A DNA stretch of 64,000 nucleotides, taken from contig OZ244961.1 of assembly GCA_965222715.1 (NCBI GenBank), positions 76,609 through 140,608 of the forward strand. The letters are read 5' to 3'. Positions 1 to 64,000 of this stretch are shown one piece after another. The notes beneath the pieces are model-generated. The model searched no databases. It was not told where the DNA came from and saw only the letters and a list, made by a program, of their open reading frames with translations. This DNA comes from Minisyncoccota bacterium (lineage in GTDB: Bacteria; Patescibacteriota; Minisyncoccia; Phycocordibacterales; JABMNX01). The position numbers were made by a program, and so were the translations under genes. How positions within the stretch are numbered: the stretch's first letter is position 1; every line of letters begins with the position of its first letter.

Positions 1-1
1 C

Positions 2-442
2 TACTCTGATAGTGGTATTACCGTGCCTGTGGGAAATATAGATAAAGAAGCTCAAAAACTTCTTCAGGTCACTCGAGAGGCACTATATGTGGGTATTGAA
101 GCCGCTCAAGTAGGAAACACTACTGGAGATATTGGGCACGCGATAGAAGAGTTTGTACGACCACATGGCTACGGCATTGTACGCGAGCTCTGTGGACATG
201 GTCTTGGTAAGAAGGTACACGAAGAGCCATCAATTCCTAACTATGGCAAAAAAGGAGAAGGAGAAGAGCTTGTTGAAGGAATGGTGATCGCAATTGAGCC
301 GATGCTCAACATTGGTTCCCCAGAAGTTATTTTTGAGGATGATGGGTACACGGTGCGTACTGCTGATGGTTTACGAAGTGCTCATTTCGAACACTCGCTA
401 GTCATCACAAAAGACGGCCCTGAGATTTTAACTGAAGTGTAG
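2..442 (+). CDS. map: Methionine aminopeptidase type I, C-terminal portion (5' end lies outside the window)
   Basis: Translation HGYGIVRELCGHGLGKKVHEEPSIPNYG...AHFEHSLVITKDGPEILTEV matches the MetAP-I fold (pita-bread metal-ligand region). The ORF is open to the window edge. Confidence 0.85.
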   Translation, partial: YSDSGITVPVGNIDKEAQKLLQVTREALYVGIEAAQVGNTTGDIGHAIEEFVRPHGYGIVRELCGHGLGKKVHEEPSIPNYGKKGEGEELVEGMVIAIEPMLNIGSPEVIFEDDGYTVRTADGLRSAHFEHSLVITKDGPEILTEV

Positions 443-450
443 ATATGATA

Positions 451-476
451 ACGGCCGCACCCGTAGGTGCGGCCGT
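451..476. terminator. Bidirectional GC-rich hairpin (acggccgcacc-cgta-ggtgcggccgt) between convergent genes
   Basis: Perfect 11-bp stem directly after the map stop and after the stop of the minus-strand small ORF. Confidence 0.5.
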
Positions 477-487
477 TCGGCATCAGG

Positions 488-643
488 TCAGACGCCACGT
501 TCGCGGATGCTTGCAGAACCCGGGTCACCATCGGCGAAGCCGTTGTCTTTCTCGATGAACCCGTTGTCGGTTTCGTCCATCGGAGAGATGTCGCCGCGTT
601 CGGGGGTAATGCCACCCCACGCTTCTCTGGTGATTGTTTTCAT
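488..643 (-). CDS. Small acidic hypothetical protein (~51 aa), GC-rich, not in the ORF track
   Basis: ATG is preceded by GGAGGTGAT (Shine-Dalgarno). Translation MKTITREAWGGITPERGDISPMDETDNGFIEKDNGFADGDPGSASIRERGV. Local GC is well above the flanks, and a terminator hairpin follows. Confidence 0.3.
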   Translation of the reverse strand: MKTITREAWGGITPERGDISPMDETDNGFIEKDNGFADGDPGSASIRERGV

Positions 644-759
644 TTCATCACCTCCTTCCATTTTTTAGAGTAGCATAAAGAGTAATTTTTCACTATTGTA
701 TCTACTTCTATATCACGTATAATAACCGCTACATTTTCATTTTTTAATTTATATTACGT

Positions 760-1374
760 ATGTCAGAACAACCACATTACAGTAAAGAGAGGACACTAAT
801 CATTATCAAGCCAGATGGCGTACAACGCTCACTTATTGGTGATGTTATATCTCGTCTGGAAAGGGTTGGGCTCAAACTTGTTGGGTTGAAGTTTGAAGTA
901 CCGCAAGCAGAGAAAGTAGAGCAGCACTACACACTTGACCCCCACTGGCGGACGGTAACCGGAGAAAAAGCAATTGAATCATACAAAAAGAAAGGTCTTA
1001 CTCCACCATCAGAAGATCCTCTTGAGGTTACTGCAAAGATTTTAGAGAATCTCAAAAAATACATGACCTGTGGTCCAGTCGTTATTATGGTGTGGCAGGG
1101 CGCTCACGCGGTTGAGCTTGTGCGCAAACTTGTTGGAGGAACTGAACCTCTTTCATCAGACGTTGGCACTATTCGAGGAGACTACGTGCTTGACTCATAT
1201 CGTATGGCAGACACTGATGGACGTGCAGTGAGGAACGTTGTGCACGCTTCAGGGTCAGTAGAAGAGGCGCAAAATGAAATCAAACACTGGTTTAATGAAG
1301 ATGAGCTAGTAAACTATCGGTTAATTGCTGAGGAAATCCTCTACGACGTAAATATTGACGGAATTGTTGAGTAA
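760..1374 (+). CDS. ndk: Nucleoside diphosphate kinase with a ~40-aa insertion
   Basis: IIKPDGVQR...GLKLVG, active-site His region (GDYVLDSY...VHASGS) and 'NEIKHWF'. At 204 aa it is longer than the ~140-150 aa typical of NDK. Confidence 0.85.
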   Translation: MSEQPHYSKERTLIIIKPDGVQRSLIGDVISRLERVGLKLVGLKFEVPQAEKVEQHYTLDPHWRTVTGEKAIESYKKKGLTPPSEDPLEVTAKILENLKKYMTCGPVVIMVWQGAHAVELVRKLVGGTEPLSSDVGTIRGDYVLDSYRMADTDGRAVRNVVHASGSVEEAQNEIKHWFNEDELVNYRLIAEEILYDVNIDGIVE

Positions 1375-1395
1375 TACGTATTAAAAAAATGAAAA

Positions 1396-1426
1396 AAACG
1401 CCAAGCATGCCCTTGGCGTTTTTCTT
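1396..1426 (+). terminator. Rho-independent terminator (aacgccaag-catgcc-cttggcgtt + T-run) after ndk
   Basis: 9-bp perfect stem followed by TTTTCTTTT. Member of the recurring AACGCCAAG stem family. Confidence 0.55.
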
Positions 1427-1643
1427 TTCTAAGGCGAATAAAAGCCACGTAAACACCAAAGGTACCTTTGGCGTTTCTTTCGTTAGTACACGCGTGTTAT
1501 ACTTACTGTAGGGAATGAAAGTATTGTCCACTTAAACTTGCTTAGGGAGTCTGAAATCGCATTAAGAATGTGTCCGTGGACGCATCGCTGAAGGCACCCA
1601 CGTGGAACTTCGTTCTTGGGCAAGTACTTTCACTCCCCATAAT

Positions 1644-1671
1644 AAAAACCGCACAAACTGTGCGGTTTTTA
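1644..1671 (+). terminator. Terminator-like hairpin aaaaaccgcaca-aac-tgtgcggttttt
   Basis: 8-bp stem flanked by A-run and T-run (could act in either direction). Confidence 0.45.
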
Positions 1672-1717
1672 TTATGGTGCATAAATACTCTAGGTTATTA
1701 CTGGTATACTAGTTGCT

Positions 1718-2134
1718 ATGCATAAGCATCCACTTTTTATCACTTGGTCCTTGCTACTTCTTGGTATTGCAATACTTCATATCGTAGCAATAGAATTGTA
1801 CCTCTACTGGTTGTATGGTTGGTTTGATATATTCATGCACTTCCTAGGAGGATTATTTGTTGGTCTCTCTGTTCTTTGGTTGTTTTTTGAATCTGGATAT
1901 ATCACACTTTCAAAACACATACGCACTATTACCTTAGTTACCCTTATCTCATTTGCACTCATTGGTATTTCCTGGGAGATATTCCAATATTCAGTAGGGC
2001 TCTTTATTGGAAAGGAAAATGCTGTCGTTGATACCTCAGTAGATTTACTCGTTGGTCTCATCGGCGCGTTGATTGCTCGGTGGCTCTATATAAACCTCTT
2101 TATAAATAACACACATGAACTATATGAAAAATAA
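1718..2134 (+). CDS. Small 4-TM membrane protein (weak VanZ-like resemblance)
   Basis: Four hydrophobic segments; the E..Q...G...D...D...G pattern near the C-terminus is reminiscent of VanZ-like proteins. Weak assignment. Confidence 0.4.
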   Translation: MHKHPLFITWSLLLLGIAILHIVAIELYLYWLYGWFDIFMHFLGGLFVGLSVLWLFFESGYITLSKHIRTITLVTLISFALIGISWEIFQYSVGLFIGKENAVVDTSVDLLVGLIGALIARWLYINLFINNTHELYEK

Positions 2135-3491
2135 TGCATCAATTACTTTTTATGGAGGAGCGGGAACAGTAACTGGTTCAAATTTTCTTCTTACCCTAGG
2201 TGATAAAAATATTCTTATTGACTGTGGCCTGACCCAAGGAGAAGAGTACTGTGATGATTGCAACTATGATGCGTTTGACTATGATCCCAGTAGCATTGAT
2301 GTGCTTGTGGCTACACACGCACACGCTGATCATATTGGTCGTATTCCAAAACTCGTGCGTGATGGATTCCAGGGAACGATTTACTCAACCAAAGCAACAT
2401 ATGATCTTTCCGAGGTAATGTTTGCTGATTCAGTAAACATCCTCATGCGTGAAGCGAAGGAGAAAAATCGAGAACCTTTGTATGAGAAAACGGATGTCGA
2501 AAAAGCTTTTTCTCTCTGGAAGATACTCGAGTACCATACACTCCAGCAACTTCCCAGGGACATCACTGTATCGTTTAAGGATGCTGGGCATATCCTTGGC
2601 TCAGCAATTGCTGAGTTTAGCTACCAAGGAAAGAAGATTGTCTTTACAGGAGACCTAGGTAACTCACCATCACCATTACTGCGTGATACTGAAGAAATAC
2701 AGAATGCAGACTATATGGTTATGGAAAGTGTGTATGGAAATAAAAACCATGAAGCAGAGGAGGACCGCAGTAGACTTCTCAAACAGGCACTGATCGACAC
2801 TCACGGTCGGGGAGGGGTCCTCATGATCCCTTCGTTTTCTATTGAACGCACCCAAGTACTTCTCTATCTTATTAATAATCTCATTGAAGATAATGAGGTG
2901 CCCAACATACCGGTATTCCTTGATTCTCCACTTGCGATCAAGGTTACTGATATTTATAAAAAGTACACACACCTCTTTAATGATGCAGTACAAGAAGAAA
3001 TTAGAGGAGGTGATGATATTTTTGATTTCCCTCAGTTCACTGAAACTGAACGAGTGACTGATTCAAAAGCAATTCTTGGTGAGCGAGATCCCAAGGTTAT
3101 TATTGCGGGCTCAGGTATGTCGACTGGCGGACGCATCTTGCATCACGAAAAACATTATCTAGGAGATAAAAATAATATATTACTTTTGGTTGGGTATCAG
3201 GCAGTTGGAACATTGGGTCGTAAGATAGAAGATGGCGCAAAAGAAGTTGAAATATTTGATGAAAGAGTTCCTGTTCGTGCGGAAGTGCGTAAAATTGAAG
3301 GGTTTTCAGCACACAAGGATTCAGAACATCTTGTTGATTTTGTCGCGAGTACTTCAGAGTCACTCAAAGAAGTATTTGTTGCAATGGGTGAACCAAAAGC
3401 CTCACTCTTTTTAGTGCAGCGATTGCGCGATTATCTGGGAGTAAAAGCACGTGCGCCACAACAAGGGGATACAGTAATGTTAGATATCTAG
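2115..3491 (+). CDS. Metallo-beta-lactamase fold / beta-CASP family ribonuclease (CPSF/RNase J-like)
   Basis: HAHADHIG metal-binding motif (VLVATHAHADHIGRIPKL), beta-CASP-like central region, ~458 aa. Confidence 0.7.
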   Translation: MNYMKNNASITFYGGAGTVTGSNFLLTLGDKNILIDCGLTQGEEYCDDCNYDAFDYDPSSIDVLVATHAHADHIGRIPKLVRDGFQGTIYSTKATYDLSEVMFADSVNILMREAKEKNREPLYEKTDVEKAFSLWKILEYHTLQQLPRDITVSFKDAGHILGSAIAEFSYQGKKIVFTGDLGNSPSPLLRDTEEIQNADYMVMESVYGNKNHEAEEDRSRLLKQALIDTHGRGGVLMIPSFSIERTQVLLYLINNLIEDNEVPNIPVFLDSPLAIKVTDIYKKYTHLFNDAVQEEIRGGDDIFDFPQFTETERVTDSKAILGERDPKVIIAGSGMSTGGRILHHEKHYLGDKNNILLLVGYQAVGTLGRKIEDGAKEVEIFDERVPVRAEVRKIEGFSAHKDSEHLVDFVASTSESLKEVFVAMGEPKASLFLVQRLRDYLGVKARAPQQGDTVMLDI

Positions 3492-3510
3492 GGTACACTT
3501 ACTACAAAAG

Positions 3511-3541
3511 ACACAACCGCCTGTGTGAGGCGGTTGTGTCT
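3511..3541. terminator. Bidirectional hairpin gacacaaccgcc-tgtgtga-ggcggttgtgtc between convergent genes
   Basis: 12-bp stem, flanked by T-runs on both strands. Confidence 0.5.
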
Positions 3542-3558
3542 TTTGTATTGAATCTAGA

Positions 3559-3906
3559 TTATTTCACGTGCTCAACAATTCGTGCGAATGATTCAGGTCG
3601 ATCTTTTGCAATCTGCGAGAGGACCTTTCGGTCAAGCCCAATTTCTTTTTTCTTCAGCGCATCAATAAAGGTACTGTATGACTTGAAGTTGAGCGCACGA
3701 ACAGCTGCGTTAATGCGGACTGTCCAGAGTCGACGAAAGTCTCCTTTCTTATCTCGTCGGTGATCAAATGCATAGTTTCCAGCATGCGCAATTGCTTCAT
3801 ACGCCATTCGTTTTTTGGTTGATCGTCCAAATCGGTATCCCTTAGTTTGCTCTAGGGTATTACGTCGACTTTTTGCTTTGGTTGTTCCTCGTTTTACTCG
3901 TGCCAT
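3559..3906 (-). CDS. rplT: 50S ribosomal protein L20
   Basis: MARVKRGTTKAKSRRNTLEQTKGYRFGRSTKKRMAYEAIAHAGNYAFDHRRDKKGDFRRLW is the canonical L20 sequence. Confidence 0.95.
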   Translation of the reverse strand: MARVKRGTTKAKSRRNTLEQTKGYRFGRSTKKRMAYEAIAHAGNYAFDHRRDKKGDFRRLWTVRINAAVRALNFKSYSTFIDALKKKEIGLDRKVLSQIAKDRPESFARIVEHVK

Positions 3907-3915
3907 ACTGTTTCA

Positions 3916-4101
3916 TTAGTTATGTGGAAGAAAGCGATTTTTCGCTTTAGGAGTAAGCTTTACTTCATTTAAATTCTTTTTTTCAAGACGCTCTTGTGAA
4001 GAAGCTTTTGCATTAAAATGGTTCTGCCCTGGCTTACGCGCAAGCACTTTGCCAGTCTTTGTAACTTTAAACCTTTTTGTATACGATTTATTGGTTTTCA
4101 T
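3916..4101 (-). CDS. rpmI: 50S ribosomal protein L35
   Basis: MKTNKSYTKRFKVTKTGKVLARKPGQNHFNAKASSQER; it sits between infC and rplT. Confidence 0.9.
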   Translation of the reverse strand: MKTNKSYTKRFKVTKTGKVLARKPGQNHFNAKASSQERLEKKNLNEVKLTPKAKNRFLPHN

Positions 4102-4139
4102 GTTTTTGATTTACCTGCCCCGTAGGAAGTTTTGCTTTC

Positions 4140-4718
4140 CTACTGGGGTTTGTTTTCATCTTTCTGTACTTCTTTTGTATCTTTTTCTTTGGTGTTTTTA
4201 CCACCTTTTCCGTCTCTTTCAATAATAACGGTAAGACCCTTGGGACTTTTCTTTATCTCATCAGCTACTTTATACTCCTCGCTGATGAGGTGTAAGAATC
4301 GCTCAAGACGCTCTTTAAGGAAGTTAAATTCCATGTACTTGTAGCGTCCCCATAAGAAGAGGTCAATCTTTACTCGATGGCCCTCTTTAAGCCATTCAGA
4401 AGCTCTGCGAGACTTAAGATTGAGATCATGTTCACCAGTACCAATTTTTACCTGGACTGACTTCGTCTCAGTAACGTGTGATTTTGCCTTTGCCTCCCGC
4501 TGCTTCTTCTTCTGTTCGTACTGGAATTTACCATAGTCCATTATTTTTGCAACGGGAGGTGTTGCATTTGGTGATATCTCAATGAGATCAAGCTGTGCTT
4601 CTTCAGCGTGTGAAAGAGCTTTTTGTAGCGGCAAAACACCTAAATTGGCGCCATCGGCGCCGATCACTCTGAGCTCTTTGGCTCGGATGTTTTGATTAAT
4701 ACGTGTAAATGTATTCAA
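4140..4718 (-). CDS. infC: Translation initiation factor IF-3 (with a lysine-rich C-terminal tail)
   Basis: IRAKELRVIGADGANLGVLPLQKALSHAEEAQLDLIEISPNATPPVAKIMDYGKFQYEQ...; conserved infC-rpmI-rplT operon order. Confidence 0.9.
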   Translation of the reverse strand: MNTFTRINQNIRAKELRVIGADGANLGVLPLQKALSHAEEAQLDLIEISPNATPPVAKIMDYGKFQYEQKKKQREAKAKSHVTETKSVQVKIGTGEHDLNLKSRRASEWLKEGHRVKIDLFLWGRYKYMEFNFLKERLERFLHLISEEYKVADEIKKSPKGLTVIIERDGKGGKNTKEKDTKEVQKDENKPQ

Positions 4719-4754
4719 AGCCTAAATTCCGTTACGAGGGAGAGTATACCACAA

Positions 4755-5843
4755 CTACCCCTCTCGCTCAAGCTCTGTATGGTAGTCTACTTCAAATATC
4801 TTCCACATTGAAAGGAAGAAACCAGCAATCACTGGACCAATAATAAAGCCAGTAATACCAAAGAGTGACAGCCCACCAATAGTCGAGAGAAGGACAATCG
4901 CGTCAGGCATTTTGGTGTCACGACCCACAAGAATTGGTCGAAGTATATTATCAATAAGGCTAATGAGTATTGAGCCCCCAGCAAGTATCAGTACTCCTTC
5001 CCAGATTGCGCCGGAGAGTAAGAGAATCACTCCAGCAGGAAGCCACACGATCCCAGGGCCAATAGCTGGAATAATTGAGAGGAGCACCATGACGACACCC
5101 CACAAAAGTGCCGCCTCAATACCAACAATAAAGAAGAGTATACCCCCAATGGTTCCTTGAATGAGTGCAATCACTAAGGTTCCTTTAAAAATTGAGCGCG
5201 TAATTTTAGAAAAGTTACTAAAAAGGGCTTCCTCTCGTTCATCGCCAAGTGGGAGTACATGTTCAATAGTGCGTGCAATTCGTGGACCATCGCGAAGCAT
5301 GAAGAAGAGGAGGTAGAGCATGAGGAGGAAGCTAATCACTACACCAAATGTTGCTTGTCCTACGAGTACAGCTTGACGTGCAAACCAGTTGCTTACGGTC
5401 TGAGCAATTGACGCAAGTTTTTCTTTTACTTCAGCTTCTTCAATACCGTACGCTTCAAGACGCGCAAGCTGCTCAGCACCTTGATTAATTAAACTTGCTC
5501 GAGAATTCTCAAAACTCCCATCAGCAAATCGATTATAGGTGCTCAAAGACTCTTCAACAACGAGCCCGCCAACAAACCACAAGGGTACAAAAATAACTAC
5601 AATGATAGTAAGAATGGTAAGCAGAGAAGCTACTGATCTATTTTTTATCCATGAAACCCATTTCTGCTGCACTGGGTGAAAGACAATAGCAAGCACAATT
5701 GCCCAAAAAATTGGCATCAAAAAATCATTAATCAACCAGATAAAAATACCGGTACTAAAAATAAGGAGACCGAAAAAGAGGCTGTTCTGGACGGTAAAAA
5801 AGTCAGTCAGTCGTTGATATTTCATTACTGGGCATTGTAGCAC
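4755..5843 (-). CDS. AI-2E family transporter (PerM/YhhT-like permease)
   Basis: Multi-TM protein with typical AI-2E motifs (PIFWAIVLAIVFHP, LLSIIPAIGPGIVWLPAGV). Confidence 0.7.
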   Translation of the reverse strand: MLQCPVMKYQRLTDFFTVQNSLFFGLLIFSTGIFIWLINDFLMPIFWAIVLAIVFHPVQQKWVSWIKNRSVASLLTILTIIVVIFVPLWFVGGLVVEESLSTYNRFADGSFENSRASLINQGAEQLARLEAYGIEEAEVKEKLASIAQTVSNWFARQAVLVGQATFGVVISFLLMLYLLFFMLRDGPRIARTIEHVLPLGDEREEALFSNFSKITRSIFKGTLVIALIQGTIGGILFFIVGIEAALLWGVVMVLLSIIPAIGPGIVWLPAGVILLLSGAIWEGVLILAGGSILISLIDNILRPILVGRDTKMPDAIVLLSTIGGLSLFGITGFIIGPVIAGFFLSMWKIFEVDYHTELEREG

Positions 5844-5934
5844 GCCGCTTACAGAAGTGAAGGTGCCTAAGAGTAATCACAGAAGTAATTACAGAAGCAA
5901 AACGGACGTCCATGAGAGGACGTCCGTGAGAGGT

Positions 5935-6450
5935 TTAGGCTTCGCCTTCAACCTGAAGTAGGGCGATATCAAGTGCGGCTTCAGGTATGGGAGACCCGGC
6001 GAGAATTGGTTGAAAGACGGGGTAGAAATCAGAGTATTCTCTCACCATAAGCTCAAGAGTTTGCTCAATGATCTCATACATCGTCTCGTCAGGTATGTTT
6101 TCTGAAGGAACCGAGTATCGAAAAAAAATACCAAGGTCCATTTCATCGATCGAGAAGAATCCGAGTGATGTTCGTTCGTTTACAAGAGCAAGCCCTTTAT
6201 AGACTGCATCGAGTATCTCTGGTTTCGCAATCAGATCATCATCTCGGAGTACAAAACAGACTCGTGCACCTGCGCTACTCCAGAAGGCTTCCAGCATCAT
6301 GTTTTCTGGTATAGCAACAGTGATACCGTCGCAATATTCACTCCGACTTTCATCGTATTGCCAGTCGTTCCTCTCCGCAATTTCTTTGATGTGTTGGAGT
6401 GGGCTGGACTGACTTTCCAAATGATCAGAAACTTCAGTAGGTCTCGTCAT
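5935..6450 (-). CDS. Hypothetical cytoplasmic protein, possibly YbjN-like
   Basis: 171-aa acidic protein in a GC-rich segment; weak resemblance to the YbjN sensory-regulator fold. No catalytic motif recognised. Confidence 0.35.
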   Translation of the reverse strand: MTRPTEVSDHLESQSSPLQHIKEIAERNDWQYDESRSEYCDGITVAIPENMMLEAFWSSAGARVCFVLRDDDLIAKPEILDAVYKGLALVNERTSLGFFSIDEMDLGIFFRYSVPSENIPDETMYEIIEQTLELMVREYSDFYPVFQPILAGSPIPEAALDIALLQVEGEA

Positions 6451-6577
6451 TACTTTGACCTCCTTAATCTACATCTATCTACTACAGTAATATGCTCCCT
6501 GTTTTTGTAAAGTATATATTAAGAATGATATGGAAAACGAAAAGGCCAACGACGTGTGTCGTTGACCTTGGTATTCA

Positions 6578-6778
6578 TCAGCTTCGTTGGAGAAGCTCAC
6601 GGATGCCGAAATCGAATTCGTAGACGATGTTCGGGTCGATGCCGGCGAGATGCATGATCCCAGGGCTCAGCAAAAGTGCGGTGACGAAAATTCCGATGAG
6701 GCATTCGCCCCAAAAGTCCAAGCGTTCCCGCTTCATTTTTTGTTGCCAGGAACTGAGATTTGATTTCTGTGTATACAT
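6578..6778 (-). CDS. Small membrane protein (~66 aa)
   Basis: The internal ATG at 6778 is preceded by GGAGGT. Translation MYTQKSNLSSWQQKMKRERLDFWGECLIGIFVTALLLSPGIMHLAG... has one TM helix. The ORF track's longer 106-aa version lacks an RBS. Confidence 0.3.
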   Translation of the reverse strand: MYTQKSNLSSWQQKMKRERLDFWGECLIGIFVTALLLSPGIMHLAGIDPNIVYEFDFGIRELLQRS

Positions 6779-6860
6779 GATAAGGTACCTCCTACTATTA
6801 ATAATATCATAAATAAATATATTTGTCAATAATGCGTAGAAATATAAAAAGAAGAAGCCC

Positions 6861-7178
6861 CTAAGGAGCTCCTTCGGGACTTGTTTGATTCTTTCCACCT
6901 GGCCAGCGTCTGTAGTAATAGATAAGAGCCAAGATGACGGTGTGGCAGGCGATACTGGTGAAGTAAATGATCGAGAGTTTCCAGTCGATCTCTTCTTGAA
7001 TGAGGATGTGAATCAGAACGATGACCTGCATCGCAAATGAACCCCATATCAAGAGGAGTGAAATTGAATCGGCTGTTTTTACCCGAATCAAGAGTTTGAT
7101 TTGGGGCAAAAATATCGTCCATCCAACTACTCCAATACCAGCAACAAGCCATGCGATTACTTCACGGAAGATTTCCAT
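6861..7178 (-). CDS. PQ-loop / SemiSWEET-like 3-TM membrane protein
   Basis: ~100 aa with three TM helices and the conserved P-Q dipeptide in TM1 (TIFLPQIKLLIRVKTADSIS). GGAGG RBS upstream. Confidence 0.5.
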   Translation of the reverse strand: MEIFREVIAWLVAGIGVVGWTIFLPQIKLLIRVKTADSISLLLIWGSFAMQVIVLIHILIQEEIDWKLSIIYFTSIACHTVILALIYYYRRWPGGKNQTSPEGAP

Positions 7179-7239
7179 GACTATCCTCCAGTCGGTTACT
7201 AAGTAAAATTATACTTCAATTAATAGTTTTGTCAATATA

Positions 7240-7412
7240 TTGGACACACCAAAAAACCACTTGGTACAAAGGTACAAAGTGGTCTGTTTTGGTTCAAATT
7301 GGTATAGATGTGGAAATTGTCGGGACGAGTGGAAAACCTTAATTACCAATTTGGTATATACCAGTACAGAGTGGTATATAGTGGCTTAAAACAAGGACCT
7401 TGAACCTTTTTC
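7240..7412. promoter_or_regulatory. Cluster of direct and inverted repeats upstream of the methyltransferase gene
   Basis: Near-palindrome ccacttggtacaaaggtacaaagtggt. Three copies of the tggtata(g/t)a...gtgg core: tggtatagatgtgg, tggtatataccagtacagagtgg, tggtatatagtgg. Confidence 0.3.
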
Positions 7413-8318
7413 TTGTATATGATAATATTTTTAAGTATGAAGAAAGTACCGATATATAAGAAATACAAAAAAGGAACTCATAACTATATATTAAACACTG
7501 ACACGAATGACGCCCTTCGCTCATTTGAAGATGATTCCCTTGATTTGATAGTTACAAGCCCTTCTTATTATTTAGGAAAAGATTATGAAAAAGATGAATC
7601 TTTTCAGGACTACTTAAACTATCATAAAGAGACTATCGATCTACTATACAAGAAGTTGAAAAAAAACGGATCTATTTATTGGAATGTTGCACAAACTCCA
7701 ATTAATGATGAAATAGTTCCACTAGGTGCAATTTTCTATCAGTCGTTTAAAGACGCTGGGTTTTATATGAAGAATTGGATTATTTGGCACTTTGAGGGAG
7801 GTGTAAATACGAAAGCCCGTTTCTCTGGTCGCTATGAAAATATACTTTGGTTTGTTAAAAATCCTCAAGATTACACATTTAATCTAGATGATGTTAGAGT
7901 CCCTGCAAAATGGCAAAGTGATAAAAGAGTAAATCCTAAAGGTAAGAATCCTACAGATGTCTGGGAGTTTTCTTTAGGTGATTTAAAGTCCGAAGAAGTT
8001 GATTTCTTTGTTAATGCTGTTATTTCAGACAAACGTAGGGATAAATCTGACGAAACAGATAATTTTCTATATTTAGATAGAGTAGTAAATGTAAGCAAAG
8101 AAAAGACTACTCATCCTTGCCAGTTTCCTGAGAAGTTAATAGAACGAATTATAAAAGTGTCTTCTAATAAAGGTGATGTTGTTGCAGATATCTTTCTCGG
8201 AAGTGGAACAACGGCAAAAGTCGCTTCTGATTTAAATCGAAAATTCATTGGTATAGAAAGAGATAGAGATTATTGCAATATCGCCAAGAAGAGAATTGAA
8301 AAACATGCAAAAAAGTAA
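7413..8318 (+). CDS. DNA methyltransferase, beta-class N4-cytosine/N6-adenine type (PF01555-like)
   Basis: Motif IV SPSYY (DLIVTSPSYY) lies N-terminal to motif I FLGSGTT. Conserved NPTDVW and HPCQFPEKLIERII segments. The start may be the ATG at 7437. Confidence 0.8.
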   Translation: MYMIIFLSMKKVPIYKKYKKGTHNYILNTDTNDALRSFEDDSLDLIVTSPSYYLGKDYEKDESFQDYLNYHKETIDLLYKKLKKNGSIYWNVAQTPINDEIVPLGAIFYQSFKDAGFYMKNWIIWHFEGGVNTKARFSGRYENILWFVKNPQDYTFNLDDVRVPAKWQSDKRVNPKGKNPTDVWEFSLGDLKSEEVDFFVNAVISDKRRDKSDETDNFLYLDRVVNVSKEKTTHPCQFPEKLIERIIKVSSNKGDVVADIFLGSGTTAKVASDLNRKFIGIERDRDYCNIAKKRIEKHAKK

Positions 8319-8820
8319 AATATTTGGCTCTGCGTTGATTGATTGTGTTACCACAAAATATCTTGATCCGACTCAGGAATTTTTATTTAGAGATGATTCG
8401 TTGATTTGGTTTCTTTGTAAAAATAGAGATATATATAAAGTTCAAACTCAAATATTGAAAGATTTTAAGCATGCCTTTAGGGTTGCCTGGATTTATCCTT
8501 TTGAACTAGAGGGCAATAAACCAAGTAATGATTTTTATTTTTTGTTTGCTGCGTACAAGAACAACGTTTATTTTTTTGACAAAGATCCTATCAGGGAGAA
8601 ACATATTTGGGAAAAAGTCGAGTGGGGGAAAAGAAAGAAAAACTATAACCCTAAAGGGAAAGATCCTGGGACGGTATGGATAGAAATAGAAGACGACGGT
8701 AATGGAAAAGTAATTTCTTATTCACCATATTCCAAAATAGATTTATTGGAGAGGTTGAAGATTTCTTCTCTAAAAAATAAAAAAGAGGATTTTTTAGTGC
8801 TAAGTAAGATCTCTTTTTAA
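8296..8820 (+). CDS. Degenerate methyltransferase-like paralog lacking catalytic motifs
   Basis: Collinear with the C-terminal two-thirds of the upstream MTase (KDPGTVW vs NPTDVW; YSPYSKIDLLERLKISS vs THPCQFPEKLIERIIKVSS). The motif IV position reads TTKYLD, not SPPY, and the ORF stops where motif I would begin. Confidence 0.45.
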   Translation: MKNMQKSKIFGSALIDCVTTKYLDPTQEFLFRDDSLIWFLCKNRDIYKVQTQILKDFKHAFRVAWIYPFELEGNKPSNDFYFLFAAYKNNVYFFDKDPIREKHIWEKVEWGKRKKNYNPKGKDPGTVWIEIEDDGNGKVISYSPYSKIDLLERLKISSLKNKKEDFLVLSKISF

Positions 8821-8829
8821 TATTTCCTT

Positions 8830-9573
8830 ATGCATAGAATCTATAACAAAAGTTCAAAAAAGATGAGTGGGATCAATAAAGGATCTATCGATTTCATATT
8901 CACCTCTCCTCCATATTGGGATTTAAAGGATTATTTAAATTCAGAGCAGATAGGGTATAAGCAAAGTTATACTGATTATCTTTCAGATATGCTAACAGTT
9001 TGGACAGAGTGCTTCCGTGTTTTAAAGCAAGATGGGGTAATTTGTATAAACATTAATGATCGGTTTGTGAAAGGTAAATATTATCCAATTCACTTGGATT
9101 TTTATAATCAATTAAAGTCTATTGGGTTTAAGTTTTTTGATATGTATATATGGCACAAGGCGAGTGGCGTTCCCGCTGGTAAAAACAAACTGACCGATCG
9201 TTTGGAATATATAATTGTCGCTTCTGGTAAAAAAATAAAATATAAAGATTTTAAAAAAATAGATCGATACAAAAATGACAACCTTATAAGTAGTAAATCT
9301 TGGCATGTGGTTAAAAAGGCAGGGTCAATTATTAGTTCACATCCACACCCTGCATTTTTTCCTTCGGAATTAGTTGAACTTGGGATCTTACAGTTCACTA
9401 AACCAAATGAAACAGTTCTAGATCCCTTTCTTGGAGTAGGAAATACTCTAATAGCATCTGAAAAATTGGGTAGGAAGTCAGTTGGTTTTGAAATAAATAA
9501 CCAATATATAAAAACAACCTTGTCGGTTGTTGATGATGCCACAAAAAAGAAAATCTCTGTTATTAAGAGCTAG
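8830..9573 (+). CDS. Second DNA methyltransferase, beta-class N4/N6 type
   Basis: Motif IV IDFIFTSPPYW, motif I FLGVGNT near the C-terminus, HPHPAFFPSELVE motif in between. Confidence 0.8.
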   Translation: MHRIYNKSSKKMSGINKGSIDFIFTSPPYWDLKDYLNSEQIGYKQSYTDYLSDMLTVWTECFRVLKQDGVICININDRFVKGKYYPIHLDFYNQLKSIGFKFFDMYIWHKASGVPAGKNKLTDRLEYIIVASGKKIKYKDFKKIDRYKNDNLISSKSWHVVKKAGSIISSHPHPAFFPSELVELGILQFTKPNETVLDPFLGVGNTLIASEKLGRKSVGFEINNQYIKTTLSVVDDATKKKISVIKS

Positions 9574-11567
9574 TTCATGAATTTCTCATAGAGTCGGTCA
9601 TCGATAATCTCCTCTTTTCGAAGGAATTCAATATTAATAGGCTCAAGCAGTCCTTTATCAAAAAGGGAGGTCATTCTATCAAGTAAACCTATCCCCAAGT
9701 TATTATTTTTTGATAGATCTCTGTACAAAGGAATTCTTGTCTCCCTGTCTCCGTGGGTTAATTTCCTATGACACTCCGAACATATCCCCACCAGGTTTAG
9801 ATGGTGGTCAGGCCCATTATCTGTGGAGAAAGGAATAATATGATGAAATTCCAAATAGGGCTTATTGTTTTTGTTTTTAAAAGTCGTCTTTGTACAAACA
9901 TCGCACGGAATTAACCCAGTAGTCTCTTGCGTGAAATTTTTCAAGTAGTAATTTCTGAGATTCTTTATTAGTTCTGAACTTCTTGAATTAGATGCATCTC
10001 TTGAGATGAGTGCTGATAATTCCTCTAGATTTTTTACACTGTAGTCTACATCTTCGACCAGCAACTCCTCAAGATCAATTATTGGTTTATAAACCTCCTC
10101 TCTCAACATATCTTGTGTATTTGTCAGTACTTCCAGCAATTCTGTGGATGAGTATCCAAGTACTTTTTTAAAGTAGGGGAATATTGATATTCCTTTTTTT
10201 AGTACAGCTTGGCTAAGTTTAAAATCGAACTGTCCCACAATAAGACAAATTCTTATATAAACAAGAGCCAAAAGTAGGCCTTTATCAAAATTAATGATGT
10301 ATTTACCCCACCCATAGGTAATTTCCAAATCCTCTTCCAAATCCTTCCCCTTTACCTTCCTTTTATAATTTTTAGATATAAAATCTTTCCAGTCCGAGTA
10401 TTCTTTTTGATAACCTTCGTCAAGGTAGTTAACTAGAGTCTTATAGTTGTCGAGTGTAAAATCAAACCTCTCTTTGTTTGATATTTTGAAAATTGACCCG
10501 TTTTCGGTAGAGATTATTGCAGAAGGGTTTGTTCCAGAGTCTTTTTGCTGGTTGGTGATACCTAGGACGAATTTCTTTAATTCTTTTCTAAAATCTTCAT
10601 CTTTAATATCAGCTATGCGACCAAATTTTTCAATGATTTCTTTTGTCTCTTCAAATCCACCCTCAGTTTCATGCACTAATGTGGTCAAGTTATCAGTGTC
10701 TCTAGTTCTCGCTAGTATAAATTTATACCAATCAAGATCTAAGATTTTTCTTAGGTCCAATGCTTTTAGGAGATTAAAATAAGGATGAGTATTTATATCA
10801 AAATTCTCTACGGAATGCCCTGGTATTTCGCTAATGTTTTTTATGATGGTAAAAGGTGACTGTGAAAGCATCTTTATCTTTTGATGCTCCCACACAATAC
10901 AGACCTCATGAAAATTACCGTAAAGTACTGATTTACCAACTGGTGTTAATCTATAGAAACCACTAAGATCTGCGCGATCACGACCGAAGAAAAATCCATA
11001 GTAAAAAAATATTTGTCTCTCATTCCGTATTGTTGCTGGGAAGTCAGATACTTGAGTCCTTATATCTATATCCGTCATCCCATCTTTCTTCATAGTATCC
11101 TTAAGAATCCCCAAGACCTCATTATGTGTTTTGTGTTCATAAAGCAGTTCTTTAATTTGTTTTTTGTAACCCGCTTGTCCCCCTATATCCATTAGGTACA
11201 TGAAGTAATATTTCTTTGCTTCATTGAGATAGAGGATTTGATCTTTTTCATTTGCAAAACCACCTCTATCTTTTACATATTCATAAAACCTCATTACTCT
11301 TTTTTTGTCCCTAATGTCTACAGAATAGAAAAAGTCTCTTGCGGCTTCTTGCACTTCTTCTGGAAGTGATTGGATAAAGGAGTCAAAGTTCTTGATTATT
11401 TCCTCGTAGACATTGTCATGCAATGGATCATTAAAGAATATAAAGTAATAATAAACAAACCATTTTTTTAGGTACCAGAGGGTCCCAGCCTGGCTTTCCT
11501 TGGAGAATTCCATCGATTTGGTAATCCAATAGTTCCCCGGCAAGAGGTTTTGATTAAAGCTTTCCAT
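9570..11567 (-). CDS. Large protein with C-terminal HNH nuclease motif; candidate restriction endonuclease of the adjacent R-M module
   Basis: C-terminus CDVCTKTTF...LEFHHIIPFSTDNGPDHHLNLVGICSECHRKLTH matches the CxxC...HH...N...CxxCH zinc-bound HNH signature. Convergent with and overlapping the second MTase gene. The N-terminal 500 aa are unassigned. Confidence 0.6.
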   Translation of the reverse strand: MESFNQNLLPGNYWITKSMEFSKESQAGTLWYLKKWFVYYYFIFFNDPLHDNVYEEIIKNFDSFIQSLPEEVQEAARDFFYSVDIRDKKRVMRFYEYVKDRGGFANEKDQILYLNEAKKYYFMYLMDIGGQAGYKKQIKELLYEHKTHNEVLGILKDTMKKDGMTDIDIRTQVSDFPATIRNERQIFFYYGFFFGRDRADLSGFYRLTPVGKSVLYGNFHEVCIVWEHQKIKMLSQSPFTIIKNISEIPGHSVENFDINTHPYFNLLKALDLRKILDLDWYKFILARTRDTDNLTTLVHETEGGFEETKEIIEKFGRIADIKDEDFRKELKKFVLGITNQQKDSGTNPSAIISTENGSIFKISNKERFDFTLDNYKTLVNYLDEGYQKEYSDWKDFISKNYKRKVKGKDLEEDLEITYGWGKYIINFDKGLLLALVYIRICLIVGQFDFKLSQAVLKKGISIFPYFKKVLGYSSTELLEVLTNTQDMLREEVYKPIIDLEELLVEDVDYSVKNLEELSALISRDASNSRSSELIKNLRNYYLKNFTQETTGLIPCDVCTKTTFKNKNNKPYLEFHHIIPFSTDNGPDHHLNLVGICSECHRKLTHGDRETRIPLYRDLSKNNNLGIGLLDRMTSLFDKGLLEPINIEFLRKEEIIDDRLYEKFMN

Positions 11568-11944
11568 TCTTGAAGATTAAGTCTTTTAACCCTCTTTTTC
11601 AAGGACTATTTTACTTATCGATATATAACCCTTATTATTTAGAAACAATTGAATAAAGACCTAACCCTCTTTTTTCGAGGTATGGTCGTAAATCGTAAGC
11701 CACAAAGAACCCATCATTAGGGCGTGGCTTACGTTATAAGGGGAAACTCTTATAGGGTCGCAAGACCTCCTAGTGGTGGGCTTTTTGTTTCCCCACTAGA
11801 TTATTAGCCAATAGCTAGATATATGGGAATAAAGAAAATATTTATAACTCTAGCAGTAGTGATTATTTGGGGGTTAATAATGTTCTATCAATTTGGTGGT
11901 TTCGGGAAATCATTTCTTGAGACTTGTAATCCTGACACAGGAGA

Positions 11945-12157
11945 ATGTCAGCCACTAAAATGATAGATACATTCAAAGATACAAATAAAAGGCAATGTTA
12001 TTGTGATAACCCATCATGTCGGAAGTGTTTAATGACGAATTGTATTCAGGATAGTTGTCAGTATCATTCTCTCGAAAAGAAGTTGAAAGCAAGAAGTGAA
12101 GTAAGCGACCCTGTATACCAAACAGAAGTAAAAAGAATTCAGAAGATTTTGGAGTAA
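11945..12157 (+). CDS. Small cysteine-rich protein (7 Cys), possible zinc-binding regulator
   Basis: MSATKMIDTFKDTNKRQCYCDNPSCRKCLMTNCIQDSCQYH...; isolated in a 1.2-kb AT-rich non-coding stretch. Weak call. Confidence 0.25.
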   Translation: MSATKMIDTFKDTNKRQCYCDNPSCRKCLMTNCIQDSCQYHSLEKKLKARSEVSDPVYQTEVKRIQKILE

Positions 12158-12765
12158 ATGTCGCTACACGCTACTGTTGCTTAGAAACTCTCTTGTATTG
12201 AAGTGGTCTATATTGAATCATTTCATTTCATAATGGTTTATTTTGGTATGTAGGCATTCGTATCTTGAGTTTTTATATCTAAAGTGGTGCAAAAGCACAC
12301 TCCTACAAAAAAGCTGGTCAGCTGTTTAAACGCTCAAAACACCAGCATACACTCCTTATAAAAGTTGTGGATAAGGATTTCATTATCTTTGAGGTTAAGG
12401 GTCTGCCTTGAGCCGCTTACACTCTCATATACAGCATAAAACCCTTTAAACGCTTTGTTTTAAAGGTACTTTATCTTTTTCTCGTAACTCGGTTAAAACG
12501 GAGTTAGAGTGTTTGTTCTCCACGAGCTTTGTTTGATACAGTAAATACAGGCACCTTAAAAATTACATAACTGCATATGTAGGTTGGCGATGACGGAGCT
12601 CTTTGAGCAAGTTAAAGGCCTTAATTACGAGCAGGGAATCATAAACGCTTTTGTTTGCGTACGGATTTTTTGTTTGTAATTGGGGCTTTTTTATTTTCAC
12701 CATTGTGGAAAAAAACTTACAAGAATTAATAGAGGATGAAGAAATTTCTCGAGTCATAGCTGAGT

Positions 12766-14562
12766 ATGTTTCAGCAATCGAGAGTATTTTTGAGCATTCT
12801 CAAAAATCATATGAACAAGAAAAGAACGAAAAAGAGTGACTGGGGAGAGGGTGCGGCAGAGACAGATATATCTAGACCTCCACGAAAACTTCCATCAAAA
12901 AATAAAGACTTACTAAAATGGGCTAAAATGTACCACTCAAAAGGTCTGTCTATTATTCCTGTCCGTAGCGACAAGAAACCAACCATTACATCATGGAAGG
13001 AGTATCAGGAAAGGAAACCTACCGAGGAAGAAATACAGAAATGGTTTTCTGACTCTACTGTTACAGGCATTGCTGTCATCACAGGAAAAATCTCAGGAGT
13101 TGTGGTTATTGATTGTGAAAAAGACTTCGACTACTCGTTGGTCGATTTTCCTGAGACGGTTGTCTCTCGTACTGGAGGAGGGGGAAAACACTTCTTTTTC
13201 CGTTATCCAAAAAATATAAAAGTTGGAAACAAAACTCGCTTTTTGCCGAATGCTGATGTTCGTGGCGATGGAGGGTATGTACTCGTTCCTCCATCTTTGC
13301 ACTATTCGGGAGGAAGTTATGAGTGGGAGAAGGAATTTGATAGAGAAAATCTTACAGACTTGCCTGAGTGGTTTCTAAAGGAATCATCTCAGCCCAACAT
13401 CAAACCTCGTGTTGTTAGTGTTGCAGAAGGTCAGCGTAACCGAACGGCAACAGAAATCATCGGTAAGTTGGTTGCTCACCTTCCTGAAAGTGATTGGGAT
13501 TCGGTGGCACTTCCATTGCTGGAGGCATGGAACGAGACAAATATTCCACCAATGGGTATTGATGAGTTACAAAGGGTCTACACCTCAATTACCGAACGAG
13601 AGCAACGAAAACACACTTCTTCGTTCAAACCAATTTCTTTCCGTGAATTACAATCCCTGTCGTCTCAAAAAACAGATTGGTTGGTAGAAGACCTGTTTCC
13701 AAGCGGGAGTGTGAACATTCTCTCTGGTTACCCTGCAAGTTACAAAACATGGCTTTTGCTCCATATCGCTCTTTGTGTTTCCAAAGGTGTTCCTGTATTC
13801 GGCAAGTTTCAAGTGAAGCAAGGTAAAGTGCTTGTTGTTGATGAGGAGAACATACATAAACTCCTTTGCGAAAGATTAAGCAAGCTCGGTGTGTCTGAGG
13901 ATTCAGATATGAAACTTTCCGTATATGCAGGATTGAAACTTGATTCAAAGCACACTATAGAAGCACTCCGTGCCTATATACAGAAAGAGAAAATCTCTCT
14001 CGTGACCATAGATAGTTTGGTTCGTATTCACGACAAAGAAGAAAATGATGCAAAACAAATCTCTGACCTCTTCGCCTCTCTACGAAAACTTTCTGACACA
14101 GGGGTTACGGTCATCATTACACACCACAACAGAAAACCATCCGTGGGTAAATCTTCCATTAGTCACGACCTACGAGGGTCTTCGGACATTCTTGCTTCTG
14201 CAGACGGTCATATTGCTGTATCACGAAAAGAAAAAGAGAGAATCGTAAAGGTCTCCCAAAATAAAATGAGGTTTAAGGAAGAGACAGATCCTTTTGAGGT
14301 TGAGTTGGTCGAGAAAAATGGAATCGTTATACCAACCTACATTGGCGTCACTAGCTCATCAAGACCCAAGAGGGATGTTGCACGAGAAAGGGTTGTGGAA
14401 TTGGTGTCGTCAGGCACTGATACTAGAAAGGCTATCGTTGAAGCATTGAGTGGAGAGTGTGGTGTAGCAACGATTGATATCGTACTGAAAGAACTCGTGA
14501 ATAAAGGTCTGCTGTCGGTTTCCACAGAGGCAAACAACCTCAAGAGGTACAGCGTTCTGTAG
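12766..14562 (+). CDS. Replication protein: Prim-Pol primase-polymerase N-terminal domain + PriCT-like + RepA/AAA_25-like P-loop ATPase
   Basis: Prim-Pol signatures (GLSIIPVRSDKKP, GIAVITGKISGVVVIDCEKD, GGGKHFFFRYP, VRGDGGYVLVPPS). Walker A-like SGYPASYKTW and Walker B VLVVDEE in the C-terminal half. Confidence 0.7.
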   Translation: MFQQSRVFLSILKNHMNKKRTKKSDWGEGAAETDISRPPRKLPSKNKDLLKWAKMYHSKGLSIIPVRSDKKPTITSWKEYQERKPTEEEIQKWFSDSTVTGIAVITGKISGVVVIDCEKDFDYSLVDFPETVVSRTGGGGKHFFFRYPKNIKVGNKTRFLPNADVRGDGGYVLVPPSLHYSGGSYEWEKEFDRENLTDLPEWFLKESSQPNIKPRVVSVAEGQRNRTATEIIGKLVAHLPESDWDSVALPLLEAWNETNIPPMGIDELQRVYTSITEREQRKHTSSFKPISFRELQSLSSQKTDWLVEDLFPSGSVNILSGYPASYKTWLLLHIALCVSKGVPVFGKFQVKQGKVLVVDEENIHKLLCERLSKLGVSEDSDMKLSVYAGLKLDSKHTIEALRAYIQKEKISLVTIDSLVRIHDKEENDAKQISDLFASLRKLSDTGVTVIITHHNRKPSVGKSSISHDLRGSSDILASADGHIAVSRKEKERIVKVSQNKMRFKEETDPFEVELVEKNGIVIPTYIGVTSSSRPKRDVARERVVELVSSGTDTRKAIVEALSGECGVATIDIVLKELVNKGLLSVSTEANNLKRYSVL

Positions 14563-14710
14563 TTTTTTGGTTTTTACCACTATATATATGAAAAAAACCA
14601 TTAAACCAAAGCATTTTTTCACCCCTCCTTAGATTTTGGAGGAATGTCTCCTAGGATAAATATAGGCCATTTTGGTCCACTTTAGTTCATTACAAGATTA
14701 ATAAAATCCT

Positions 14711-15460
14711 ATGAAGACAAAATGTATCGCTTATTGTCGGACCTCCACCGATAACCAAAAGGAGGAAAAAACTATTGAATTACAGGTTGAAAAACTAACG
14801 GAGTATGCAGAGCAGAACAATATTGAGATAGTCCGTTGGTTTAAGGATGACGGAGTAAGTGGTGGTCTTGAAGAACGACCTGCCCTTATGAGTCTCATGA
14901 AATTCCTTGAAACAAATATGGATGTAGAGGCAGTCCTAATCTACAAACTAGACCGACTTGCTCGAGACCTCTACATACAAGAAGGTCTTATACAGGAATT
15001 CACTAAGCTTAAACGAAGAGTCATATCTTCTATGGAATCTAACCTAGAGGGCAATGACCCATTTCGTAAAGCTTTTAGACAAATGCTCGGTATATTTTCT
15101 GAATTTGAGAAATCAATGATTACACTTCGGATGAAAAACGGCAGAGCCAGTTCGGTAGCAAAAGGTAATTGGCACGGAGGAAGCATCTACGGATACGATC
15201 ACGGAAAGAACGGAGAACTTATCATTAATAAAGCAGAATCGGAGGTCATCAAAAGGATTTGGCATCTAAAACGGTACAAACAGATGAATGCTTCTCAAAT
15301 CTCAAAAATCCTTAACGAAGAAAAAGTTCCAACAAAACGGAAAGATACAAAATGGTACCCACTTACCGTAAGGAAGATACTCAGAAATCCTATTTACCGA
15401 GGAGTCATTAGGTACAAAGGAAAAACTTATGAAGGAAATCACGAACCAATCCTCAAATAA
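14711..15460 (+). CDS. Serine recombinase, truncated large-serine-recombinase type (lacks zinc-ribbon and coiled-coil)
   Basis: N-terminal resolvase motif CIAYCRTSTDNQ (catalytic Ser). Recombinase-domain segment GGSIYGYDHG...YRGVIRYKGKTYEGNHEPIL ends where the zinc-ribbon region would begin. Confidence 0.75.
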   Translation: MKTKCIAYCRTSTDNQKEEKTIELQVEKLTEYAEQNNIEIVRWFKDDGVSGGLEERPALMSLMKFLETNMDVEAVLIYKLDRLARDLYIQEGLIQEFTKLKRRVISSMESNLEGNDPFRKAFRQMLGIFSEFEKSMITLRMKNGRASSVAKGNWHGGSIYGYDHGKNGELIINKAESEVIKRIWHLKRYKQMNASQISKILNEEKVPTKRKDTKWYPLTVRKILRNPIYRGVIRYKGKTYEGNHEPILK

Positions 15461-16895
15461 TGAATTTCTAGCTTATGTTCGGGTAAGCTCGAGAGATCAA
15501 TCACGAGGGACATCTATTAAAGAACAGAAAGCTCACATCCAAAGGTATGTACACCAGAAAGGTTTTCGGGTTGTTAAGTATTACGAGGAGGTAGAATCTG
15601 CATCTAAAGCTGGAAGAGGTACTTTTGACACAATGATGAAAGACTTACGAGAAAATAAACATCAGGGGATTATATTTCACAAAGTTGATAGAAGCGCTAG
15701 AAACCCAAAAGACCAAGCTTTGCTTTATGAGCTTATGCAAGAGGGCTTTGAGTTACATTTCGTTGCGGAGAATCTATCAACTATTGATCCAATGGCGAGG
15801 AATATGATGTATATGCTCTGGGGTATGGCTTCTGGGTATAGTGAAAATCTAAAAGCAGAAATTAATAAAGGTCAGTTGGGTAGGTTAAAGCAGGGTCGCA
15901 ATCCTGCATATATTCCACTTGGGTACAAAAGAGCAGAAGAATGTAGAGCCGTTATTGATACAGACAAAGCACCCTTAATAAAAACTCTCTACGAGGATTA
16001 TGCTACTGGTCGTTACACAATGAAAACGATCGGAAAGAGGGCAAATAAAATCGGCTTAACCAATCGTCATGGTAATAAGGTTGATAAAAACGGAATAGAC
16101 AGAATACTCAGCAACACTTTTTACTACGGCCTCATCACTCATAAGAAAGGTATCTTCCCAGGTGAACATGAGCCACTTATATCAAAATCTCTTTATGACC
16201 GTGTTCAGTACATCAGAGAATTGAGGGGTTTTAAAAGAGAGGTGTCTCACAACTATATTTTTCAGGGGATGATGAAATGCCCCTGTTGTCATCAGCCGTT
16301 AAAATTAATGACATCAAAGAGAATATTCATCTACTACTATTGCAGAGAGAAAAGCTGTGACTTTAAAACTCTGCGAGAGGAATACGTCAGTCTCCTTATG
16401 CTACAGGAGTTAAGAAAGATAGAATTTAAGAATGAGGAACTCGAAGCGTTCAGGAAAGCACTAAACGCCTTTAAAAAAGTTGCAGAAAAATCCAGAGAAG
16501 AACAATCTCGTGTTATAGACCTTGAGCTAAAGAAGTTACGCTCTCGTCTCGATGACCTACTAAATAAATTTGTCGATGAAAAGATTGATGATGAAACCTA
16601 CAATCGAGCCCGAAAAGAGTTGCTTGATAGAGAGGTTATTCTTAAAGAAAGGAGAAGGGCTCTCGAGGATGGAGACAATAAAAAATTTGACCAAATTGAG
16701 AAACTCGGAAAACTACTTAAAAGTCCTTCCGTTGCTTACGAAAATGCTGATTCTATTGATAAAAGGAGGTTACTCAAAGTAATGGTGGAAAACCTTCACT
16801 TCGAGGGAGAAAAGCTTGTAATTAAATGGAAAAAGCCGTTTGACATGATAGCCAAACGACCTATTTCCGAAACTAGTGGAGATGGCGGGGATTGA
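15429..16895 (+). CDS. Large serine recombinase (resolvase + recombinase + zinc beta-ribbon + coiled-coil)
   Basis: AYVRVSSRDQ catalytic motif, recombinase domain, CPCCHQP...YYYCREKSCD zinc ribbon, long C-terminal coiled coil. The last ~6 codons overlap the tmRNA 3' end. Confidence 0.8.
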   Translation: MKEITNQSSNNEFLAYVRVSSRDQSRGTSIKEQKAHIQRYVHQKGFRVVKYYEEVESASKAGRGTFDTMMKDLRENKHQGIIFHKVDRSARNPKDQALLYELMQEGFELHFVAENLSTIDPMARNMMYMLWGMASGYSENLKAEINKGQLGRLKQGRNPAYIPLGYKRAEECRAVIDTDKAPLIKTLYEDYATGRYTMKTIGKRANKIGLTNRHGNKVDKNGIDRILSNTFYYGLITHKKGIFPGEHEPLISKSLYDRVQYIRELRGFKREVSHNYIFQGMMKCPCCHQPLKLMTSKRIFIYYYCREKSCDFKTLREEYVSLLMLQELRKIEFKNEELEAFRKALNAFKKVAEKSREEQSRVIDLELKKLRSRLDDLLNKFVDEKIDDETYNRARKELLDREVILKERRRALEDGDNKKFDQIEKLGKLLKSPSVAYENADSIDKRRLLKVMVENLHFEGEKLVIKWKKPFDMIAKRPISETSGDGGD

Positions 16896-17289
16896 ACCCG
16901 CGTCCATTGTTGGGTACATAGATGAGTCTACAGAGGGCTAGTTTATTTTAATCTGCCAATAGGCAGAGGTTAAACAGAGTGCGTAAAAAATAAACAAAAT
17001 CACACTATGCCGAGTTCCGTAGTTTAAAGATAGGTATTGGAACGGGTACCTACTCGAGATTAGTGGGTATAACACCACAGCGTTCATACTAATCAACTAA
17101 CCGTGTGGCGATCGCACCGCGAGCTTATGCTCGAGCGTATGCGAATTGGAAGTCACTCATCTTGAAAGGTGAGAGATTTCCGAGTGTAGATTTCTTTGCA
17201 TCTACAAGTTCTCAGTTTTTATAGCAGTACTGAGGCTACTCCCTTGCACATGTATATACGAATCAACAGTGTCGAAGCCAATCATCCCC
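16877..17289 (-). ncRNA. ssrA: tmRNA (transfer-messenger RNA)
   Basis: Minus-strand 5' GGGGATGATTGGCTTCGAC... and 3' ...GGACGCGGGTTCAATCCCCGCCATCTCCA (tRNA-Ala-like acceptor with G3-U70, T-arm GGTTCAATCC). Internal tag ORF ...AKKSTLGNLSPFKMSDFQFAYARA* follows an in-frame TGA. smpB lies directly adjacent. Confidence 0.75.
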
Positions 17290-17354
17290 CACCTTCAATC
17301 TCGTCGAAACCAGATTGAAGGTGGGGAAGGACTCGCCAGTTTTTTATTACTACA

Positions 17355-17807
17355 CTAACGATTCTCTTGTTTCAAAGTTCTCTCAATTGCTCGCTTACTC
17401 TCGCGACTTTTTATGGTTTCTCGTTTATCAAACTTCTTCTTACCTTTACCAATTGCGAGTTTTAGCTTCAATTTTCGCCCAGCATTATACACTGAAATTG
17501 GCACTATTGTCAATCCTTTCTGTGATTCTGCGCCAGCGAGTGTTCCTATCTCTTTTTTACTTAACAGTAGTCGCCGAGTCCGTTCAGGGTCGTAGTCTTT
17601 TGGTGTGTTTGAGGGTTGGTACGGTGGAATGGTTGCACCGACAAGAAATGCCTCATTATCACGCACCACCACATACGCACCTTCAAGACTCCCTAGCTTA
17701 TTACGGAGTGCTTTTACCTCAAAACCAAAAAGCTCCATCCCTGCCTCAAAGGTCTCAAGGAGTTCAAAATCAAATGATGCTTTTTTATTCCTAATTACAT
17801 CAGCCAT
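17355..17807 (-). CDS. smpB: SsrA-binding protein
   Basis: IRNKKASFDFELLETFEAGMELFGFEVKALR...LLLSKKEI is canonical SmpB. Confidence 0.9.
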   Translation of the reverse strand: MADVIRNKKASFDFELLETFEAGMELFGFEVKALRNKLGSLEGAYVVVRDNEAFLVGATIPPYQPSNTPKDYDPERTRRLLLSKKEIGTLAGAESQKGLTIVPISVYNAGRKLKLKLAIGKGKKKFDKRETIKSRESKRAIERTLKQENR

Positions 17808-17839
17808 TGTGGCTTTATCTTACCTTATTTTAATGTATA

Positions 17840-19867
17840 ATGGCACGACATATGGATATATTTGGTAACAAACGTGCACCTAAAAAGACTCCTAAAAAAA
17901 GTGCACCTCAGAAGAAACATACTCAAGATAAGAAGCAAGGGGGTGGACCTGAGATGCCTAAGCTTCCTGAAAAACAACAGTTCTGGGCAAACCTACTCAG
18001 TACACTTTTGATTTTTTTGATTTTGGTAAGCGCTTACTCCTTTATTGTTAGCGAGCGAGAAGAAACAGAAGAAATCCCTATTTCTCAAATTGCACAAGAC
18101 ATAGAAGCAGGAATTGTGAGTAGTATTGTTGTCTCTGGTGAAGATCTTGAGATTACGTACCTGCCTCAAGAAAATGAAGAAGGTCAAGCTAGTGAGGAGG
18201 TAGTAAAAGAATCTAAGAAAGAAGCAGGTACTGCGCTCACCGAGACCCTTGCTAACTATGGGGTGACCCGCGAACAACTTGCTGAAGTACGTATTGAGGT
18301 GAAAAACCCAAGTGGTTTTCGTTTCTGGTTCTTTACCCTTGCACCATTCTTACTCCCACTCCTTCTCATCGTTTTCTTTATCTGGTTTCTTTCAAGGCAA
18401 GTAAAAGGTGCTGGTATGCAAGCGTTTTCATTTGGTCAATCAAAGGCACGCATTATTGATCCAAATGATCAGACACAACGAGTTACCTTTAAAGATGTTG
18501 CAGGCGCAAAAGAAGCAAAAGAAGAATTAACTGAAATTGTTGATTTCCTTAAGAATCCGAAAAAGTTCCTCACTATTGGTGCACGTATTCCAAAAGGAAT
18601 TGTGCTCATGGGCTCACCTGGTACAGGAAAGACACTTCTCGCACGAGCGGTTGCTGGTGAGGCGGGAGTACCATTTTTCTCAATCTCTGGTTCAGAGTTT
18701 GTTGAGATGTTTGTCGGTGTTGGTGCAAGTCGTGTGCGTGACCTCTTTAAACTTGCGAAGAAAGCAGCACCCGCAATCATCTTTGTTGATGAAATTGATG
18801 CGGTTGGGCGTGTGCGTGGTACTGGCGTTGGTGGTGGAAATGATGAACGTGAGCAGACACTCAACCAAATTCTTGTTGAGATGGATGGCTTTGAGCCAAA
18901 TGAAAAGGTGATTGTGATGGCAGCAACAAACCGACCAGATGTACTTGACCCAGCACTCCTTCGCCCGGGCCGATTTGATCGACGAGTGACCATTGACCTT
19001 CCAGACCGTGGAGACCGAGAAGCAATACTTGGTATTCATGCACGCAAGAAACCACTTCATGACGACGTTGATCTTAAGGTGATCGCAGAGCGTACTCCTG
19101 GTTTTTCTGGTGCTGACCTCTACTCACTTATGAACGAGGGCGCAATTCTCGCAGCACGAGAGAATCGTAAAAAGGTAACCCAGTATGACCTCATTCGAGC
19201 AATTGAGAAAGTGATGCTTGGTCCAGAGCGAAAGAGTCACGTCTTGAATAAAAAAGAAAAAGAAATTACTGCATATCACGAAGCAGGGCATGCATTGGTT
19301 TCAAGTGTGTTGCCGTACGCTGACCCAGTACACAAGATTTCAATCATTTCCCGTGGTCGCGCTGCCGGGTATACGCTGAAGCTTCCATTTGAGGATAGAA
19401 AGATGCAATCAAAGAAAGAATTCCTTGATGACATTGCGACAACACTTGGTGGCTACATTGCTGAGCAAATGATATTTGATGATGTGACCACTGGTCCGTC
19501 AAATGATCTCCAGGTTCTTACTGCGCTTGCACGAAATATGGTCACAAAATATGGTATGTCAGACAAGATTGGCCCTGTCGCGCTTGAAGGTGAAAGCGGT
19601 CGCGCACTCCTTGGTACGGGTCTTGATGGGAAAGAATACTCAGAGAAAATATCTGCTGAAATTGATGCCGAGGTACATAAAATTATTAATGATGCATATA
19701 CAAAAGCAGAAAATATTCTCACAGAACATCGAGGTGCACTGGACGCAATCGCTAAAAAATTAATTGAAGTAGAAACACTTGAGCGAGAAGAGTTTGAACA
19801 ACTCCTTATTGCAAACCGTATTACTCCAAAACAAAAAGAAGACATTGAACACAGCGACACTGTCTAA
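17840..19867 (+). CDS. ftsH: ATP-dependent zinc metalloprotease FtsH
   Basis: Two N-terminal TM segments, AAA module ([33 protein letters not shown]), zinc-binding HEAGHA motif. Confidence 0.95.
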
Positions 19868-19896
19868 AGAATTTTGTACCTAGTACCTGTCTATAA

Positions 19897-19935
19897 AAAA
19901 ATCACCCGTTCGGTCTTAAGACCGAACGGGCTTTG
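19897..19935. terminator. Bidirectional terminator hairpin (cacccgttcggtctt-aa-gaccgaacgggc)
   Basis: 13-bp stem between convergent ftsH and pyrC, with A/T runs on both sides. Confidence 0.55.
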
Positions 19936-19943
19936 ATATTCCT

Positions 19944-21005
19944 TCACACAGCAGCGACAGGTACGTCAGTTACTTTCCAGGGAATGATTTCACCCCCTCG
20001 GAACACCTGTATGTCTTCACCTTTGCAGGGGAGTGACACGGGCACTTCTCGTTTCTGGCGAGAAAGGGTAACCGTCCTTTCGTTAAGTGGAAGGCCGTAG
20101 AAACGGGCGCCATGCTCTGACACGAAACCTTCGAGTTGGTGAAGTACACCAGCAGAATCGAAGATCTCCGCATACGTCTGAAGTGCAGTGGGGGCACAGA
20201 AGATGCCAGCGCACCCGCAACTTGCCTCCTTCTTGCTTCGCAGGTGCGGCGCCGAGTCCGTTCCTGCAAAAAAGCACGGCATACCAGAGATTGCAGCCTG
20301 GACCAGAGCCTCCTTGTGCCACTTTCTTTTGGCGATAGGGAGGCAGTAGCGGTGTGGCTGAATACCGCCTTCGAAGATATCATTCCGGTCGATCACGAGG
20401 TGATGAGGGGTGATCGTCGCTGCGACAGACCGATCTTTTCTGTGCATTTCTTGCACAAATCGCACCCCTTCCCTGGTGGTAATGTGTTCGAGCACCACCT
20501 TGAGGAAACGGAATTGCTCCAGAAGCGGACGCAGTGTTCTCTCAATGAACACCGCCTCACGGTCGAATATGTCGACATCGGTGACCTCTCCGTGGATGAG
20601 GAGCGGCATGCCGACATCTTCCATCGCCCTGATGACTGGATACACCTTTTCGATTGAGGTGACCCCGAAATCTGAGTTGGTTGTCGCACCCTGCGGGTAG
20701 AGCTTGACCGCGGTTATGACACCGCTTTCTTTACCCTCCTTGATTTGCTTGGGGTCGGTGTTGTCGGTCAGGTAGAGCGTCATCAGCGGTGTGAAATGCG
20801 GATTCCCAGCCGCCGCCATGATTCGGTCTCGATAGGCGAGAGCCATCTCAACCGTCGTGACCGGCGGTACAAGGTTCGGCATGATGATCGCCCGAGCCCA
20901 CACATTCGATGTGTGAGAAAGGACTGCTTTGAGTACCTCACCATCACGTACGTGAAGGTGCCAGTCGTCTGGTTGACGAATGGTAATACTGTCTTGAGTT
21001 CCCAC
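19944..21005 (-). CDS. pyrC: Dihydroorotase, class II (E. coli PyrC type)
   Basis: N-terminal IRQPDDWHLHVRDG matches the E. coli-type PyrC signature (RRPDDWHLHLRDG), with a collinear ~350-aa fold. GC content is markedly above the genome background. Confidence 0.85.
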   Translation of the reverse strand: MGTQDSITIRQPDDWHLHVRDGEVLKAVLSHTSNVWARAIIMPNLVPPVTTVEMALAYRDRIMAAAGNPHFTPLMTLYLTDNTDPKQIKEGKESGVITAVKLYPQGATTNSDFGVTSIEKVYPVIRAMEDVGMPLLIHGEVTDVDIFDREAVFIERTLRPLLEQFRFLKVVLEHITTREGVRFVQEMHRKDRSVAATITPHHLVIDRNDIFEGGIQPHRYCLPIAKRKWHKEALVQAAISGMPCFFAGTDSAPHLRSKKEASCGCAGIFCAPTALQTYAEIFDSAGVLHQLEGFVSEHGARFYGLPLNERTVTLSRQKREVPVSLPCKGEDIQVFRGGEIIPWKVTDVPVAAV

Positions 21006-21149
21006 GATTTCCTCCTGTGGTTATGTGTAGAACCTAGTTAGTCTAGGCAGAGTATACGCACCTCTTTTTTGAATGTAAAGGAAGGTACCATATAGCTGAA
21101 AAAGAAATACCGCCACCTGTAGAGATCTACATGTGGCGGCAGGGGTGCA

Positions 21150-22088
21150 TCAAGCGGCGCTCGTGTCTTCGGAAAGATCAGAAAACCACTGTTCAGCATC
21201 ATCTAGAGCAACAAGTTCTTCCATGAACCCTTGGAAGGCGCGGAAGTTTTCGTTCCAGAAGAACGCAGTACCGATCTGCACACCTTCACACCCAAGTTCG
21301 AGGCGTTCCAGTATTCGTGAACCAGAGTTAATTCCTCCGGCACCGATGACTGCGATCGAGTCTGGGAGTAGTTTTCGAAACACCGTCGCCTCTTCATGTG
21401 CGATTGTGTAGAGACCTTCACCGCTCATACCACCGAAGCCATCGGTCACACCGAGAATCGGTTTCCCCGAGTCATCCAGCGGCTTGAACTTGGGTTTTGT
21501 GTTGCAGCAGACAACCGCGTGAAGAGAACCGTCAAATTCTTGTATGGTTGACGCGACCTGCTTTCGAAGTTCAGCGTCGTGATCATATGTCGAGAGCTTT
21601 GCTCGAATGGACGTATGCCTCCTGCATACGAGAATCACGTTGGCGAGGGCAGTCCGTAGCGTCTTGGTGTCCCAGGCGAAGATGGGTTTTTGCGCACCAT
21701 CGTCCCAGATGTTGGGGCATCCAAGATTGACCTCGATGCCGTCGACATCATACCCAGTGGCGACTTCAGCCAGCGTTCGAAACTCAGCCGGGTTGAACCC
21801 CCCGATATTGACGATGAGTTTCTTTCCAGCCGAGTGCGCAATCACAACCATCTCTGGTAAGTGTCTCTCGAGGTACGGTATACCGCCGTTTGGCATACCA
21901 AGCGAGTTCACACCTGTGCCATCAGGAAGCGTGGCAAAGTTGGTCCCTCCGAGATTGCCTTCCCGGGGTTCAACAGTAAACGAGCCAACGACGATTTCAG
22001 TCAGGTACGGCACCTCAGCGAGTTGCCGAACATGTTCGACTGTTTTCGCCCAGCCGGCTGCGTTTGAAAGTGAAAAATGGGGTTTCAT
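21150..22088 (-). CDS. pyrD: Dihydroorotate dehydrogenase, family 1 (Cys active-site base)
   Basis: EVNLGCPN motif (family 1 catalytic Cys), plus GGMSG and IGAGGI FMN-binding motifs. ~312 aa, as in PyrDA. Confidence 0.8.
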   Translation of the reverse strand: MKPHFSLSNAAGWAKTVEHVRQLAEVPYLTEIVVGSFTVEPREGNLGGTNFATLPDGTGVNSLGMPNGGIPYLERHLPEMVVIAHSAGKKLIVNIGGFNPAEFRTLAEVATGYDVDGIEVNLGCPNIWDDGAQKPIFAWDTKTLRTALANVILVCRRHTSIRAKLSTYDHDAELRKQVASTIQEFDGSLHAVVCCNTKPKFKPLDDSGKPILGVTDGFGGMSGEGLYTIAHEEATVFRKLLPDSIAVIGAGGINSGSRILERLELGCEGVQIGTAFFWNENFRAFQGFMEELVALDDAEQWFSDLSEDTSAA

Positions 22089-22202
22089 TGGTCACCTCAT
22101 TGGTTTGAGTTTCATGTAAAGAGCGTACGGCTATCAGCATCCTAGTTGAATTACTCTAGGAAGTCAAAAGAGTACTAAGAAACAGGGAGACCCTAGCTTT
22201 TG

Positions 22203-23009
22203 CTAGGGTCTGGTTAGGTTGAGTCGGATCGCTTGAGGTAAGTGGTCGGATCCAAACTGGTGAGGGCATACAACTGCTTCTGAGGCGTGATGTATTTCTC
22301 TTGAAACAAGGATTTTATCAAGAGATAATCCAGAGTCTGGATGGGTCACCCCGTCGCCAGAGACATCACATAGACCTTTCTTCTCGACGATTCGTGCGAA
22401 TATCTTCAACTCCCTTTGCTGAATCATCTCCTGTATTGAGTAGCGACTATAGATTCGACGCAACAGATATGCAGGAAGATGTCGAACAAGTGGAGTTGTG
22501 GTGACATTAAAATCACCGCAAATAATCGTTAAACCGTCGTGTTCAAGATGGTGTCTCACTGCACGTCTAAACTGCCTTAACTTGTTTTTCTCGGTTTCTG
22601 CGCATGCAACGTGTAGGTTGATAATCCTGAAAAGGGTGCCGTGTATCTCAACATCCACGCCTTGATGTTCAACACACTCTTGCCAACCCCTTACCCGAGC
22701 GAGCAGCGTTCGTTTGCCTGTTGATTTATGCGTGTGCCGTATTTCTCCTAAGAAAGGCACCCGAGAAAGAATCATAAGGTACGATCTTTTTTGGGTGTGT
22801 AGACCTAATAGGCCATTTGAAAAATGATCCACGGCGCTCGATTGGTGTGGGTATTCGTTGCTCAGGTTTATTTCAAGGTGTTGCCTCAACTCTTCAGGAA
22901 CCTCTTGTAAACAGATGATATCTGGCTTCTGAAACGCAACAAGTCTTTTGATCCTTTCTGGGTCCCGGTTGTCGCAGTCCACGTTAAAGGACACAATAAC
23001 AAAGGTCAT
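22203..23009 (-). CDS. Endonuclease/exonuclease/phosphatase (EEP, DNase I-like) family protein
   Basis: VSFNV...DIICLQEV N-terminal motif and C-terminal GSDHLP motif. Confidence 0.7.
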   Translation of the reverse strand: MTFVIVSFNVDCDNRDPERIKRLVAFQKPDIICLQEVPEELRQHLEINLSNEYPHQSSAVDHFSNGLLGLHTQKRSYLMILSRVPFLGEIRHTHKSTGKRTLLARVRGWQECVEHQGVDVEIHGTLFRIINLHVACAETEKNKLRQFRRAVRHHLEHDGLTIICGDFNVTTTPLVRHLPAYLLRRIYSRYSIQEMIQQRELKIFARIVEKKGLCDVSGDGVTHPDSGLSLDKILVSREIHHASEAVVCPHQFGSDHLPQAIRLNLTRP

Positions 23010-23112
23010 GTTGATCTCCCCTCATATGTACAGTTTAATTTTCTATAGAAGACTTTAGCATGTTTAGTGTACGCTTTAAAGAAATATAACTTTACGGTAT
23101 AGTTTTTAAATT

Positions 23113-23186
23113 CCACCCTTAGCTCAGTTGGTTAGAGCACAGAGCTTATATCTCTGCGGTCCCAGGTTCGAATCCTGGAGGGTGGA
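23113..23186 (+). tRNA. tRNA-Ile (anticodon TAT)
   Basis: Cloverleaf with acceptor ccaccct/agggtgg, D-arm gctcagttggttagagc, anticodon loop cttatat (UAU), T-arm ccaggttcgaatcctgg. No CCA encoded. Confidence 0.7.
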
Positions 23187-23193
23187 CTAGGTG

Positions 23194-25365
23194 TTATTCA
23201 AAGTGTAGGTTTTGTTCTTTTTCCTCAGTTTTCTTAAGGAGGAGTGGATGCTCTTCAAGTGTTGGGTCACTCTCGACAAGTTGTTGTGCTTCTTTGCGGG
23301 CAGCTTCAACCATCTTTACATTCTTGATTGCTTCCATACCGATATCTGAAAGTCCCCACTGTTTTTTGCCGTAGAGCTCACCAGTACCGCGGAGGGTCAG
23401 ATCAAACTCAGCAAGTTCAAATCCATTTTTTGCAGTTGAGAGCGCCTTCAGTCGCTCGGTTGTTTGCTTTGCAGTACTGTCTGAGAAAACAAAACAGAAT
23501 GCTTGGTGATTACTTCGTATGACACGTCCGCGTAACTGATGTAGTTGTGCAAGGCCGAACCGCTCGGCGCCTTCAATCACAATCACGGTTGCGTTTGGCA
23601 CGTTCACACCAACTTCAACAACAGATGTTGCAACAAGAATGTCTATTCTATGTTCTGCAAAATCATTCATCACCTCTTCTTTTTGTGCAGGGGTAAGTTT
23701 ACTGTGAAGAATGCCAATGGTGTAGTCAGGGAAGACCTCCTCCTGCAGTCGCTTAGCTTCTTCGTTTACCGATTTTGCTTGTATTGCTTTTTGTTTCTTT
23801 GGATCTGGCTCATCAATGCGTGGGCAAATCACGTAGGCTTGGCGACCGTCTTCTAACTCTTTTCTAATTTTTTCATACGTTTTTTCACGATCCTTGGGAA
23901 GCACTATCTCAGTAATGATCGGTTTTCGCCCAACCGGCATCTGGTCAAGTAAGGTAAGGTCGAGGTCACCGTAAATGGTGAGCGCGAGTGTTCGGGGGAT
24001 TGGTGTTGCGGTCATTGAGAGAAGGTGTGGTGCAAATTGATCTTTGCGTAAAAGTTTCTGGCGCTGAATAGTACCGAAACGATGTTGTTCGTCGATAATG
24101 ACATACGCGAGATTTTTGAATTCAACAGTTTTTTGAATCAGTGCGTGAGTTCCAATGAGGATTGGGATCTCTCCATTTGTGATCCACTTCAATAATTGCG
24201 TGCGAGAAATATCAGTTGGCTCTTCTGGATTCACCTTTGAAGGAAATTTTTTACATCCACTTGAGGTAATGAGCCCAATCTGGACTGGCATGTGCTTAAA
24301 GTATTCAATAAAGGAGGCAAAGTGCTGCTTTGCGAGAATTTCTGTCGGCACCATGTACGCTGTCTGTAGTGCGCCGAAGTCCTGGTTTGGAGGTCGTGAG
24401 GTCGTGACCGCATACACTGTCGCCGCAGCGACTGCGGTTTTTCCAGAACCCACATCTCCTTCAAGAAGGCGAGACATTGGATGCTCTTTAGTAAAGTCAG
24501 TGGTAATGTCAGTGATTGCCTTGTGTTGAGACTCAGTCGGCTTAAAGGGAAAACGATTCACAAACTCATCAATTCTCTTTTGTTCCACTGTGACCCTAAG
24601 CGCGTTTCGTTCACTATTCTCATGTCGTTCTTTTTGTTGAAGAAGTTGAATATAGAAGACTTCATTAAATGCAAAACGTTTTCGTGCAGAGAGACTGTCT
24701 TTTGCTTTCTGTGGTGTGTGAATCCATACGAGAGCGCTTTTTAAAGAGGGAAGATTATATCGCTCAAGAATTTGTTGCGGTACAGGGTCTACTACTGAGT
24801 CCAAGATTCCATTTTCAAAGATGCGTTTCAGTGCGTGGTAAAACCACTTTGAAGTGATTCCTTTACTCTCTGGGTAGAATGGATAAAAAAGCACCTCTGA
24901 AGTACCTTCTCCTTTAAAAAGAGGAGCATTTACATCTGTGGGGATACTATCAACCCGCTCAATCTCTGGGTTGGCAATATAGAGACTCTTACTATCGCCA
25001 GTGACTTTCCCTGAGAGCTTTACAAGCGCATCGCTCGGGTACATCTTCGCAATGTACGGCTGGTTAAACCAAATAATTTTTATACTGCCTGAGTCGTCAA
25101 TAAGTTGCCCTTCAGAGATTGGAGTTCGCGAGCGGAATGACTTTTTTGTTTTTAGGTTTGAAAGTTTGCCGTAGAGAATTGCGCTACTGTTTTCTTTTGC
25201 ATCTTTCTTGAGGTCAGTAACTCGTTTAATATCTGAAATATTTTCGTACCGAGTAGGGAAGTGATAGAGCAGTGATTCAATGGTCTCAAGTCGTAATCGC
25301 TTCAGTGCTTTTTTCTGTGTCTCAAGAAGTCGGAAATGTTTCTCAATTGGGTCACTCAGTTGCAT
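23194..25365 (-). CDS. recG: ATP-dependent DNA helicase RecG
   Basis: Wedge domain plus superfamily-2 helicase motifs (DVGSGKT, DEQHRFG, TATPIPRT), ~723 aa. Confidence 0.9.
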   Translation of the reverse strand: MQLSDPIEKHFRLLETQKKALKRLRLETIESLLYHFPTRYENISDIKRVTDLKKDAKENSSAILYGKLSNLKTKKSFRSRTPISEGQLIDDSGSIKIIWFNQPYIAKMYPSDALVKLSGKVTGDSKSLYIANPEIERVDSIPTDVNAPLFKGEGTSEVLFYPFYPESKGITSKWFYHALKRIFENGILDSVVDPVPQQILERYNLPSLKSALVWIHTPQKAKDSLSARKRFAFNEVFYIQLLQQKERHENSERNALRVTVEQKRIDEFVNRFPFKPTESQHKAITDITTDFTKEHPMSRLLEGDVGSGKTAVAAATVYAVTTSRPPNQDFGALQTAYMVPTEILAKQHFASFIEYFKHMPVQIGLITSSGCKKFPSKVNPEEPTDISRTQLLKWITNGEIPILIGTHALIQKTVEFKNLAYVIIDEQHRFGTIQRQKLLRKDQFAPHLLSMTATPIPRTLALTIYGDLDLTLLDQMPVGRKPIITEIVLPKDREKTYEKIRKELEDGRQAYVICPRIDEPDPKKQKAIQAKSVNEEAKRLQEEVFPDYTIGILHSKLTPAQKEEVMNDFAEHRIDILVATSVVEVGVNVPNATVIVIEGAERFGLAQLHQLRGRVIRSNHQAFCFVFSDSTAKQTTERLKALSTAKNGFELAEFDLTLRGTGELYGKKQWGLSDIGMEAIKNVKMVEAARKEAQQLVESDPTLEEHPLLLKKTEEKEQNLHFE

Positions 25366-25423
25366 TAGCGTCTAGTATATCAAAAAGAAGACCACCCGAA
25401 GGAAGTCTTCTCTAAGGCGGTCG

Positions 25424-25675
25424 TTATTGTGTCTTGTTTTGTAGAGGGGTGAGCGAAGGGAATTTGTGAAAACTCCACCCCAGGTCGTAGTTACCCGGGT
25501 AGATCGCTCTGATGTTGTTGACGTGGTTCCGCATCTCCTCACTTCGTGCGCGCCACCCGTCCGGAGTGACTTGAAACACATGCGAGAGGACAATCTCCTC
25601 TCCTGAATACTCGTAGTCCTTGCAACAGAACGTGTCACCGTTCTTGAATGCCACAAAAAATGAAAAATCGCTCAT
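25424..25675 (-). CDS. Small hypothetical protein (83 aa)
   Basis: AGGAGGTG RBS directly upstream of the ATG; no recognisable domain. Confidence 0.35.
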   Translation of the reverse strand: MSDFSFFVAFKNGDTFCCKDYEYSGEEIVLSHVFQVTPDGWRARSEEMRNHVNNIRAIYPGNYDLGWSFHKFPSLTPLQNKTQ

Positions 25676-25701
25676 TGTGACACCTCCTTTCCTATACTTA
25701 T

Positions 25702-26082
25702 TTAAACAGTATTTTCTTTCTTTGTCAATCCGTGCTTTGCATTAAGCGCAAGGATGAGTGCCATGATGAGAATAGGTACATCACGGAAGAGGACATCCAT
25801 TTGTGAGAGGTTGAAGATAATAATGCCGAGAAGCATTACTGTTGCAACAATACTTGGAATAAAAATCTTTTTCCCTGAGAGAATCCAAAGTCCAACAATA
25901 ATTTCAATAACACCAAAGATGTGAAGTAGAAGCATTACATCAATACCACTATCAAGAAGAAAGGTGGGGAAGTATCCAACCCAGGCGAACGGAGTAAACC
26001 ATGCAGAGATTGCTGGGTAGAGAAACGCGAAGGCAACTCCAACACGGAGTAATAGGTCAGTATAGCTTTCTTTTGAGAACAT
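25702..26082 (-). CDS. DoxX-family membrane protein
   Basis: ~126 aa, four TM helices, typical DoxX N-terminus (LLRVGVAFAFLYPAISAW). Confidence 0.55.
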   Translation of the reverse strand: MFSKESYTDLLLRVGVAFAFLYPAISAWFTPFAWVGYFPTFLLDSGIDVMLLLHIFGVIEIIVGLWILSGKKIFIPSIVATVMLLGIIIFNLSQMDVLFRDVPILIMALILALNAKHGLTKKENTV

Positions 26083-26096
26083 GTTCTTTTATTAGA

Positions 26097-26648
26097 TTAT
26101 TCTACAACCACGGTGCCACGCTTTGAAGCACGTACGTGATTGTGATACCCCCACTCACCAGCTTGGGTAAAGGTGAATTCCCATGACTCACCGTTATTGT
26201 TCACGCCACATTGATCAAATGCACTACCAAGACAATCATTCGTTGTTTTCTCTGAGTAGAGCGAGTGTGTTGGGTGAATGTCTGAACCAACCCACATACG
26301 TCCTCCGCTTTCATTAACAAATCGCACCGTGTCACCTTGTGTGATAGTAACTGTCTCGGGTGAGAATCCGTCATCAGTGTAAGTTACTACCGTTACCGCA
26401 TCAGAAGCGCTACTGGTTTGAGTTCCAGTATCTCCTTGTGAAGAAGGTGATTCATCAAATTCTGGTTCAAGACCTTCGGTATCATTAAAGTTTTCTGGTG
26501 CTTCTCCTTCAAGAAATGTTCCTGAAGCACCATTCTGGTTTGTATCGAGACCTCCAGTATCACTTGGTGCTTCCGCTCGATTAAAGAAGAAGAACGCACC
26601 GCCAATAATAATGATAATAAGGATGATTATGCTTGCTGTGTATTTCAT
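26097..26648 (-). CDS. Secreted/anchored hypothetical protein with low-complexity linker and beta-sandwich (cupredoxin-like?) C-terminal domain
   Basis: N-terminal signal/TM, a D/E/T/S-rich linker, C-terminal VTITQGDTVRFVNESGG...GEWGYHNHV resembling a cupredoxin-like fold. Metal ligands not confidently identified. Confidence 0.35.
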   Translation of the reverse strand: MKYTASIIILIIIIIGGAFFFFNRAEAPSDTGGLDTNQNGASGTFLEGEAPENFNDTEGLEPEFDESPSSQGDTGTQTSSASDAVTVVTYTDDGFSPETVTITQGDTVRFVNESGGRMWVGSDIHPTHSLYSEKTTNDCLGSAFDQCGVNNNGESWEFTFTQAGEWGYHNHVRASKRGTVVVE

Positions 26649-26713
26649 ATGCTTTGTAGTATACCCCTACACTATATTTTCTACAAAATAGTATATGTGC
26701 ATGGCATACACAG

Positions 26714-26739
26714 AAACGCCAAGAGTACTCTTGGCGTTT
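26714..26739. terminator. Terminator hairpin aaacgccaag-agtact-cttggcgttt
   Basis: Perfect 10-bp stem; same stem sequence as terminators at 1397, 27010 and 55540. Confidence 0.5.
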
Positions 26740-26815
26740 ATTTCAGCTAAGAATAATGGTATCCTGGTGTAACTTGGAGACCTTTCTAAGGTAGATAGGT
26801 AGCCCAAATTGAATA

Positions 26816-26895
26816 TTGGAGACGTGGCTGAGTGGTCCAAAAATGAAAAACAGACGCCTCAGTGCTTTCGTCCCGTCCCGTATGACGTTAAACTG
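26816..26895 (+). pseudogene. Partial/degenerate tRNA-Ser copy (5' half only)
   Basis: First 20 nt ggagacgtggctgagtggtc are identical to the 5' end of the downstream tRNA-Ser, followed by an anticodon-arm-like gcctcagtgct. No T-arm. Confidence 0.4.
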
Positions 26896-26913
26896 CCTAA
26901 TTAAATATAGAAT

Positions 26914-27000
26914 GGAGACGTGGCTGAGTGGTCGAAAGCGCCTCACTGCTAACGAGGTAGGGGTTTACACCCCTCGTGGGTTCGAATCCCACCGTCTCCG
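26914..27000 (+). tRNA. tRNA-Ser (anticodon GCT)
   Basis: Class II tRNA: long variable arm (ggggtttacacccc), anticodon loop ctgctaa, T-arm gtgggttcgaatcccac, acceptor ggagacg/cgtctcc. Confidence 0.85.
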
Positions 27001-27002
27001 CA

Positions 27003-27043
27003 ATACCAAAAAACGCCAAGATAGCTTTGGCGTTTTTTGGTAT
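27003..27043. terminator. Long palindromic terminator ataccaaaaaacgccaag-atag-ctttggcgttttttggtat
   Basis: 18-bp near-perfect stem immediately after tRNA-Ser. Confidence 0.5.
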
Positions 27044-27161
27044 AGTGGAAAACAGTTGGGGGGTTCGAAAGCCGGAGCGATGCGCGAGTTTGCGAAGCAA
27101 GGCGAGTGCCGCGAGGCGGGGTCGCGAAAAATTTCCGTCAGGAAATTTATTTGTGACCGAA

Positions 27162-27177
27162 TCCCACCGTCTCCAAT
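27162..27177 (+). repeat. Direct repeat of the tRNA-Ser 3' end (cgaatcccaccgtctcc)
   Basis: 16-17 nt identical to tRNA-Ser positions 26983-26999, about 160 bp downstream of the intact gene. Confidence 0.5.
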
Positions 27178-27190
27178 AATCCAAAAATCT

Positions 27191-27907
27191 ATGCACACAT
27201 ATCTTTTTTATGGAAAAATATTACCTGAGCGTGCGCAACTTTCTCTTGAATTTACAATTAATTTTTATCACCCAACAACAAAAAATAAAGGGAATGCAGA
27301 AATAAGTATTGTACTTAATCAGATGGCAACTTCAGTTTATACAGATGATGAATGGAACATTTTTGATTTAAGAAATGTCGTAAAAAATATTATACAAAGT
27401 AATTTGGCAATGATAGGTTATCTTAAGGGCTTTGCTTATGATTTAGAGATAACAAGAGTATTGAATCCTAAACTTAAAATAAATTATGTTTTTGGTATAG
27501 ACATACCAGTTATTGCTGAAAATCGAGAGTCTATAAATATAAAAAAAGAATTAGAGTCTCTTCGAAAGAAAACCCATGGAGAAGCTGGTGTATTTCTTAA
27601 TCGTTGTTTTAAGGATTTTATGTCTGCAATGAAAAATGCAGAGGACACAGGTTTTTATTGTTACAGATCTTTGGAGTCCCTACGTCTTCATTGTGCTCAT
27701 ACAAGTGGATTAATTGATCAAAAAAAAGAAGCACAATGGAATAAATTCAGAGAGATTTCTCAAGTTTCTGAGAATAAACTCCGTGAAATAGAAGTGACTG
27801 CGAGAGGTGTGCGCCATGGAGAAATGGCAAATATAACAGATAGTGATCGTGCGCAAATTTTAAAAAATACCTGGGATATAATCGAGAGTTATATTAAAAG
27901 AATTTAA
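27191..27907 (+). CDS. AT-rich orphan hypothetical protein (~239 aa)
   Basis: Start ATG at 27191 (the ORF-track 5' extension runs through the tRNA genes and is artefactual). Strongly AT-rich relative to neighbours. Contains an R-x4-H (RLHCAH) segment; no firm domain call. Confidence 0.4.
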   Translation: MHTYLFYGKILPERAQLSLEFTINFYHPTTKNKGNAEISIVLNQMATSVYTDDEWNIFDLRNVVKNIIQSNLAMIGYLKGFAYDLEITRVLNPKLKINYVFGIDIPVIAENRESINIKKELESLRKKTHGEAGVFLNRCFKDFMSAMKNAEDTGFYCYRSLESLRLHCAHTSGLIDQKKEAQWNKFREISQVSENKLREIEVTARGVRHGEMANITDSDRAQILKNTWDIIESYIKRI

Positions 27908-28086
27908 TTTTGATTCCCTTGACCCTCACCACTCATTCATATATTATAGGCTCGCTGGGAAGCTCGGCACTTCCAGCTCCTCCGACCGGGACGGGCCCCT
28001 CGACTTACCCCCCCCGAGTCGGGGGGCCCACGCCGCACACTTCTGCTATCCACGCAGGAGTTTTTTATTTCCTCACTTTTTTACCA

Positions 28087-28722
28087 TCACCCCGAAAGCG
28101 CAAGGCACCATACATTTTTCACTCCAGCAGCTGTAAGTGTTTTTCGTGCTTCATGTAAGGTACTACCCGTTGTTACTACATCATCAAGAATAATAATGGG
28201 TGTATTTAGAAACTCAGAAACTCTTTCTGTCGTGGCAAAAACTCCGCGAACATTGTTTCTCCGTTCTTCTTTTTTCCGTATTTCAGTCTGTGGTTTCGTA
28301 TGTCGAACCTTCTTCAGTATATCTTTGCGTATTTCATAGTGACCATATGATTCAAGGACATCGGTTACTACATGTATCTGATTATATCCGCGCTCACGTT
28401 CTCGTTTTTTAGTAAGAGGAAGGGGAATAATACACAGTCGAGATTCATTAAACATTTTTCGTTCAGCACAGTATTCAAGTACATACTCATGCACCATTTC
28501 TCCAAAAAGGCTTGCCACATGTTGATCATGTTTGTATTTCAGCCTCCAAATCATGTGGCGCACGATAGGTTTTTTATATGAAAACAGTATACGCACACCA
28601 TTTCTTTCTTGAGGAGAAAGAAGTGTAGCAAGATCTTCAGCTCTCATGGTGCGTATTTCTTTCTCTAGATCCTTTGGAGGAAAGATAAGATCAAGAAGTG
28701 ATGTGAGAAGAGTGGTGAACAT
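28087..28722 (-). CDS. comF: ComF-family protein (ComFC, phosphoribosyltransferase domain)
   Basis: C-terminal PRTase motif IIILDDVVTTGSTLHEA; typical ComFC size. Confidence 0.7.
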   Translation of the reverse strand: MFTTLLTSLLDLIFPPKDLEKEIRTMRAEDLATLLSPQERNGVRILFSYKKPIVRHMIWRLKYKHDQHVASLFGEMVHEYVLEYCAERKMFNESRLCIIPLPLTKKRERERGYNQIHVVTDVLESYGHYEIRKDILKKVRHTKPQTEIRKKEERRNNVRGVFATTERVSEFLNTPIIILDDVVTTGSTLHEARKTLTAAGVKNVWCLALSG

Positions 28723-28752
28723 AGACGTTATCTACTATAATACCTGCTATAT

Positions 28753-29889
28753 ATGGAAAACCCACTTGATGCGGTGAAAAATTTTATTACCTCATTTACT
28801 TCTCAACGAGATAGTGGCAGTATTTTGGGTATCGACATCGGTTCGTCATCTATCAAAGTAGTGCAGCTCAAGAAAAAACGTGGTGCAGCAGTACTTGAAA
28901 CATATGGTGAGCTCGCGGTTGGACCTTATATGGACCTTGACGTTGGTCGGGCCGCAGCGCTTCCTCCTCAAAAATTGACTGAAGCCCTCAGTGATATTCT
29001 GAACGAAGCAAATGTCACCACAAAATCGTGCGGCGTCTCAATTCCTTTTAGTTCAAGTCTCATTTCAGTAATGTCGCTTCCTAATGTTGACGATGACCAG
29101 CTGGCAAAGATGATTCCTATTGAAGCGCGTAAATACATTCCGGTACCCATCTCAGAGGTGACACTTGACTGGTTTATTATTCCTGAGCAAGAACAAAAGT
29201 ATCTTTCACGAGAAGAGGGTGACAAAGAGGAACAGAATCAAAACAAGAAAGATGTCTTACTTGTTGCAATACATAATGAGGTGTTGAACCGATATCGTGA
29301 TGTGCTTAATAATATAGGTTTGAATGTGTCGTTTTATGAAATAGAAATTTTTGCGACGATTCGTGCCTCTGTGGGGCAGGGCATTGATCCGATTATGGTT
29401 GTTGATATTGGTGCTGCCTCAACAAAAGTCTACATTGTTGAGTTTGGTATTGTGAAAAGTTCTCACCTTATTAATAAAGGTTCGCAAGATATTACACTCG
29501 CGCTCTCTCGTTCGCTTGATATGAGTGTGACAAAAGCAGAACGAATCAAACGTGAGTCAGGAATGCTCGGTACAGGCGAAGGTGCACAAGCAAAAGAAAC
29601 GATTTTATTAACACTCGATTATATATTTTCAGAAGCGAATAGGGTACTATTAAATTATCAGCGAAAGTACAATCGAACAGTGCAGAATGTTGTCTTCACT
29701 GGAGGTGGTTCAGTACTGAAAGGGCTGCAAGAAGAGGCAAACACACGATTCGATACGGAGGTCGTCGTTGCTGATCCATTTGCAAAAACGCAAACACCAG
29801 CATTTCTTGAAGAAGTACTAAAAGAAGTTGGTCCAGAATTCTCGGTTGCTGTTGGTCTTGCGTTACGAAAACTCCAAGAACTGAGATAA
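28753..29889 (+). CDS. pilM: Type IV pilus assembly protein PilM (actin-like ATPase)
   Basis: GIDIGSSSIKVVQL N-terminal actin-fold motif; first gene of a pilMNO-pilB array. Confidence 0.8.
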   Translation: MENPLDAVKNFITSFTSQRDSGSILGIDIGSSSIKVVQLKKKRGAAVLETYGELAVGPYMDLDVGRAAALPPQKLTEALSDILNEANVTTKSCGVSIPFSSSLISVMSLPNVDDDQLAKMIPIEARKYIPVPISEVTLDWFIIPEQEQKYLSREEGDKEEQNQNKKDVLLVAIHNEVLNRYRDVLNNIGLNVSFYEIEIFATIRASVGQGIDPIMVVDIGAASTKVYIVEFGIVKSSHLINKGSQDITLALSRSLDMSVTKAERIKRESGMLGTGEGAQAKETILLTLDYIFSEANRVLLNYQRKYNRTVQNVVFTGGGSVLKGLQEEANTRFDTEVVVADPFAKTQTPAFLEEVLKEVGPEFSVAVGLALRKLQELR

Positions 29890-29906
29890 TACACACTATA
29901 TAGTAT

Positions 29907-30554
29907 ATGGAGCCGAAATTTCGGAAATCATTTATACCAAAACAGACACTACAGACTTCTGGGTCGAGGCGTTCATCCTCAGGAGCTAAGCCCTTTGGTA
30001 TTATCACGCTCATTGCTCTCATTCTTGCACTCGGAGCGATTGTACTCTCGGTAGGTGCATTTCTCTATCAACAACTACTTGAGGGGGGCATTACCAGAAA
30101 AGGTGAGACCCTTGAACGAGCGCGCGAGGCATTTGAGCCAGCACTTATTGAAGAATTGGTTCGAGTTGATGAACGACTGGAAAATGCAGAAGATATCCTC
30201 GCTTCCCATGTGGCACTTTCTGCGTTTTTTGAAGAGCTTGAAGATCGAACACTCAAAAGTGTGCGTTTTGAAGACTTTAACTTAACGCGAGTAAGTGATG
30301 ACCGTATTAATATCTCAATGCGTGGAGTCGCAGATGATTTTAACGGCATTGCACTTCAAGCTGATATTTTTGGTAAGAGTAAAGTTATTCGTGAACCAAT
30401 TTTTTCTAACCTCAATATAAATCAAGAGGGGCGTGCGGTGTTTCAAATGACTGCATTCGTTGACCAATCATCAACCAGTTTTACCAGTCAGGTCGATAGT
30501 GGTGCCTTTCAACGGTCGATACAGGGTGTAGAAGCTGAAGGAAGTTCTAATTAA
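29907..30554 (+). CDS. pilN: PilN-like bitopic membrane protein
   Basis: Single TM (FGIITLIALILALGAIVLSV) followed by a coiled-coil/periplasmic domain; position after pilM. Confidence 0.5.
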   Translation: MEPKFRKSFIPKQTLQTSGSRRSSSGAKPFGIITLIALILALGAIVLSVGAFLYQQLLEGGITRKGETLERAREAFEPALIEELVRVDERLENAEDILASHVALSAFFEELEDRTLKSVRFEDFNLTRVSDDRINISMRGVADDFNGIALQADIFGKSKVIREPIFSNLNINQEGRAVFQMTAFVDQSSTSFTSQVDSGAFQRSIQGVEAEGSSN

Positions 30555-30560
30555 TACACT

Positions 30561-31100
30561 ATGATTCGTCTTTTTGTTCCAATCTTACTCGTCGGCGTCG
30601 CACTCGGATTGTTTTTTGGGTATATCGACCCAACGTACACAAAAATTAAAACATTACAGGCTGAAGAAGCACGTTTTGACCAAGCGCTTGAGCAGTCGCG
30701 AGAATTACAATCAGTTCGTGACTCGCTTCTCTCTCGGTACAACACATTTCCTACTGGAGAATTACGTCGTCTAGAAAAGATGCTTCCTGATAACGTTGAT
30801 AATGTTCGACTTATTCTTGATATTGATAGCATGGCAGCGCGCTACAATATGCGAACCCGTAACGTCACCATTTCAGGTGCAAATGGTGAGGAAAATGAAG
30901 TGATTGGAGGTAATCAGGGTGCGGTTGGTTCTGTTATTTTAAGTTTCTCTGTTGCAGCTGAGTATGACAACTTCCTTCGTTTCTTACGCGACCTAGAACA
31001 GAGCTTACGTATTGTTGATTTGGTCGGCTTGTCATTTGATTCATCAGAAGGTGACGCATACACCTTTAATGTTAGCTTAAAAACCTATTGGTTGAAGTAA
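30561..31100 (+). CDS. pilO: PilO-like bitopic membrane protein
   Basis: N-terminal TM, coiled coil, position between pilN and pilB. Confidence 0.45.
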   Translation: MIRLFVPILLVGVALGLFFGYIDPTYTKIKTLQAEEARFDQALEQSRELQSVRDSLLSRYNTFPTGELRRLEKMLPDNVDNVRLILDIDSMAARYNMRTRNVTISGANGEENEVIGGNQGAVGSVILSFSVAAEYDNFLRFLRDLEQSLRIVDLVGLSFDSSEGDAYTFNVSLKTYWLK

Positions 31101-31104
31101 TACT

Positions 31105-31422
31105 ATGAATGAATTACTACAAAAATACAAAAACCCTCTCATCGTCCTTGGCGTTGTTGTTGTCGCATTTTTTATTTATTCAGCATTCTTTGGTGGTGGA
31201 AGCAGTAGCCCGAATGTACTGACTTCACAGACTCCTCAAAATCAAGTTGCTGGTAACAGTGAATTACTTACCCTTCTCCTTAACTTACGTTCGATCACCT
31301 TAGATGAATCACTTTTCGGTGATCCAGCATTTGATGCACTTATTGATTTTGGTCAAGAGTTAAGCCCTGAACCAACAGGAAGAGAGAATCCATTTTCTCC
31401 GGTTGGTTCAGACGCTATTTAA
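31105..31422 (+). CDS. Small bitopic membrane protein in pilus operon (PilP-like?)
   Basis: One TM helix (LIVLGVVVVAFFIYSAFF); operon context only. Confidence 0.3.
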   Translation: MNELLQKYKNPLIVLGVVVVAFFIYSAFFGGGSSSPNVLTSQTPQNQVAGNSELLTLLLNLRSITLDESLFGDPAFDALIDFGQELSPEPTGRENPFSPVGSDAI

Positions 31423-31435
31423 TTAATTTTGTGGT

Positions 31436-33220
31436 ATGGATTTACTTTCTGCCCTCGTTGAACGAAATATTATTGACAGCACAGAGATTCAAGCAATACA
31501 ACAAGAAGTACAAACTGGGGCTGAGACAATTGAAGATGCATTGGTAAAACGGGGAATCTCACCTGAAGATATTTTGAGCATTAAAGGTGAGATACTCAAT
31601 GTGCCAACTCGGGTCGTTGAAGAAACTATCCCGTTTGAAGTTTTGAAATATATTCCAGAAGATTCGGCGACGCACTACAGTTTTGTACCGCTCGGAGTTT
31701 CAGATGGGGTGCTTGAAGTGGGTGTTGTTGATCCGGATAATATGGAAGCGCTTGATGCACTTAATTTTATCTCTTCAAAAATAAATCTTCCGTATAAAGT
31801 ATTTTTAATATCAGAAGCTGACCTGAAGAGAGTGCTTGCCATGTACAAAGGTCTCACTGGTGAGGTCAATAAAGCGCTTTCAGAGCTCGAAACAGAATTA
31901 TCTGATGATCTGAAAAAGATTGGTACAGATGAAGAAGGAGACGACGAGTCAGAGATAGGAACTGTTGATGCGCCGGACAGTGCCACGCATATTATTGAGG
32001 ACGCACCAGTAACAAAGATTGTTGCAACCGTACTTGGATACGCTGTTGATGGGCGAGCATCCGACATTCACATTGAGCATGCCGGGGATAAGGTTAAAGT
32101 CCGATTTCGTGTTGATGGTGAGTTGAGTACTCGACTACTTCTCCCTAAGAATGTCCACCGTGCGGTAGTTGCGCGTATTAAAATACTCTCATCAATGCGA
32201 CTTGATGAGCGTCGAAAGCCACAAGATGGACGCTTCTCAACAAAGATAAAAGGAAGGAAGGTTGATTTTCGTGTCTCAACATTCCCCACATACCATGGTG
32301 AGAAGGTGGTAATGCGTATCTTAGATCAGTCGCAAGGACTCTACACACTTGAAGAGATTGGATTTCAAAAAGATCATCTTGAAATGGTACGACGTGCGGT
32401 GAAAAAGCCATTCGGCATGATTCTCATTTCAGGACCAACTGGTTCAGGTAAGAGTACAACACTCTACGCCATGCTTAATGAACTCGATAAAGAAACCCGA
32501 AACGTGCTTTCTCTTGAAGATCCGGTTGAGTACAACATGCCAGGTGTGAGCCAATCTCAAGTGCGTCCAGAGATTGGGTACACATTTGCGACCGGTCTTC
32601 GTACCACACTTCGTCAAGACCCCGACGTTATTATGGTGGGTGAGATACGAGACAAAGAGACAGCACAGCTTGCGGTTCAGGCTGCGCTTACTGGACACCT
32701 CGTACTCTCAACTATTCACACCAATGATGCTGTTGGTGTTATTCCACGACTTCTCGATATGGAAGTTGATCCATTCCTTGTTGCACCAACACTTGTTCTT
32801 ACCATTGCACAACGTCTTACCAGAAAACTGTGTGACGGCCCAACAACACCTATTGCTGTTGATGGTAGTCTCAAGCTCATGATTGATAATCAGTTTAGCG
32901 ACCTTCCAGCAGAAGTTAAAAAGAATTTACCGAAGATTGATACGCTACATGAGGCTAAGGCTACAGAAGAATGCCCAAGTGGTACACGGGGCCGTATCGG
33001 AGTCTTTGAAATGTTTGAAATGAATAAAGAAATTGAAAAGGTAATACTAGACAATCCAGTTGAAACAGATATTTATAATATTGCACGCAAGAACGGTATG
33101 TTGACGATGAAGGAAGATGCGATCATTAAATCAACTCAAAAATTGGTGCCATTTAAAGAAGTGAATACATTAGGTGGTGTGTTATTAAAAGACGACCCGA
33201 GTGAAGAAGACACTGTATGA
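31436..33220 (+). CDS. pilB: Type IV pilus assembly ATPase PilB (GspE family)
   Basis: N-terminal GSPII_E N domain, Walker A ISGPTGSGKSTTLYA, Asp/His boxes, zinc tetracysteine region. Confidence 0.9.
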   Translation: MDLLSALVERNIIDSTEIQAIQQEVQTGAETIEDALVKRGISPEDILSIKGEILNVPTRVVEETIPFEVLKYIPEDSATHYSFVPLGVSDGVLEVGVVDPDNMEALDALNFISSKINLPYKVFLISEADLKRVLAMYKGLTGEVNKALSELETELSDDLKKIGTDEEGDDESEIGTVDAPDSATHIIEDAPVTKIVATVLGYAVDGRASDIHIEHAGDKVKVRFRVDGELSTRLLLPKNVHRAVVARIKILSSMRLDERRKPQDGRFSTKIKGRKVDFRVSTFPTYHGEKVVMRILDQSQGLYTLEEIGFQKDHLEMVRRAVKKPFGMILISGPTGSGKSTTLYAMLNELDKETRNVLSLEDPVEYNMPGVSQSQVRPEIGYTFATGLRTTLRQDPDVIMVGEIRDKETAQLAVQAALTGHLVLSTIHTNDAVGVIPRLLDMEVDPFLVAPTLVLTIAQRLTRKLCDGPTTPIAVDGSLKLMIDNQFSDLPAEVKKNLPKIDTLHEAKATEECPSGTRGRIGVFEMFEMNKEIEKVILDNPVETDIYNIARKNGMLTMKEDAIIKSTQKLVPFKEVNTLGGVLLKDDPSEEDTV

Positions 33221-33612
33221 ATGCTGTAGATACACAACCAATTCTGCTTGTGGATGATGACAAGTTTTTGCTTGATATGTACAGCACAAAGTTTCGTGAA
33301 GAAGGGAAGGTTGTCGAGGTGTGTTTTGGTGGCGCTGAAGCTCTTGAGAAACTTCGTGAAGGTCTTAAGCCTGTTGCCGTTATACTTGATGTAGTGATGC
33401 CGAACCCCGATGGTCTTGAAGTGTTAGAAACCATAAAGAAGGAGAAGCTTGGAGGAGACCCAATGGTTATCATGCTTTCAAACCAGGGCGAGCAAAGAGA
33501 TATCAATCGAGCAAAAGAACTTGGTGCAGATGGATACATTGTGAAAGCAAGTGCAATTCCATCCGAGGTATTAGAGCAAGTTGATGCTATTATAAAAGGT
33601 ACACAAAAATAA
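33217..33612 (+). CDS. Single-domain response regulator (CheY-like receiver)
   Basis: LLVDDD..., phospho-acceptor Asp in VAVILDVVMP, conserved Lys near the C-terminus (DGYIVKASAIP). Confidence 0.75.
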   Translation: MNAVDTQPILLVDDDKFLLDMYSTKFREEGKVVEVCFGGAEALEKLREGLKPVAVILDVVMPNPDGLEVLETIKKEKLGGDPMVIMLSNQGEQRDINRAKELGADGYIVKASAIPSEVLEQVDAIIKGTQK

Positions 33613-33620
33613 CGTAACGT

Positions 33621-34682
33621 ATGGAATATAGTACACAGATAAAAACACTACTAGATCGACTGGTAAAAGAAGGCGGCTCTGACCTCCACCTTTCAGCTGG
33701 AGTGTACCCAGCAATCCGTGTCTCCGGATCTTTAGTGCCTCTCTCAGACATGCCGATTCTTACCAAAGAAGATACGCTCGGGCTCATCTCAGAACTCCTT
33801 AATGAAGAGCAACGAAGTGAATTTCTTACAAACCAAGAAATAGACTTTTCATACACCTTTGGTGAGAAAATGCGACTTCGGGGAAATGGCTTTTTTCAGA
33901 GAGGTTCAGTAAGTGTCGCTCTGAGACTCATACCAAATAAAATTCAAACACTTGAAGAGCTTAACTTACCAACGTCATTGTATGAATTTGCACGTCGGCA
34001 ACAAGGATTCTTTTTGGTGGTTGGCCCAGTAGGACAGGGAAAATCAACAACTCTCGCATCACTACTTGAATCAATTAATCAAGAACGACCCGAGCATATT
34101 GTGACCATTGAAGATCCAATTGAGTATGTGTTTGAACAAAAAAAATCAATTATTGATCAACGAGAGGTGCGTATTGATACAAAAGATTTTGCGACCGCAC
34201 TAAAGTCAGTTTTTCGACAAGATGTTGATGTCATTATGATTGGTGAGATGCGAGGTCCTGAAACCATGGCAGCAGCGGTTACTGCTGCTGAGACCGGGCA
34301 CTTAGTTTTCTCCACTCTCCATACTAATAATGCTGCTCAGACAATTGATCGTATCATTGATACATTCCCTGCAGGTCAACAAGATCAAATTAGAATTCAA
34401 CTCTCTGTCTCTCTTGCTGGTATTTTCTCACAACGACTTATACCGCGAGTGTCAGGTGGACTCATTCCAGCGTATGAACTTCTTATTAATAACAAAGCGG
34501 TTGCAAACCTTATCCGGGAAAAACGCACGCACGAGGTTAATACGGTAATTGAAACAGGGTCTGACGAGGGTATGGTTGATATGAATCGTTCACTTGCTGA
34601 TTTGGTGCGTAGAGGTGAGGTCTCGGTTGAAAATGCGTACGCTCGTTCGCTCAACCCGCAAGTATTAGAGAAATTCTTATAA
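33621..34682 (+). CDS. pilT: Twitching motility / pilus retraction ATPase PilT
   Basis: Walker A VVGPVGQGKSTTLAS, HIVTIEDPIEYVF, and a PilT-sized (~350 aa) hexameric ATPase. Confidence 0.9.
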   Translation: MEYSTQIKTLLDRLVKEGGSDLHLSAGVYPAIRVSGSLVPLSDMPILTKEDTLGLISELLNEEQRSEFLTNQEIDFSYTFGEKMRLRGNGFFQRGSVSVALRLIPNKIQTLEELNLPTSLYEFARRQQGFFLVVGPVGQGKSTTLASLLESINQERPEHIVTIEDPIEYVFEQKKSIIDQREVRIDTKDFATALKSVFRQDVDVIMIGEMRGPETMAAAVTAAETGHLVFSTLHTNNAAQTIDRIIDTFPAGQQDQIRIQLSVSLAGIFSQRLIPRVSGGLIPAYELLINNKAVANLIREKRTHEVNTVIETGSDEGMVDMNRSLADLVRRGEVSVENAYARSLNPQVLEKFL

Positions 34683-34689
34683 TAGTTTT

Positions 34690-35898
34690 ATGCTTTTTAA
34701 CTATAACGTCATCGATCAACAAGGAAGTAAGCAGTCGGGAAGTATCGACGCGATTAATATTGATGTTGCTATCAGCTCGTTACAACGCCGTGGCTTCACC
34801 ATCTCATCAATTAATCCGGCAGGAGAAGAGACAAGTATATTTAAAAAAGAGATCACCATCTTTCAGACGGTTTCAAACAAAGAGGTGGTTATTCTCTCTC
34901 GACAGATCGCGACTCTTTTTGAAGCACAAGTCTCAGCGCTTCGTGTCTTTCGACTGCTTTCTTCAGAAATGGAGAATCCTAAACTTCAACAAGTGCTCAC
35001 GACTGTTGCTGACGATCTTCAAGGAGGAGGAACTATTTCAAACGCGCTAGGCAAGCACCCAAAGGTATTTTCTTCTTTTTATGTTGGTATGGTCCGGGCG
35101 GGCGAAGAGTCTGGGCAACTTGATAAAACGTTCTCATTTCTTGCTGACTATCTTGATCGAACCTATGAGGTAAGTATGAAGGCGCGTAACGCGCTCATTT
35201 ATCCTGCCTTTGTTATTACCACCTTTGTGGTGGTGATGATTCTGATGCTCACTTTGGTTATTCCACGGTTAAGTGCGATTTTGCTTGAGTCCGGGCAAGC
35301 TATTCCGATTTATACCCAAATTGTTATTGGTTTAAGTAATTTCCTCATAAATTACGGAATATTCTTTCTCATTTTAGTGGTGATTGGTGGTTTCTTCGTG
35401 TGGCGTTTTCTTCAGACCCCTCGAGGTAGACGGTCATTAGCTGAGTTCCAACTTGCAGTACCATACATTGGTGAGTTATATCGAAAACTCTATCTATCTC
35501 GTATTTCTGATAACTTAAACACCATGCTTTCAAGTGGTATTCAAATGGTACGAGCGGTTGAGATTACCTCAACGGTTGTCGGGAACGCTTTGTATGAAGA
35601 AAAACTTGAGGAAGTGCTTGAAAAAATTAAAGGAGGAACACAGCTCTCAGAAGCACTAAGTGAACATCCTGAATTTCCAGGTATTTTTGTGCAAATGATG
35701 AAGGTGGGAGAAGAAAGTGGTGAGTTGGGAAGTATTCTTAATACCCTTGCTAAATTCTATCGGCGTGAGGTTAATGGTGCGGTAGACACCCTTGTTAACC
35801 TTATTGAGCCGGTCATGATCGTTGTTCTCGGTCTTGGTGTCGGTTTTCTCCTTGCGTCAGTATTGATACCGATTTACAACATTTCTGCAGCTATTTAA
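34690..35898 (+). CDS. pilC: Type IV pilus platform protein PilC (GspF family)
   Basis: Two GspF (T2SSF) repeats and three TM segments. Confidence 0.85.
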   Translation: MLFNYNVIDQQGSKQSGSIDAINIDVAISSLQRRGFTISSINPAGEETSIFKKEITIFQTVSNKEVVILSRQIATLFEAQVSALRVFRLLSSEMENPKLQQVLTTVADDLQGGGTISNALGKHPKVFSSFYVGMVRAGEESGQLDKTFSFLADYLDRTYEVSMKARNALIYPAFVITTFVVVMILMLTLVIPRLSAILLESGQAIPIYTQIVIGLSNFLINYGIFFLILVVIGGFFVWRFLQTPRGRRSLAEFQLAVPYIGELYRKLYLSRISDNLNTMLSSGIQMVRAVEITSTVVGNALYEEKLEEVLEKIKGGTQLSEALSEHPEFPGIFVQMMKVGEESGELGSILNTLAKFYRREVNGAVDTLVNLIEPVMIVVLGLGVGFLLASVLIPIYNISAAI

Positions 35899-36017
35899 TA
35901 CTTATCCACACACTCTGTTACTCAGGGTAGTGCTAAAGAATTATACTGTACAGTAACAACATTGTAGTGTATTCTTTAAACTATACTGCAAGTATATAAA
36001 CATTTTACTTTTTAGAT

Positions 36018-36470
36018 ATGATTCATAAAAAACATACACAGCGAGGATTTACACTCATTGAGTTGCTCGTGGTAATTGCCATCATTGGTATTCTTTCATC
36101 TGTTGTGTTGGCGTCACTCAACAGTGCCCGTGAAAAGTCGAGAGACGCACGACGTATTTCAGACATTAAGCAAATTCAACTTGCACTTGAGCTCTACTTT
36201 GATTCAAACGCTGCATACCCAACGACAACAACATCACTTGCACCAAGTTATATTGCAACGAACCCAACAGACCCAACAACGGGTTCAGCGTATTCGTACG
36301 CTGCACTTGGTTCTGGTTCAACCTGTTCAAGTTACCACCTCGGTGCAACACTTGAGAATGCTTCACACAGTGCCCTTAGTTCAGACATTGATGCAGCAGC
36401 CGGGACTGCGTGCACTGGTAGTGCCTCTGACTTTGCGGGAACCGATCCGATCTACGACGTAAAACCGTAA
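36018..36470 (+). CDS. pilA: Type IV pilin (prepilin with N-terminal methylation motif)
   Basis: RGFTLIELLVVIAIIGILSSVVLASL prepilin cleavage/methylation site. Confidence 0.8.
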   Translation: MIHKKHTQRGFTLIELLVVIAIIGILSSVVLASLNSAREKSRDARRISDIKQIQLALELYFDSNAAYPTTTTSLAPSYIATNPTDPTTGSAYSYAALGSGSTCSSYHLGATLENASHSALSSDIDAAAGTACTGSASDFAGTDPIYDVKP

Positions 36471-36524
36471 TCACTTATCTCCTAAAGTTATAGTAAACAC
36501 CTCGTACATCGAGGTGTTTCTATT

Positions 36525-37346
36525 TTGAGGTATACTGATTGTTGTATGAACATACTCCTTGGTTTTTTTGTTTTTATATTTGGTGCAATTATTGGTAGTT
36601 TCCTTAATGTGGTGTCACTTCGCTTTAATACGGGGAAAGACTTCTACACTCCTTCATCATGTCAATCATGTGGAGTAAGACTTCGGTGGTATGAGTTACT
36701 TCCTATTCTTTCATTTCTATTTCAAAAAGGGAGATGTCGATCCTGTAATAGTAGCGTTTCACTACAATACCCACTTGTAGAAGGGGTAACTGGACTTATT
36801 TTTTTAGCACTCTTTCTTACGCCGATGTCACTCTATGATGCACTTATACTTGCAGTTATTACGTCACTATTAATTGTTATTGCAGTCTATGATATTCGCC
36901 ACAGCATTGTTCCGAACACATTAGTGTACATGTTTATTCTTATTTCGTTCCTTCTTTTATTTTTTGATACTTCACTAGTAACATTTTCATATCCTTCTTT
37001 CTCTGCGTTTATAGCTGGGCCGGTACTGGCACTCCCTATATGGCTACTGTGGCATGTCTCTTCAGGTCGATGGATTGGTTTAGGTGATGCCAAATTATTT
37101 CTTGGAGTCGGGTGGTTTCTCGGTTTATATGAAGGAATTTCAGCTTTTATTATCTCTTTTTGGATAGGGGCTGCTTTTGGCATATTACTTATCTTTGCTC
37201 GGTATATTTCACGAACAACTCAATTGAATTTAGGCACAAAACCGCTTACAATTAAAAACGAGATACCATTTGCACCGTTTATTATTGCAAGTTTTCTGAT
37301 TGTCGCTCTCTACAATATTAATATAATCACCTTTCTACTTATATAA
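36525..37346 (+). CDS. pilD: Prepilin peptidase (A24 family) PilD
   Basis: Tetracysteine CQSCGVRL...CRSCNSSV motif, catalytic Asp segments (AVYDIRHSIVPN, GLGDAKLFLGVG), multiple TM helices. Confidence 0.8.
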   Translation: MRYTDCCMNILLGFFVFIFGAIIGSFLNVVSLRFNTGKDFYTPSSCQSCGVRLRWYELLPILSFLFQKGRCRSCNSSVSLQYPLVEGVTGLIFLALFLTPMSLYDALILAVITSLLIVIAVYDIRHSIVPNTLVYMFILISFLLLFFDTSLVTFSYPSFSAFIAGPVLALPIWLLWHVSSGRWIGLGDAKLFLGVGWFLGLYEGISAFIISFWIGAAFGILLIFARYISRTTQLNLGTKPLTIKNEIPFAPFIIASFLIVALYNINIITFLLI

Positions 37347-37957
37347 TGAGTCGCATTCGCTCACTGTTGAGTCATAAAAAAAGAATAGATGGATTTTCCA
37401 TGATAGAGTTAGTGGTCTCAGGAACTATTTTAGTGGTCATTACTACAGTTGTATTAGTTAACCATGCTGCGTTTGGAGGAAATATACTAATTGGAAGCCT
37501 TGCGTATGACGTTGGTCTTTCAATTCGACAAGCACAAGTATTTGGTCTTAGTGTACGTGAGTTTGGTACAGGAAGCGGACAGTTTGATGTTGGGTATGGT
37601 GTACACTTTGATATTGATAACCCAACAAGCTACTCCCTTTTTGCAGACGTTGATAAGAACAGAGTCTACAACACTGGTGACGGAATTGAAGAGGTGTTTA
37701 CCATCAGTAGAGGGTTTTCGTTAAAAAAATTGTGTGTGACAACAGTAGCATCTACTGAAATATGTAGTGATGTTGATGATGTTTCAACACTCGACGTTGC
37801 GTTCATTAGACCAGATCCAGACGCGTATCTCCGTATTAATGGAGACGGTGCTACTAGTTACCAGAGTGCTCGTGTTGTTGTTCAGTCACCACGAGGTGAA
37901 GAGCGAGAAGTAAACGTTGAATCAACTGGCCAGATTTCAATTTCTCAAACTGAATAA
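37346..37957 (+). CDS. Minor pilin / pseudopilin (prepilin-type N-terminus)
   Basis: GFSMIELVVSGTILVVITT prepilin signal. Confidence 0.6.
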   Translation: MSRIRSLLSHKKRIDGFSMIELVVSGTILVVITTVVLVNHAAFGGNILIGSLAYDVGLSIRQAQVFGLSVREFGTGSGQFDVGYGVHFDIDNPTSYSLFADVDKNRVYNTGDGIEEVFTISRGFSLKKLCVTTVASTEICSDVDDVSTLDVAFIRPDPDAYLRINGDGATSYQSARVVVQSPRGEEREVNVESTGQISISQTE

Positions 37958-37966
37958 ATAGTACTT

Positions 37967-38563
37967 ATGCCGCATTTTTCTAATACATACAGAAAACATA
38001 AACATACAAAAGGATTCTCTCTCATTGAGATCATGGTAGCCGTTTCTTTATTTGCTGTTGTGGTGACTATCAGTATTGGTGCACTACTCTCTCTTGTTGA
38101 AGCAAACCGAAAAGCACAGGCCTTAAACTCAGTTATGAATAACCTTAATTTTGCACTTGAGAACATGTCTCGCAATATGCGCATTGGATCTCAATACCAC
38201 TGCAATGATTCAATTACTGTCCCTGGGAATATCGAGAGTACTAAGGACTGTGCAAACGGAGGGGTATTGGTTGGTTTTGAGGCTTTTGATGGGGATCCAA
38301 CTGATCCCTCTGATCAAATTATTTATCGATTTAACAACAGTCGTATTGAAAAATCTTCAGATGGAGGAACAACGTTTGTTGCAATAACCGCTTCAGAAGT
38401 AACGATTAATGAGATGTCATTTTATGTTGTGGGAACAACCAGAGGTGACGCAAGTCAACCAAGAATCATCATGACCGTAGACGGTTCAGCCGGTATCAGC
38501 AGTCGAGTCCAAGCAGATTTTAATTTACAAACGACAATTTCTCAGCGAGTACTAGACCTATAG
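37967..38563 (+). CDS. Minor pilin / pseudopilin
   Basis: KGFSLIEIMVAVSLFAVVVT prepilin signal. Confidence 0.6.
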   Translation: MPHFSNTYRKHKHTKGFSLIEIMVAVSLFAVVVTISIGALLSLVEANRKAQALNSVMNNLNFALENMSRNMRIGSQYHCNDSITVPGNIESTKDCANGGVLVGFEAFDGDPTDPSDQIIYRFNNSRIEKSSDGGTTFVAITASEVTINEMSFYVVGTTRGDASQPRIIMTVDGSAGISSRVQADFNLQTTISQRVLDL

Positions 38564-38566
38564 TGT

Positions 38567-39109
38567 ATGAAAAAAAATATCTCTACACAAAACTTTATAC
38601 AAAAACAGTCTCTAAAGAATACACAACGAGGTTTTACTCTTATTGAAACCCTTGTAGCGATATCAATACTCCTTCTTTCTGTTGGTGCTCCACTAACCAT
38701 TGCATCAAAAGGCCTCGCGAGTTCATTTTTTGCTCGCGACCAAATAACTGCATTTTACTTAGCTCAAGATGCTGTCGAGTTTGTGAGAAATACGAGGGAC
38801 AACAACACACTTTCATCGGCTTCTTGGCTTACTGGCTTCCCGAGTACTGACGGTGAAGCGTTTACTGTCGATACGGTTGATGGGGACATGGCCTTGTGTT
38901 CAGTAACTTGCCCAGCACTTGAATACAATGAATCAACAGATTTTTATAGCTACGATGATCCTGCTGCAGATGAAAGCATTTTCACTCGTTCAGTTAGCAT
39001 AGAGACTATTAATGGAAACGAGGTGCTCGTCACGGTCTCTGTGTCTTGGTCGACGGGAGTGTTTAACCGCACCTTTAGTGTGAAGGAGAGTATTCTTGAT
39101 TGGCAGTAG
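38567..39109 (+). CDS. Minor pilin / pseudopilin
   Basis: RGFTLIETLVAISILLLSV prepilin signal. Confidence 0.6.
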   Translation: MKKNISTQNFIQKQSLKNTQRGFTLIETLVAISILLLSVGAPLTIASKGLASSFFARDQITAFYLAQDAVEFVRNTRDNNTLSSASWLTGFPSTDGEAFTVDTVDGDMALCSVTCPALEYNESTDFYSYDDPAADESIFTRSVSIETINGNEVLVTVSVSWSTGVFNRTFSVKESILDWQ

Positions 39110-39590
39110 ACTGAGCATACATGTTATGAAGCATATAAACAAAAAACACACATCGTCACAGAAGGGATTCACACTACTTGTTGCTGTTCTTGTTTCAGGA
39201 GTACTACTTGCTATTGGTCTTGCTATATTTAATATCACCATTAAAGAAATTCTCCTCTCATCATCTGGGCGTGATTCTCAATTTGCATTTTACGCTGCTG
39301 ACTCAGGAACCGAGTGTGCGCTCTATTGGGACCAGAAGGGTGGGGGTTTTTCTACCTCAACTGCGGGCACGATAAATTGTAATAACACCAGTATTCCAAA
39401 TATTGGTGGGGTAGGGTACGATACCGAAATGACTTTTCAGTTCGAGGTTGATGGTTTCTGCTCAGCTGTGTCCGTGACTAAAAGTGAAACGCATCCACGT
39501 ACAAAAATAGAGTCAAAAGGGTATAATACCAGTTGTGATAATACCCTGAATCCACGACGTATTGAGCGTGCGATACGGGTTACCTACTAA
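39096..39590 (+). CDS. Minor pilin-like protein (PilX-like)
   Basis: KGFTLLVAVLVSGVLLAIGLAIF prepilin-like N-terminus. Confidence 0.5.
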   Translation: MIGSRLSIHVMKHINKKHTSSQKGFTLLVAVLVSGVLLAIGLAIFNITIKEILLSSSGRDSQFAFYAADSGTECALYWDQKGGGFSTSTAGTINCNNTSIPNIGGVGYDTEMTFQFEVDGFCSAVSVTKSETHPRTKIESKGYNTSCDNTLNPRRIERAIRVTY

Positions 39591-41621
<2,031 letters not shown>

Positions 41622-41629
41622 AGGTATTC

Positions 41630-41929
41630 TTGGCTCATATGTCTGATACATCTCATATTGAAAAACTAGCTGCACTCTCACGAATCACTCTGACACAAGA
41701 AGAGCTTGAGGGACTTGCAGAAGACATTGAAGCCATTTTGGGTTACGTAGAGCAAATACAAGAGGTCTCTACACACACAGAAGTTGGTGATAACGGTCTC
41801 GTACATAATGTTATGCGTGAAGACGGAGAGCCACATGAGCCTGGTGTACATTCTGAGGCACTACTTAAACAGGCGCCTGCAACGAAGAATGGTTTTTTTG
41901 AGGTGAAAAAAGTTATCGATCAGAAATAA
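41630..41929 (+). CDS. gatC: Asp/Glu-tRNA(Asn/Gln) amidotransferase subunit C
   Basis: ~99 aa with a GatC-like N-terminus (IEKLAALSRITLTQEELEGLAEDIEAILGYVEQIQEV); located immediately upstream of gatA. Confidence 0.8.
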   Translation: MAHMSDTSHIEKLAALSRITLTQEELEGLAEDIEAILGYVEQIQEVSTHTEVGDNGLVHNVMREDGEPHEPGVHSEALLKQAPATKNGFFEVKKVIDQK

Positions 41930-41942
41930 ATAGTAAGTAACA

Positions 41943-43346
41943 ATGGATACACGTACACTTACAATTACTCAGGCCAACCAAGATCTTACTGATAAAAAAT
42001 ACTCAGCAGTAGATCTTGCGAAAGCATATCTAAAAAATATAGAAAATGATCAAACAGGTGCGTACCTTGAGGTGTTTGATGATGTGCTTGAGCAGGCACA
42101 GAAAGCTGACGAGCGTATACAAAAAGGAGACACTACTCCGTTGTGTGGGATTCCGCTTGGAATAAAGGACAACATTCTTATACATAACAGGCAAGCAAGT
42201 GCTGGTTCAGAAATGCTCAAAGAGTATCGAGCAACATATGATGCAACAGTTATCAGAAAACTTAAAGAAGAAGGGAGTATATTTTTAGGTCGCACAAATA
42301 TGGACGAGTTTGCGATGGGTTCTTCGACAGAGAATTCTGCGTTTGGTGTAGTAAAAAATCCACACGATCTCGCGCGAGTTCCTGGTGGTTCATCTGGCGG
42401 CTCGGCTGCAGCAGTTTCGGGAGATGTCGCGCTTGCCGCTCTCGGCTCAGATACAGGTGGTTCAATACGGCAGCCAGCAAGTTTTTGCGGCATTGTTGGT
42501 TTAAAGCCAACCTATGGAAGTGTCTCACGGTACGGACTTATCGCACTTGGCTCATCACTTGACCAAATAGGACCACTCACAAAAACAGTTGCTGACACCA
42601 GAATACTTTTTTCTACAATAAGAGGGAATGACCCAAAAGATAGTACATCACTTCCACAAGAAAAATTCACTAACACTGCTACTAAGGTAAAACGTATTGG
42701 TGTTCCCCGAGGGTTAATGGAAAAAGGAGTAGACGCTGGTGTACTAGAAAATTTTGAAGAGACACTTAAAAAACTTACAGAAGAGGGATATGAGATTGTC
42801 GACATTACACTCCCACAAGCAGTATACGCACTTCCTGCCTACTACATTGTTATGCCAGCTGAAGCCTCAACGAATCTTGCACGCTTCGATGGTGTACGTT
42901 ATGGATTATCTGTTGAGGGTGAGGGGATAGTTGAAGGGTATGCTGAGAGTAGAAGTAAGGGGTTTGGCAAAGAAGTTCGTCGCCGTATTCTTCTTGGTAC
43001 ACATGTACTTTCAGCAGGATATTACGACGCGTATTACACAAAGGCGCAGGCACTTCGGGCGCAGCTCATTAAAGATTTCAATGAAGCCTTTAGTACTGTT
43101 GATGTTATTATGACACCCACAAGCCCTACACCTGCTTTTAAAATAGGAGAAAAGAGTGACCCACTTTCAATGTATGCGGCAGATATGTTTACCATTACTG
43201 CAAACTTAACCGGCATGCCAGCACTCTCAGTGCCGAGTGGTACAGTGTTACGAGAAGACACGTCACTTCCTGTTGGTATACAACTAACCGCGCCACACAT
43301 GGAAGAGAATAGACTATTTACTGTTGGTGAAAGTATTGAAAAGTAA
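41943..43346 (+). CDS. gatA: Glutamyl-tRNA(Gln) amidotransferase subunit A (amidase signature family)
   Basis: Amidase signature GGSSGGSAAAVS with Ser-cisSer-Lys triad context. Confidence 0.9.
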   Translation: MDTRTLTITQANQDLTDKKYSAVDLAKAYLKNIENDQTGAYLEVFDDVLEQAQKADERIQKGDTTPLCGIPLGIKDNILIHNRQASAGSEMLKEYRATYDATVIRKLKEEGSIFLGRTNMDEFAMGSSTENSAFGVVKNPHDLARVPGGSSGGSAAAVSGDVALAALGSDTGGSIRQPASFCGIVGLKPTYGSVSRYGLIALGSSLDQIGPLTKTVADTRILFSTIRGNDPKDSTSLPQEKFTNTATKVKRIGVPRGLMEKGVDAGVLENFEETLKKLTEEGYEIVDITLPQAVYALPAYYIVMPAEASTNLARFDGVRYGLSVEGEGIVEGYAESRSKGFGKEVRRRILLGTHVLSAGYYDAYYTKAQALRAQLIKDFNEAFSTVDVIMTPTSPTPAFKIGEKSDPLSMYAADMFTITANLTGMPALSVPSGTVLREDTSLPVGIQLTAPHMEENRLFTVGESIEK

Positions 43347-43427
43347 TACTTAATTGCTAGGTAGATGTCTTCGCTACCCCCATACTCGTTTTTATAAAAT
43401 CTAATCTAGGCGGTATACTTTTAGATA

Positions 43428-44003
43428 ATGGAGTTTGCATACTTAAACACAGAGTTTATTTTCTCAACCATTTATAATTTTTTACTTAATGGAGATTTGC
43501 TCACTGTTCCTCGACAACTCATTGTTTTTTGGGATGGCTTTAAGATTGTCTCAACCATTATCTCCCTCCTCCTTCTTACAGGAATTGTGTATTCGTACAT
43601 TCGCCTTACACAAATTAGAAATGCTGAGCGTGAGGAAATTGAAAGAAAAACGGGTGGAACTGCAAGTCAGGAAGAAACAGAAACTCGGCGTGACGAGCGG
43701 TGGGATCGTGTTCTTCAGCAGGTGAATTCTGAAAACCCTAATGACTGGCGACAAGCAATCATCGATGCCGATATTATTCTTGACGATATTGTAACTCGAG
43801 CAGGATATCCAGGAGAGACGCTTGGCGAGCGCATGCGGGGTATTGAAAAGAGTGATTTTCGTACTATTGACGAGGCGTGGGAAGCGCATAAGGTACGAAA
43901 TCGTATTGCGCACGACGGTGCAGAATTCCAGCTTACCAAACGTGAAGCACTTCGTGTTATTGATCTGTACCGACAAGTGTTTGAAGAGTTTTATTACCTC
44001 TAA
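43428..44003 (+). CDS. Membrane-anchored hypothetical protein with C-terminal HEPN-like R-x4-H motif
   Basis: One N-terminal TM (IVSTIISLLLLTGIVYSYI). C-terminal alpha-helical region with AHKVRNRIAHDG (Rx4-6H). Sits next to a tRNA cluster. Weak assignment. Confidence 0.35.
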   Translation: MEFAYLNTEFIFSTIYNFLLNGDLLTVPRQLIVFWDGFKIVSTIISLLLLTGIVYSYIRLTQIRNAEREEIERKTGGTASQEETETRRDERWDRVLQQVNSENPNDWRQAIIDADIILDDIVTRAGYPGETLGERMRGIEKSDFRTIDEAWEAHKVRNRIAHDGAEFQLTKREALRVIDLYRQVFEEFYYL

Positions 44004-44043
44004 ACAAAATACACACCTTCTAAGGTGTGTATTTTGTAACGTG

Positions 44044-44114
44044 TTGCGGGGGCCGGACTCGAACCGGCGTCCCGAGGTTATGAGCCTCGTGAGGTACCGC
44101 TCCTCCACCCCGCG
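44044..44114 (-). tRNA. Initiator tRNA-fMet (anticodon CAT)
   Basis: Minus-strand CGCGGGGTGGAGGAGCGGTACCTCACGAGGCTCATAACCTCGGGACGCCGGTTCGAGTCCGGCCCCCGCAA. The C1-A72 mismatch and CGCGGGG 5' end are hallmarks of bacterial initiator tRNA. Confidence 0.7.
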
Positions 44115-44339
44115 ATATCTACATAAAAAACGCTCTACTGGCGTTTCTAATATACTACCACAAAAAAAGTGGTGTGTGAATAACGTTGAAAACACTGTAG
44201 GTTAATGGTATTTTAAGACATAAGCTCACACGAGCTTTTTCTATTAGTGACGTAGAGCGAACATACCGAGAAAATTAAGCAAAAGCTTTTTTCTTGGTAT
44301 CGAGTCAAGGAACTAATATAAGACGTTACTACTTTTATT

Positions 44340-44413
44340 GTCGGGGTAGCTCAGATGGTTAGAGCGCAGCACTCATAAAGCTGAGGTCGTGGGTTCGATC
44401 CCCACCCTCGACA
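44340..44413 (+). tRNA. tRNA-Met (elongator) or tRNA-Ile2 (anticodon CAT)
   Basis: Cloverleaf with anticodon loop ctcataa and T-arm gtgggttcgatccccac. The CAT anticodon cannot distinguish Met from lysidine-Ile by sequence alone. Confidence 0.7.
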
Positions 44414-44436
44414 CACGAAACTTTAAGTAAAATACA

Positions 44437-44661
44437 GTGTTACAGAAGGTAATGATTCAAAAAATTACCCTTACGATATTTTTTACATGCCTTTTTATAA
44501 CAGCTGCACTCGTTCTTTATTTTGTTTGGAGCGAAGGTCCTCCGACAGATACTTGGGGACAGATAGCAGGAACTACTTTTATTGTTGGTTTAACGTCTTT
44601 TCTAACGTGGATTACTGAGTCAATCTATCGAATGAAGGTCGTTGCGAATAAAGAAAAATAA
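44437..44661 (+). CDS. Small 2-TM membrane protein
   Basis: 74 aa with two hydrophobic helices, located between tRNAs. Weak call. Confidence 0.3.
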   Translation: MLQKVMIQKITLTIFFTCLFITAALVLYFVWSEGPPTDTWGQIAGTTFIVGLTSFLTWITESIYRMKVVANKEK

Positions 44662-44702
44662 GCTATACTCTATGGACGTATTCGGTTTTTAAGAGCCGTA
44701 AT

Positions 44703-44777
44703 GCGGTGGTAGCTCAATTTGGTTAGAGCACTCGCCTGTCACGCGAGAGGTTGCGGGTTCAAGTCCCGTCCATCGCG
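44703..44777 (+). tRNA. tRNA-Asp (anticodon GTC)
   Basis: Acceptor gcggtgg/ccatcgc, anticodon loop ctgtcac, T-arm gcgggttcaagtcccgt. Confidence 0.85.
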
Positions 44778-44978
44778 CATTAAACAGTTTGGCCCCAGTC
44801 TGGAAAGACTTGGGGCCTTACTGTTTAACAATAGCGGTGTGACTTGAAAGACGGAGCGAGCAAAGCGAGGAACAAGCTTACAGACCCCAAGACCTATTAT
44901 TGTGCATAAAGATAAACAAACTACACACAAGTATTATTTAAGCTTTACTCTAAACATAGAATTCGTTATCCTTTTAGT

Positions 44979-45578
44979 GTGAAGAAATCTTTTAACAAGA
45001 AAACCCTTCAGGACTTGTATGAAAAAGAGAAGCTTTCTGTTTCTGTGATTGCAAAACGTCTGGGATGTTCACAGAATAAAGTTAACTACTGGTTGAAAAA
45101 GTATGGAATTAATAAGAGGAGTATTTCTGAAGCTATTTATCTTAAAAACAATCCAAAAGGAGATCCATTTTTATTTAATCAACCTAAAAATGTATCCTCC
45201 TATTTTATCTATGGCCTTGGTTTGGGCTTATTTTGGGGAGAAGGGAATAAAAAAGATCGCCATTCAGTACGTCTAGGAAACTCTGATCCAAAATTAATCA
45301 GATACTTCATAAAGTTTCTTAAAGAAATATATAACATTGATGAAAGAAGGTTGCGTTTTGGAATTCAGGTTTTTAATGATGTATCATCGCATGAAGCACT
45401 GCTTTTCTGGAGTAAAGAGTTAAGCGTAGATAAAAGTCAATTTCAAAAAGTTGTTATAACGCCAACACGTGGCACTGGTTCATATAAAAAGAAGTCCAAG
45501 CACGGTGTCTTAACAGTGTATTTTTATAATAAAAAATTACGTGATACGATAATGGGCGCAATAGAAGGATTAAAGTAA
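44979..45578 (+). CDS. HTH + LAGLIDADG-like protein (candidate free-standing homing-endonuclease-like gene)
   Basis: N-terminal HTH (LSVSVIAKRLGCSQNKVNYWLKKYGI). Single LAGLIDADG-like motif YFIYGLGLGLFWGEGN followed by KLIRYFIKFLKEIY. AT-rich. The stop codon directly abuts tRNA-Thr. Confidence 0.35.
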   Translation: MKKSFNKKTLQDLYEKEKLSVSVIAKRLGCSQNKVNYWLKKYGINKRSISEAIYLKNNPKGDPFLFNQPKNVSSYFIYGLGLGLFWGEGNKKDRHSVRLGNSDPKLIRYFIKFLKEIYNIDERRLRFGIQVFNDVSSHEALLFWSKELSVDKSQFQKVVITPTRGTGSYKKKSKHGVLTVYFYNKKLRDTIMGAIEGLK

Positions 45579-45652
45579 GCCGGAGTAGTTCAGTGGTAGA
45601 ACGCCGTCATGGTAAGACGGAGGTCAAGAGTTCGATTCTCTTCTTCGGCTCC
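45579..45652 (+). tRNA. tRNA-Thr (anticodon GGT), CCA encoded
   Basis: Acceptor gccggag/cttcggc, anticodon loop atggtaa, T-arm aagagttcgattctctt, 3' tcca. Confidence 0.85.
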
Positions 45653-45668
45653 AGAGAGGAATATATTT

Positions 45669-45741
45669 GCCACCTTAGCTCAGTTGGTAGAGCGACGCAC
45701 TCGTAACGCGTAGGTCCGCGGTTCAATCCCGCGAGGTGGCT
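45669..45741 (+). tRNA. tRNA-Thr (anticodon CGT)
   Basis: Acceptor gccacct/aggtggc, anticodon loop ctcgtaa, T-arm cgcggttcaatcccgcg. Confidence 0.8.
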
Positions 45742-45862
45742 CAGGTAAAAGTCTCTTTCTTTTTATAACACTTTCTGTATACTGCCTAATGGCATGGTTT
45801 TGGCAGTAATGACCGGGATCCACCGCTTGCGGTCGTAGTACTCCCCGCCGATTCTGTGTCAT

Positions 45863-45899
45863 GGCCGAGGTTTGAGCTTCACCTCCTCAACCTCGGCCT
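45863..45899 (+). terminator. Terminator hairpin ggccgaggtttgag-cttcacct-cctcaacctcggcc + T-run
   Basis: 13-bp stem followed by TTTTCTTTTT, downstream of the tRNA-Thr pair. Confidence 0.5.
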
Positions 45900-45923
45900 T
45901 TTCTTTTTGCTATACTCTCTAAC

Positions 45924-46805
45924 ATGACGGACAAAGAAACTATTGAGAAAAAAATTGCTGAACTTGAGGCAGAAATGGTGAAGCCAGATTTTTGGCAGGA
46001 CAAAGAACGCGCTCAAGCAGTTATTAAAGAAATTCAAGAGCTTAAAACAGAAGCTGAAGGTGGTAGTAAATATGACAAAGGCGATGCAGTCGTCACCATC
46101 TTTTCTGGTGCGGGAGGAGATGATGCCGAAGATTTTTCCGCTCTTCTCTTTCGTATGTACAGTAAATACATTGAAGGAAAGGGGTGGGGTAGTGTCGTCA
46201 TTCACGAAAACTCAAACGACCACGGTGGTTTTCGCAACATCACTTTTGAAGTTTCTGGAAAGAACGTGTATGGCACACTGAAAAATGAGTCAGGAGTGCA
46301 TCGACTGGTACGCATTTCACCATTTAATGCCCAAGCAAAACGACATACCTCATTTTCAATGGTTGAAGTAGTGCCCAAAATTCCTAAAACCGATGACATA
46401 ACTCTTTCGGATGAAGAGATTGAAATACAGTTTACTAAATCAAGTGGACCGGGTGGTCAGAATGTAAACAAACGAGAGACTGCAGTGCGTATCATCCACA
46501 CCCCAACAAATATATCTGTACATGTTGAGTCAGAGCGAAGTCAGGCCCAGAACAAAGAAAAAGCGCTCGAGGTACTTAAAGGAAAACTGTATAAAAAACG
46601 TGAAGAAGACCGAAAGAAAGAAGCTCGTGGTCTTGCTATTTCACAAGGTATCGACGTCGAGTGGGGGAATCAAATTCGCTCGTACGTACTTCACCCGTAT
46701 AAGTTGGTCAAAGATCATCGCACCGACACTGAGGTACGGGACGTTGACAGTGTATTTAATGGAGATATTCAGGTATTCGTGGACGCCGAGCGTGATCTAG
46801 AGTAA
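45924..46805 (+). CDS. prfB: Peptide chain release factor 2 (short form, no programmed frameshift)
   Basis: SPF tripeptide motif (RISPFNAQ) specific to RF2 and GGQ motif (SGPGGQNVNK). The N-terminal domain is ~50 aa shorter than E. coli RF2, and there is no in-frame TGA near the 5' end. Confidence 0.8.
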   Translation: MTDKETIEKKIAELEAEMVKPDFWQDKERAQAVIKEIQELKTEAEGGSKYDKGDAVVTIFSGAGGDDAEDFSALLFRMYSKYIEGKGWGSVVIHENSNDHGGFRNITFEVSGKNVYGTLKNESGVHRLVRISPFNAQAKRHTSFSMVEVVPKIPKTDDITLSDEEIEIQFTKSSGPGGQNVNKRETAVRIIHTPTNISVHVESERSQAQNKEKALEVLKGKLYKKREEDRKKEARGLAISQGIDVEWGNQIRSYVLHPYKLVKDHRTDTEVRDVDSVFNGDIQVFVDAERDLE

Positions 46806-46875
46806 AATGAATTCCATCGTTAACTGATATTGAAGCACTGGCTAAAAACGAACAGTTACACACAAGCATCTACTC

Positions 46876-47556
46876 ATGATTTACTTCGATAATGTTTCGA
46901 AACTATATAACGGAGGACATCCAGCACTTGAAGATGTGACTCTCTCGATTGAACCTGCTGAATTTGTTTCAGTGGTAGGGCACTCAGGTGCAGGTAAAAC
47001 AACGCTTCTTAAAATGCTTCTTGCAGAAGATTATCCAACAACTGGTGACGTGTTTTTTGAGTCAGCAAATATTAAAAACTTAGGGCGAGATGATCTTACG
47101 CGCTTACGACAGCGTATGGGTATGGTCTTCCAGGACTTTCGACTGATTCCTAATAAGACAGCGTATGAAAATATTGCCTTTGCTATGGAAGCCGCAGGAC
47201 GTTCTGAAGAAGAAATTGCGACTGATGTACCCTATGTTCTCGATTTGGTTGATTTGGGAGATAAAATTTGGAACTTCCCACGGGAACTTTCTGGTGGAGA
47301 AAAGCAGCGTGTTGCAATCGCGCGAGCAATTGTAAATCAGCCCGACATTGTGATTGCTGATGAGCCAACAGGGAACCTTGATCCAGTGAGCACCTTTGAT
47401 GTCGTACAAATTCTTAAGAAAATTAATGATTTAGGTACCACCGTTATTTTGACAACACACAATAAGGGAGTTATAGATTCACTCGGACGGCGAGTTATCA
47501 CTATGGATAGCGGTAGAATCGTGCGAGACGATAAATCAGGGCGTTATGCACTGTAG
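46876..47556 (+). CDS. ftsE: Cell division ATP-binding protein FtsE
   Basis: ABC ATPase: Walker A GHSGAGKTT, signature LSGGEKQR, Walker B IVIADEPT. ftsX follows. Confidence 0.85.
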   Translation: MIYFDNVSKLYNGGHPALEDVTLSIEPAEFVSVVGHSGAGKTTLLKMLLAEDYPTTGDVFFESANIKNLGRDDLTRLRQRMGMVFQDFRLIPNKTAYENIAFAMEAAGRSEEEIATDVPYVLDLVDLGDKIWNFPRELSGGEKQRVAIARAIVNQPDIVIADEPTGNLDPVSTFDVVQILKKINDLGTTVILTTHNKGVIDSLGRRVITMDSGRIVRDDKSGRYAL

Positions 47557-47591
47557 TCTCTCTTCACTCTGAGGTATACTGGTAGACAACT

Positions 47592-48518
47592 ATGTGGTGG
47601 ACAAACGTAAAGCGAATCATTAAGTATGGGTCAGTCGGATTTATCCGAAACAGTTTTGTCTCCCTCTCTACCATTCTTGTTATGACCATCACGCTTTTTG
47701 TGATCGGTTCTCTTATTTTTATTGGGGCAGTACTCAACACAACACTTGAACAAGTGCGTGACAAAGTTGATATTAACGTCTACTTTGTTACCACTGCTCC
47801 TGAGGGAAGTATTCTCTCACTAAAAAACTCAATTGAAGCACTGCCAGAGGTTGCTGAAGTAACATACACTTCACGTGAGGAAGCACTTGAGCGATTTCGT
47901 GAACGACACAAAGACGATCAACTCACCCTTCAAGCACTAGAAGAGCTTGAAGAAAACCCACTTGGTGCAAGTTTAAGTATTCGTGCAAAAGAAACATCTC
48001 AGTATGAAGGTATTGCAACATTCCTTGAGAATGATGCCGCGGTCTCTCCTGGAGAGGAAACGTTAGTTGAAAAGATTAACTACTTCCAAAACAAAGTTGC
48101 TATTGATCGACTCACACAGGTTATTGATTCGTCTGAACAATTTGGACTTGCAATCATTATTTTCTTACTTGCTGCGTCAGTGATGATCACCTTTAATACT
48201 ATTCGATTAGCGATTTACACGGCGCGTGATGAAATCTCTGTCATGAAACTTGTTGGTGCCGCAAACTCCTACGTGCGTGGACCGTTTGTATTTGAAGGGG
48301 TGCTCTATGGTATTACCGCTGGGTTCATCACCCTCATTCTTTTCTATCCACTGACGCTCTGGCTTGGTCCTGTTACAGAAGGGTTCTTTAATGAAATTAA
48401 CATCTTCCAGTACTATCTCGATAACTTTGGTGAAATCTTCCTCATTATTATGGGCACCGGTATCTTCTTGGGCGCGGTGTCTAGTTACTTGGCAGTGAGA
48501 CGGTACTTAAAGGTGTAA
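47592..48518 (+). CDS. ftsX: Cell division permease FtsX
   Basis: N-terminal TM, periplasmic domain, three C-terminal TM helices (FtsX-like permease), adjacent to ftsE. Confidence 0.8.
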   Translation: MWWTNVKRIIKYGSVGFIRNSFVSLSTILVMTITLFVIGSLIFIGAVLNTTLEQVRDKVDINVYFVTTAPEGSILSLKNSIEALPEVAEVTYTSREEALERFRERHKDDQLTLQALEELEENPLGASLSIRAKETSQYEGIATFLENDAAVSPGEETLVEKINYFQNKVAIDRLTQVIDSSEQFGLAIIIFLLAASVMITFNTIRLAIYTARDEISVMKLVGAANSYVRGPFVFEGVLYGITAGFITLILFYPLTLWLGPVTEGFFNEINIFQYYLDNFGEIFLIIMGTGIFLGAVSSYLAVRRYLKV

Positions 48519-50170
48519 TGAGAAAAAAAGATCACAAATACATATTCGTCATTGGCGGCGTGATGTCCGGTGTCGGAAAGGGTATTGCAACCTCATCAAT
48601 CGGTAAAATTCTTCAGTCAAAAGGACTTAATGTGAATCTGGTCAAAATTGACCCGTATTTGAATGTGGACGCAGGTACAATGAACCCAACTGAGCATGGG
48701 GAAACATTTGTACTTCGCTCAGGCCTTGAGACTGACCAGGACATGGGAAACTATGAGCGTTTCTTGGGAAAAGATCTTGGAGAGGAAAACTATATCACCA
48801 GCGGCATGGTCTATAAGTACGTTATTGAACGTGAGCGAAACCTTGGCTATGGCGGAAAGTGTGTTGAAGCAATTCCACACATTCGTGATGAAATTGTACG
48901 TCGCATTGAGGCGGCAGCTGATGTAAATGGATCAGAAGTTTCTGTTATTGAAATTGGTGGCACGATTGGTGATTTTCAAAATGCACTGTTTATTGAAGCG
49001 GCACGTGTGATGCATCTAGAAAATCCTCATAATGTCATCTTTATGATGGTGACCTACCTTCCAATACCAGGAAAGGTGGGGGAGATGAAAACCAAGCCAA
49101 CTCAAAACGCTATTCGTGCGCTTAACTCGTATGGCGTGCAGCCAGATATGATTATTGCTCGCAGTGAGGTACCTCTTGATACGAAGCGAAAAGATAAGAT
49201 TGCTATTTCTTGTAATGTACATCGCGAAGATGTTATCTCAGCACCTGACATTGAAAGTATTTATGAAGTGCCAATCAATTTTGAACGTGATCACTTAAGT
49301 GACATTGTGATAGATAAGCTTGGACTCGGGAAACGTGCAAATAAATCAAATCTGACGCAATGGAAAAACTTTGTTAAAAAGGCGACACAGAATAAAAAGA
49401 AGGTAAAAATTGCAATTGTGGGGAAATATTTTGGCACGGGAGATTTTACACTTTCTGATTCATACATCTCAGTTATTGAGGCTATTAAATTCTCAGCATA
49501 CAAGCTTGGCTATGTGCCAGAGATCACTTGGCTTAATTCACGTGATTTTGAAAAAAGTAAAAGAAAACTTGAAGGGCTCAAGCAGTTTAACGGCATCATA
49601 GTGCCGGGCGGCTTTGGGGAGACGGGTATCGCGGGGAAGCTTGCGGTTATTCAGTACGCACGAGAAAAGAAAATTCCTTACTTTGGATTATGTTACGGTA
49701 TGCAATTAATGGTGATTGAGTACGCCCGCAATGTACTTGGTATGAAAGATGCGTGTACTGTTGAAATAGATCCAGATGGGAAGCAACCAGTTGTTGATAT
49801 TCTCCCTGACCAGAAGAAGAAACTCGCAAAGCGAGACTACGGTGGCACTATGCGGCTTGGGGTATATCCTGCATACTTAAAACGAGGTACCGTTGCACGG
49901 CGTGCGTATGGTTCAGAAATTGTTGAAGAGCGACATCGACATCGCTATGAGGTAAACCCAGAATATGTCGAACAGTTATCAGAAGGAGATCTAGTATTTT
50001 CTGGTGTATCTCCTGACAAGAAACTTATGGAAATTGCAGAACTTCCTGAGAAAAAACATCCGTTTTTCCTTGGTACACAGTTTCATCCAGAGCTTCAGGC
50101 GCGTCCACTTACCCCACATCCACTGTTCACTGCGTTTATAAAAGCAGCAACTAGGAAAAATAGAAAGTAG
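48518..50170 (+). CDS. pyrG: CTP synthase
   Basis: KYIFVIGGVMSGVGKGIATSSIG synthetase N-terminus and C-terminal GATase (GLCYGMQ, Cys-His). Confidence 0.95.
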   Translation: MRKKDHKYIFVIGGVMSGVGKGIATSSIGKILQSKGLNVNLVKIDPYLNVDAGTMNPTEHGETFVLRSGLETDQDMGNYERFLGKDLGEENYITSGMVYKYVIERERNLGYGGKCVEAIPHIRDEIVRRIEAAADVNGSEVSVIEIGGTIGDFQNALFIEAARVMHLENPHNVIFMMVTYLPIPGKVGEMKTKPTQNAIRALNSYGVQPDMIIARSEVPLDTKRKDKIAISCNVHREDVISAPDIESIYEVPINFERDHLSDIVIDKLGLGKRANKSNLTQWKNFVKKATQNKKKVKIAIVGKYFGTGDFTLSDSYISVIEAIKFSAYKLGYVPEITWLNSRDFEKSKRKLEGLKQFNGIIVPGGFGETGIAGKLAVIQYAREKKIPYFGLCYGMQLMVIEYARNVLGMKDACTVEIDPDGKQPVVDILPDQKKKLAKRDYGGTMRLGVYPAYLKRGTVARRAYGSEIVEERHRHRYEVNPEYVEQLSEGDLVFSGVSPDKKLMEIAELPEKKHPFFLGTQFHPELQARPLTPHPLFTAFIKAATRKNRK

Positions 50171-50171
50171 T

Positions 50172-50810
50172 ATGTTATTTACTCAAGAAAAACAAAAACT
50201 CGATTTCTTCCGTAATTCACGACGTGGAAGAATTTTGCGGAGTATGACCCTTAATGATGTAACCTATTGGGGGAGTGACTCATTTATTGCGGTTATCTTC
50301 GCACTCTTTGTGGTTAATTTTATTGACGGAGGTACCGCAGCGCATGTTGGATTTGCGTTTTTTGCGTACAACTTTACTCGCGCTCTTGCGAGTATGCCAG
50401 TCGGACAGTTTTTTGATAAACACAAAGGATACCTTGATGAGGTGTATGGTCTCGCGTTCACTAGTTTCGTAACTGGTGCTGTGTACATACTCCTCAGTCA
50501 AGCAACACAACTATGGCATCTCTACCTTGCAATGATTGTGCTTGGTGTTATAAGTGCGGTAAACCTCACTTCATGGAGAGTACTTTTTTATGGAAATATT
50601 GAAAAAAATGAGTATGCACAAACAGTAGGGGTGTACACGACGCTACTCGCTATTTCTTACAGTCTCGCGGGAGCACTCGGTGGTATTATTGGGGAAACAT
50701 TTGGCTTTGATAAAGTGGTACTCATTGGTGGTGTAATTGTCTTTCTTGGTGGACTGATACCAATAACCGTACAGCAATACTTTAAAAATGTTGCAGGTAA
50801 AAAAGAGTAG
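50172..50810 (+). CDS. Hypothetical 6-TM membrane protein (MFS half-like)
   Basis: Six predicted hydrophobic helices; no diagnostic motif. Confidence 0.4.
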   Translation: MLFTQEKQKLDFFRNSRRGRILRSMTLNDVTYWGSDSFIAVIFALFVVNFIDGGTAAHVGFAFFAYNFTRALASMPVGQFFDKHKGYLDEVYGLAFTSFVTGAVYILLSQATQLWHLYLAMIVLGVISAVNLTSWRVLFYGNIEKNEYAQTVGVYTTLLAISYSLAGALGGIIGETFGFDKVVLIGGVIVFLGGLIPITVQQYFKNVAGKKE

Positions 50811-50828
50811 CGATACAATAAACATTCT

Positions 50829-51101
50829 ATGCATCAAGGAAATTGGACATGTAGTGGCTGTGGTGGAGCAATTACTGAATTGCCATTTGAACCACGAAGC
50901 ACTGAAAACTTAAAATGTAAAAAATGTTTTGCCGAACAGGCAAATGGGGGCACACGACAGACTGCACGAGGAGAGCGAAAAATGTATCCTGGCAGTTGGG
51001 AGTGTGGTGGTTGCGGGAAAGCAATTACTGAGCTTCCATTTGAGCCACGTGGACGCACCGACAACCTTAAGTGTCGCGAGTGTTTTAAACGGGGCGTGTA
51101 G
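50829..51101 (+). CDS. Tandem duplicated zinc-ribbon protein (zf-trcl-like, 2 x Cys4)
   Basis: Two internal repeats: W-TCSGCGGAITELPFEPR...NLKCKKCF and W-ECGGCGKAITELPFEPR...NLKCRECF. Confidence 0.5.
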   Translation: MHQGNWTCSGCGGAITELPFEPRSTENLKCKKCFAEQANGGTRQTARGERKMYPGSWECGGCGKAITELPFEPRGRTDNLKCRECFKRGV

Positions 51102-51169
51102 TTAAACAGGAGTCAGTTTTGTGGTATAAAGTAGGTGCGCTATGTAGCGCATTTTCTTTTAGGAAATCT

Positions 51170-51240
51170 TGCCTGGTCGTCTAACGGTAGGACGTTGGTT
51201 TCTGGCACCAAAAATCGGGGTTCGATTCCCTGCCGGGCAG
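51170..51240 (+). tRNA. tRNA-Gln (anticodon CTG)
   Basis: Acceptor tgcctgg/ccgggca, anticodon stem ttggt/accaa with loop ttctggc, T-arm cggggttcgattccctg. A terminator hairpin follows at ~51255-51290. Confidence 0.8.
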
Positions 51241-51338
51241 CAAAATCATGAGCAGTGTTTGCGCTCAAGAAGTATAGCGACCTTGAGCGCACAAAGCGCG
51301 TTGCTTAGCAAAATTTTTAAAAGCGATATAATAAAAAC

Positions 51339-51993
51339 AATGAACCCTGACAACAATGCAATTGGCCGAACATATTTTATTGGAGGCCCTCCAAGAACTG
51401 GGAAAACGATTTTAGCATTTGCTCTTGCAGATAAGATAAACGGCCATGTTGTCTCGACTGATAGTATAAGGAATGCAGCCAAAAAGGCATGCTCAGACAA
51501 AGAAAATGACCTTTTTATCATAAATAAAACCGAGAATGTGTCTGAAGAAGAATGGTTCAAAAATCATTTAGAAAATCCAGAGGTCACTGTCGAACATCAG
51601 AATAGAGAATCAAAAGCTGTATGGCCTTCACTCGTTTCATTCTGTAATAGTTTTTGTGAGGATGATGCGGTGCATATTCTTGAGGGTGTGGCCATTCTTC
51701 CTGAACTTGTTTCGCAGATGAAAAACAAACCTGCTCATGTGATCTTTGTTGGAAACACCAGTGAATCTCATTTACAAGCTATGCTTGATCATGCTGATCG
51801 GTTTCCTGAGAAAGATTGGATGCGTGCCATGAACTACTCCGAACAAAGATTTGAAGGAATGGCTAACTTCATCAAAGCAATGAGTATCTATTTCAAAAAA
51901 GAAGCTACTAAATATGGTTTTTCATATTATGAAATTAGTGATGATAATTTTGAAGACTCGATAGCAAGAATAGTTGAATCTGTGACTGTTTGA
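51339..51993 (+). CDS. P-loop NTPase / kinase-like protein
   Basis: Start ATG at 51339 (the ORF-track extension runs over the tRNA-Gln). Walker A FIGGPPRTGKT near the N-terminus. Kinase-fold-like size (~218 aa). Confidence 0.45.
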
Positions 51994-52085
51994 GATCCGT
52001 CGAATTAGTAAAATAAAATATTAAAAAATAACCTGGCTTAACCAGTAACGATTCTAGCCCGAGACAGTCAGCATATTTTCGTTAG

Positions 52086-52682
52086 GTGCTATACTATAAC
52101 TCTATGAATAAATTACTAATCAGTATTATAGTCGCACTGGTTCTTCTTGTTGGAGGCTTTTACCTACTTAATTCATATATTTATAACGAGAAGCAGGCGA
52201 CTGTTGCCACGGATCATAAGAATGCCGAGTATGTTATTGAGGGTGAGCGAGTGAAACTTAACAATAGTGTCGCAGAAACTAGCATAGACCCAAGCTCTGA
52301 AACAACAGTCACCACTCGTTACTTCGGTAATGAACTAGTCACAGATCTTGATGGCGACGGAAGGGAAGATGTTGCTTTTATAGTTACCCAAGATCGAGGT
52401 GGATCAGCTACGTTTTACTATGCAGTTGCGGCACGTAATACAGAAGATGGATACGTTGGTTCAGATGGGTACCTGCTTGGTGATCGTATTGCTCCACAAT
52501 CAACAACCATTAGCCCGAATCCTCGACATAAATATGTGGTTGTCTTTAATTATGCTGATCGCGCACCAGGAGAACCAATGACCGCGCAACCATCAGTCGG
52601 CACAAGTGTGTACCTTAAACTTGTACCTGAAGCAATGCAGTGGGGTATTGTTGTACCTGATTTTGAAGGTGAATCTCGCTAA
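52086..52682 (+). CDS. Secreted/anchored hypothetical protein
   Basis: N-terminal signal/TM (LLISIIVALVLLVGGFYLL); one FG-GAP-like DLDGDGREDVAF segment. Confidence 0.4.
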   Translation: MLYYNSMNKLLISIIVALVLLVGGFYLLNSYIYNEKQATVATDHKNAEYVIEGERVKLNNSVAETSIDPSSETTVTTRYFGNELVTDLDGDGREDVAFIVTQDRGGSATFYYAVAARNTEDGYVGSDGYLLGDRIAPQSTTISPNPRHKYVVVFNYADRAPGEPMTAQPSVGTSVYLKLVPEAMQWGIVVPDFEGESR

Positions 52683-53408
52683 GTGTCATACATAAGCATG
52701 AAAACTATTCTCCATAAAGCGAATGAGCGAGGAGAAGCTGAGCATGGTTGGCTCTCTAGTCGGTTTAGTTTTAGTTTTGCTGAATGGTTTAACCCGAATC
52801 GCATGGGATTCGGTGCGCTTCGAGTATTAAATGATGACACCATTCAACCTTCTTCTGGTTTTGGTATGCACCCACATCGTGATATGGAAATTATCACCAT
52901 TGTTACCAGTGGTTCGGTGACGCATAAAGACAGTGAAGGTAATGAAGGAGTAGTATCTGCTGGTGAAGTGCAGGTAATGTCTGCAGGCACTGGGGTGGTG
53001 CACTCTGAGTACAATGAATCAGAGCATGAAGAACTTACCCTTTTCCAAATTTGGATTCTTCCTAATAAAGAAAACGCACCGGTCTCGTACTCTCAGAAAA
53101 ACTTTGATTTTATGAATGTCACTCCAGGAGCGTTACCACTTGTAGCGCCATATGGGGAACAAAAGAAAGACGAGCTATTGATTAATCAAGATGCGTGGGT
53201 TACCTACGTTTACAGTGATGAGACTCCATATGAGTACCGTATTAAAAAAGAAGGGAATGGGGTGTATATCTTTGTTATTGAAGGAAGCTGCCAGGTGTCT
53301 AATATAACTCTCTTAGCACGAGATGCACTTGGAGTATCAGAAACAGAGAAAGTGACGCTCTCTGGTTTCGCAAAGCTCTTGCTTATTGACGTGCCGCTCA
53401 TTTCTTAA
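52683..53408 (+). CDS. Pirin-family cupin protein (quercetin 2,3-dioxygenase-like)
   Basis: FGMHPHRDMEIITIV...(H..H metal site) and SAGTGVVHSE motif. The start is probably the ATG at ~52698. Confidence 0.75.
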   Translation: MSYISMKTILHKANERGEAEHGWLSSRFSFSFAEWFNPNRMGFGALRVLNDDTIQPSSGFGMHPHRDMEIITIVTSGSVTHKDSEGNEGVVSAGEVQVMSAGTGVVHSEYNESEHEELTLFQIWILPNKENAPVSYSQKNFDFMNVTPGALPLVAPYGEQKKDELLINQDAWVTYVYSDETPYEYRIKKEGNGVYIFVIEGSCQVSNITLLARDALGVSETEKVTLSGFAKLLLIDVPLIS

Positions 53409-53472
53409 ACAGTTTCTTGAGCTGTTCTTTGTTCGTAGTACAATAACACTATTAGTATAAATGTAATGATAT

Positions 53473-53787
53473 ATGGATATTAAAAATAGCGAGGTACGAG
53501 TAGATATACCAGTGCCTCAAAAATCTTCACGAGTACTTGCTGTCTTTACGCTTCTTTTTATGTTTCCAAAGTTAATTTTCCTCATTCCACACTTCATTAT
53601 TCTTTGGGCGCTCGGCATTGTCCTTTTTGTTCTAACAGTGTTTGCACAGTTTGCTGTTGTTATTACCGGTACATACCCTGAAAAAATGCATCACTTCGTT
53701 GTTGGTATATTTAGATGGCAGCTACGAGTAAACGCGTATCTTCTTGGACTCCGTGATGAATATCCGCCGTTTACTCTTGAAAATTAA
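53473..53787 (+). CDS. Small membrane protein (DUF4389-like)
   Basis: Two TM helices; C-terminal YPPF motif typical of DUF4389-type proteins. Confidence 0.4.
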   Translation: MDIKNSEVRVDIPVPQKSSRVLAVFTLLFMFPKLIFLIPHFIILWALGIVLFVLTVFAQFAVVITGTYPEKMHHFVVGIFRWQLRVNAYLLGLRDEYPPFTLEN

Positions 53788-53792
53788 GCACA

Positions 53793-54869
53793 ATGATAAA
53801 AGTATTAATAGTTGGCGCTGGTCCAACAGGCCTTACTACAGCACTTGAATTTGCGCGACAAGGTGTTATGCCCGAGATTGTTGATGCCAAGGATATGCCG
53901 TCATGGAAGTCACGTGCCGTTGCGATCCTTCCACGAAGTATTGAAATACTTAATCGCACTGGCGTAGGTAGACGTATAGTTGATGAAGGTATGTACATTA
54001 CCCGTGCACGCATTCATCGCGGAAATAGAGCGCTTCTTGATGTCGACATCTCTAGTGTTTTGCCTAAGGACGAGTCTATTATTGGACTTGCACAGAATCG
54101 AACAGAGACGTTAATGAGCGAAGAGCTTGAGCGTATGGATGTCTCCGTTCGCTATGGTGTGAGAGTTACATCAGTAATCACATCTGAAAAATCTGCTGAC
54201 GTGGTATTTGAAGGTGGTAAAAAGGAAACATATGATTGGGTTGTCGGTGCTGATGGAGTGAATTCAACGGTGAGAACATCGCTCAATATCCCCCATAAAG
54301 GGTATGAGCTTGATGAAGAATGGTCTATCGCAGATGTTGATGTATCAAAAGAAATTGAACACAATACTATTAATGCCTGGCTTCTTAAGGGAGAACATAA
54401 AACCAGAGATGCAATGGTGATGGTACCAATTGAACAGAAACGCATACGCCTTATTTCTTCAACACCAGATAGCTTAAAAGCTCTTCCAATTCATATTGAA
54501 GTTGAAAATGTACGACGTACTGGAGTTTTTAAAATTTCCGTGAGGCAAGCAAGTCGGTATGTAGAGGGAAGAGTAGTGCTTGCAGGAGATGCTGCGCATG
54601 CCCACTCGCCAGTTGGTGGTCGAGGTATGAATTTAGGGATTGAAGATGGGCAGGCAGCTGTTTCAGCTATACTCCATGGAACAGTCAAAGAGTATGAGAT
54701 AGAGAGAAAAGAAAAGGCAGCTCGTGTTATACGAGGCACAGAGCGGGCTCGTAAACTCGTTGTTTCAAACAATCCTTTTACTGTTTTTGGTATATATCTT
54801 GGGGCATGGTGTATACAGCACATTGGTTTTATACGGAGAAGGTTTGTTAAAAATATTGCAACTCTCTAG
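53793..54869 (+). CDS. FAD-dependent monooxygenase/oxidoreductase
   Basis: N-terminal Rossmann VLIVGAGPTGLTTALEFARQG and GD-motif VLAGDAAHAHSPVGGRGMNLGIEDG. Confidence 0.7.
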   Translation: MIKVLIVGAGPTGLTTALEFARQGVMPEIVDAKDMPSWKSRAVAILPRSIEILNRTGVGRRIVDEGMYITRARIHRGNRALLDVDISSVLPKDESIIGLAQNRTETLMSEELERMDVSVRYGVRVTSVITSEKSADVVFEGGKKETYDWVVGADGVNSTVRTSLNIPHKGYELDEEWSIADVDVSKEIEHNTINAWLLKGEHKTRDAMVMVPIEQKRIRLISSTPDSLKALPIHIEVENVRRTGVFKISVRQASRYVEGRVVLAGDAAHAHSPVGGRGMNLGIEDGQAAVSAILHGTVKEYEIERKEKAARVIRGTERARKLVVSNNPFTVFGIYLGAWCIQHIGFIRRRFVKNIATL

Positions 54870-54988
54870 TAATTTAAGAGAAAGCTAATACTATTAAGAG
54901 CTCTAAGTATGTACTTGCTCACTCAGTTTCTTATCTGTATATTCAGTAGTGGAAATGTTGTTCATTCACGAACGATAGGAGAATCTCC

Positions 54989-55462
54989 ATGTCAGATACG
55001 AATTTCTCTACAGGTCTAAGGTGGGGAGACGAGCGGAGTTTACCGAATCCACGAGCTATTTCAGAAGAAACCATTTTTGTTGAGGGGTACGTGGTGAGTC
55101 TCAAAACCAGTACATTTCCTGACGGCACACTTGGATCTCTCTACGTACAGGTAATTGGTAATAAGAATTCAGTTGCTAGACTTCTAGAGACGTCTTCAGT
55201 CTCGGTCTCGAGGGGTTTGCAGCATGGAACACCGCTAGATTTTTACGTCAACATGCATGCTCGGACCACTTCAGAGCTTGTTGGTTCTATTGATGATCAT
55301 GACCAGGGGTGGTTTATCATGGTCATTCTGGACCATGTGTTTTGCCACCTTGGCTCAAAGTATCTCGGTCGGGATGACTTACTTCGAGAAAAACCCAATG
55401 AAAACAAGGGTGGCGGGGTAGGCAAGCACTTGCGGCTTGTGCATAACCAGACGGATACATAA
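54989..55462 (+). CDS. Hypothetical protein
   Basis: 157-aa ORF with consistent codon usage; no recognisable motif. Confidence 0.35.
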   Translation: MSDTNFSTGLRWGDERSLPNPRAISEETIFVEGYVVSLKTSTFPDGTLGSLYVQVIGNKNSVARLLETSSVSVSRGLQHGTPLDFYVNMHARTTSELVGSIDDHDQGWFIMVILDHVFCHLGSKYLGRDDLLREKPNENKGGGVGKHLRLVHNQTDT

Positions 55463-55539
55463 GCACTTTTGCGACTCGGTTTTCCACCGAGTCGTTTTTG
55501 TTACTCAATTTATTAAATATGGCTCTGTAGAGCCAAAAT

Positions 55540-55566
55540 AAACGCCAAAAGTACTCTTGGCGTTTA
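55540..55566. terminator. Terminator hairpin aaacgccaaaagtactcttggcgttt
   Basis: Same AACGCCAA(A/G) stem family; preceded by another hairpin (gcgactcggttttccaccgagtcg) at 55472-55497. Confidence 0.5.
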
Positions 55567-55654
55567 TTTATACACTTGAACCACCTATTTTAGGTGGTGT
55601 ACGAGGGTTTTTATGCCTATACTAATAGGTAATTATTAGATAGATATATTTTAT

Positions 55655-55858
55655 ATGGAAGATTTAAAAGCACTTTGCATGAAGTGTCGAGACGAAAATA
55701 ACAAACCTACCATGCAAACAATGCAGAACCCTATGGTTGAAGAGAAAGAGGGAAAGGGTGGAAGCAAACGCTATTCTGCAAAAGGAACATGTGAAAACTG
55801 CGGTGGAAATATGTTCAAATTTCTCTCAAAAGATGACGCGGAAAAGATTCGAGGTTAA
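55655..55858 (+). CDS. Small zinc-ribbon protein (Cys4)
   Basis: CMKC...TCENCGGNMFKF. The second half resembles the repeat unit of the 50829 tandem zinc-ribbon protein. Confidence 0.4.
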   Translation: MEDLKALCMKCRDENNKPTMQTMQNPMVEEKEGKGGSKRYSAKGTCENCGGNMFKFLSKDDAEKIRG

Positions 55859-55873
55859 GTAACCTCATACACA

Positions 55874-55907
55874 AAAAACGTCACGAGATTCCGTGGCGTT
55901 TTTTTGT
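55874..55907 (+). terminator. Terminator aaaaacgtcacgag-att-ccgtggcgttttttt
   Basis: Stem plus T7 run; a variant of the AACGCCAAG family. Confidence 0.5.
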
Positions 55908-55930
55908 ATTCTTTCTGGTATACTTGATTC

Positions 55931-56512
55931 ATGTTTATGGCTTTTTACTCACAACATCGCGGTATTCTCTTTATTCTCTTTGGGCTACTCCTTATTGGTG
56001 GTTCATGGTTCTTATATGGAAATGATACTAAAGATACAGAGAAAGTGGTTGCTACTAACTTTTTTGAATGCGCTAGACAAGGAAATGCAATAATGGAGAG
56101 CTATCCACGTCAGTGTCGTGATGAGGCTGGGAATCTCTTTGTTGAACATATCGGAAATGAATTAGAGAAACGTGACTTAATTCGTCTTACTACACCCAGG
56201 CCAAATGCTGTAATAGAAAGCCCGCTTATTATTTCTGGAGAAGCTCGTGGGTATTGGTTCTTTGAAGCATCATTTTCTGTAGTACTTACTAATTGGGATG
56301 GTCTTATCATTGCTGAGCATTATGCAGAAGCAGAAGATAATTGGATGACTGAGGAGTTTGTGCCATTTACTTCAGAAGTATCATTTGAATCTCCATATAC
56401 AGAGGGTGACCCTGAGTTCTTCAAACGAGGTACCTTAATACTACAAAAAGCAAATGCGTCAGGACTACCTGAACATGACGATGCGTTAGAAATTCCTGTA
56501 TTATTTAAATAA
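55931..56512 (+). CDS. Gmad2 immunoglobulin-like domain protein (secreted/anchored)
   Basis: N-terminal TM/signal. C-terminal ISGEARGYWFFEASFSVVLTNWDG matches the Gmad2/GerMN-type fold common in small-genome bacteria. Confidence 0.55.
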   Translation: MFMAFYSQHRGILFILFGLLLIGGSWFLYGNDTKDTEKVVATNFFECARQGNAIMESYPRQCRDEAGNLFVEHIGNELEKRDLIRLTTPRPNAVIESPLIISGEARGYWFFEASFSVVLTNWDGLIIAEHYAEAEDNWMTEEFVPFTSEVSFESPYTEGDPEFFKRGTLILQKANASGLPEHDDALEIPVLFK

Positions 56513-56520
56513 TAACAAAA

Positions 56521-56545
56521 AGGGTTCTGCATACGCAGAACCCTC
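56521..56545. terminator. Bidirectional hairpin agggttctgc-atac-gcagaaccct
   Basis: 10-bp perfect stem between convergent genes. Confidence 0.5.
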
Positions 56546-56892
56546 TACACCTCTTCAAGATTTCCAAACTGCTTCAGGATACAGTTACTGGTGCGAAGTA
56601 TTGCCTTACGAGCTCGATCTGAACTCACTTTTGATGTGTCGTCTGCCGCAATACAACGTGTATGTGCAAAAAGAAATGCTAAGGGCGTCGAGCCCTGTGC
56701 ACATTTCTTTGCATACTTGAGAGAAACTCCTTTTTCTTGGATGAGCACTTCTTCAGCATCAGGAAGTAATTCTTGCCACTCCCTGAACTCTCTTTCGTTA
56801 CCAAAATCAATCCAGACTATTTGATTGTAGTGTGCTCCCTTCTTTACGATACGAATAGTCACAATATAAGAGTCGTACATACAACCCTCCAC
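56545..56892 (-). CDS. Hypothetical protein
   Basis: 115-aa ORF convergent with the Gmad2 gene; no motif recognised. Confidence 0.35.
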   Translation of the reverse strand: MEGCMYDSYIVTIRIVKKGAHYNQIVWIDFGNEREFREWQELLPDAEEVLIQEKGVSLKYAKKCAQGSTPLAFLFAHTRCIAADDTSKVSSDRARKAILRTSNCILKQFGNLEEV

Positions 56893-56947
56893 TACGTTGT
56901 TTTCCTAACTCTAGTCTCTCATAAACCATATACTCCTACAATCTGCT

Positions 56948-57283
56948 ATGCTTATAGATATGCAAGAGAAGCGTTTCAGCGATCGGGTTATTGAAGCGGT
57001 GCAATCTATACCTAAAGGTAAAGTGACAACTTATGGCCGGATTGCACGTGCTGCTGGTGGTGGCACAATGGCATCCCAAAGTATTACATCAATTCTCTCG
57101 AAGGCGGAGAAGAATGGGGTAAAACATATTCCATATCATCGGATTGTCTATGCGAACGGCACTATTTGGATAAATGATACGTATAAAAAAGAACGATTGG
57201 CGTTATATAAAAAAGAGGGCATTGAAATAGATATAAAGGGAAGAATTATTGATTTTGAAAAGAAGCTCTTTGAATTTTATTAA
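56948..57283 (+). CDS. MGMT-family DNA-binding domain protein (alkyltransferase-like; catalytic Cys replaced by Tyr)
   Basis: IPKGKVTTYGRIARAAGG...IPYHRIV aligns with the Ogt/MGMT C-terminal domain (TYG.IA, PCHRVV), but the acceptor Cys is Tyr. Confidence 0.55.
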   Translation: MLIDMQEKRFSDRVIEAVQSIPKGKVTTYGRIARAAGGGTMASQSITSILSKAEKNGVKHIPYHRIVYANGTIWINDTYKKERLALYKKEGIEIDIKGRIIDFEKKLFEFY

Positions 57284-57344
57284 TGGCATAAGGTGTTTTA
57301 ATATACCAATGCGTCGTTATTTTTTATGATATACTCTAAATATT

Positions 57345-58073
57345 ATGCCGTTTATTTCACATCTTCGAACCCTGAAAGAGTCTGATAAGACAGAAGCAGT
57401 TAAAAAACTTATTGCTGACAGTACACCTGACTTTGATTTTTTCTTAATGGTAACCCTCTCTATTTTGATGGCAACATTTGGATTACTACTCAATAGTGCG
57501 GAGGTGGTTATTGGTAGTATGTTGATTGCACCAATACTGTATCCAGTCGTGAGCCTCTCCTTAGGTATATCTATTTCGGATTACAAACTTATTGGACGCT
57601 CTATGTCAGCTATCACAAAGTCGGTAGCCATTGGTCTTGTTGGCGCAACACTCGTCACACTCTTTTTTGGCACTGGTGAATATTTGAATGCAGAAATACT
57701 TGGTCGTGTTGAACCATCACTCATCTATTTTATTGTTGCACTTATTTCAGGTATTGCGGTCTCCTTTGCGCTAGTAAAACCAGAACTCTCTTCAACACTT
57801 CCTGGTATTGCGGTGTCGGTTGCGCTTATCCCACCACTTGCCGTTGTCGGTATTGGTATCGCACATGTTGACTGGATGGTTGTTTCGGGCGCACTTGTGC
57901 TATTCATTGTAAACATTATTGGTATTATTTTTGCCAGCATGCTCACCTTTTCTCTTATGGATTTAAGTAACAAGCGTGAAGTTGCTGAAAAAGCAGTGGA
58001 AAAAGAAGAACGACGAGTTGAGCGGGAAGAAGAGAAGGTTGAAAAAATTAAAGAAGAAGACGGGAAAAAGTAG
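57345..58073 (+). CDS. DUF389-family multi-TM membrane protein with charged C-terminal tail
   Basis: Six TM helices with a DUF389-like hydrophobic core (IAPILYPVVSLSLGISI). Lys/Glu-rich tail EKAVEKEERRVEREEEKVEKIKEE. Confidence 0.5.
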   Translation: MPFISHLRTLKESDKTEAVKKLIADSTPDFDFFLMVTLSILMATFGLLLNSAEVVIGSMLIAPILYPVVSLSLGISISDYKLIGRSMSAITKSVAIGLVGATLVTLFFGTGEYLNAEILGRVEPSLIYFIVALISGIAVSFALVKPELSSTLPGIAVSVALIPPLAVVGIGIAHVDWMVVSGALVLFIVNIIGIIFASMLTFSLMDLSNKREVAEKAVEKEERRVEREEEKVEKIKEEDGKK

Positions 58074-58237
58074 GTTTATATAATTTTGTTTAAGGATATT
58101 TCCACGGGTTATCACCAAAATATCCCCATATTTCATAGGTTTTTCCCACAAAAATGAAAAGTGGATAACTTTTGTTGCGACTCGTCAATATTGACGGATA
58201 TACTAAAAGTAGGTGAACACGGTAGGAGGAGGAGCCG

Positions 58238-58420
58238 ATGAGCACAATTAAGCCACAAGACGCTCTTCCGACAGGTAACGAGACAAGCTTAATGAGTGGT
58301 CTTGAAGGAGATCACGATAAAGTAAGCGAGCTTCACAGCTCGTCACCAGATAGTCAAAATGGTGACCTCGAAATCATCGGAGAGCTGACGTTCAGCGAAT
58401 TGTTCGATCGTTTTTCCTAA
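58238..58420 (+). CDS. Small acidic hypothetical protein (60 aa) in a GC-rich patch
   Basis: Strong RBS (aggaggaggagccgATG). Followed by a 22-codon mini-ORF with its own RBS (58437-58505). Local GC is above background. Confidence 0.3.
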   Translation: MSTIKPQDALPTGNETSLMSGLEGDHDKVSELHSSSPDSQNGDLEIIGELTFSELFDRFS

Positions 58421-58610
58421 CCAAGGGAGAAGTACCATGAAACGCATCTATGTGGGTGGTGAGTACGACGAACACCCAACCGACGGTCCACACCCGACCG
58501 ACTAAGCGCCATGTCTTCATTCGCCTTGAAAGGGCGGCCGCCAGTCTTGCAATTGCTAGATCCGACGACCGCTCTTTTCCTGCCTACCTCTGTGCTACTA
58601 TATATCCCGT

Positions 58611-59280
58611 TATGACTCCGACTCAAAAAACTGAACGAACAAAACGGGCTAAAAAAATAATCAAAGAGTTACGGACGCTCTATCCCGACTCTAAGACAGA
58701 ACTCAATTACAGTACTCATTGGGAGCTTTTGGTTGCGGTTATCCTTTCAGCGCAATGTACCGACAAGCGGGTGAATGAGGTTACGCAGACACTTTTTAAG
58801 AAATATAAAACACTTGATGAGTATGTAGACGCATCTCTGAGTGAGTTTGAAGAAGATATTAGGTCAACTGGGTTTTACCGAAATAAAGCAAAAAATATTT
58901 TAGCTGCGGCTCGTGTAGTAAAAGAAGATTTTAAAGGAAAGATTCCAAAGACAATTGAAGAAATGCTCACTATTCCTGGTGTTGCACGAAAGACTGCAAA
59001 TGTTGTTTTGGGGAATGCGTATGGAATTTACGAAGGTATTGCTGTTGATACGCACGTACGGCGACTTGCACTTAAATTTGATCTTACTGATTATAAAGAT
59101 CCAGTACGAATTGAGAGAGATTTAATGGAGATTATTCCTAAGAAAGATTGGAAATATGTTAACCATCAAATGGTTATGTATGGACGTTACATCTGTACAG
59201 CACGTCCTCATGAGTGCAAAGAGCACCCTCTAACAAAGATATACCCAGAGGCTGCCAAGAATTGGCCACTTTCTAAATAG
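58611..59280 (+). CDS. nth: Endonuclease III-like HhH-GPD DNA glycosylase (appears to lack a complete Fe-S cluster motif)
   Basis: ELNYSTHWELLVAVILSAQCTDKRVN, HhH-GPD (LTIPGVARKTANVVL), catalytic Lys/Asp context. The C-terminus has only two Cys, not the Cx6Cx2Cx5C motif. Confidence 0.75.
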
Positions 59281-59333
59281 AGCATTATGGGTGGGGCGTT
59301 GCATGCTCTACATCGCTCAGTATAATAGGCGGT

Positions 59334-60254
59334 ATGCATATACTCTCTCGACTCATTTTACTCATTATTATTCTAGTCATCATGGGTGGGCTTGTTGGTT
59401 TTGTGCTAGGTATACAGCAAAGTGAAGAATCGCTCGATACGCTCTCCCAGAGAATTACAGAATTAGAAGAATACATTGGATTGGTTGCACAAGAGTCAGC
59501 TGAGAATACTGATGAACTCGAGAGAAGGGAATCATTACGCCAAAAATCACAAGATGAGCTCCTAACAACTGCTGTAGCAACAATTGCACCATCAGTTGTA
59601 TCTATTGTTGTCTCAAAAGATGTTCCTAAACTTGAAGTAGTGTATGAAAATCCTTTTGGTGACGATCCATTTTTCCAGAACTTTGGTATTCAAGTGCCTC
59701 GTATTGTCCAAAAAGGTACTGAAGTGCAACAGGTGGGTGCGGGAACAGGATTTTTTGTTCGTGAAAATGGATACATTGCAACAAATAGGCATGTAGTGAG
59801 TGACCCTGACGCAGTTTATACAGTTCTTCTTGCTGACGGTTCTCAAAAACAAGCTGAAGTCATCTACCGAGATACTGATATTGATTTTGCTATTATCAAA
59901 ATTCCAGGAGGCGGGTATGATGCTGCGGTACTTGGCACATCTTCAGAGCTAAAACTTGGACAATCAGTGTTTGCTATCGGGAACGCCCTTGGAGAATTTA
60001 GTAACTCAGTGTCAGTGGGTATTATCTCAGGACTTGATAGAGAGCTTTCGGCACTTGGTGCTGAAGGTCCAGAAGAATTAAAAGGTGTTATTCAAACTGA
60101 CGCAGCAATTAATCCAGGAAACTCAGGTGGACCACTCTCAAACCTCAATGGGGAAGTTATTGGTATTAATGTTGCTACAGCTCAAGGGGGAGATAATGTA
60201 AGTTTCTCGATTCCAATTGATTTTGTAAAAAATATTATTCAATCAATTCTCTAA
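59334..60254 (+). CDS. Trypsin-like serine protease (S1C/HtrA-like, no PDZ)
   Basis: N-terminal TM. Catalytic His (IATNRHVV), Asp (DTDIDFAIIKI), Ser (GNSGGPL). Confidence 0.75.
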   Translation: MHILSRLILLIIILVIMGGLVGFVLGIQQSEESLDTLSQRITELEEYIGLVAQESAENTDELERRESLRQKSQDELLTTAVATIAPSVVSIVVSKDVPKLEVVYENPFGDDPFFQNFGIQVPRIVQKGTEVQQVGAGTGFFVRENGYIATNRHVVSDPDAVYTVLLADGSQKQAEVIYRDTDIDFAIIKIPGGGYDAAVLGTSSELKLGQSVFAIGNALGEFSNSVSVGIISGLDRELSALGAEGPEELKGVIQTDAAINPGNSGGPLSNLNGEVIGINVATAQGGDNVSFSIPIDFVKNIIQSIL

Positions 60255-60257
60255 AGC

Positions 60258-60950
60258 ATGTCAAAAGAACAACAGGTTGCCATATTTGATGTTGACGGAA
60301 CTATTTTTCGATCGAGTCTTGTTATTGAGCTCGTCGAAGCTTTGATTGAAGAAGGTGTCTTCCCAGCTCGTGTTCAAAAACAGTACGAAAAAGACTATCG
60401 TGCATGGTTTGAACGAGAGGGTGGGTATGAAGAGTACATTACCGCTCTCGTGAAGACTTTTATGAAGCACATTAAAGGTGTGCATTACGGGACGTTTAGT
60501 GACATATCAAAAAAGGTGGTTGAGCGTCACCAAAAGCATGTGTATCGCTATACTCGTGATTTAGTAGAGGAATTAAAAAAGAACGGATATTTCATGCTTG
60601 CGATATCCCAATCACCCAAAACAGTGGTTGAAGCTTTCTGTAAAAATCTTGGATTTGATAAGGTGTATGGGCGTATTTATGAGATTGGGCCACAGAATCT
60701 TTTCACAGGTACGATTGTTGATGAACATCTTATTATGAACAAAGCAACAATCGTACGTCGAGCTTTTGAGAAAGAAAAACTCTCGCTTGACGGCTCGGTC
60801 GGGGTTGGAGATACTGAAGGAGATATACCATTCCTTGAATTAGTTGAACGGCCAATCTGTTTTAACCCAAACAATAATCTCTACAAACATGCGAAACGGA
60901 TGGGTTGGGAAATTGTAGTAGAACGTAAAGATGTTATTTATACATTATAA
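60258..60950 (+). CDS. HAD-superfamily hydrolase (HAD-IB / phosphoserine-phosphatase-like)
   Basis: Motif I VAIFDVDGTIF, motif IV GDTEGD. Confidence 0.65.
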   Translation: MSKEQQVAIFDVDGTIFRSSLVIELVEALIEEGVFPARVQKQYEKDYRAWFEREGGYEEYITALVKTFMKHIKGVHYGTFSDISKKVVERHQKHVYRYTRDLVEELKKNGYFMLAISQSPKTVVEAFCKNLGFDKVYGRIYEIGPQNLFTGTIVDEHLIMNKATIVRRAFEKEKLSLDGSVGVGDTEGDIPFLELVERPICFNPNNNLYKHAKRMGWEIVVERKDVIYTL

Positions 60951-60952
60951 CC

Positions 60953-61198
60953 ATGAAGCAAAGACTATATCGTTCAGAAGATAATAAAATAATTGCTGGC
61001 ATACTTGGTGGTCTCGGAGAGTATCTTGATATTGACCCAACTATTCTGAGACTGTTTTTTGTTGCAGTCACAGTATTTACAGGGATTATCCCTGGGGCAC
61101 TTATATATCTTGTTGCGCTCATTATCGTACCAAGAAGGCCTCACGGTGGCGCATTGCAACACACGGTTATTGAAGCAGGTGGTAAAACTGGAGAGTAG
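60953..61198 (+). CDS. PspC-domain membrane protein
   Basis: RSEDNKIIAGILGGLGEYLDIDPTILRLFFV followed by a TM helix. Confidence 0.6.
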   Translation: MKQRLYRSEDNKIIAGILGGLGEYLDIDPTILRLFFVAVTVFTGIIPGALIYLVALIIVPRRPHGGALQHTVIEAGGKTGE

Positions 61199-61200
61199 GT

Positions 61201-61317
61201 ATGCCAATTCGGAAGATCGTACTCCTTATTATTGTCATTGGACTCACTATTATTTTTGGAAAGCTACTCGCGCTCTATCTTGCCGATATGGTTTTATTTT
61301 TTGTAGAAACACGTTAA
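61201..61317 (+). CDS. Possible small TM peptide (38 aa), not in the ORF track
   Basis: GGAGAG RBS. Translation MPIRKIVLLIIVIGLTIIFGKLLALYLADMVLFFVETR. Tightly packed between pspC-like and mutY-like genes. Speculative. Confidence 0.2.
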   Translation: MPIRKIVLLIIVIGLTIIFGKLLALYLADMVLFFVETR

Positions 61318-62151
61318 ATGAGAACTCAAGCTTTTGAAAAGAAAGTGTGGGAATACTATAAGACACATAAACGTGATCTGCCGTGGCGAGCGCGTGGGAA
61401 TAGAAAACCCAATCCGTACCATATTTTGGTCTCTGAAATAATGCTTCAACAAACTCAAGTTGATAGAGTGATACCTAAATTTAACGACTTCATTGCCACC
61501 TTTCCTACTATATGTGATTTAGCTAATGCATCCTTAAAAGATGTTCTTATGAAGTGGCAAGGACTTGGGTATAATCGTCGAGCAAAAATGCTTCACGGCG
61601 CGGCTAAAGAAATATGTTACACCTATCGAGGTGTTGTACCTCGGGATACAGAAGTACTTAAGACACTTCCAGGTATTGGACCGTACACAGCAGGAGCTGT
61701 ATGTGCATTTGCATTTAATAAAAAAGTAACCATTATTGAGACAAATATTCGCTCAGCCTTCATTTATCATTTTTTTAAAGATAGAAAGGATGTACGTGAT
61801 GCTGACATCGTGCCATATATTGAAAGAACAGTTGAACATACAGAGAAACCACGTGAGTGGTATGCAGCACTCATGGATTACGGCTCAATGTTAAAACGGA
61901 CAGAAAAAAATCCATCTCGTCGCAGTCTACACCACACACAGCAAAAACCTTTTAAAAATTCAGATCGTCAAATTCGCGGTTTAATAGTAAAAACACTTCT
62001 CGAAAATGGTTCACTAACACGCATTGGTGTTGTGCGTAAATTGAGAGAGTGTAGTAAGGAATATAGCAAAGAGCGTATCAACCAACAGATTGATGCGCTC
62101 TCTAAAGAGGGTCTGGTGTCTATCTCACGAAATACACTGCAGGTTCATTAA
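61318..62151 (+). CDS. MutY/adenine-glycosylase-like HhH-GPD protein (no Fe-S cysteines, extended C-terminus)
   Basis: WEYYKTHKRDLPWR, VSEIMLQQTQV, HhH-GPD LKTLPGIGPYTAGAV. No 4-Cys cluster and no NUDIX-like MutY C-domain signature. Confidence 0.65.
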   Translation: MRTQAFEKKVWEYYKTHKRDLPWRARGNRKPNPYHILVSEIMLQQTQVDRVIPKFNDFIATFPTICDLANASLKDVLMKWQGLGYNRRAKMLHGAAKEICYTYRGVVPRDTEVLKTLPGIGPYTAGAVCAFAFNKKVTIIETNIRSAFIYHFFKDRKDVRDADIVPYIERTVEHTEKPREWYAALMDYGSMLKRTEKNPSRRSLHHTQQKPFKNSDRQIRGLIVKTLLENGSLTRIGVVRKLRECSKEYSKERINQQIDALSKEGLVSISRNTLQVH

Positions 62152-63905
62152 ACACCGAGTAGTACTGGAATAACAATAGGGTGTTTGTTTGTTTTTTGGA
62201 AGAGAAAGGCGCTTACTTCGTCAGTAATATTGTCTTTTACGTAGTCGAAGTTAATTGGATGCATTCCTTGCGTTGAGCGTTCCACCGTTTTCTTAATAAG
62301 GAGTCGTGTCTGCTGCAGCATGTCTTGTGATTCTCTAAGGTAAACAAATCCACGAGAAATAATATCGGGTGATTTACGTAATTGTCCGGTTTTTAAGTTA
62401 ATGGTTGCAATGACAACAAACATGCCATCTTGTGCGAGTGTTTTACGATCTCGGATGACTACGTCTTGTACGTCACCAATAGAGAACCCGTCAACCATCA
62501 TTGGACCAGCAGGTGCGCTTTCTTTTCGCACGATCATTTCTTCTCCTTTGATAATATCAATCACTGTTCCATTGTCGGCAACCACAATATTTTTCTCAGG
62601 AAATCCAGATTCAATAAGAGCGTTTGCATGACACCGTGTCATTGAATAGTAGCCATATGCTGGCATAAAGAATTTGGCACCAATTTGTTGATTGATCCAG
62701 ACAAGTTCACCAGTATTTCCATGCCCAGTTGAGTGTACGTCTGATGAGCGGTAGTGAATGACGTGTCCTGCGTGTCGATAAAGGTTGTCTTTAAGGCGTT
62801 GTACTGAAAGTTCATTACCAGGAATAACCGAAGAAGAAAGCACGATAGTGTCACGTTTATTCATCTTCACAAACTTATGGTTTCCTGTTGCAATACGCAT
62901 AAGTGCAGCAAATTCTTCTCCCTGCGCGCCTGTAGCCAAGATAACAATCTTATCTGGTGGGTAGTTATCAACCTCTTGGATAGGGATGAGCGTACCCTTC
63001 TTAGGTTTAAGCCGACCAGCCCGCTCGGCAATTTCCATATTAGTTTTAATGCTCCGACCCTCAGTAACGACTTTTTTCCCAAGTTCTTCACAAATTTCAA
63101 CAATCTTAATCATGCGCTCAAACTGTGAAGCAAAGGTTCCAATGATAAGGCGTCCTTTGGTGTTTTTAACGATATCTTCAAGTGTGTCATACACCTTTTG
63201 CTCAGGTACTGAAAAGCCACTTCGCTCAGCGTTAGTTGAGTCACCAATAAAAATAAGATTTTTTTCTTTCCCTATTTTTGCGTAGTTTTCCTGCTCACGT
63301 TTACTTGGTACACCATCTTCATGTTCAAGCTTTAGGTCACCACTTAATACGACATTTCCATATTCGGTCTCAATAATCATACCGGTTGAATCAGGAATTG
63401 AGTGGGTCACTGGGAAGGTACGCACCTTCAATTTTCCAAGGGTAACTGGAACGTTAGGGTCAAGAACGTGTATGTCATGTTTTACACCAGGGAATTCTTC
63501 AGCACGTTTCTTAATCATTATTGAGGTTAATTCACCAGTATAGATTGGGGGGTTACCAATACGATCAAGAATAAAAGGGATACCTCCAATGTGATCAAGG
63601 TGTCCGTGTGTAATAAGGAGCGCTCGAATTTTATGTTTCTTCTGCTCAAGGTAGTGTGTGTTAGGAAGAATGTAGTCTACTCCTGGTGCTTCTTCTGAAA
63701 CAAACTGAAAACCAGCATCAATAATGACAATGTCATCCTCTGTCTCAACAACAGTCATGTTTCGCCCAACCTCTTCAACACCTCCAAGGGGGATAACGCG
63801 CACGCCATCTTTAATTTCTGGCACAGCCTCCTCTCTACTTTTCCGTGCTGACTCTGCTGATGTTCGATGCACCATTCGTTTACTGGTTGTTGTTTGCTTA
63901 CGCAC
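62148..63905 (-). CDS. rnj: Ribonuclease J (MBL fold + beta-CASP + RNase J C-terminal domain)
   Basis: HGHLDHIGGIPFIL, beta-CASP motifs, ~560-585 aa. The exact start is uncertain (M at 63905 or a downstream Met). Confidence 0.85.
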   Translation of the reverse strand: MRKQTTTSKRMVHRTSAESARKSREEAVPEIKDGVRVIPLGGVEEVGRNMTVVETEDDIVIIDAGFQFVSEEAPGVDYILPNTHYLEQKKHKIRALLITHGHLDHIGGIPFILDRIGNPPIYTGELTSIMIKKRAEEFPGVKHDIHVLDPNVPVTLGKLKVRTFPVTHSIPDSTGMIIETEYGNVVLSGDLKLEHEDGVPSKREQENYAKIGKEKNLIFIGDSTNAERSGFSVPEQKVYDTLEDIVKNTKGRLIIGTFASQFERMIKIVEICEELGKKVVTEGRSIKTNMEIAERAGRLKPKKGTLIPIQEVDNYPPDKIVILATGAQGEEFAALMRIATGNHKFVKMNKRDTIVLSSSVIPGNELSVQRLKDNLYRHAGHVIHYRSSDVHSTGHGNTGELVWINQQIGAKFFMPAYGYYSMTRCHANALIESGFPEKNIVVADNGTVIDIIKGEEMIVRKESAPAGPMMVDGFSIGDVQDVVIRDRKTLAQDGMFVVIATINLKTGQLRKSPDIISRGFVYLRESQDMLQQTRLLIKKTVERSTQGMHPINFDYVKDNITDEVSAFLFQKTNKHPIVIPVLLGV

Positions 63906-64000
63906 ATGGTTGCGTTGAGAATTTCCTCTTCGAGAAGACCGAGAGGTACGTCCTCCATTTCCATTTCGTGTACCGCCACTTCTTGAGTGAGCATTTCTTC

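What the first reader, a model, noticed from the sequence alone, without database searches (positions are those of the whole stretch)
7180..16895. ~9.7 kb AT-rich integrated element ending at the tmRNA (ssrA) 3' end: R-M module, Prim-Pol replication protein and tandem serine recombinases
The large serine recombinase's stop codon lies ~19 nt inside the tmRNA 3' acceptor/T-arm (16877-16895). This is the classic integration geometry at ssrA. Everything between there and ~7200 is compositionally distinct (about 30-40% GC versus ~45% for the flanking host genes ftsH/smpB and infC). The cargo is a restriction-modification system, a primase-polymerase/P-loop replication protein with iteron-like repeats, a Cys-rich small ORF and two serine recombinases. 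I could not find the distal partial repeat of the tmRNA 3' end, so the left boundary is unresolved; the repeat-rich 7240-7412 segment is the best candidate. Serine-recombinase-mediated islands at ssrA, apparently in a CPR-like genome, are poorly characterised.
Basis: partly seen in the sequence, partly recalled or inferred. Interest (0 to 1): 0.7.

Follow-up and report, generated by a model that had tools for sequence, protein, structure and literature searches.

The report
Serine-recombinase island at the tmRNA gene
A 9.6-kb mobile element carrying a restriction-modification system sits exactly at the 3' end of the tmRNA gene of a candidate-phyla-radiation bacterium, put there by a serine recombinase whose own gene is split by the insertion, which is an unusual way to target tRNA-like genes.

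Summary
The window holds a 9,566-bp integrated element (about 7,310 to 16,877) in a Patescibacteria/CPR chromosome. It lies between ssrA (tmRNA, 16,876-17,289, minus strand) and ssrA's own terminator, now orphaned at 7,250-7,290.

The right end is a large serine recombinase (LSR) gene whose last 20 nt are the tmRNA 3' end. The element belongs to an undescribed family, of which 16 further distinct loci were recovered. The usual core is LOOT RNA, small ORFs, PrimPol/helicase, a small serine recombinase and the LSR. Cargo varies and is defence-like; here it is two methyltransferases and an HNH nuclease. In 14 of the 16 further loci the LSR gene ends inside tmRNA, tRNA-Arg or tRNA-Pro.

There is no long tDNA repeat. 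attL and attR share only 4-9 bp, always starting at GT, the complement of A73-C74. This fits a 2-bp serine-recombinase crossover.

The left end carries a conserved block. Joined to the LSR gene in the circle, it restores an in-frame C-terminal tail (RDxWKTL...) typical of the wider family. A natural contig with this intact attP exists. So attP lies inside the LSR gene, and integration swaps the enzyme's C-terminus.

The nearest precedent is the Dehalococcoides ssrA islands (DsiA/DsiB), which have a 20-bp repeat and a T-loop crossover. I rate this a new variant of a known kind.

The parts
7250..7290 (-). Orphaned intrinsic terminator of ssrA. It is host DNA, just outside the element.
   Evidence: Hairpin plus U6 on the tmRNA strand: dG -20.9 kcal/mol, z -3.2, and 0 of 200 shuffles fold as well. 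Empty-site relatives have the same layout, with a terminator hairpin within a few to about 25 nt of the ssrA 3' end. L112 has an equivalent orphaned hairpin outside its attL.
7310..7337 (+). attL. Crossover core GT is at 7310-7311 (shared core GTGGA, 7310-7314). It is followed by the element's P' arm with the conserved block GGGACGAGTGGAAAAC at 7322-7337.
   Evidence: The block GT-N10-(G/A/T)(G/A/T)GAC-N3-TGGAAAAC occurs once in the 64-kb window. It sits at the left end of five other elements (L081, L083=L090, L084, L105, L112), always 12 nt after a GT where identity with attR begins.
7309..7389 (+). Detached 3' end of the LSR reading frame: 26 codons (CGNCRDEWKTLITNLVYTSTEWYIVA) plus the TAA stop. 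It becomes in frame with the LSR gene only in the excised circle.
   Evidence: The frame is open for 25-40 codons in all six elements. Three elements have no in-frame start codon upstream. Motif R/C-D-x-W-K-T-L-x3-[LIV]-[FYV] is conserved through synonymous codon changes. It aligns with the C-terminal extension of contiguous family members.
7413..8318 (+). Cargo: DNA methyltransferase 1 (beta-class N6A/N4C)
   Evidence: PF01555 E 1.3e-58. PADLOC MTase_II 1.8e-63.
8296..8820 (+). Cargo: 174-aa ORF of unknown function with a short methyltransferase-like patch (NPKGKDPGTVW)
   Evidence: No Pfam, NCBIfam, PADLOC or PHROG hit. Weak local similarity to methyltransferase 1.
8830..9573 (+). Cargo: DNA methyltransferase 2 (beta-class N6A/N4C)
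   Evidence: PF01555 E 5.8e-46. PADLOC MTase_II 8.1e-45.
9570..11567 (-). Cargo: 665-aa protein with a C-terminal HNH nuclease domain, the putative restriction endonuclease
   Evidence: PF01844 HNH 9.3e-08 at residues 555-605. Weak PADLOC REase hits over the HNH part only.
11658..11768 (+). LOOT RNA (Rfam RF03000), a hallmark of the element family at the border between cargo and core
   Evidence: 71.9 bits against a gathering score of 46.4. The same RNA lies 2.8-5.2 kb upstream of the LSR gene, on the same strand, in L081, L082, L083/L090, L086, L103, L104, L106, L109, L112 and L113.
11823..11963 (+). 46-aa hydrophobic ORF, conserved next to LOOT in related elements
   Evidence: tblastx matches in L081 and L083/L090. 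Translation.
11945..12157 (+). 70-aa Cys-rich ORF, not conserved in the other elements
   Evidence: no family hit. No tblastx match.
12766..14562 (+). Replication protein: Prim-Pol + PriCT_1 + AAA_25/DnaB_C-like ATPase
   Evidence: Pfam. PHROG primase/polymerase and helicase families. 40-43% identical orthologues lie in the same position in L081, L083/L090 and L086, and Pfam Prim-Pol + AAA_25 proteins lie there in L104 and L112.
14711..15460 (+). Small serine recombinase: catalytic domain plus recombinase domain, with no zinc ribbon or coiled coil. It overlaps the LSR start by 32 nt.
   Evidence: PF00239 5.4e-32 and PF07508 5.2e-13. It aligns to LSR residues 14-251 only, at 23% identity. It is 65-70% identical across elements, more conserved than the LSR.
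15429..16895 (+). Large serine recombinase in its integrated form (488 aa). Its last 6 codons and the stop are tmRNA-gene DNA.
   Evidence: PF00239, PF07508 and PF13408. Invariant catalytic and Cys residues. Family of 47-57% identical homologues.
16833..16862 (-). Element-borne hairpin plus U-tract on the tmRNA strand, 13 nt past the tmRNA 3' end. It is a candidate replacement terminator and lies within the codons for KPFDMIAKRP.
   Evidence: 12-bp stem. dG -22.0, z -4.9. Equally strong in L086, L104 and L112, weaker in L082 (z -1.85), and not significant in the other seven loci tested.
16876..16877 (+). attR crossover core GT, the complement of discriminator A73 and C74 of the tmRNA
   Evidence: Identity between attL and attR starts exactly here in all six elements where both ends were seen.
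16876..17289 (-). ssrA (tmRNA), the integration target, left intact

Best explanation
This is a site-specific integrative element of about 9.57 kb, a small defence island with its own replication module.

How it integrates. It was inserted by its large serine recombinase (LSR) at the extreme 3' terminus of ssrA. The LSR pairs attP with attB. attP spans the last codons of the LSR gene. attB consists of the acceptor/T-arm of the tmRNA gene on one side and the spacer before the ssrA terminator on the other. The LSR exchanges strands at a 2-bp core, GT on the + strand, which is A73-C74 of the tmRNA.

Consequences of that geometry:
- ssrA stays intact up to C74.
- No tDNA duplication is made.
- The host terminator is displaced 9.6 kb away. 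In this subclade a hairpin inside the LSR 3' coding region appears to replace it.
- The LSR gene loses its last roughly 25 codons and instead ends six codons into the tmRNA gene.
- Excision would rebuild a 508-aa LSR with the family-typical tail RDEWKTL....

Other components (inferred). After excision the PrimPol/helicase would replicate the circle. The small serine recombinase is an accessory partner, either a resolvase for the replicon or a co-recombinase/directionality partner. The LOOT RNA belongs to the conserved core. The two methyltransferases plus the HNH protein form an R-M-type cargo.

Shown versus inferred. Shown by sequence comparison: the boundaries, family membership, target range, the ORF continuity across attP, and one natural intact attP. 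Inferred: the catalytic roles, the exact dinucleotide, replication, and any regulatory meaning of the tail swap.
For: 1. Recurrence. 16 further distinct loci carry an LSR 47-66% identical to this one (51-57% over the full length). In 14 of them the LSR gene ends inside a t(m)RNA gene. Eleven are at tmRNA (L081, L082, L086, L087, L103, L104, L105, L106/L107, L112, L113 and the window's own subclade), two at tRNA-Arg(CCG) (L083/L090, L085) and one at tRNA-Pro(UGG) (L084). L108 and L109/L110 do not end in one. 22 of 25 close homologues have C-termini that translate a t(m)RNA 3' end, such as GGDGGS or GNRTR.

2. Insertion. 80 relatives share ftsH-smpB-ssrA-...-infC and lack this element's LSR, PrimPol and HNH genes. 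Empty sites have ssrA followed by a terminator.

3. Left end. A conserved block lies at 7310-7337 and at the left end of five other elements, 12 nt after the GT where attL/attR identity starts. The shared cores are GTGGA, GTGGAGA, GTGC, GTCGGGC, GTGGAG and GTGGAGATG. The orphaned terminator lies just outside.

4. No long repeat in any locus.

5. The split gene. Joining the LSR to the left end gives an open in-frame tail of 25-40 codons in 6 of 6 elements. The chance of this is about 1e-5 at the element's stop-codon frequency of 0.057. Conservation is through synonymous changes (CGG/AGA, TTA/CTC/CTA). The tail aligns with the C-terminal extension of contiguous distant LSRs.

6. Natural intact forms. 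Contig L111 (P0026) reads aatgGTggagcgaataGGGAAcaaTGGAAAAC inside an uninterrupted LSR ORF. P0129 has the same tail.

7. Domains and catalytic residues are intact.
Against: - There is no direct evidence of mobility: no reads, no circle junction, no excised or empty allele of this very strain. Exact look-ups found no other contig.
- The crossover dinucleotide is inferred from six attL/attR pairs. It could lie 1-2 bp to the right of GT.
- The P and P' arms show no clear dyad symmetry, and the B arm is not conserved between hosts. Both are unusual for LSR sites.
- The tail motif overlaps the probable LSR binding site, so some of its conservation could be at the DNA level.
- A database search designed to find more intact-tail proteins returned only truncated forms.
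- The replacement-terminator hairpin is strong in only 4 of the 9 tmRNA-associated loci tested. The count of terminator-like sites in the region is not above chance.
- The HNH protein is called a restriction enzyme on its domain and neighbourhood only.
Confidence: 0.8

Rival explanations
1. This is a classical tDNA island, like the Dehalococcoides ssrA islands or tyrosine-integrase islands. The crossover would be inside the T-loop or T-stem. The element would carry a replacement 3' end of ssrA, and a displaced roughly 20-nt copy would sit at the far end but has decayed beyond recognition.
For: The LSR stop codon lies in the T-loop, exactly where McMurdie et al. place the Dehalococcoides crossover (PMC3146451). 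The first 16 nt of the left-end block resemble the tmRNA 3' end (11 of 16). [quoted passage not shown]
Against: Six independent elements all lack the repeat. Identity with the target ends after 4-9 bp. The left-end block of the tRNA-Arg and tRNA-Pro elements resembles the block of the tmRNA elements far more than it resembles their own targets. The same block occurs uninterrupted inside an intact LSR ORF in L111.
Confidence: 0.07
2. The small 249-aa serine recombinase, alone or as an obligatory heteromer with the LSR (CcrA/CcrB or DsiA/DsiB style), is what integrates the element. On this view the LSR alone is not the integrase.
For: The two genes overlap by 32 nt and co-occur in most elements. 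The small one is the more conserved (65-70% against 51-57%). Precedents exist for paired serine recombinases at ssrA and orfX.
Against: Elements L103, L106/L107 and the ssrA-proximal element of L113 lack the small recombinase, yet their LSR genes end in the tmRNA gene in the same way. The small protein lacks the zinc-ribbon/coiled-coil part that gives LSRs their att-site recognition. Higher conservation fits a fixed internal site, such as a res-like site, better than changing host targets do.
Confidence: 0.2
3. This is a dead remnant: a formerly mobile island now fixed and decaying. The overlap with ssrA would then have no present function.
For: No excised form or polymorphism was observed. 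The 174-aa ORF looks like a degenerate methyltransferase fragment. Degraded copies of the module do exist elsewhere (L113 and L108).
Against: All core ORFs are full length with catalytic residues. The detached tail frame is still open and carries the motif. The GC shift is not ameliorated.
Confidence: 0.12
4. This is a prophage or phage satellite rather than a plasmid-like integrative element.
For: PHROG families match the PrimPol, the recombinases and the methyltransferases. The element is of satellite-like size and has a primase-helicase.
Against: No capsid, terminase, portal or other packaging gene was found in this element or its relatives. IMG/VR has no homologue above 27% identity. GenBank phages reach at most about 27%.
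Confidence: 0.08

Closest known systems
Dehalococcoides ssrA-specific genomic islands with the DsiB/DsiA integration module (McMurdie et al. 2011, PMC3146451)
   Same: A large serine recombinase next to ssrA with a smaller serine recombinase in tandem. Islands of about 10 kb with variable cargo. Accretion of tandem islands (seen here in L113). No conjugation or capsid genes.
   Different: [quoted passage not shown] Here there is no repeat and the exchange is at A73-C74. Their module has RecF-, ParB- and Mom-like genes and an embedded tRNA-like gene. This one has LOOT RNA and PrimPol/helicase. This family also uses tRNA-Arg and tRNA-Pro. Sequence relatedness to DsiB was not tested.
Phage-type large serine integrases (phiC31, Bxb1, A118, TP901-1)
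   Same: Domain architecture: catalytic domain, recombinase domain and zinc ribbon. Short att sites sharing little beyond a central dinucleotide, hence no flanking repeats (established knowledge of LSRs).
   Different: Only the catalytic domain is detectably similar to any solved LSR. Phage and plasmid homologues reach at most 30% identity. The target is the end of a tRNA-like gene. attP lies inside the recombinase ORF.
SCCmec cassette chromosome recombinases CcrA/CcrB
   Same: These are the best NCBIfam matches for both recombinases. Like them, this is a pair of serine recombinases integrating at the 3' end of an essential single-copy gene.
   Different: Scores are about 90 bits against cut-offs of 700-900, so these are not Ccr proteins. 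CcrA and CcrB are both full-length LSRs (own knowledge). Here the partner lacks the zinc-ribbon/coiled-coil region.
Classical tRNA/tmRNA-gene islands with tyrosine integrases (Islander/TIGER; Williams 2002)
   Same: The target is the 3' part of a t(m)RNA gene, the integrase gene is adjacent to the target, and the target gene is preserved.
   Different: There is no tyrosine recombinase and no displaced tDNA fragment. The Islander paper states that serine integrases were not known to use tRNA genes. TIGER found only 14 of 297 and asked for proof.
Tycheposons of Prochlorococcus (Hackl et al., bioRxiv 2020.12.28.424599)
   Same: Small cargo-carrying integrative elements with an integrase module plus a primase/helicase replication module, at tRNA genes in a streamlined genome. 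They have no conjugation or capsid genes.
   Different: Tycheposons use a lineage-specific tyrosine recombinase (910 of 937) and leave partial tRNA repeats. Their cargo is mostly nutrient acquisition, whereas cargo here is defence-like.
Elements whose attP lies inside a gene, so that integration changes the product: SSV1-type archaeal integrases and integration-dependent immunity of mycobacteriophages (recalled from the literature, not read here)
   Same: attP lies within a coding sequence, so integrated and free forms encode different proteins.
   Different: Those cases involve tyrosine recombinases. In SSV1 the int gene is split into two large parts. In the mycobacteriophages it is the repressor that is truncated. 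Here only the last roughly 25 codons of a serine integrase are exchanged.

Membership tests
Large serine recombinase (serine integrase) | N-terminal resolvase catalytic domain with the nucleophile serine | tested here: met
   PF00239 E 1.8e-24. The motif YVRVSS and the residues R18, S20, D87, R88 and R91 are invariant in 25 homologues.
Large serine recombinase (serine integrase) | Recombinase domain (PF07508) followed by a zinc ribbon | tested here: met
   PF07508 E 4e-14. PF13408 scores 25.1 bits, just under the 25.3 cut-off. Cysteines C284, C287, C305 and C310 are invariant or nearly so, and homologues carry precomputed PF13408 hits.
Large serine recombinase (serine integrase) | Coiled-coil insertion that controls directionality | not tested
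   Residues about 330-420 are rich in charged heptad-like sequence, but no coiled-coil or structure prediction was run.
Large serine recombinase (serine integrase) | Short attP/attB sites with a 2-bp crossover and no need for further identity | tested here: inconclusive
   Six attL/attR pairs share only 4-9 bp, beginning at GT. This is consistent, but cleavage was not mapped.
Dehalococcoides ssrA-GI (DsiA/DsiB) islands | LSR plus a smaller serine recombinase in tandem next to ssrA | tested here: met
Dehalococcoides ssrA-GI (DsiA/DsiB) islands | [quoted passage not shown] | tested here: not met
   No copy in the 64-kb window or in related loci. Identity stops after 4-9 bp.
Dehalococcoides ssrA-GI (DsiA/DsiB) islands | Integration module with RecF-, ParB- and Mom-like genes and an embedded tRNA-like gene | tested here: not met
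   Pfam, NCBIfam and PHROG scans found none of these. ARAGORN found no tRNA inside the element.
SCCmec Ccr recombinases | Score above the NCBIfam equivalog cut-off for CcrA, CcrB or CcrC | tested here: not met
   About 90 bits against cut-offs of 700-900.
Tyrosine-integrase tDNA island (Islander type) | Tyrosine recombinase plus an intact tDNA and a displaced tDNA fragment | tested here: not met
   No Phage_integrase domain and no fragment.
LOOT RNA (Rfam RF03000) | Covariance-model score above the gathering threshold over the full model | tested here: met
   71.9 bits against 46.4, model positions 1-121.
Type II restriction-modification system | Methyltransferase(s) with a cognate restriction endonuclease | tested here: inconclusive
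   The two methyltransferases are clear. The nuclease is inferred from a C-terminal HNH domain and from adjacency only.
Prophage / phage satellite | Capsid, terminase or other packaging genes, or presence in viral collections | tested here: not met

The most novel reading that the evidence does not exclude
Placing attP inside the LSR gene may be a built-in state switch. The free circle would make a 508-aa recombinase with the conserved RDxWKTL tail. About 12% of the wider family end this extension in -AA, like an ssrA degron. The integrated copy would make a 488-aa enzyme whose end is dictated by the tmRNA gene. The two isoforms would differ in stability or in integration-versus-excision bias, possibly together with the small recombinase. 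That would give a serine integrase directionality control without a separate RDF. In the same reading, LOOT RNA is the regulatory or replication RNA of this element family. The family would also be a reprogrammable set of LSRs that read the acceptor/T-arm of different t(m)RNA genes.
Probability: 0.3. Interest if true: 0.8.

Novelty: new variant of a known kind. Interest (0 to 1): 0.68.

Why it matters
1. Serine integrases are generally held not to target tRNA-type genes. The one described exception (Dehalococcoides) works through a 20-bp repeat. Here a whole family uses tmRNA, tRNA-Arg and tRNA-Pro by exchanging at the very last nucleotides of the gene. That explains why repeat-based island finders would miss it.

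2. An integrase gene that is rewritten by its own reaction is a simple, testable candidate mechanism for directionality or dosage control in LSRs. These enzymes are widely used as genome-engineering tools.

3. The finding gives the orphan Rfam motif LOOT a genomic home.

4. It describes a concrete vehicle for defence genes in CPR/Patescibacteria, whose mobile elements are poorly known.

5. The natural series of closely related LSRs with different, short, highly conserved targets is useful material for studying or engineering att-site specificity.

Tried and rejected
- Exact-sequence look-ups of SmpB and of the LSR, to find the same strain with or without the island, returned nothing.
- Searches for a distal direct repeat were all negative: the 29-mer at up to 3 mismatches, 17-21-mers, and blastn-short in six loci.
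- Local alignment of the right end against the left 3.3 kb, direct and inverted, scored below the shuffles. I therefore dropped the idea of recognisable P/P' dyad symmetry.
- Tandem Repeats Finder found no iterons.
- The strict terminator scan missed the orphaned terminator. Folding showed it.
- A profile of reconstructed fused C-termini searched against 5.8 billion proteins returned only six short, tail-less hits because of the word prefilter. This was uninformative.
- IMG/VR, GenBank phages and PLSDB plasmids hold no close LSR homologue.
- PDB sequence search matched only the catalytic domain.
- The supplement of the paper that introduced LOOT is not held, so its original description could not be read.
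- A distant contiguous homologue (P0064, L114) sits in an 84-kb contig with no tRNA nearby. Whether the wider family also splits its gene remains open.

Full report
**1. The observation**

ARAGORN finds a tmRNA gene at 16876-17289 on the minus strand. Rfam RF00023 matches it full length at 89.6 bits. The 488-aa ORF 15429-16895 on the plus strand ends with TGA at 16893-16895. Its last 20 nt are therefore the reverse complement of the tmRNA acceptor 3' strand, T-stem and half of the T-loop.

- two N6_N4 DNA methyltransferases
- a 665-aa protein with a C-terminal HNH domain
- a Prim-Pol/PriCT_1/AAA_25 protein
- a 249-aa Resolvase + Recombinase protein
- a full large serine recombinase (LSR)

With the boundaries derived below, the element is 36.7% GC. 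Its cargo half is 33.5% and its core half 39.3%, against 42-44% for the flanks. Tandem Repeats Finder finds no iterons.

**2. Host and empty site**

A scan of one genome per species with the adjacent SmpB returned 80 loci. All are Patescibacteria/CPR (Paceibacteria-like), and the best is 73% identical. They share the order ftsH-smpB-ssrA-(0.1 to 8 kb of variable DNA)-infC. None carries this element's LSR at more than 29% identity, nor its PrimPol or HNH genes; only weak 23-40% methyltransferase matches appear in three loci.

In several relatives (L003, L009, L077) ssrA is followed by a terminator hairpin and then infC. So the DNA downstream of ssrA is a variable spot, and the window's element is an insertion. 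Other, unrelated LSR genes abut ssrA in L052, L057 and L061.

**3. The element belongs to a family**

The LSR has about 25 homologues at 48-57% identity. Nearly all have C-termini such as GGDGGS, GGDAGS, SGDGGN or GNRTR..., which are translations of the reverse complement of a tRNA-like 3' end.

Fetching the DNA around such homologues gave 16 further distinct loci. In 14 of them the LSR gene ends inside a t(m)RNA gene:
- tmRNA in L081, L082, L086, L087, L103, L104, L105, L106/L107, L112 and L113
- tRNA-Arg(CCG) in L083/L090 and L085
- tRNA-Pro(UGG) in L084

L108 and L109/L110 do not end in a t(m)RNA gene.

The usual core, read left to right, is LOOT RNA (Rfam RF03000), small ORFs, PrimPol/AAA_25, the small serine recombinase (65-70% identical) and the LSR. 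Some members lack the PrimPol, the small recombinase or both.

To the left of LOOT lies variable, mostly defence-like cargo:
- other R-M systems
- SIR2 + DUF87
- an HTH + reverse-transcriptase pair
- C5 methyltransferase + Vsr
- SMC/AAA_21 proteins

No capsid, packaging, relaxase or secretion genes occur. The family is absent from IMG/VR. Known phages and plasmids have no homologue above 30% identity.

**4. The left boundary and the att sites**

No locus contains a second copy of the t(m)RNA 3' end. Instead, a short block is conserved at the left end of six independent elements: window 7310-7337, L081, L083=L090, L084, L105 and L112. The block is GT-N10-(G/A/T)(G/A/T)GAC-N3-TGGAAAAC. It occurs once in the 64-kb window.

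In each element, identity between the left and right junctions begins exactly at that GT and runs only 4-9 bp:

| Element | Shared core |
|---|---|
| window | GTGGA |
| L081 | GTGGAGA |
| L083 | GTGC |
| L084 | GTCGGGC |
| L105 | GTGGAG |
| L112 | GTGGAGATG |

The base before GT differs in all six pairs. On the t(m)RNA strand GT is A73-C74.

This is the signature expected of a serine recombinase, which exchanges at a 2-bp core and needs no further homology (established knowledge of LSRs). The exchange point is therefore GT, or at most 1-2 bp to its right.

Immediately outside the left junction, on the tmRNA strand, lies a hairpin plus U6 at 7250-7290 (dG -20.9 kcal/mol, z -3.2). Rejoining the two host flanks recreates the tmRNA-spacer-terminator layout seen in empty-site relatives. 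L112 shows the same orphaned hairpin. The element thus spans 7310/7312 to 16877, or 9,566 bp.

**5. attP lies inside the LSR gene**

In all six elements GT occupies codon positions 2-3 of the LSR frame. Joining the LSR gene to the left end, as in the excised circle, continues the frame for 25-40 codons. At the element's stop-codon frequency of 0.057, the chance of this in all six is about 1e-5.

The added tails share R/C-D-x-W-K-T-L-x3-[LIV]-[FYV]. Examples are window SGNCRDEWKTLITNLVY..., L083 ...SRDIWKTLLPSLFY... and L081 ...TRDSWKTLVQELFF.... The changes are synonymous (Arg CGG/AGA; Leu TTA/CTC/CTA). In three elements there is no in-frame start upstream in the integrated state.

The tails align with the natural C-terminal extension of more distant, uninterrupted LSRs, which reads ...ANRPKxxNGGPxRDxxRTWxxLLxxL...F.

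Two database proteins of the near family are uninterrupted. One is P0026, whose contig L111 reads ...aatgGTggagcgaataGGGAAcaaTGGAAAAC... within the ORF. That is a natural intact attP. The other is P0129.

Hence the integrated copy encodes a 488-aa LSR ending in six tmRNA-derived residues, and the circle would encode a 508-aa LSR with the family-typical tail. What this does is not known. I consider a role in stability or directionality plausible but unproven. About 12% of the wider family end in -AA (12 of 120; 17 of 145), which is worth testing as a degron.

**6. Other features**

- *Candidate replacement terminator.* On the tmRNA strand, 13 nt past the tmRNA end, the codons for KPFDMIAKRP form a 12-bp hairpin followed by UUUUUCC. 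It is strong in the window, L086, L104 and L112 (z -4.5 to -5.6), with one compensatory pair change. It is weaker in L082 (z -1.85) and not significant in the other seven loci tested. I read it as a replacement terminator in this subclade, with moderate confidence.
- *The small recombinase.* It aligns only to the catalytic and recombinase domains of the LSR. It is missing from some elements that still end in ssrA. It is therefore an accessory rather than the targeting enzyme.
- *NCBIfam.* Both recombinases fall nearest CcrB/CcrA/XisF, but far below the cut-offs.

**7. Comparison with what is known**

The closest described system is the Dehalococcoides ssrA island family. It has LSR DsiB plus small DsiA next to ssrA, but a 20-bp repeat, a T-loop crossover and a different accessory module (PMC3146451).

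The Islander paper states that serine integrases were not known to use tRNA genes. The TIGER paper found 14 of 297 such cases and called for proof.

In architecture and ecology the element resembles tycheposons: an integrase plus a primase/helicase plus cargo, at tRNA genes of streamlined genomes. Those use tyrosine recombinases and leave tRNA repeats.

I found no report of an LSR whose ORF spans attP. The analogues I recall involve tyrosine recombinases (SSV1-type integrases and integration-dependent immunity).

**8. Verdict**

Four things are added here: the exact boundaries, the family and its target range, and the split recombinase gene; the fourth is the mechanism-consistent absence of a repeat, together with the link to LOOT RNA. 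It is a new variant of a known kind. It is interesting to specialists in site-specific recombination and CPR biology, and mobility itself remains to be shown.

Noticed in passing
window 11658-11768 (+); also L081 4940-5053, L082 4802-4911, L083 6243-6356, L086 48-164, L103 7061-7178, L104 5677-5795, L106 6498-6622, L109 4709-4828 and 18853-18970, L112 5600-5716, L113 6452-6576: The orphan Rfam motif LOOT (RF03000) lies 2.8-5.2 kb upstream of the LSR gene, on the same strand, in 10 of the 13 related elements where that region is covered (11 of 14 with the window). It sits at the border between variable cargo and the conserved core. It is missing from the 3-kb mini-element L084, from L105, and from that position in L108, where a copy lies elsewhere on the other strand. 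A promoter-like site precedes it in the window (11610-11638).
   Followed up: partly
proteins P0026-P0120 and P0128-P0272 (homologues of the window LSR 15429-16895): 12 of 120 LSR homologues, and 17 of 145 family representatives, end in the dipeptide -AA. About 1% would be expected. This is reminiscent of ssrA-like degradation tags. The reconstructed tails of the CPR elements end in -VA, -TA or other residues.
   Followed up: no
L037 9746-9889; L080 10959-10997: In two relatives, ssrA and its terminator are followed by an inverted copy of the ssrA 3' end. In L037 a 20-nt direct copy (CGATTCCCGCCATCTCCACCA) also lies about 175 nt downstream. These may be scars or mini-elements of a different, repeat-forming kind of integration at ssrA. 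In L080 the copy is at a contig end and may be an assembly artefact.
   Followed up: no
L052, L057, L061 (about 10.9 kb; 5.7 kb in L061) and L005/L057 downstream of ssrA: Unrelated LSR genes (22-29% identical to the window's) also end at or next to ssrA in other Patescibacteria. L005 and L057 share a conserved sequence right after the tmRNA end (CCAC|TAG...TTTTGAGCCTCTGG...). ssrA thus seems to be a hot spot for several serine-recombinase families in this group.
   Followed up: partly
L113 1-2624 and 10001-11470: Tandem accretion. A degraded PrimPol, small recombinase and split LSR lie upstream of a second, intact element whose LSR ends in ssrA.
   Followed up: no
L109 9200-9264 / L110 9100-9161: One family member (P0024) ends ...GGHCIKKL* with neither a t(m)RNA gene after it nor the usual left-end block. 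It may be integrated at a secondary site or carry a variant attP.
   Followed up: no
window 23113-23187 (+); also L005, L037, L061: tRNA-Ile with anticodon UAU occurs in the window and in several relatives. This is uncommon in bacteria, which usually decode AUA with a lysidine-modified CAU tRNA.
   Followed up: no
window 7208-7235 (-): A perfect sigma-70-type promoter match (TTGACA-16-TATAAT, 12 of 12) lies directly beside the orphaned ssrA terminator. It faces the small membrane ORF 6861-7178 (-).
   Followed up: no
window 4755-7178: The AI-2E transporter, the YbjN-like protein and the small membrane ORFs lie between infC and the ssrA terminator. They have no counterpart next to ssrA in any of the 80 relatives, although their GC content is host-like. 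They may be an older, ameliorated insertion.
   Followed up: no
L112 11264-11291, L082 11246-11273, L083 11868-11895 (inside the LSR gene, codons for E-x-L-G-K-L-L-K): A near-copy of the left-end block (GAGAC-N3-TGGAAAAC) lies inside the LSR coding region about 190 nt before its end, in another reading frame. It may be coincidence or an extra binding site.
   Followed up: no

Follow-up and report, generated by a model that had tools for sequence, protein, structure and literature searches.

The region at positions 7,413 to 11,567 of the window, the 64,000-nt stretch of Minisyncoccota DNA that was analysed, probably (probability about 0.8) encodes an intact restriction-modification module of Type II, subtype IIS, carried on a ~9.7-kb low-GC integrative island beside a tmRNA gene. 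The module family to which it belongs is widespread and uncharacterised, and represents an ordinary kind of bacterial defence; throughout the family, one of the methylases is paired with a methylase-like protein or domain that is catalytically dead. Four genes make up the module, encoding a nuclease (R), a first methylase (M1, or MA), the catalytic half of a second methylase (M2, of MB) and, between the methylases, a catalytically dead pseudo-methyltransferase subunit:

7437-8318, + strand: M1 (MA), class-beta amino-methyltransferase of 293 aa, starting at the ATG at 7437
8305-8820, + strand: pseudo-methyltransferase subunit of 171 aa, methylase fold lacking motifs IV and I
8830-9573, + strand: M2 (catalytic half of MB), class-beta amino-methyltransferase of 247 aa, PF01555
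9570-11567, - strand: R, 665-aa restriction nuclease: recognition region (N-terminal), flexible linker, HNH domain (C-terminal)
10080-11567, - strand: R residues 1-496, putative DNA-recognition region with conserved motifs and a fold match
9753-9905, - strand: R residues 555-605, the catalytic core, of HNH (beta-beta-alpha-metal) type and including a CxxC...CxxC zinc site, translation CDVCTKTTFKNKNNKPYLEFHHIIPFSTDNGPDHHLNLVGICSECHRKLTH

The mechanical ORF of M1 spans 7413-8318 (+) from a TTG at 7413, and that of the middle gene (ORF174) spans 8296-8820 (+) from a TTG at 8296. The true starts are likely the ATG codons at 7437 and 8305, 24 nt and 9 nt downstream, respectively, the latter giving the 171-aa product, to which the database protein P0121 is identical.

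Conservation of the gene set across genomes

Of 45 genome loci, 39 had R, MA, the pseudo domain and the M2 domain together. Among the six incomplete loci, four run into contig ends and two have decayed, leaving 41 informative loci with enough flank, 39 of which hold the complete set, across at least six phyla (the groups include Bacteroidota, Bacillota, Campylobacterota, Patescibacteria, Pelagibacteraceae and others). An earlier note, made from the DNA alone, had read the region as a restriction-modification module, a reading borne out both by the four ORFs, which lie where it had placed them, and by this conservation of nuclease and methylases. The same gene set was present in loci L001, L002 and L005, in a Pelagibacteraceae MAG and in L057, and both MA and MB were found in all complete loci. 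Named carriers are Aliarcobacter cryaerophilus (CP060694), Sulfurimonas sp. CS5, Herbinix hemicellulosilytica T3/55 and Peptostreptococcus sp. D1. The linkage between R and the methylases was kept in convergent as well as co-directional layouts, and despite fusion or splitting of the methylase parts, as in the triple fusion of L037; as in Type II systems, the nuclease has its own gene, which lies next to the methylase genes and has evolved in linkage with them. In L019, L049 and L050, R was frameshifted while the methylases were intact, an asymmetry that would be expected if R is toxic without the methylases.

The closest relatives of the module include a Ca. Paceibacterota MAG, and genes encoding a PrimPol-helicase and a serine recombinase adjoin the module in the window. 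Close copies of the module were also observed in SAR11-type and gut bacteria.

The nuclease R

R is convergent with M2, their stop codons overlapping by 4 nt, and has ~240 homologues, mostly ~680 aa and full length. A search of 1.84 billion representatives gave matches in only 109 clusters. The window's own R protein was not found in a 15-billion-protein collection in which its neighbours are present, and its ORF is full length; no characterised member of the nuclease family was found in the literature. The AF2 model of R reached a pLDDT of 89.3 and a pTM of 0.88, with only residues 497-508 below a pLDDT of 50. These residues form a disordered stretch between the 496-aa N-terminal region and the HNH module, such that in the predicted model the recognition and cleavage domains are separate within one chain, as in Type IIS enzymes.

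The N-terminal region contains the conserved motifs LPGNYW.TKSMEF, SGTLWYLKK, GGQ.G, D175..RNERQ, WEHQK and KELKK, and matched no Pfam family in any of 36 members. In a comparison of the R model with PDB folds, the only significant matches were eight Nt.BspD6I chains (E 3e-5 to 9e-4, probability 1.0), colinear with the model over ~580 columns at a global TM of 0.25 and 10% identity. The earlier description of the 500-aa N-terminus as having no recognisable similarity, and as perhaps a novel recognition domain, therefore holds for sequence families but not at the level of the fold, where Nt.BspD6I is a relative. Because this relative is itself a Type IIS enzyme, the match strengthens the Type IIS interpretation and speaks less for an entirely novel recognition domain. 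Membership of R in the BspD6I/BstNBI/PleI/MlyI family was considered and rejected, as R shows no profile match and that same low identity and carries an HNH domain instead of PD-(D/E)XK, only the layout being alike.

At the other end of the protein, residues 555-605 matched PF01844 HNH (E 9e-8), a match found in all 36 R relatives, among which C555, C558, H575, H576, N591, C596, C599 and H600 are invariant, and residues 573-605 of the model adopt a strand-strand-helix arrangement. R thus contains both the core and the zinc site of an HNH/His-Me finger nuclease (PF01844), in agreement with the original description of a convergent 665-aa ORF with a C-terminal HNH motif. The closest sequence relative of the HNH core in the PDB is E. 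coli McrA (6ghc), matched by the R family profile with an E of 6.6e-15; this profile alignment covers the HNH module only, while a single-sequence search reaches ~75 residues further upstream. The best PADLOC match was mREase_IV, a Type IV model (E 4.8e-8). Homology to a Cas9 or IscB fragment, which the earlier note had named as counter-evidence, was looked for and did not occur: the IscB score was 23.6 bits against an NCBIfam cutoff of 175 bits and was confined to the HNH core, and PDB IscB entries matched with E values of 0.4-0.5, so an IscB/Cas9-type RNA-guided nuclease was rejected. Seven R relatives of 870-908 aa carry two HNH domains, and L011 and L057 have two R genes in tandem, both of which fit double-strand cleavage at an asymmetric site.

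The methylases and the pseudo-methyltransferase subunit

M1 matched PF01555 N6_N4_Mtase (Pfam, E 1.3e-58) and PADLOC MTase_II (E 1.8e-63), its nearest solved structure is M.MboIIA (E 7e-29), and its orthologues in L001, L008 and L012 are 68-71% identical. M2, to which the database protein P0240 is identical, matched PF01555 (Pfam, E 5.8e-46), has TTHA0409 as its nearest solved structure (E 3e-25) and shares 36-43% identity with the C-terminal domain of fused methylases. As previously noted, motif IV lies ahead of motif I in both enzymes, which is the class-beta order, with TSPSYY and FLGSGTT in M1 and TSPPYW and FLGVGNT in M2. The label of two class-beta SPPY methyltransferases was correct for the class (both PF01555) and for M2, but the third motif IV residue in M1 is S, not P. 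Because motif IV reads SPSY rather than SPPY in this lineage, the activity of M1 is uncertain; the SP[SG]Y form is common to four genomes with an intact R. Both M1 and M2 retain complete catalytic and AdoMet-binding motifs, as is typical of Type II methyltransferases, and motif IV, with its S-P-P/S-Y form, is suggestive of N4-cytosine methylation. The two enzymes are only ~25-30% identical to each other and differ in their recognition loops.

The product of the middle ORF had no match when searched alone against Pfam. Its family profile aligned with the M1-type (MA) family over 150 columns (hhalign probability 97.5%, E 5.5e-12), with M.RsrI (E 1.8e-9) and with M.MboIIA (E 4.7e-7). Despite this fold homology, motifs IV and I, which mark class-beta PF01555 members, are absent: neither [DNS]PP[YFWH] nor F.G.G was found in any of 40 pseudo domains (the L037 triple fusion left out), whereas motifs IV and I are present in 37 of 37 fused catalytic domains, and the pseudo chain terminates immediately ahead of motif I. 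The pseudo domain has 17 invariant columns among 30 sequences, with a near-invariant loop that reads DPIREKHIWEKVEWGKRKKNYNPKGKDPGTVW in the window's subunit and (D)PIREKHIW..VEWG.R..NY...GKDPG.VW in the family consensus. Judged by sequence, the subunit is a derived inactive relative of class-beta methylases, not an active member, and a conserved working part rather than a relic or a decaying paralog.

In most systems, this unit is the N-terminal domain of the second methylase, fused to the catalytic domain in MB-type proteins of 445-535 aa, and a gene of its own encodes it in the window and in a few lineages besides. The window's subunit shares 57% identity with its L001 orthologue and, in L005, 41% with residues 29-165 of a 482-aa fused methylase. 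Pseudo and M2 genes that are split in other frames or overlap occur in L001, L008, L012, L054 and L057, and dozens of stand-alone metagenomic proteins of 170-205 aa and ~250 aa are of the split type; in the window, the two genes share one frame and are separated by a TAA plus 9 nt. The "inactive MTase paralog" of the earlier note was accordingly inactive, with methylase homology and no motif IV or I, but is a conserved domain of the second methylase in most systems and not a decaying copy.

Proposed mechanism, alternatives and known systems

Class-beta methylases are reported to act only as dimers, in which one subunit recognises and the other methylates (PMC7544214). By analogy, the pseudo subunit may serve as the recognition partner of M2 in a pseudo-heterodimeric methylase, a pairing that is tentative, as the model of one fused MB (pTM 0.52) showed no confident packing of the dead domain against the live one. 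The two dissimilar methylases, together with the nuclease architecture, suggest that the recognition site is probably asymmetric, and we take the module to behave as a Type IIS system, with an asymmetric site and offset cutting. MA and MB would provide the two methylase activities, separate or fused, of such a system, presumably one for each strand. The N-terminal region of R, resembling Nt.BspD6I and hence FokI, would bind the asymmetric site, and the HNH domain would cut nearby; with a single HNH per chain, a both-strand break would take two molecules or two sequential nicks, a need for two cuts that relatives may meet with two HNH domains per chain or two nuclease genes. A M1 homodimer would protect one strand and the pseudo-heterodimer of dead subunit and M2 the other, the dead subunit providing the sequence-reading loops and M2 the catalysis, following the class-beta 'division of labour'.

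We advance a specific and tentative model, at slightly less than even odds, in which the second methylase is an obligate pseudo-heterodimer whose dead truncated paralog, fused or separate, reads DNA via the invariant loop and presents one strand of the asymmetric site to the live subunit, and in which the cognate nuclease is a new Type IIS scaffold combining a BspD6I/FokI-like reader with a McrA-type HNH in one or two copies. If true, bacteria already use the 'dead partner' solution of the eukaryotic METTL3-METTL14 and MTA1-MTA9, and the strictly conserved dead methylase unit would be a prokaryotic active/inactive class-beta pair; the 'obligate dimer, division of labour' model could then be put to a direct test with two small proteins found in nature in fused as well as split form. 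The R family is compact; its layout is Type IIS-like and its cleavage modules, with one HNH or two, are interchangeable, so that new offset-cutting or nicking enzymes might be sought in it. The module itself is cargo of an island next to the tmRNA gene, and its host is probably a bacterium with a small genome.

Other readings of the locus were weighed against a Type IIS module. R might be a strand-specific nicking enzyme, as Nt.BspD6I is alone, or serve island mobility or replication rather than double-strand restriction, given its one HNH site per chain, its nickase-subunit fold relative and the adjoining PrimPol-helicase and serine recombinase genes; this is unlikely, as such mobility genes are not associated with the module in most loci, so close a linkage to methylases points to a DNA-cleaving activity that is toxic, and the doubling of the HNH domain or the R gene in relatives suggests that two cuts are needed. 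A non-functional remnant, with MB split by a nonsense mutation (the in-frame TAA) and M1 crippled by SPSY, is quite unlikely: the shared frame, the short gap between the dead ORF and M2, and the deviation of M1 from the SPPY consensus are what such decay could leave, but the same split recurs in five loci in other frames or overlaps and in the stand-alone metagenomic proteins, SP[SG]Y persists in four genomes whose R is intact, none of the four ORFs is truncated or has lost a family-invariant residue, and R, if intact, would kill a cell whose methylases were dead.

Two methylases alone are no proof of asymmetry, and a palindromic (Type IIP) site with two redundant methylases, or with methylases for different substrates as in DpnII, is another reading of them. 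We consider this very unlikely in view of the large, monomer-like R, with its separate recognition region and linker-tethered nuclease (in the predicted model), its Type IIS fold relative, the low identity and different recognition loops of M1 and M2, and the dedicated dead partner of one methylase, which fits a hemi-specific, asymmetric task. It is highly improbable that R is a McrA-like nuclease (Type IV, modification-dependent) that merely sits beside unrelated or orphan methylases, even though McrA is its best PDB sequence match and mREase_IV its top PADLOC match. The family profile aligns with McrA over the HNH module alone; the N-terminal 500 aa are unrelated to the McrA reader domain and resemble a Type IIS enzyme; and R decays while the methylases persist. 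The same two methylases accompany R in nearly all informative loci, across phyla and gene orders, a constant company that would be self-destructive if R were methyl-directed. With no counterpart of the modified-cytosine reader in the profile alignment, and with a gene that is not solitary but always linked to two methylases, R was rejected as a McrA-like Type IV enzyme.

By composition, the Type IIS module proposed here is most readily likened to HpyAII (PMC7494987) and to MboII-type systems (GAAGA 8/7), of which M.MboIIA is the nearest solved relative of M1: each has, or in the present case would have, one HNH (beta-beta-alpha-metal) Type IIS nuclease and two separate exocyclic amino-methyltransferases, one per strand. 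By contrast with HpyAII, R is much larger (665 aa), has a BspD6I-like N-terminus and is accompanied by a dead methylase-like partner, of a kind not described for those systems. Nt.BspD6I has a FokI-like layout of N-terminal DNA-binding, linker and C-terminal catalytic parts (PMC8533099). Like R, Nt.BspD6I/BstNBI, which forms the large subunit of a Type IIS heterodimer (GAGTC), joins an N-terminal DNA-binding region through a linker to a C-terminal nuclease, but its catalytic domain is PD-(D/E)XK rather than a McrA-type HNH, and it uses a separate small catalytic subunit, of which the module has none. E. coli McrA (6ghc) shares the CxxC...HH...N...CxxCH layout with R; McrA itself is a Type IV enzyme, small, solitary and modification-dependent, and has another N-terminal reader, whereas the HNH of R sits on a 500-aa recognition region and is always paired with methylases. 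M1, M2 and the pseudo subunit belong to the same fold class as M.EcoP15I Mod2, CcrM, METTL3-METTL14 and MTA1-MTA9. M.EcoP15I Mod2 and CcrM are homodimers of active subunits, whereas a dedicated truncated dead paralog, fused or separate, is present here, and its presumed pairing with M2 would mirror the dead-plus-live pair of METTL14 and METTL3.

Reading frames of the module and linkage of R to the methylases

The ORF list contained the four reading frames at the coordinates of the earlier note:

7413-8318, + strand: M1, the first methylase, a class-beta amino-methyltransferase of 301 aa
8296-8820, + strand: the middle ORF, 174 aa
8830-9573, + strand: M2, the catalytic half of the second methylase, a class-beta amino-methyltransferase of 247 aa
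9570-11567, − strand: R, the nuclease, 665 aa, with a Pfam HNH domain at residues 555-605

The true start of M1 is probably the ATG at 7437, and that of the middle ORF is probably the ATG at 8305, yielding a 171-aa product identical to the database protein P0121. Pfam PF01555 matched M1 (E 1.3e-58) and M2 (E 5.8e-46), and dozens of PADLOC Type II methylase models matched at the methylases. Motif IV preceded motif I in both methylases (TSPSYY then FLGSGTT in M1, TSPPYW then FLGVGNT in M2), and the pattern CxxC...HH...N...CxxCH of R, checked in translation, was real and invariant in 36 relatives, both as first read from the sequence. The module sits in a G+C trough of 33-35%, the rest of the window being mostly at 39-44% apart from a single richer segment around 20-22 kb.

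R has ~240 relatives, most of them ~680 aa long and aligning over the full length of R at 30-60% identity. Their surroundings were retrieved by exact look-up, a one-genome-per-species scan (47 loci) and two further look-ups, and the window's four proteins were mapped onto these loci to score gene content. Nearly everywhere the gene set comprised R and two methylases: MA, which is of the M1 type and ~270-340 aa long, and MB, which in most systems has a dead N-terminal and a live C-terminal domain. The full set was present in 39 of 45 genome loci, the other six being cut by contig ends (four) or decayed (two), with hosts including Bacteroidota, Bacillota, Campylobacterota (Aliarcobacter, Sulfurimonas), Ca. 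Paceibacterota, Gastranaerophilales, Elusimicrobiales and a Pelagibacteraceae MAG. The usual order was R, MA, MB in one direction; in the window and the related loci L001, L008, L012, L054 and L057, MA and MB instead run convergent on R. Among the carriers are the cultured organisms Aliarcobacter cryaerophilus (CP060694), Sulfurimonas sp. CS5 (NZ_CP180409), Herbinix hemicellulosilytica T3/55T (NZ_CVTD020000026) and Peptostreptococcus sp. D1 (NZ_FONP01000007).

The case for the HNH protein being a restriction enzyme rests mainly on this conserved methylase linkage, which speaks against a solitary nuclease of the McrA or homing type. R genes were frameshifted or truncated in five loci (L019, L048, L049, L050 and L051); in L019, L049 and L050 a frameshifted R gene lay adjacent to intact methylases, the decay pattern expected if R is toxic without its methylases. 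L051 lacked MA and carried a truncated MB beside the broken R gene, and no methylase was found beside that of L048. Viral contigs yielded only two R relatives, indicating that the family is not notably phage-borne; the plasmid collection yielded none. The R protein of the window was itself absent from a collection of 15 billion proteins, with no match above 60% identity, and M2 and the middle ORF were present there; its gene was perhaps uncalled or flagged in the source annotation.

The inactive methylase and its proposed partner role

The middle ORF alone matched no Pfam family and gave only a short BLAST match to M1; it shares 57% identity with its L001 counterpart and 68% with a metagenomic one. 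Co-directional systems have no separate gene for it, the counterpart forming the N-terminal ~170 aa of MB (445-535 aa), the C-terminal domain of which is the M2 homologue. A family profile built from 30 members matched the MA family over practically the whole interval between motifs IV and I (hhalign probability 97.5%, E 5.5e-12), as well as M.RsrI (E 1.8e-9) and M.MboIIA, and from these matches we conclude that the middle ORF derives from a methylase. Neither [DNS]PP[YFWH] nor F.G.G occurred in any of 40 such domains outside the L037 triple fusion, a nominal exception whose motifs belong to its MA portion, and the live domain carried SPPY and F[LV]GSG in all 37 fused proteins. The most conserved feature of the dead domain was a loop of 35 residues, (D)PIREKHIW..VEWG.R..NY...GKDPG.VW, in which 17 columns are invariant, located where class-beta methylases carry their DNA-contacting region. 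The earlier description of the middle ORF as an inactive methylase paralog thus holds for its inactivity and its methylase origin, but would mislead if taken to mean a relic, since its sequence conservation marks it as a maintained component of the module.

The split between dead domain and M2 recurred in the Patescibacteria-like loci L001, L008 and L012, in Cytophagales (L007, L019), in Pelagibacteraceae (L054), and in L056 and L057, and also as many stand-alone metagenomic proteins of 170-205 aa and ~250 aa. In the window (8818-8832), the dead ORF and M2 lie in the same frame with TAA and 9 nt between them and no obvious ribosome-binding site, an arrangement that suggests termination-reinitiation coupling. 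Readthrough or recoding was rejected, given the TAA stop and the different frames in which sister loci split or overlap. At L002 10890-12497 (Aliarcobacter cryaerophilus CP060694), the dead and live methylase domains are joined by a linker containing a long perfect (NSSLD)n repeat of ~13 copies, whose length could vary between strains.

METTL14 and MTA9 are catalytically inactive partners of methylases. Class-beta methylases are argued to work exclusively as dimers, with one subunit's recognition region opposite its partner's catalytic pocket; examples of this 'division of labour' are M.EcoP15I and CcrM, and the hetero-dimeric members include METTL3-METTL14 and MTA1-MTA9 (PMC7544214). By inference, MB would be a built-in pseudo-heterodimer in which the dead domain or subunit provides the invariant reading loop and M2 provides catalysis on one strand; the other strand would fall to MA, working as an ordinary homodimer. 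Between motif VIII and the HP..P motif, the segment is shortest in M2. In an AlphaFold model of a fused MB (alignment A6; pLDDT 74.6, pTM 0.52), both domains were folded, with low inter-domain confidence, and the fold matches were generic class-beta methylases. S-P-P-Y is the usual form of motif IV in N4-cytosine enzymes. The motif reads SPSY in MA of the window and L001, SPGY in L008 and L012, and SPPY elsewhere; the nearest solved relatives of M1 are the adenine enzymes M.MboIIA and M.RsrI, and those of M2 are mixed.

Architecture of the nuclease and alternative readings

The N-terminus of R had been noted as lacking recognisable similarity, which stands at the level of Pfam, residues 1-550 matching no family in any of 36 members, but not at the level of fold. 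A search of residues 1-500 against 1.84 billion representatives matched only 109 clusters, indicating that the recognition region forms a compact family. The AlphaFold model of R was confident (pLDDT 89.3, pTM 0.88), with a sole disordered stretch, residues 497-508, lying between the N-terminal region and a C-terminal module of helices plus the HNH domain. Foldseek of this model against the PDB gave eight significant matches, all to Nt.BspD6I chains (E 3e-5 to 9e-4, probability 1.0, ~580 columns), and nothing below E 0.8 apart from these. In Nt.BspD6I, which forms the large subunit of a heterodimeric Type IIS enzyme, the DNA-binding domain is N-terminal and the catalytic domain C-terminal, with a linker domain in between, the same layout as in FokI (PMC8533099; PMC4081073). 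The match is colinear, with a global TM-score of 0.25 and 10% identity, and it supports a Type IIS-like layout of R rather than family membership.

Seven relatives of 870-908 aa (P0407, P0414, P0415, P0422, P0427, P0433 and P0445) carried two tandem HNH domains behind the same N-terminal region, and two nuclease paralogs stood in tandem beside one methylase set in L057 (5001-10649) and in L011, from Sulfurimonas sp. CS5 (6055-10205). Such a doubled cutter fits the need for two strand cuts per asymmetric binding event. The single-HNH R of the window would then need either sequential nicking or transient dimerisation of the FokI kind. Alternatively, R may be a nickase, or the recognition site may be palindromic.

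The HNH domain of R was closest to that of E. coli McrA (E 2.4e-7 with a single sequence, 6.6e-15 with a profile), as a Type IV McrA-like enzyme would have it; R, however, has an unrelated N-terminus and is linked to methylases, both of which contradict that role. A homing endonuclease was rejected on the same linkage together with the absence of intron or intein context, and an IscB or Cas9 fragment was excluded at 23.6 bits against a cutoff of 175 bits. It is also unlikely that the module is a dead remnant: none of its four ORFs is truncated, all the family-invariant residues are retained, and both the split state and the SP[SG]Y variant are common to other genomes with an intact R.

The surrounding island and known systems

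The low-GC island that carries the module extends as far as the tmRNA gene (16874-17289, − strand) and smpB. Beyond the R-M module, the island (12766-17807) contains:

12766-14562: replicase with PrimPol, PriCT and AAA_25 domains
14711-15460: serine recombinase 1, 249 aa, apparently truncated, in tandem with the next
15429-16895: serine recombinase 2, 488 aa, with a zinc-ribbon domain, overlapping the 3' end of the tmRNA gene

The replicase and the two serine recombinases indicate that the module is cargo of an integrative element. For att-type direct repeats flanking the island there were only weak 19-nt matches and none clear, so that we claim no border, and the promoter and terminator scan stayed below shuffle expectation. 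A full-length LOOT RNA (Rfam RF03000; 11658-11768, + strand; 71.9 bits, gathering score 46.4) lies inside the island, divergent from the R gene and 90 nt upstream of its start. A second was found in L008 (Ca. Paceibacterota; 11751-11867, + strand; 85 bits), ~1.6 kb from the module on the methylase side, and none in L001, L012, L054 or L007; the LOOT RNA may be a marker of the mobile element and not of the R-M system. A 70-aa cysteine-rich ORF (CYCDNPSCRKCLMTNCIQDSCQYH; 11945-12157, + strand) with no family match sits between the LOOT RNA of the window and the PrimPol gene. The window further encodes a tRNA-Ile with anticodon TAT (23113-23187, + strand), an uncommon bacterial way of reading AUA.

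Literature searches returned no characterised member of the R family, REBASE lying outside the search and possibly holding a putative entry or a characterised prototype. They likewise returned no description of a bacterial Type II system with a dead methylase partner, of one- and two-HNH Type IIS variants or of tandem-HNH restriction enzymes. In composition, the closest known system is HpyAII, in which two exocyclic methylases accompany an HNH Type IIS enzyme (PMC7494987). R itself is closest to BspD6I and FokI in nuclease layout and to McrA in its catalytic module, which is an HNH domain and thereby differs from that of BspD6I.
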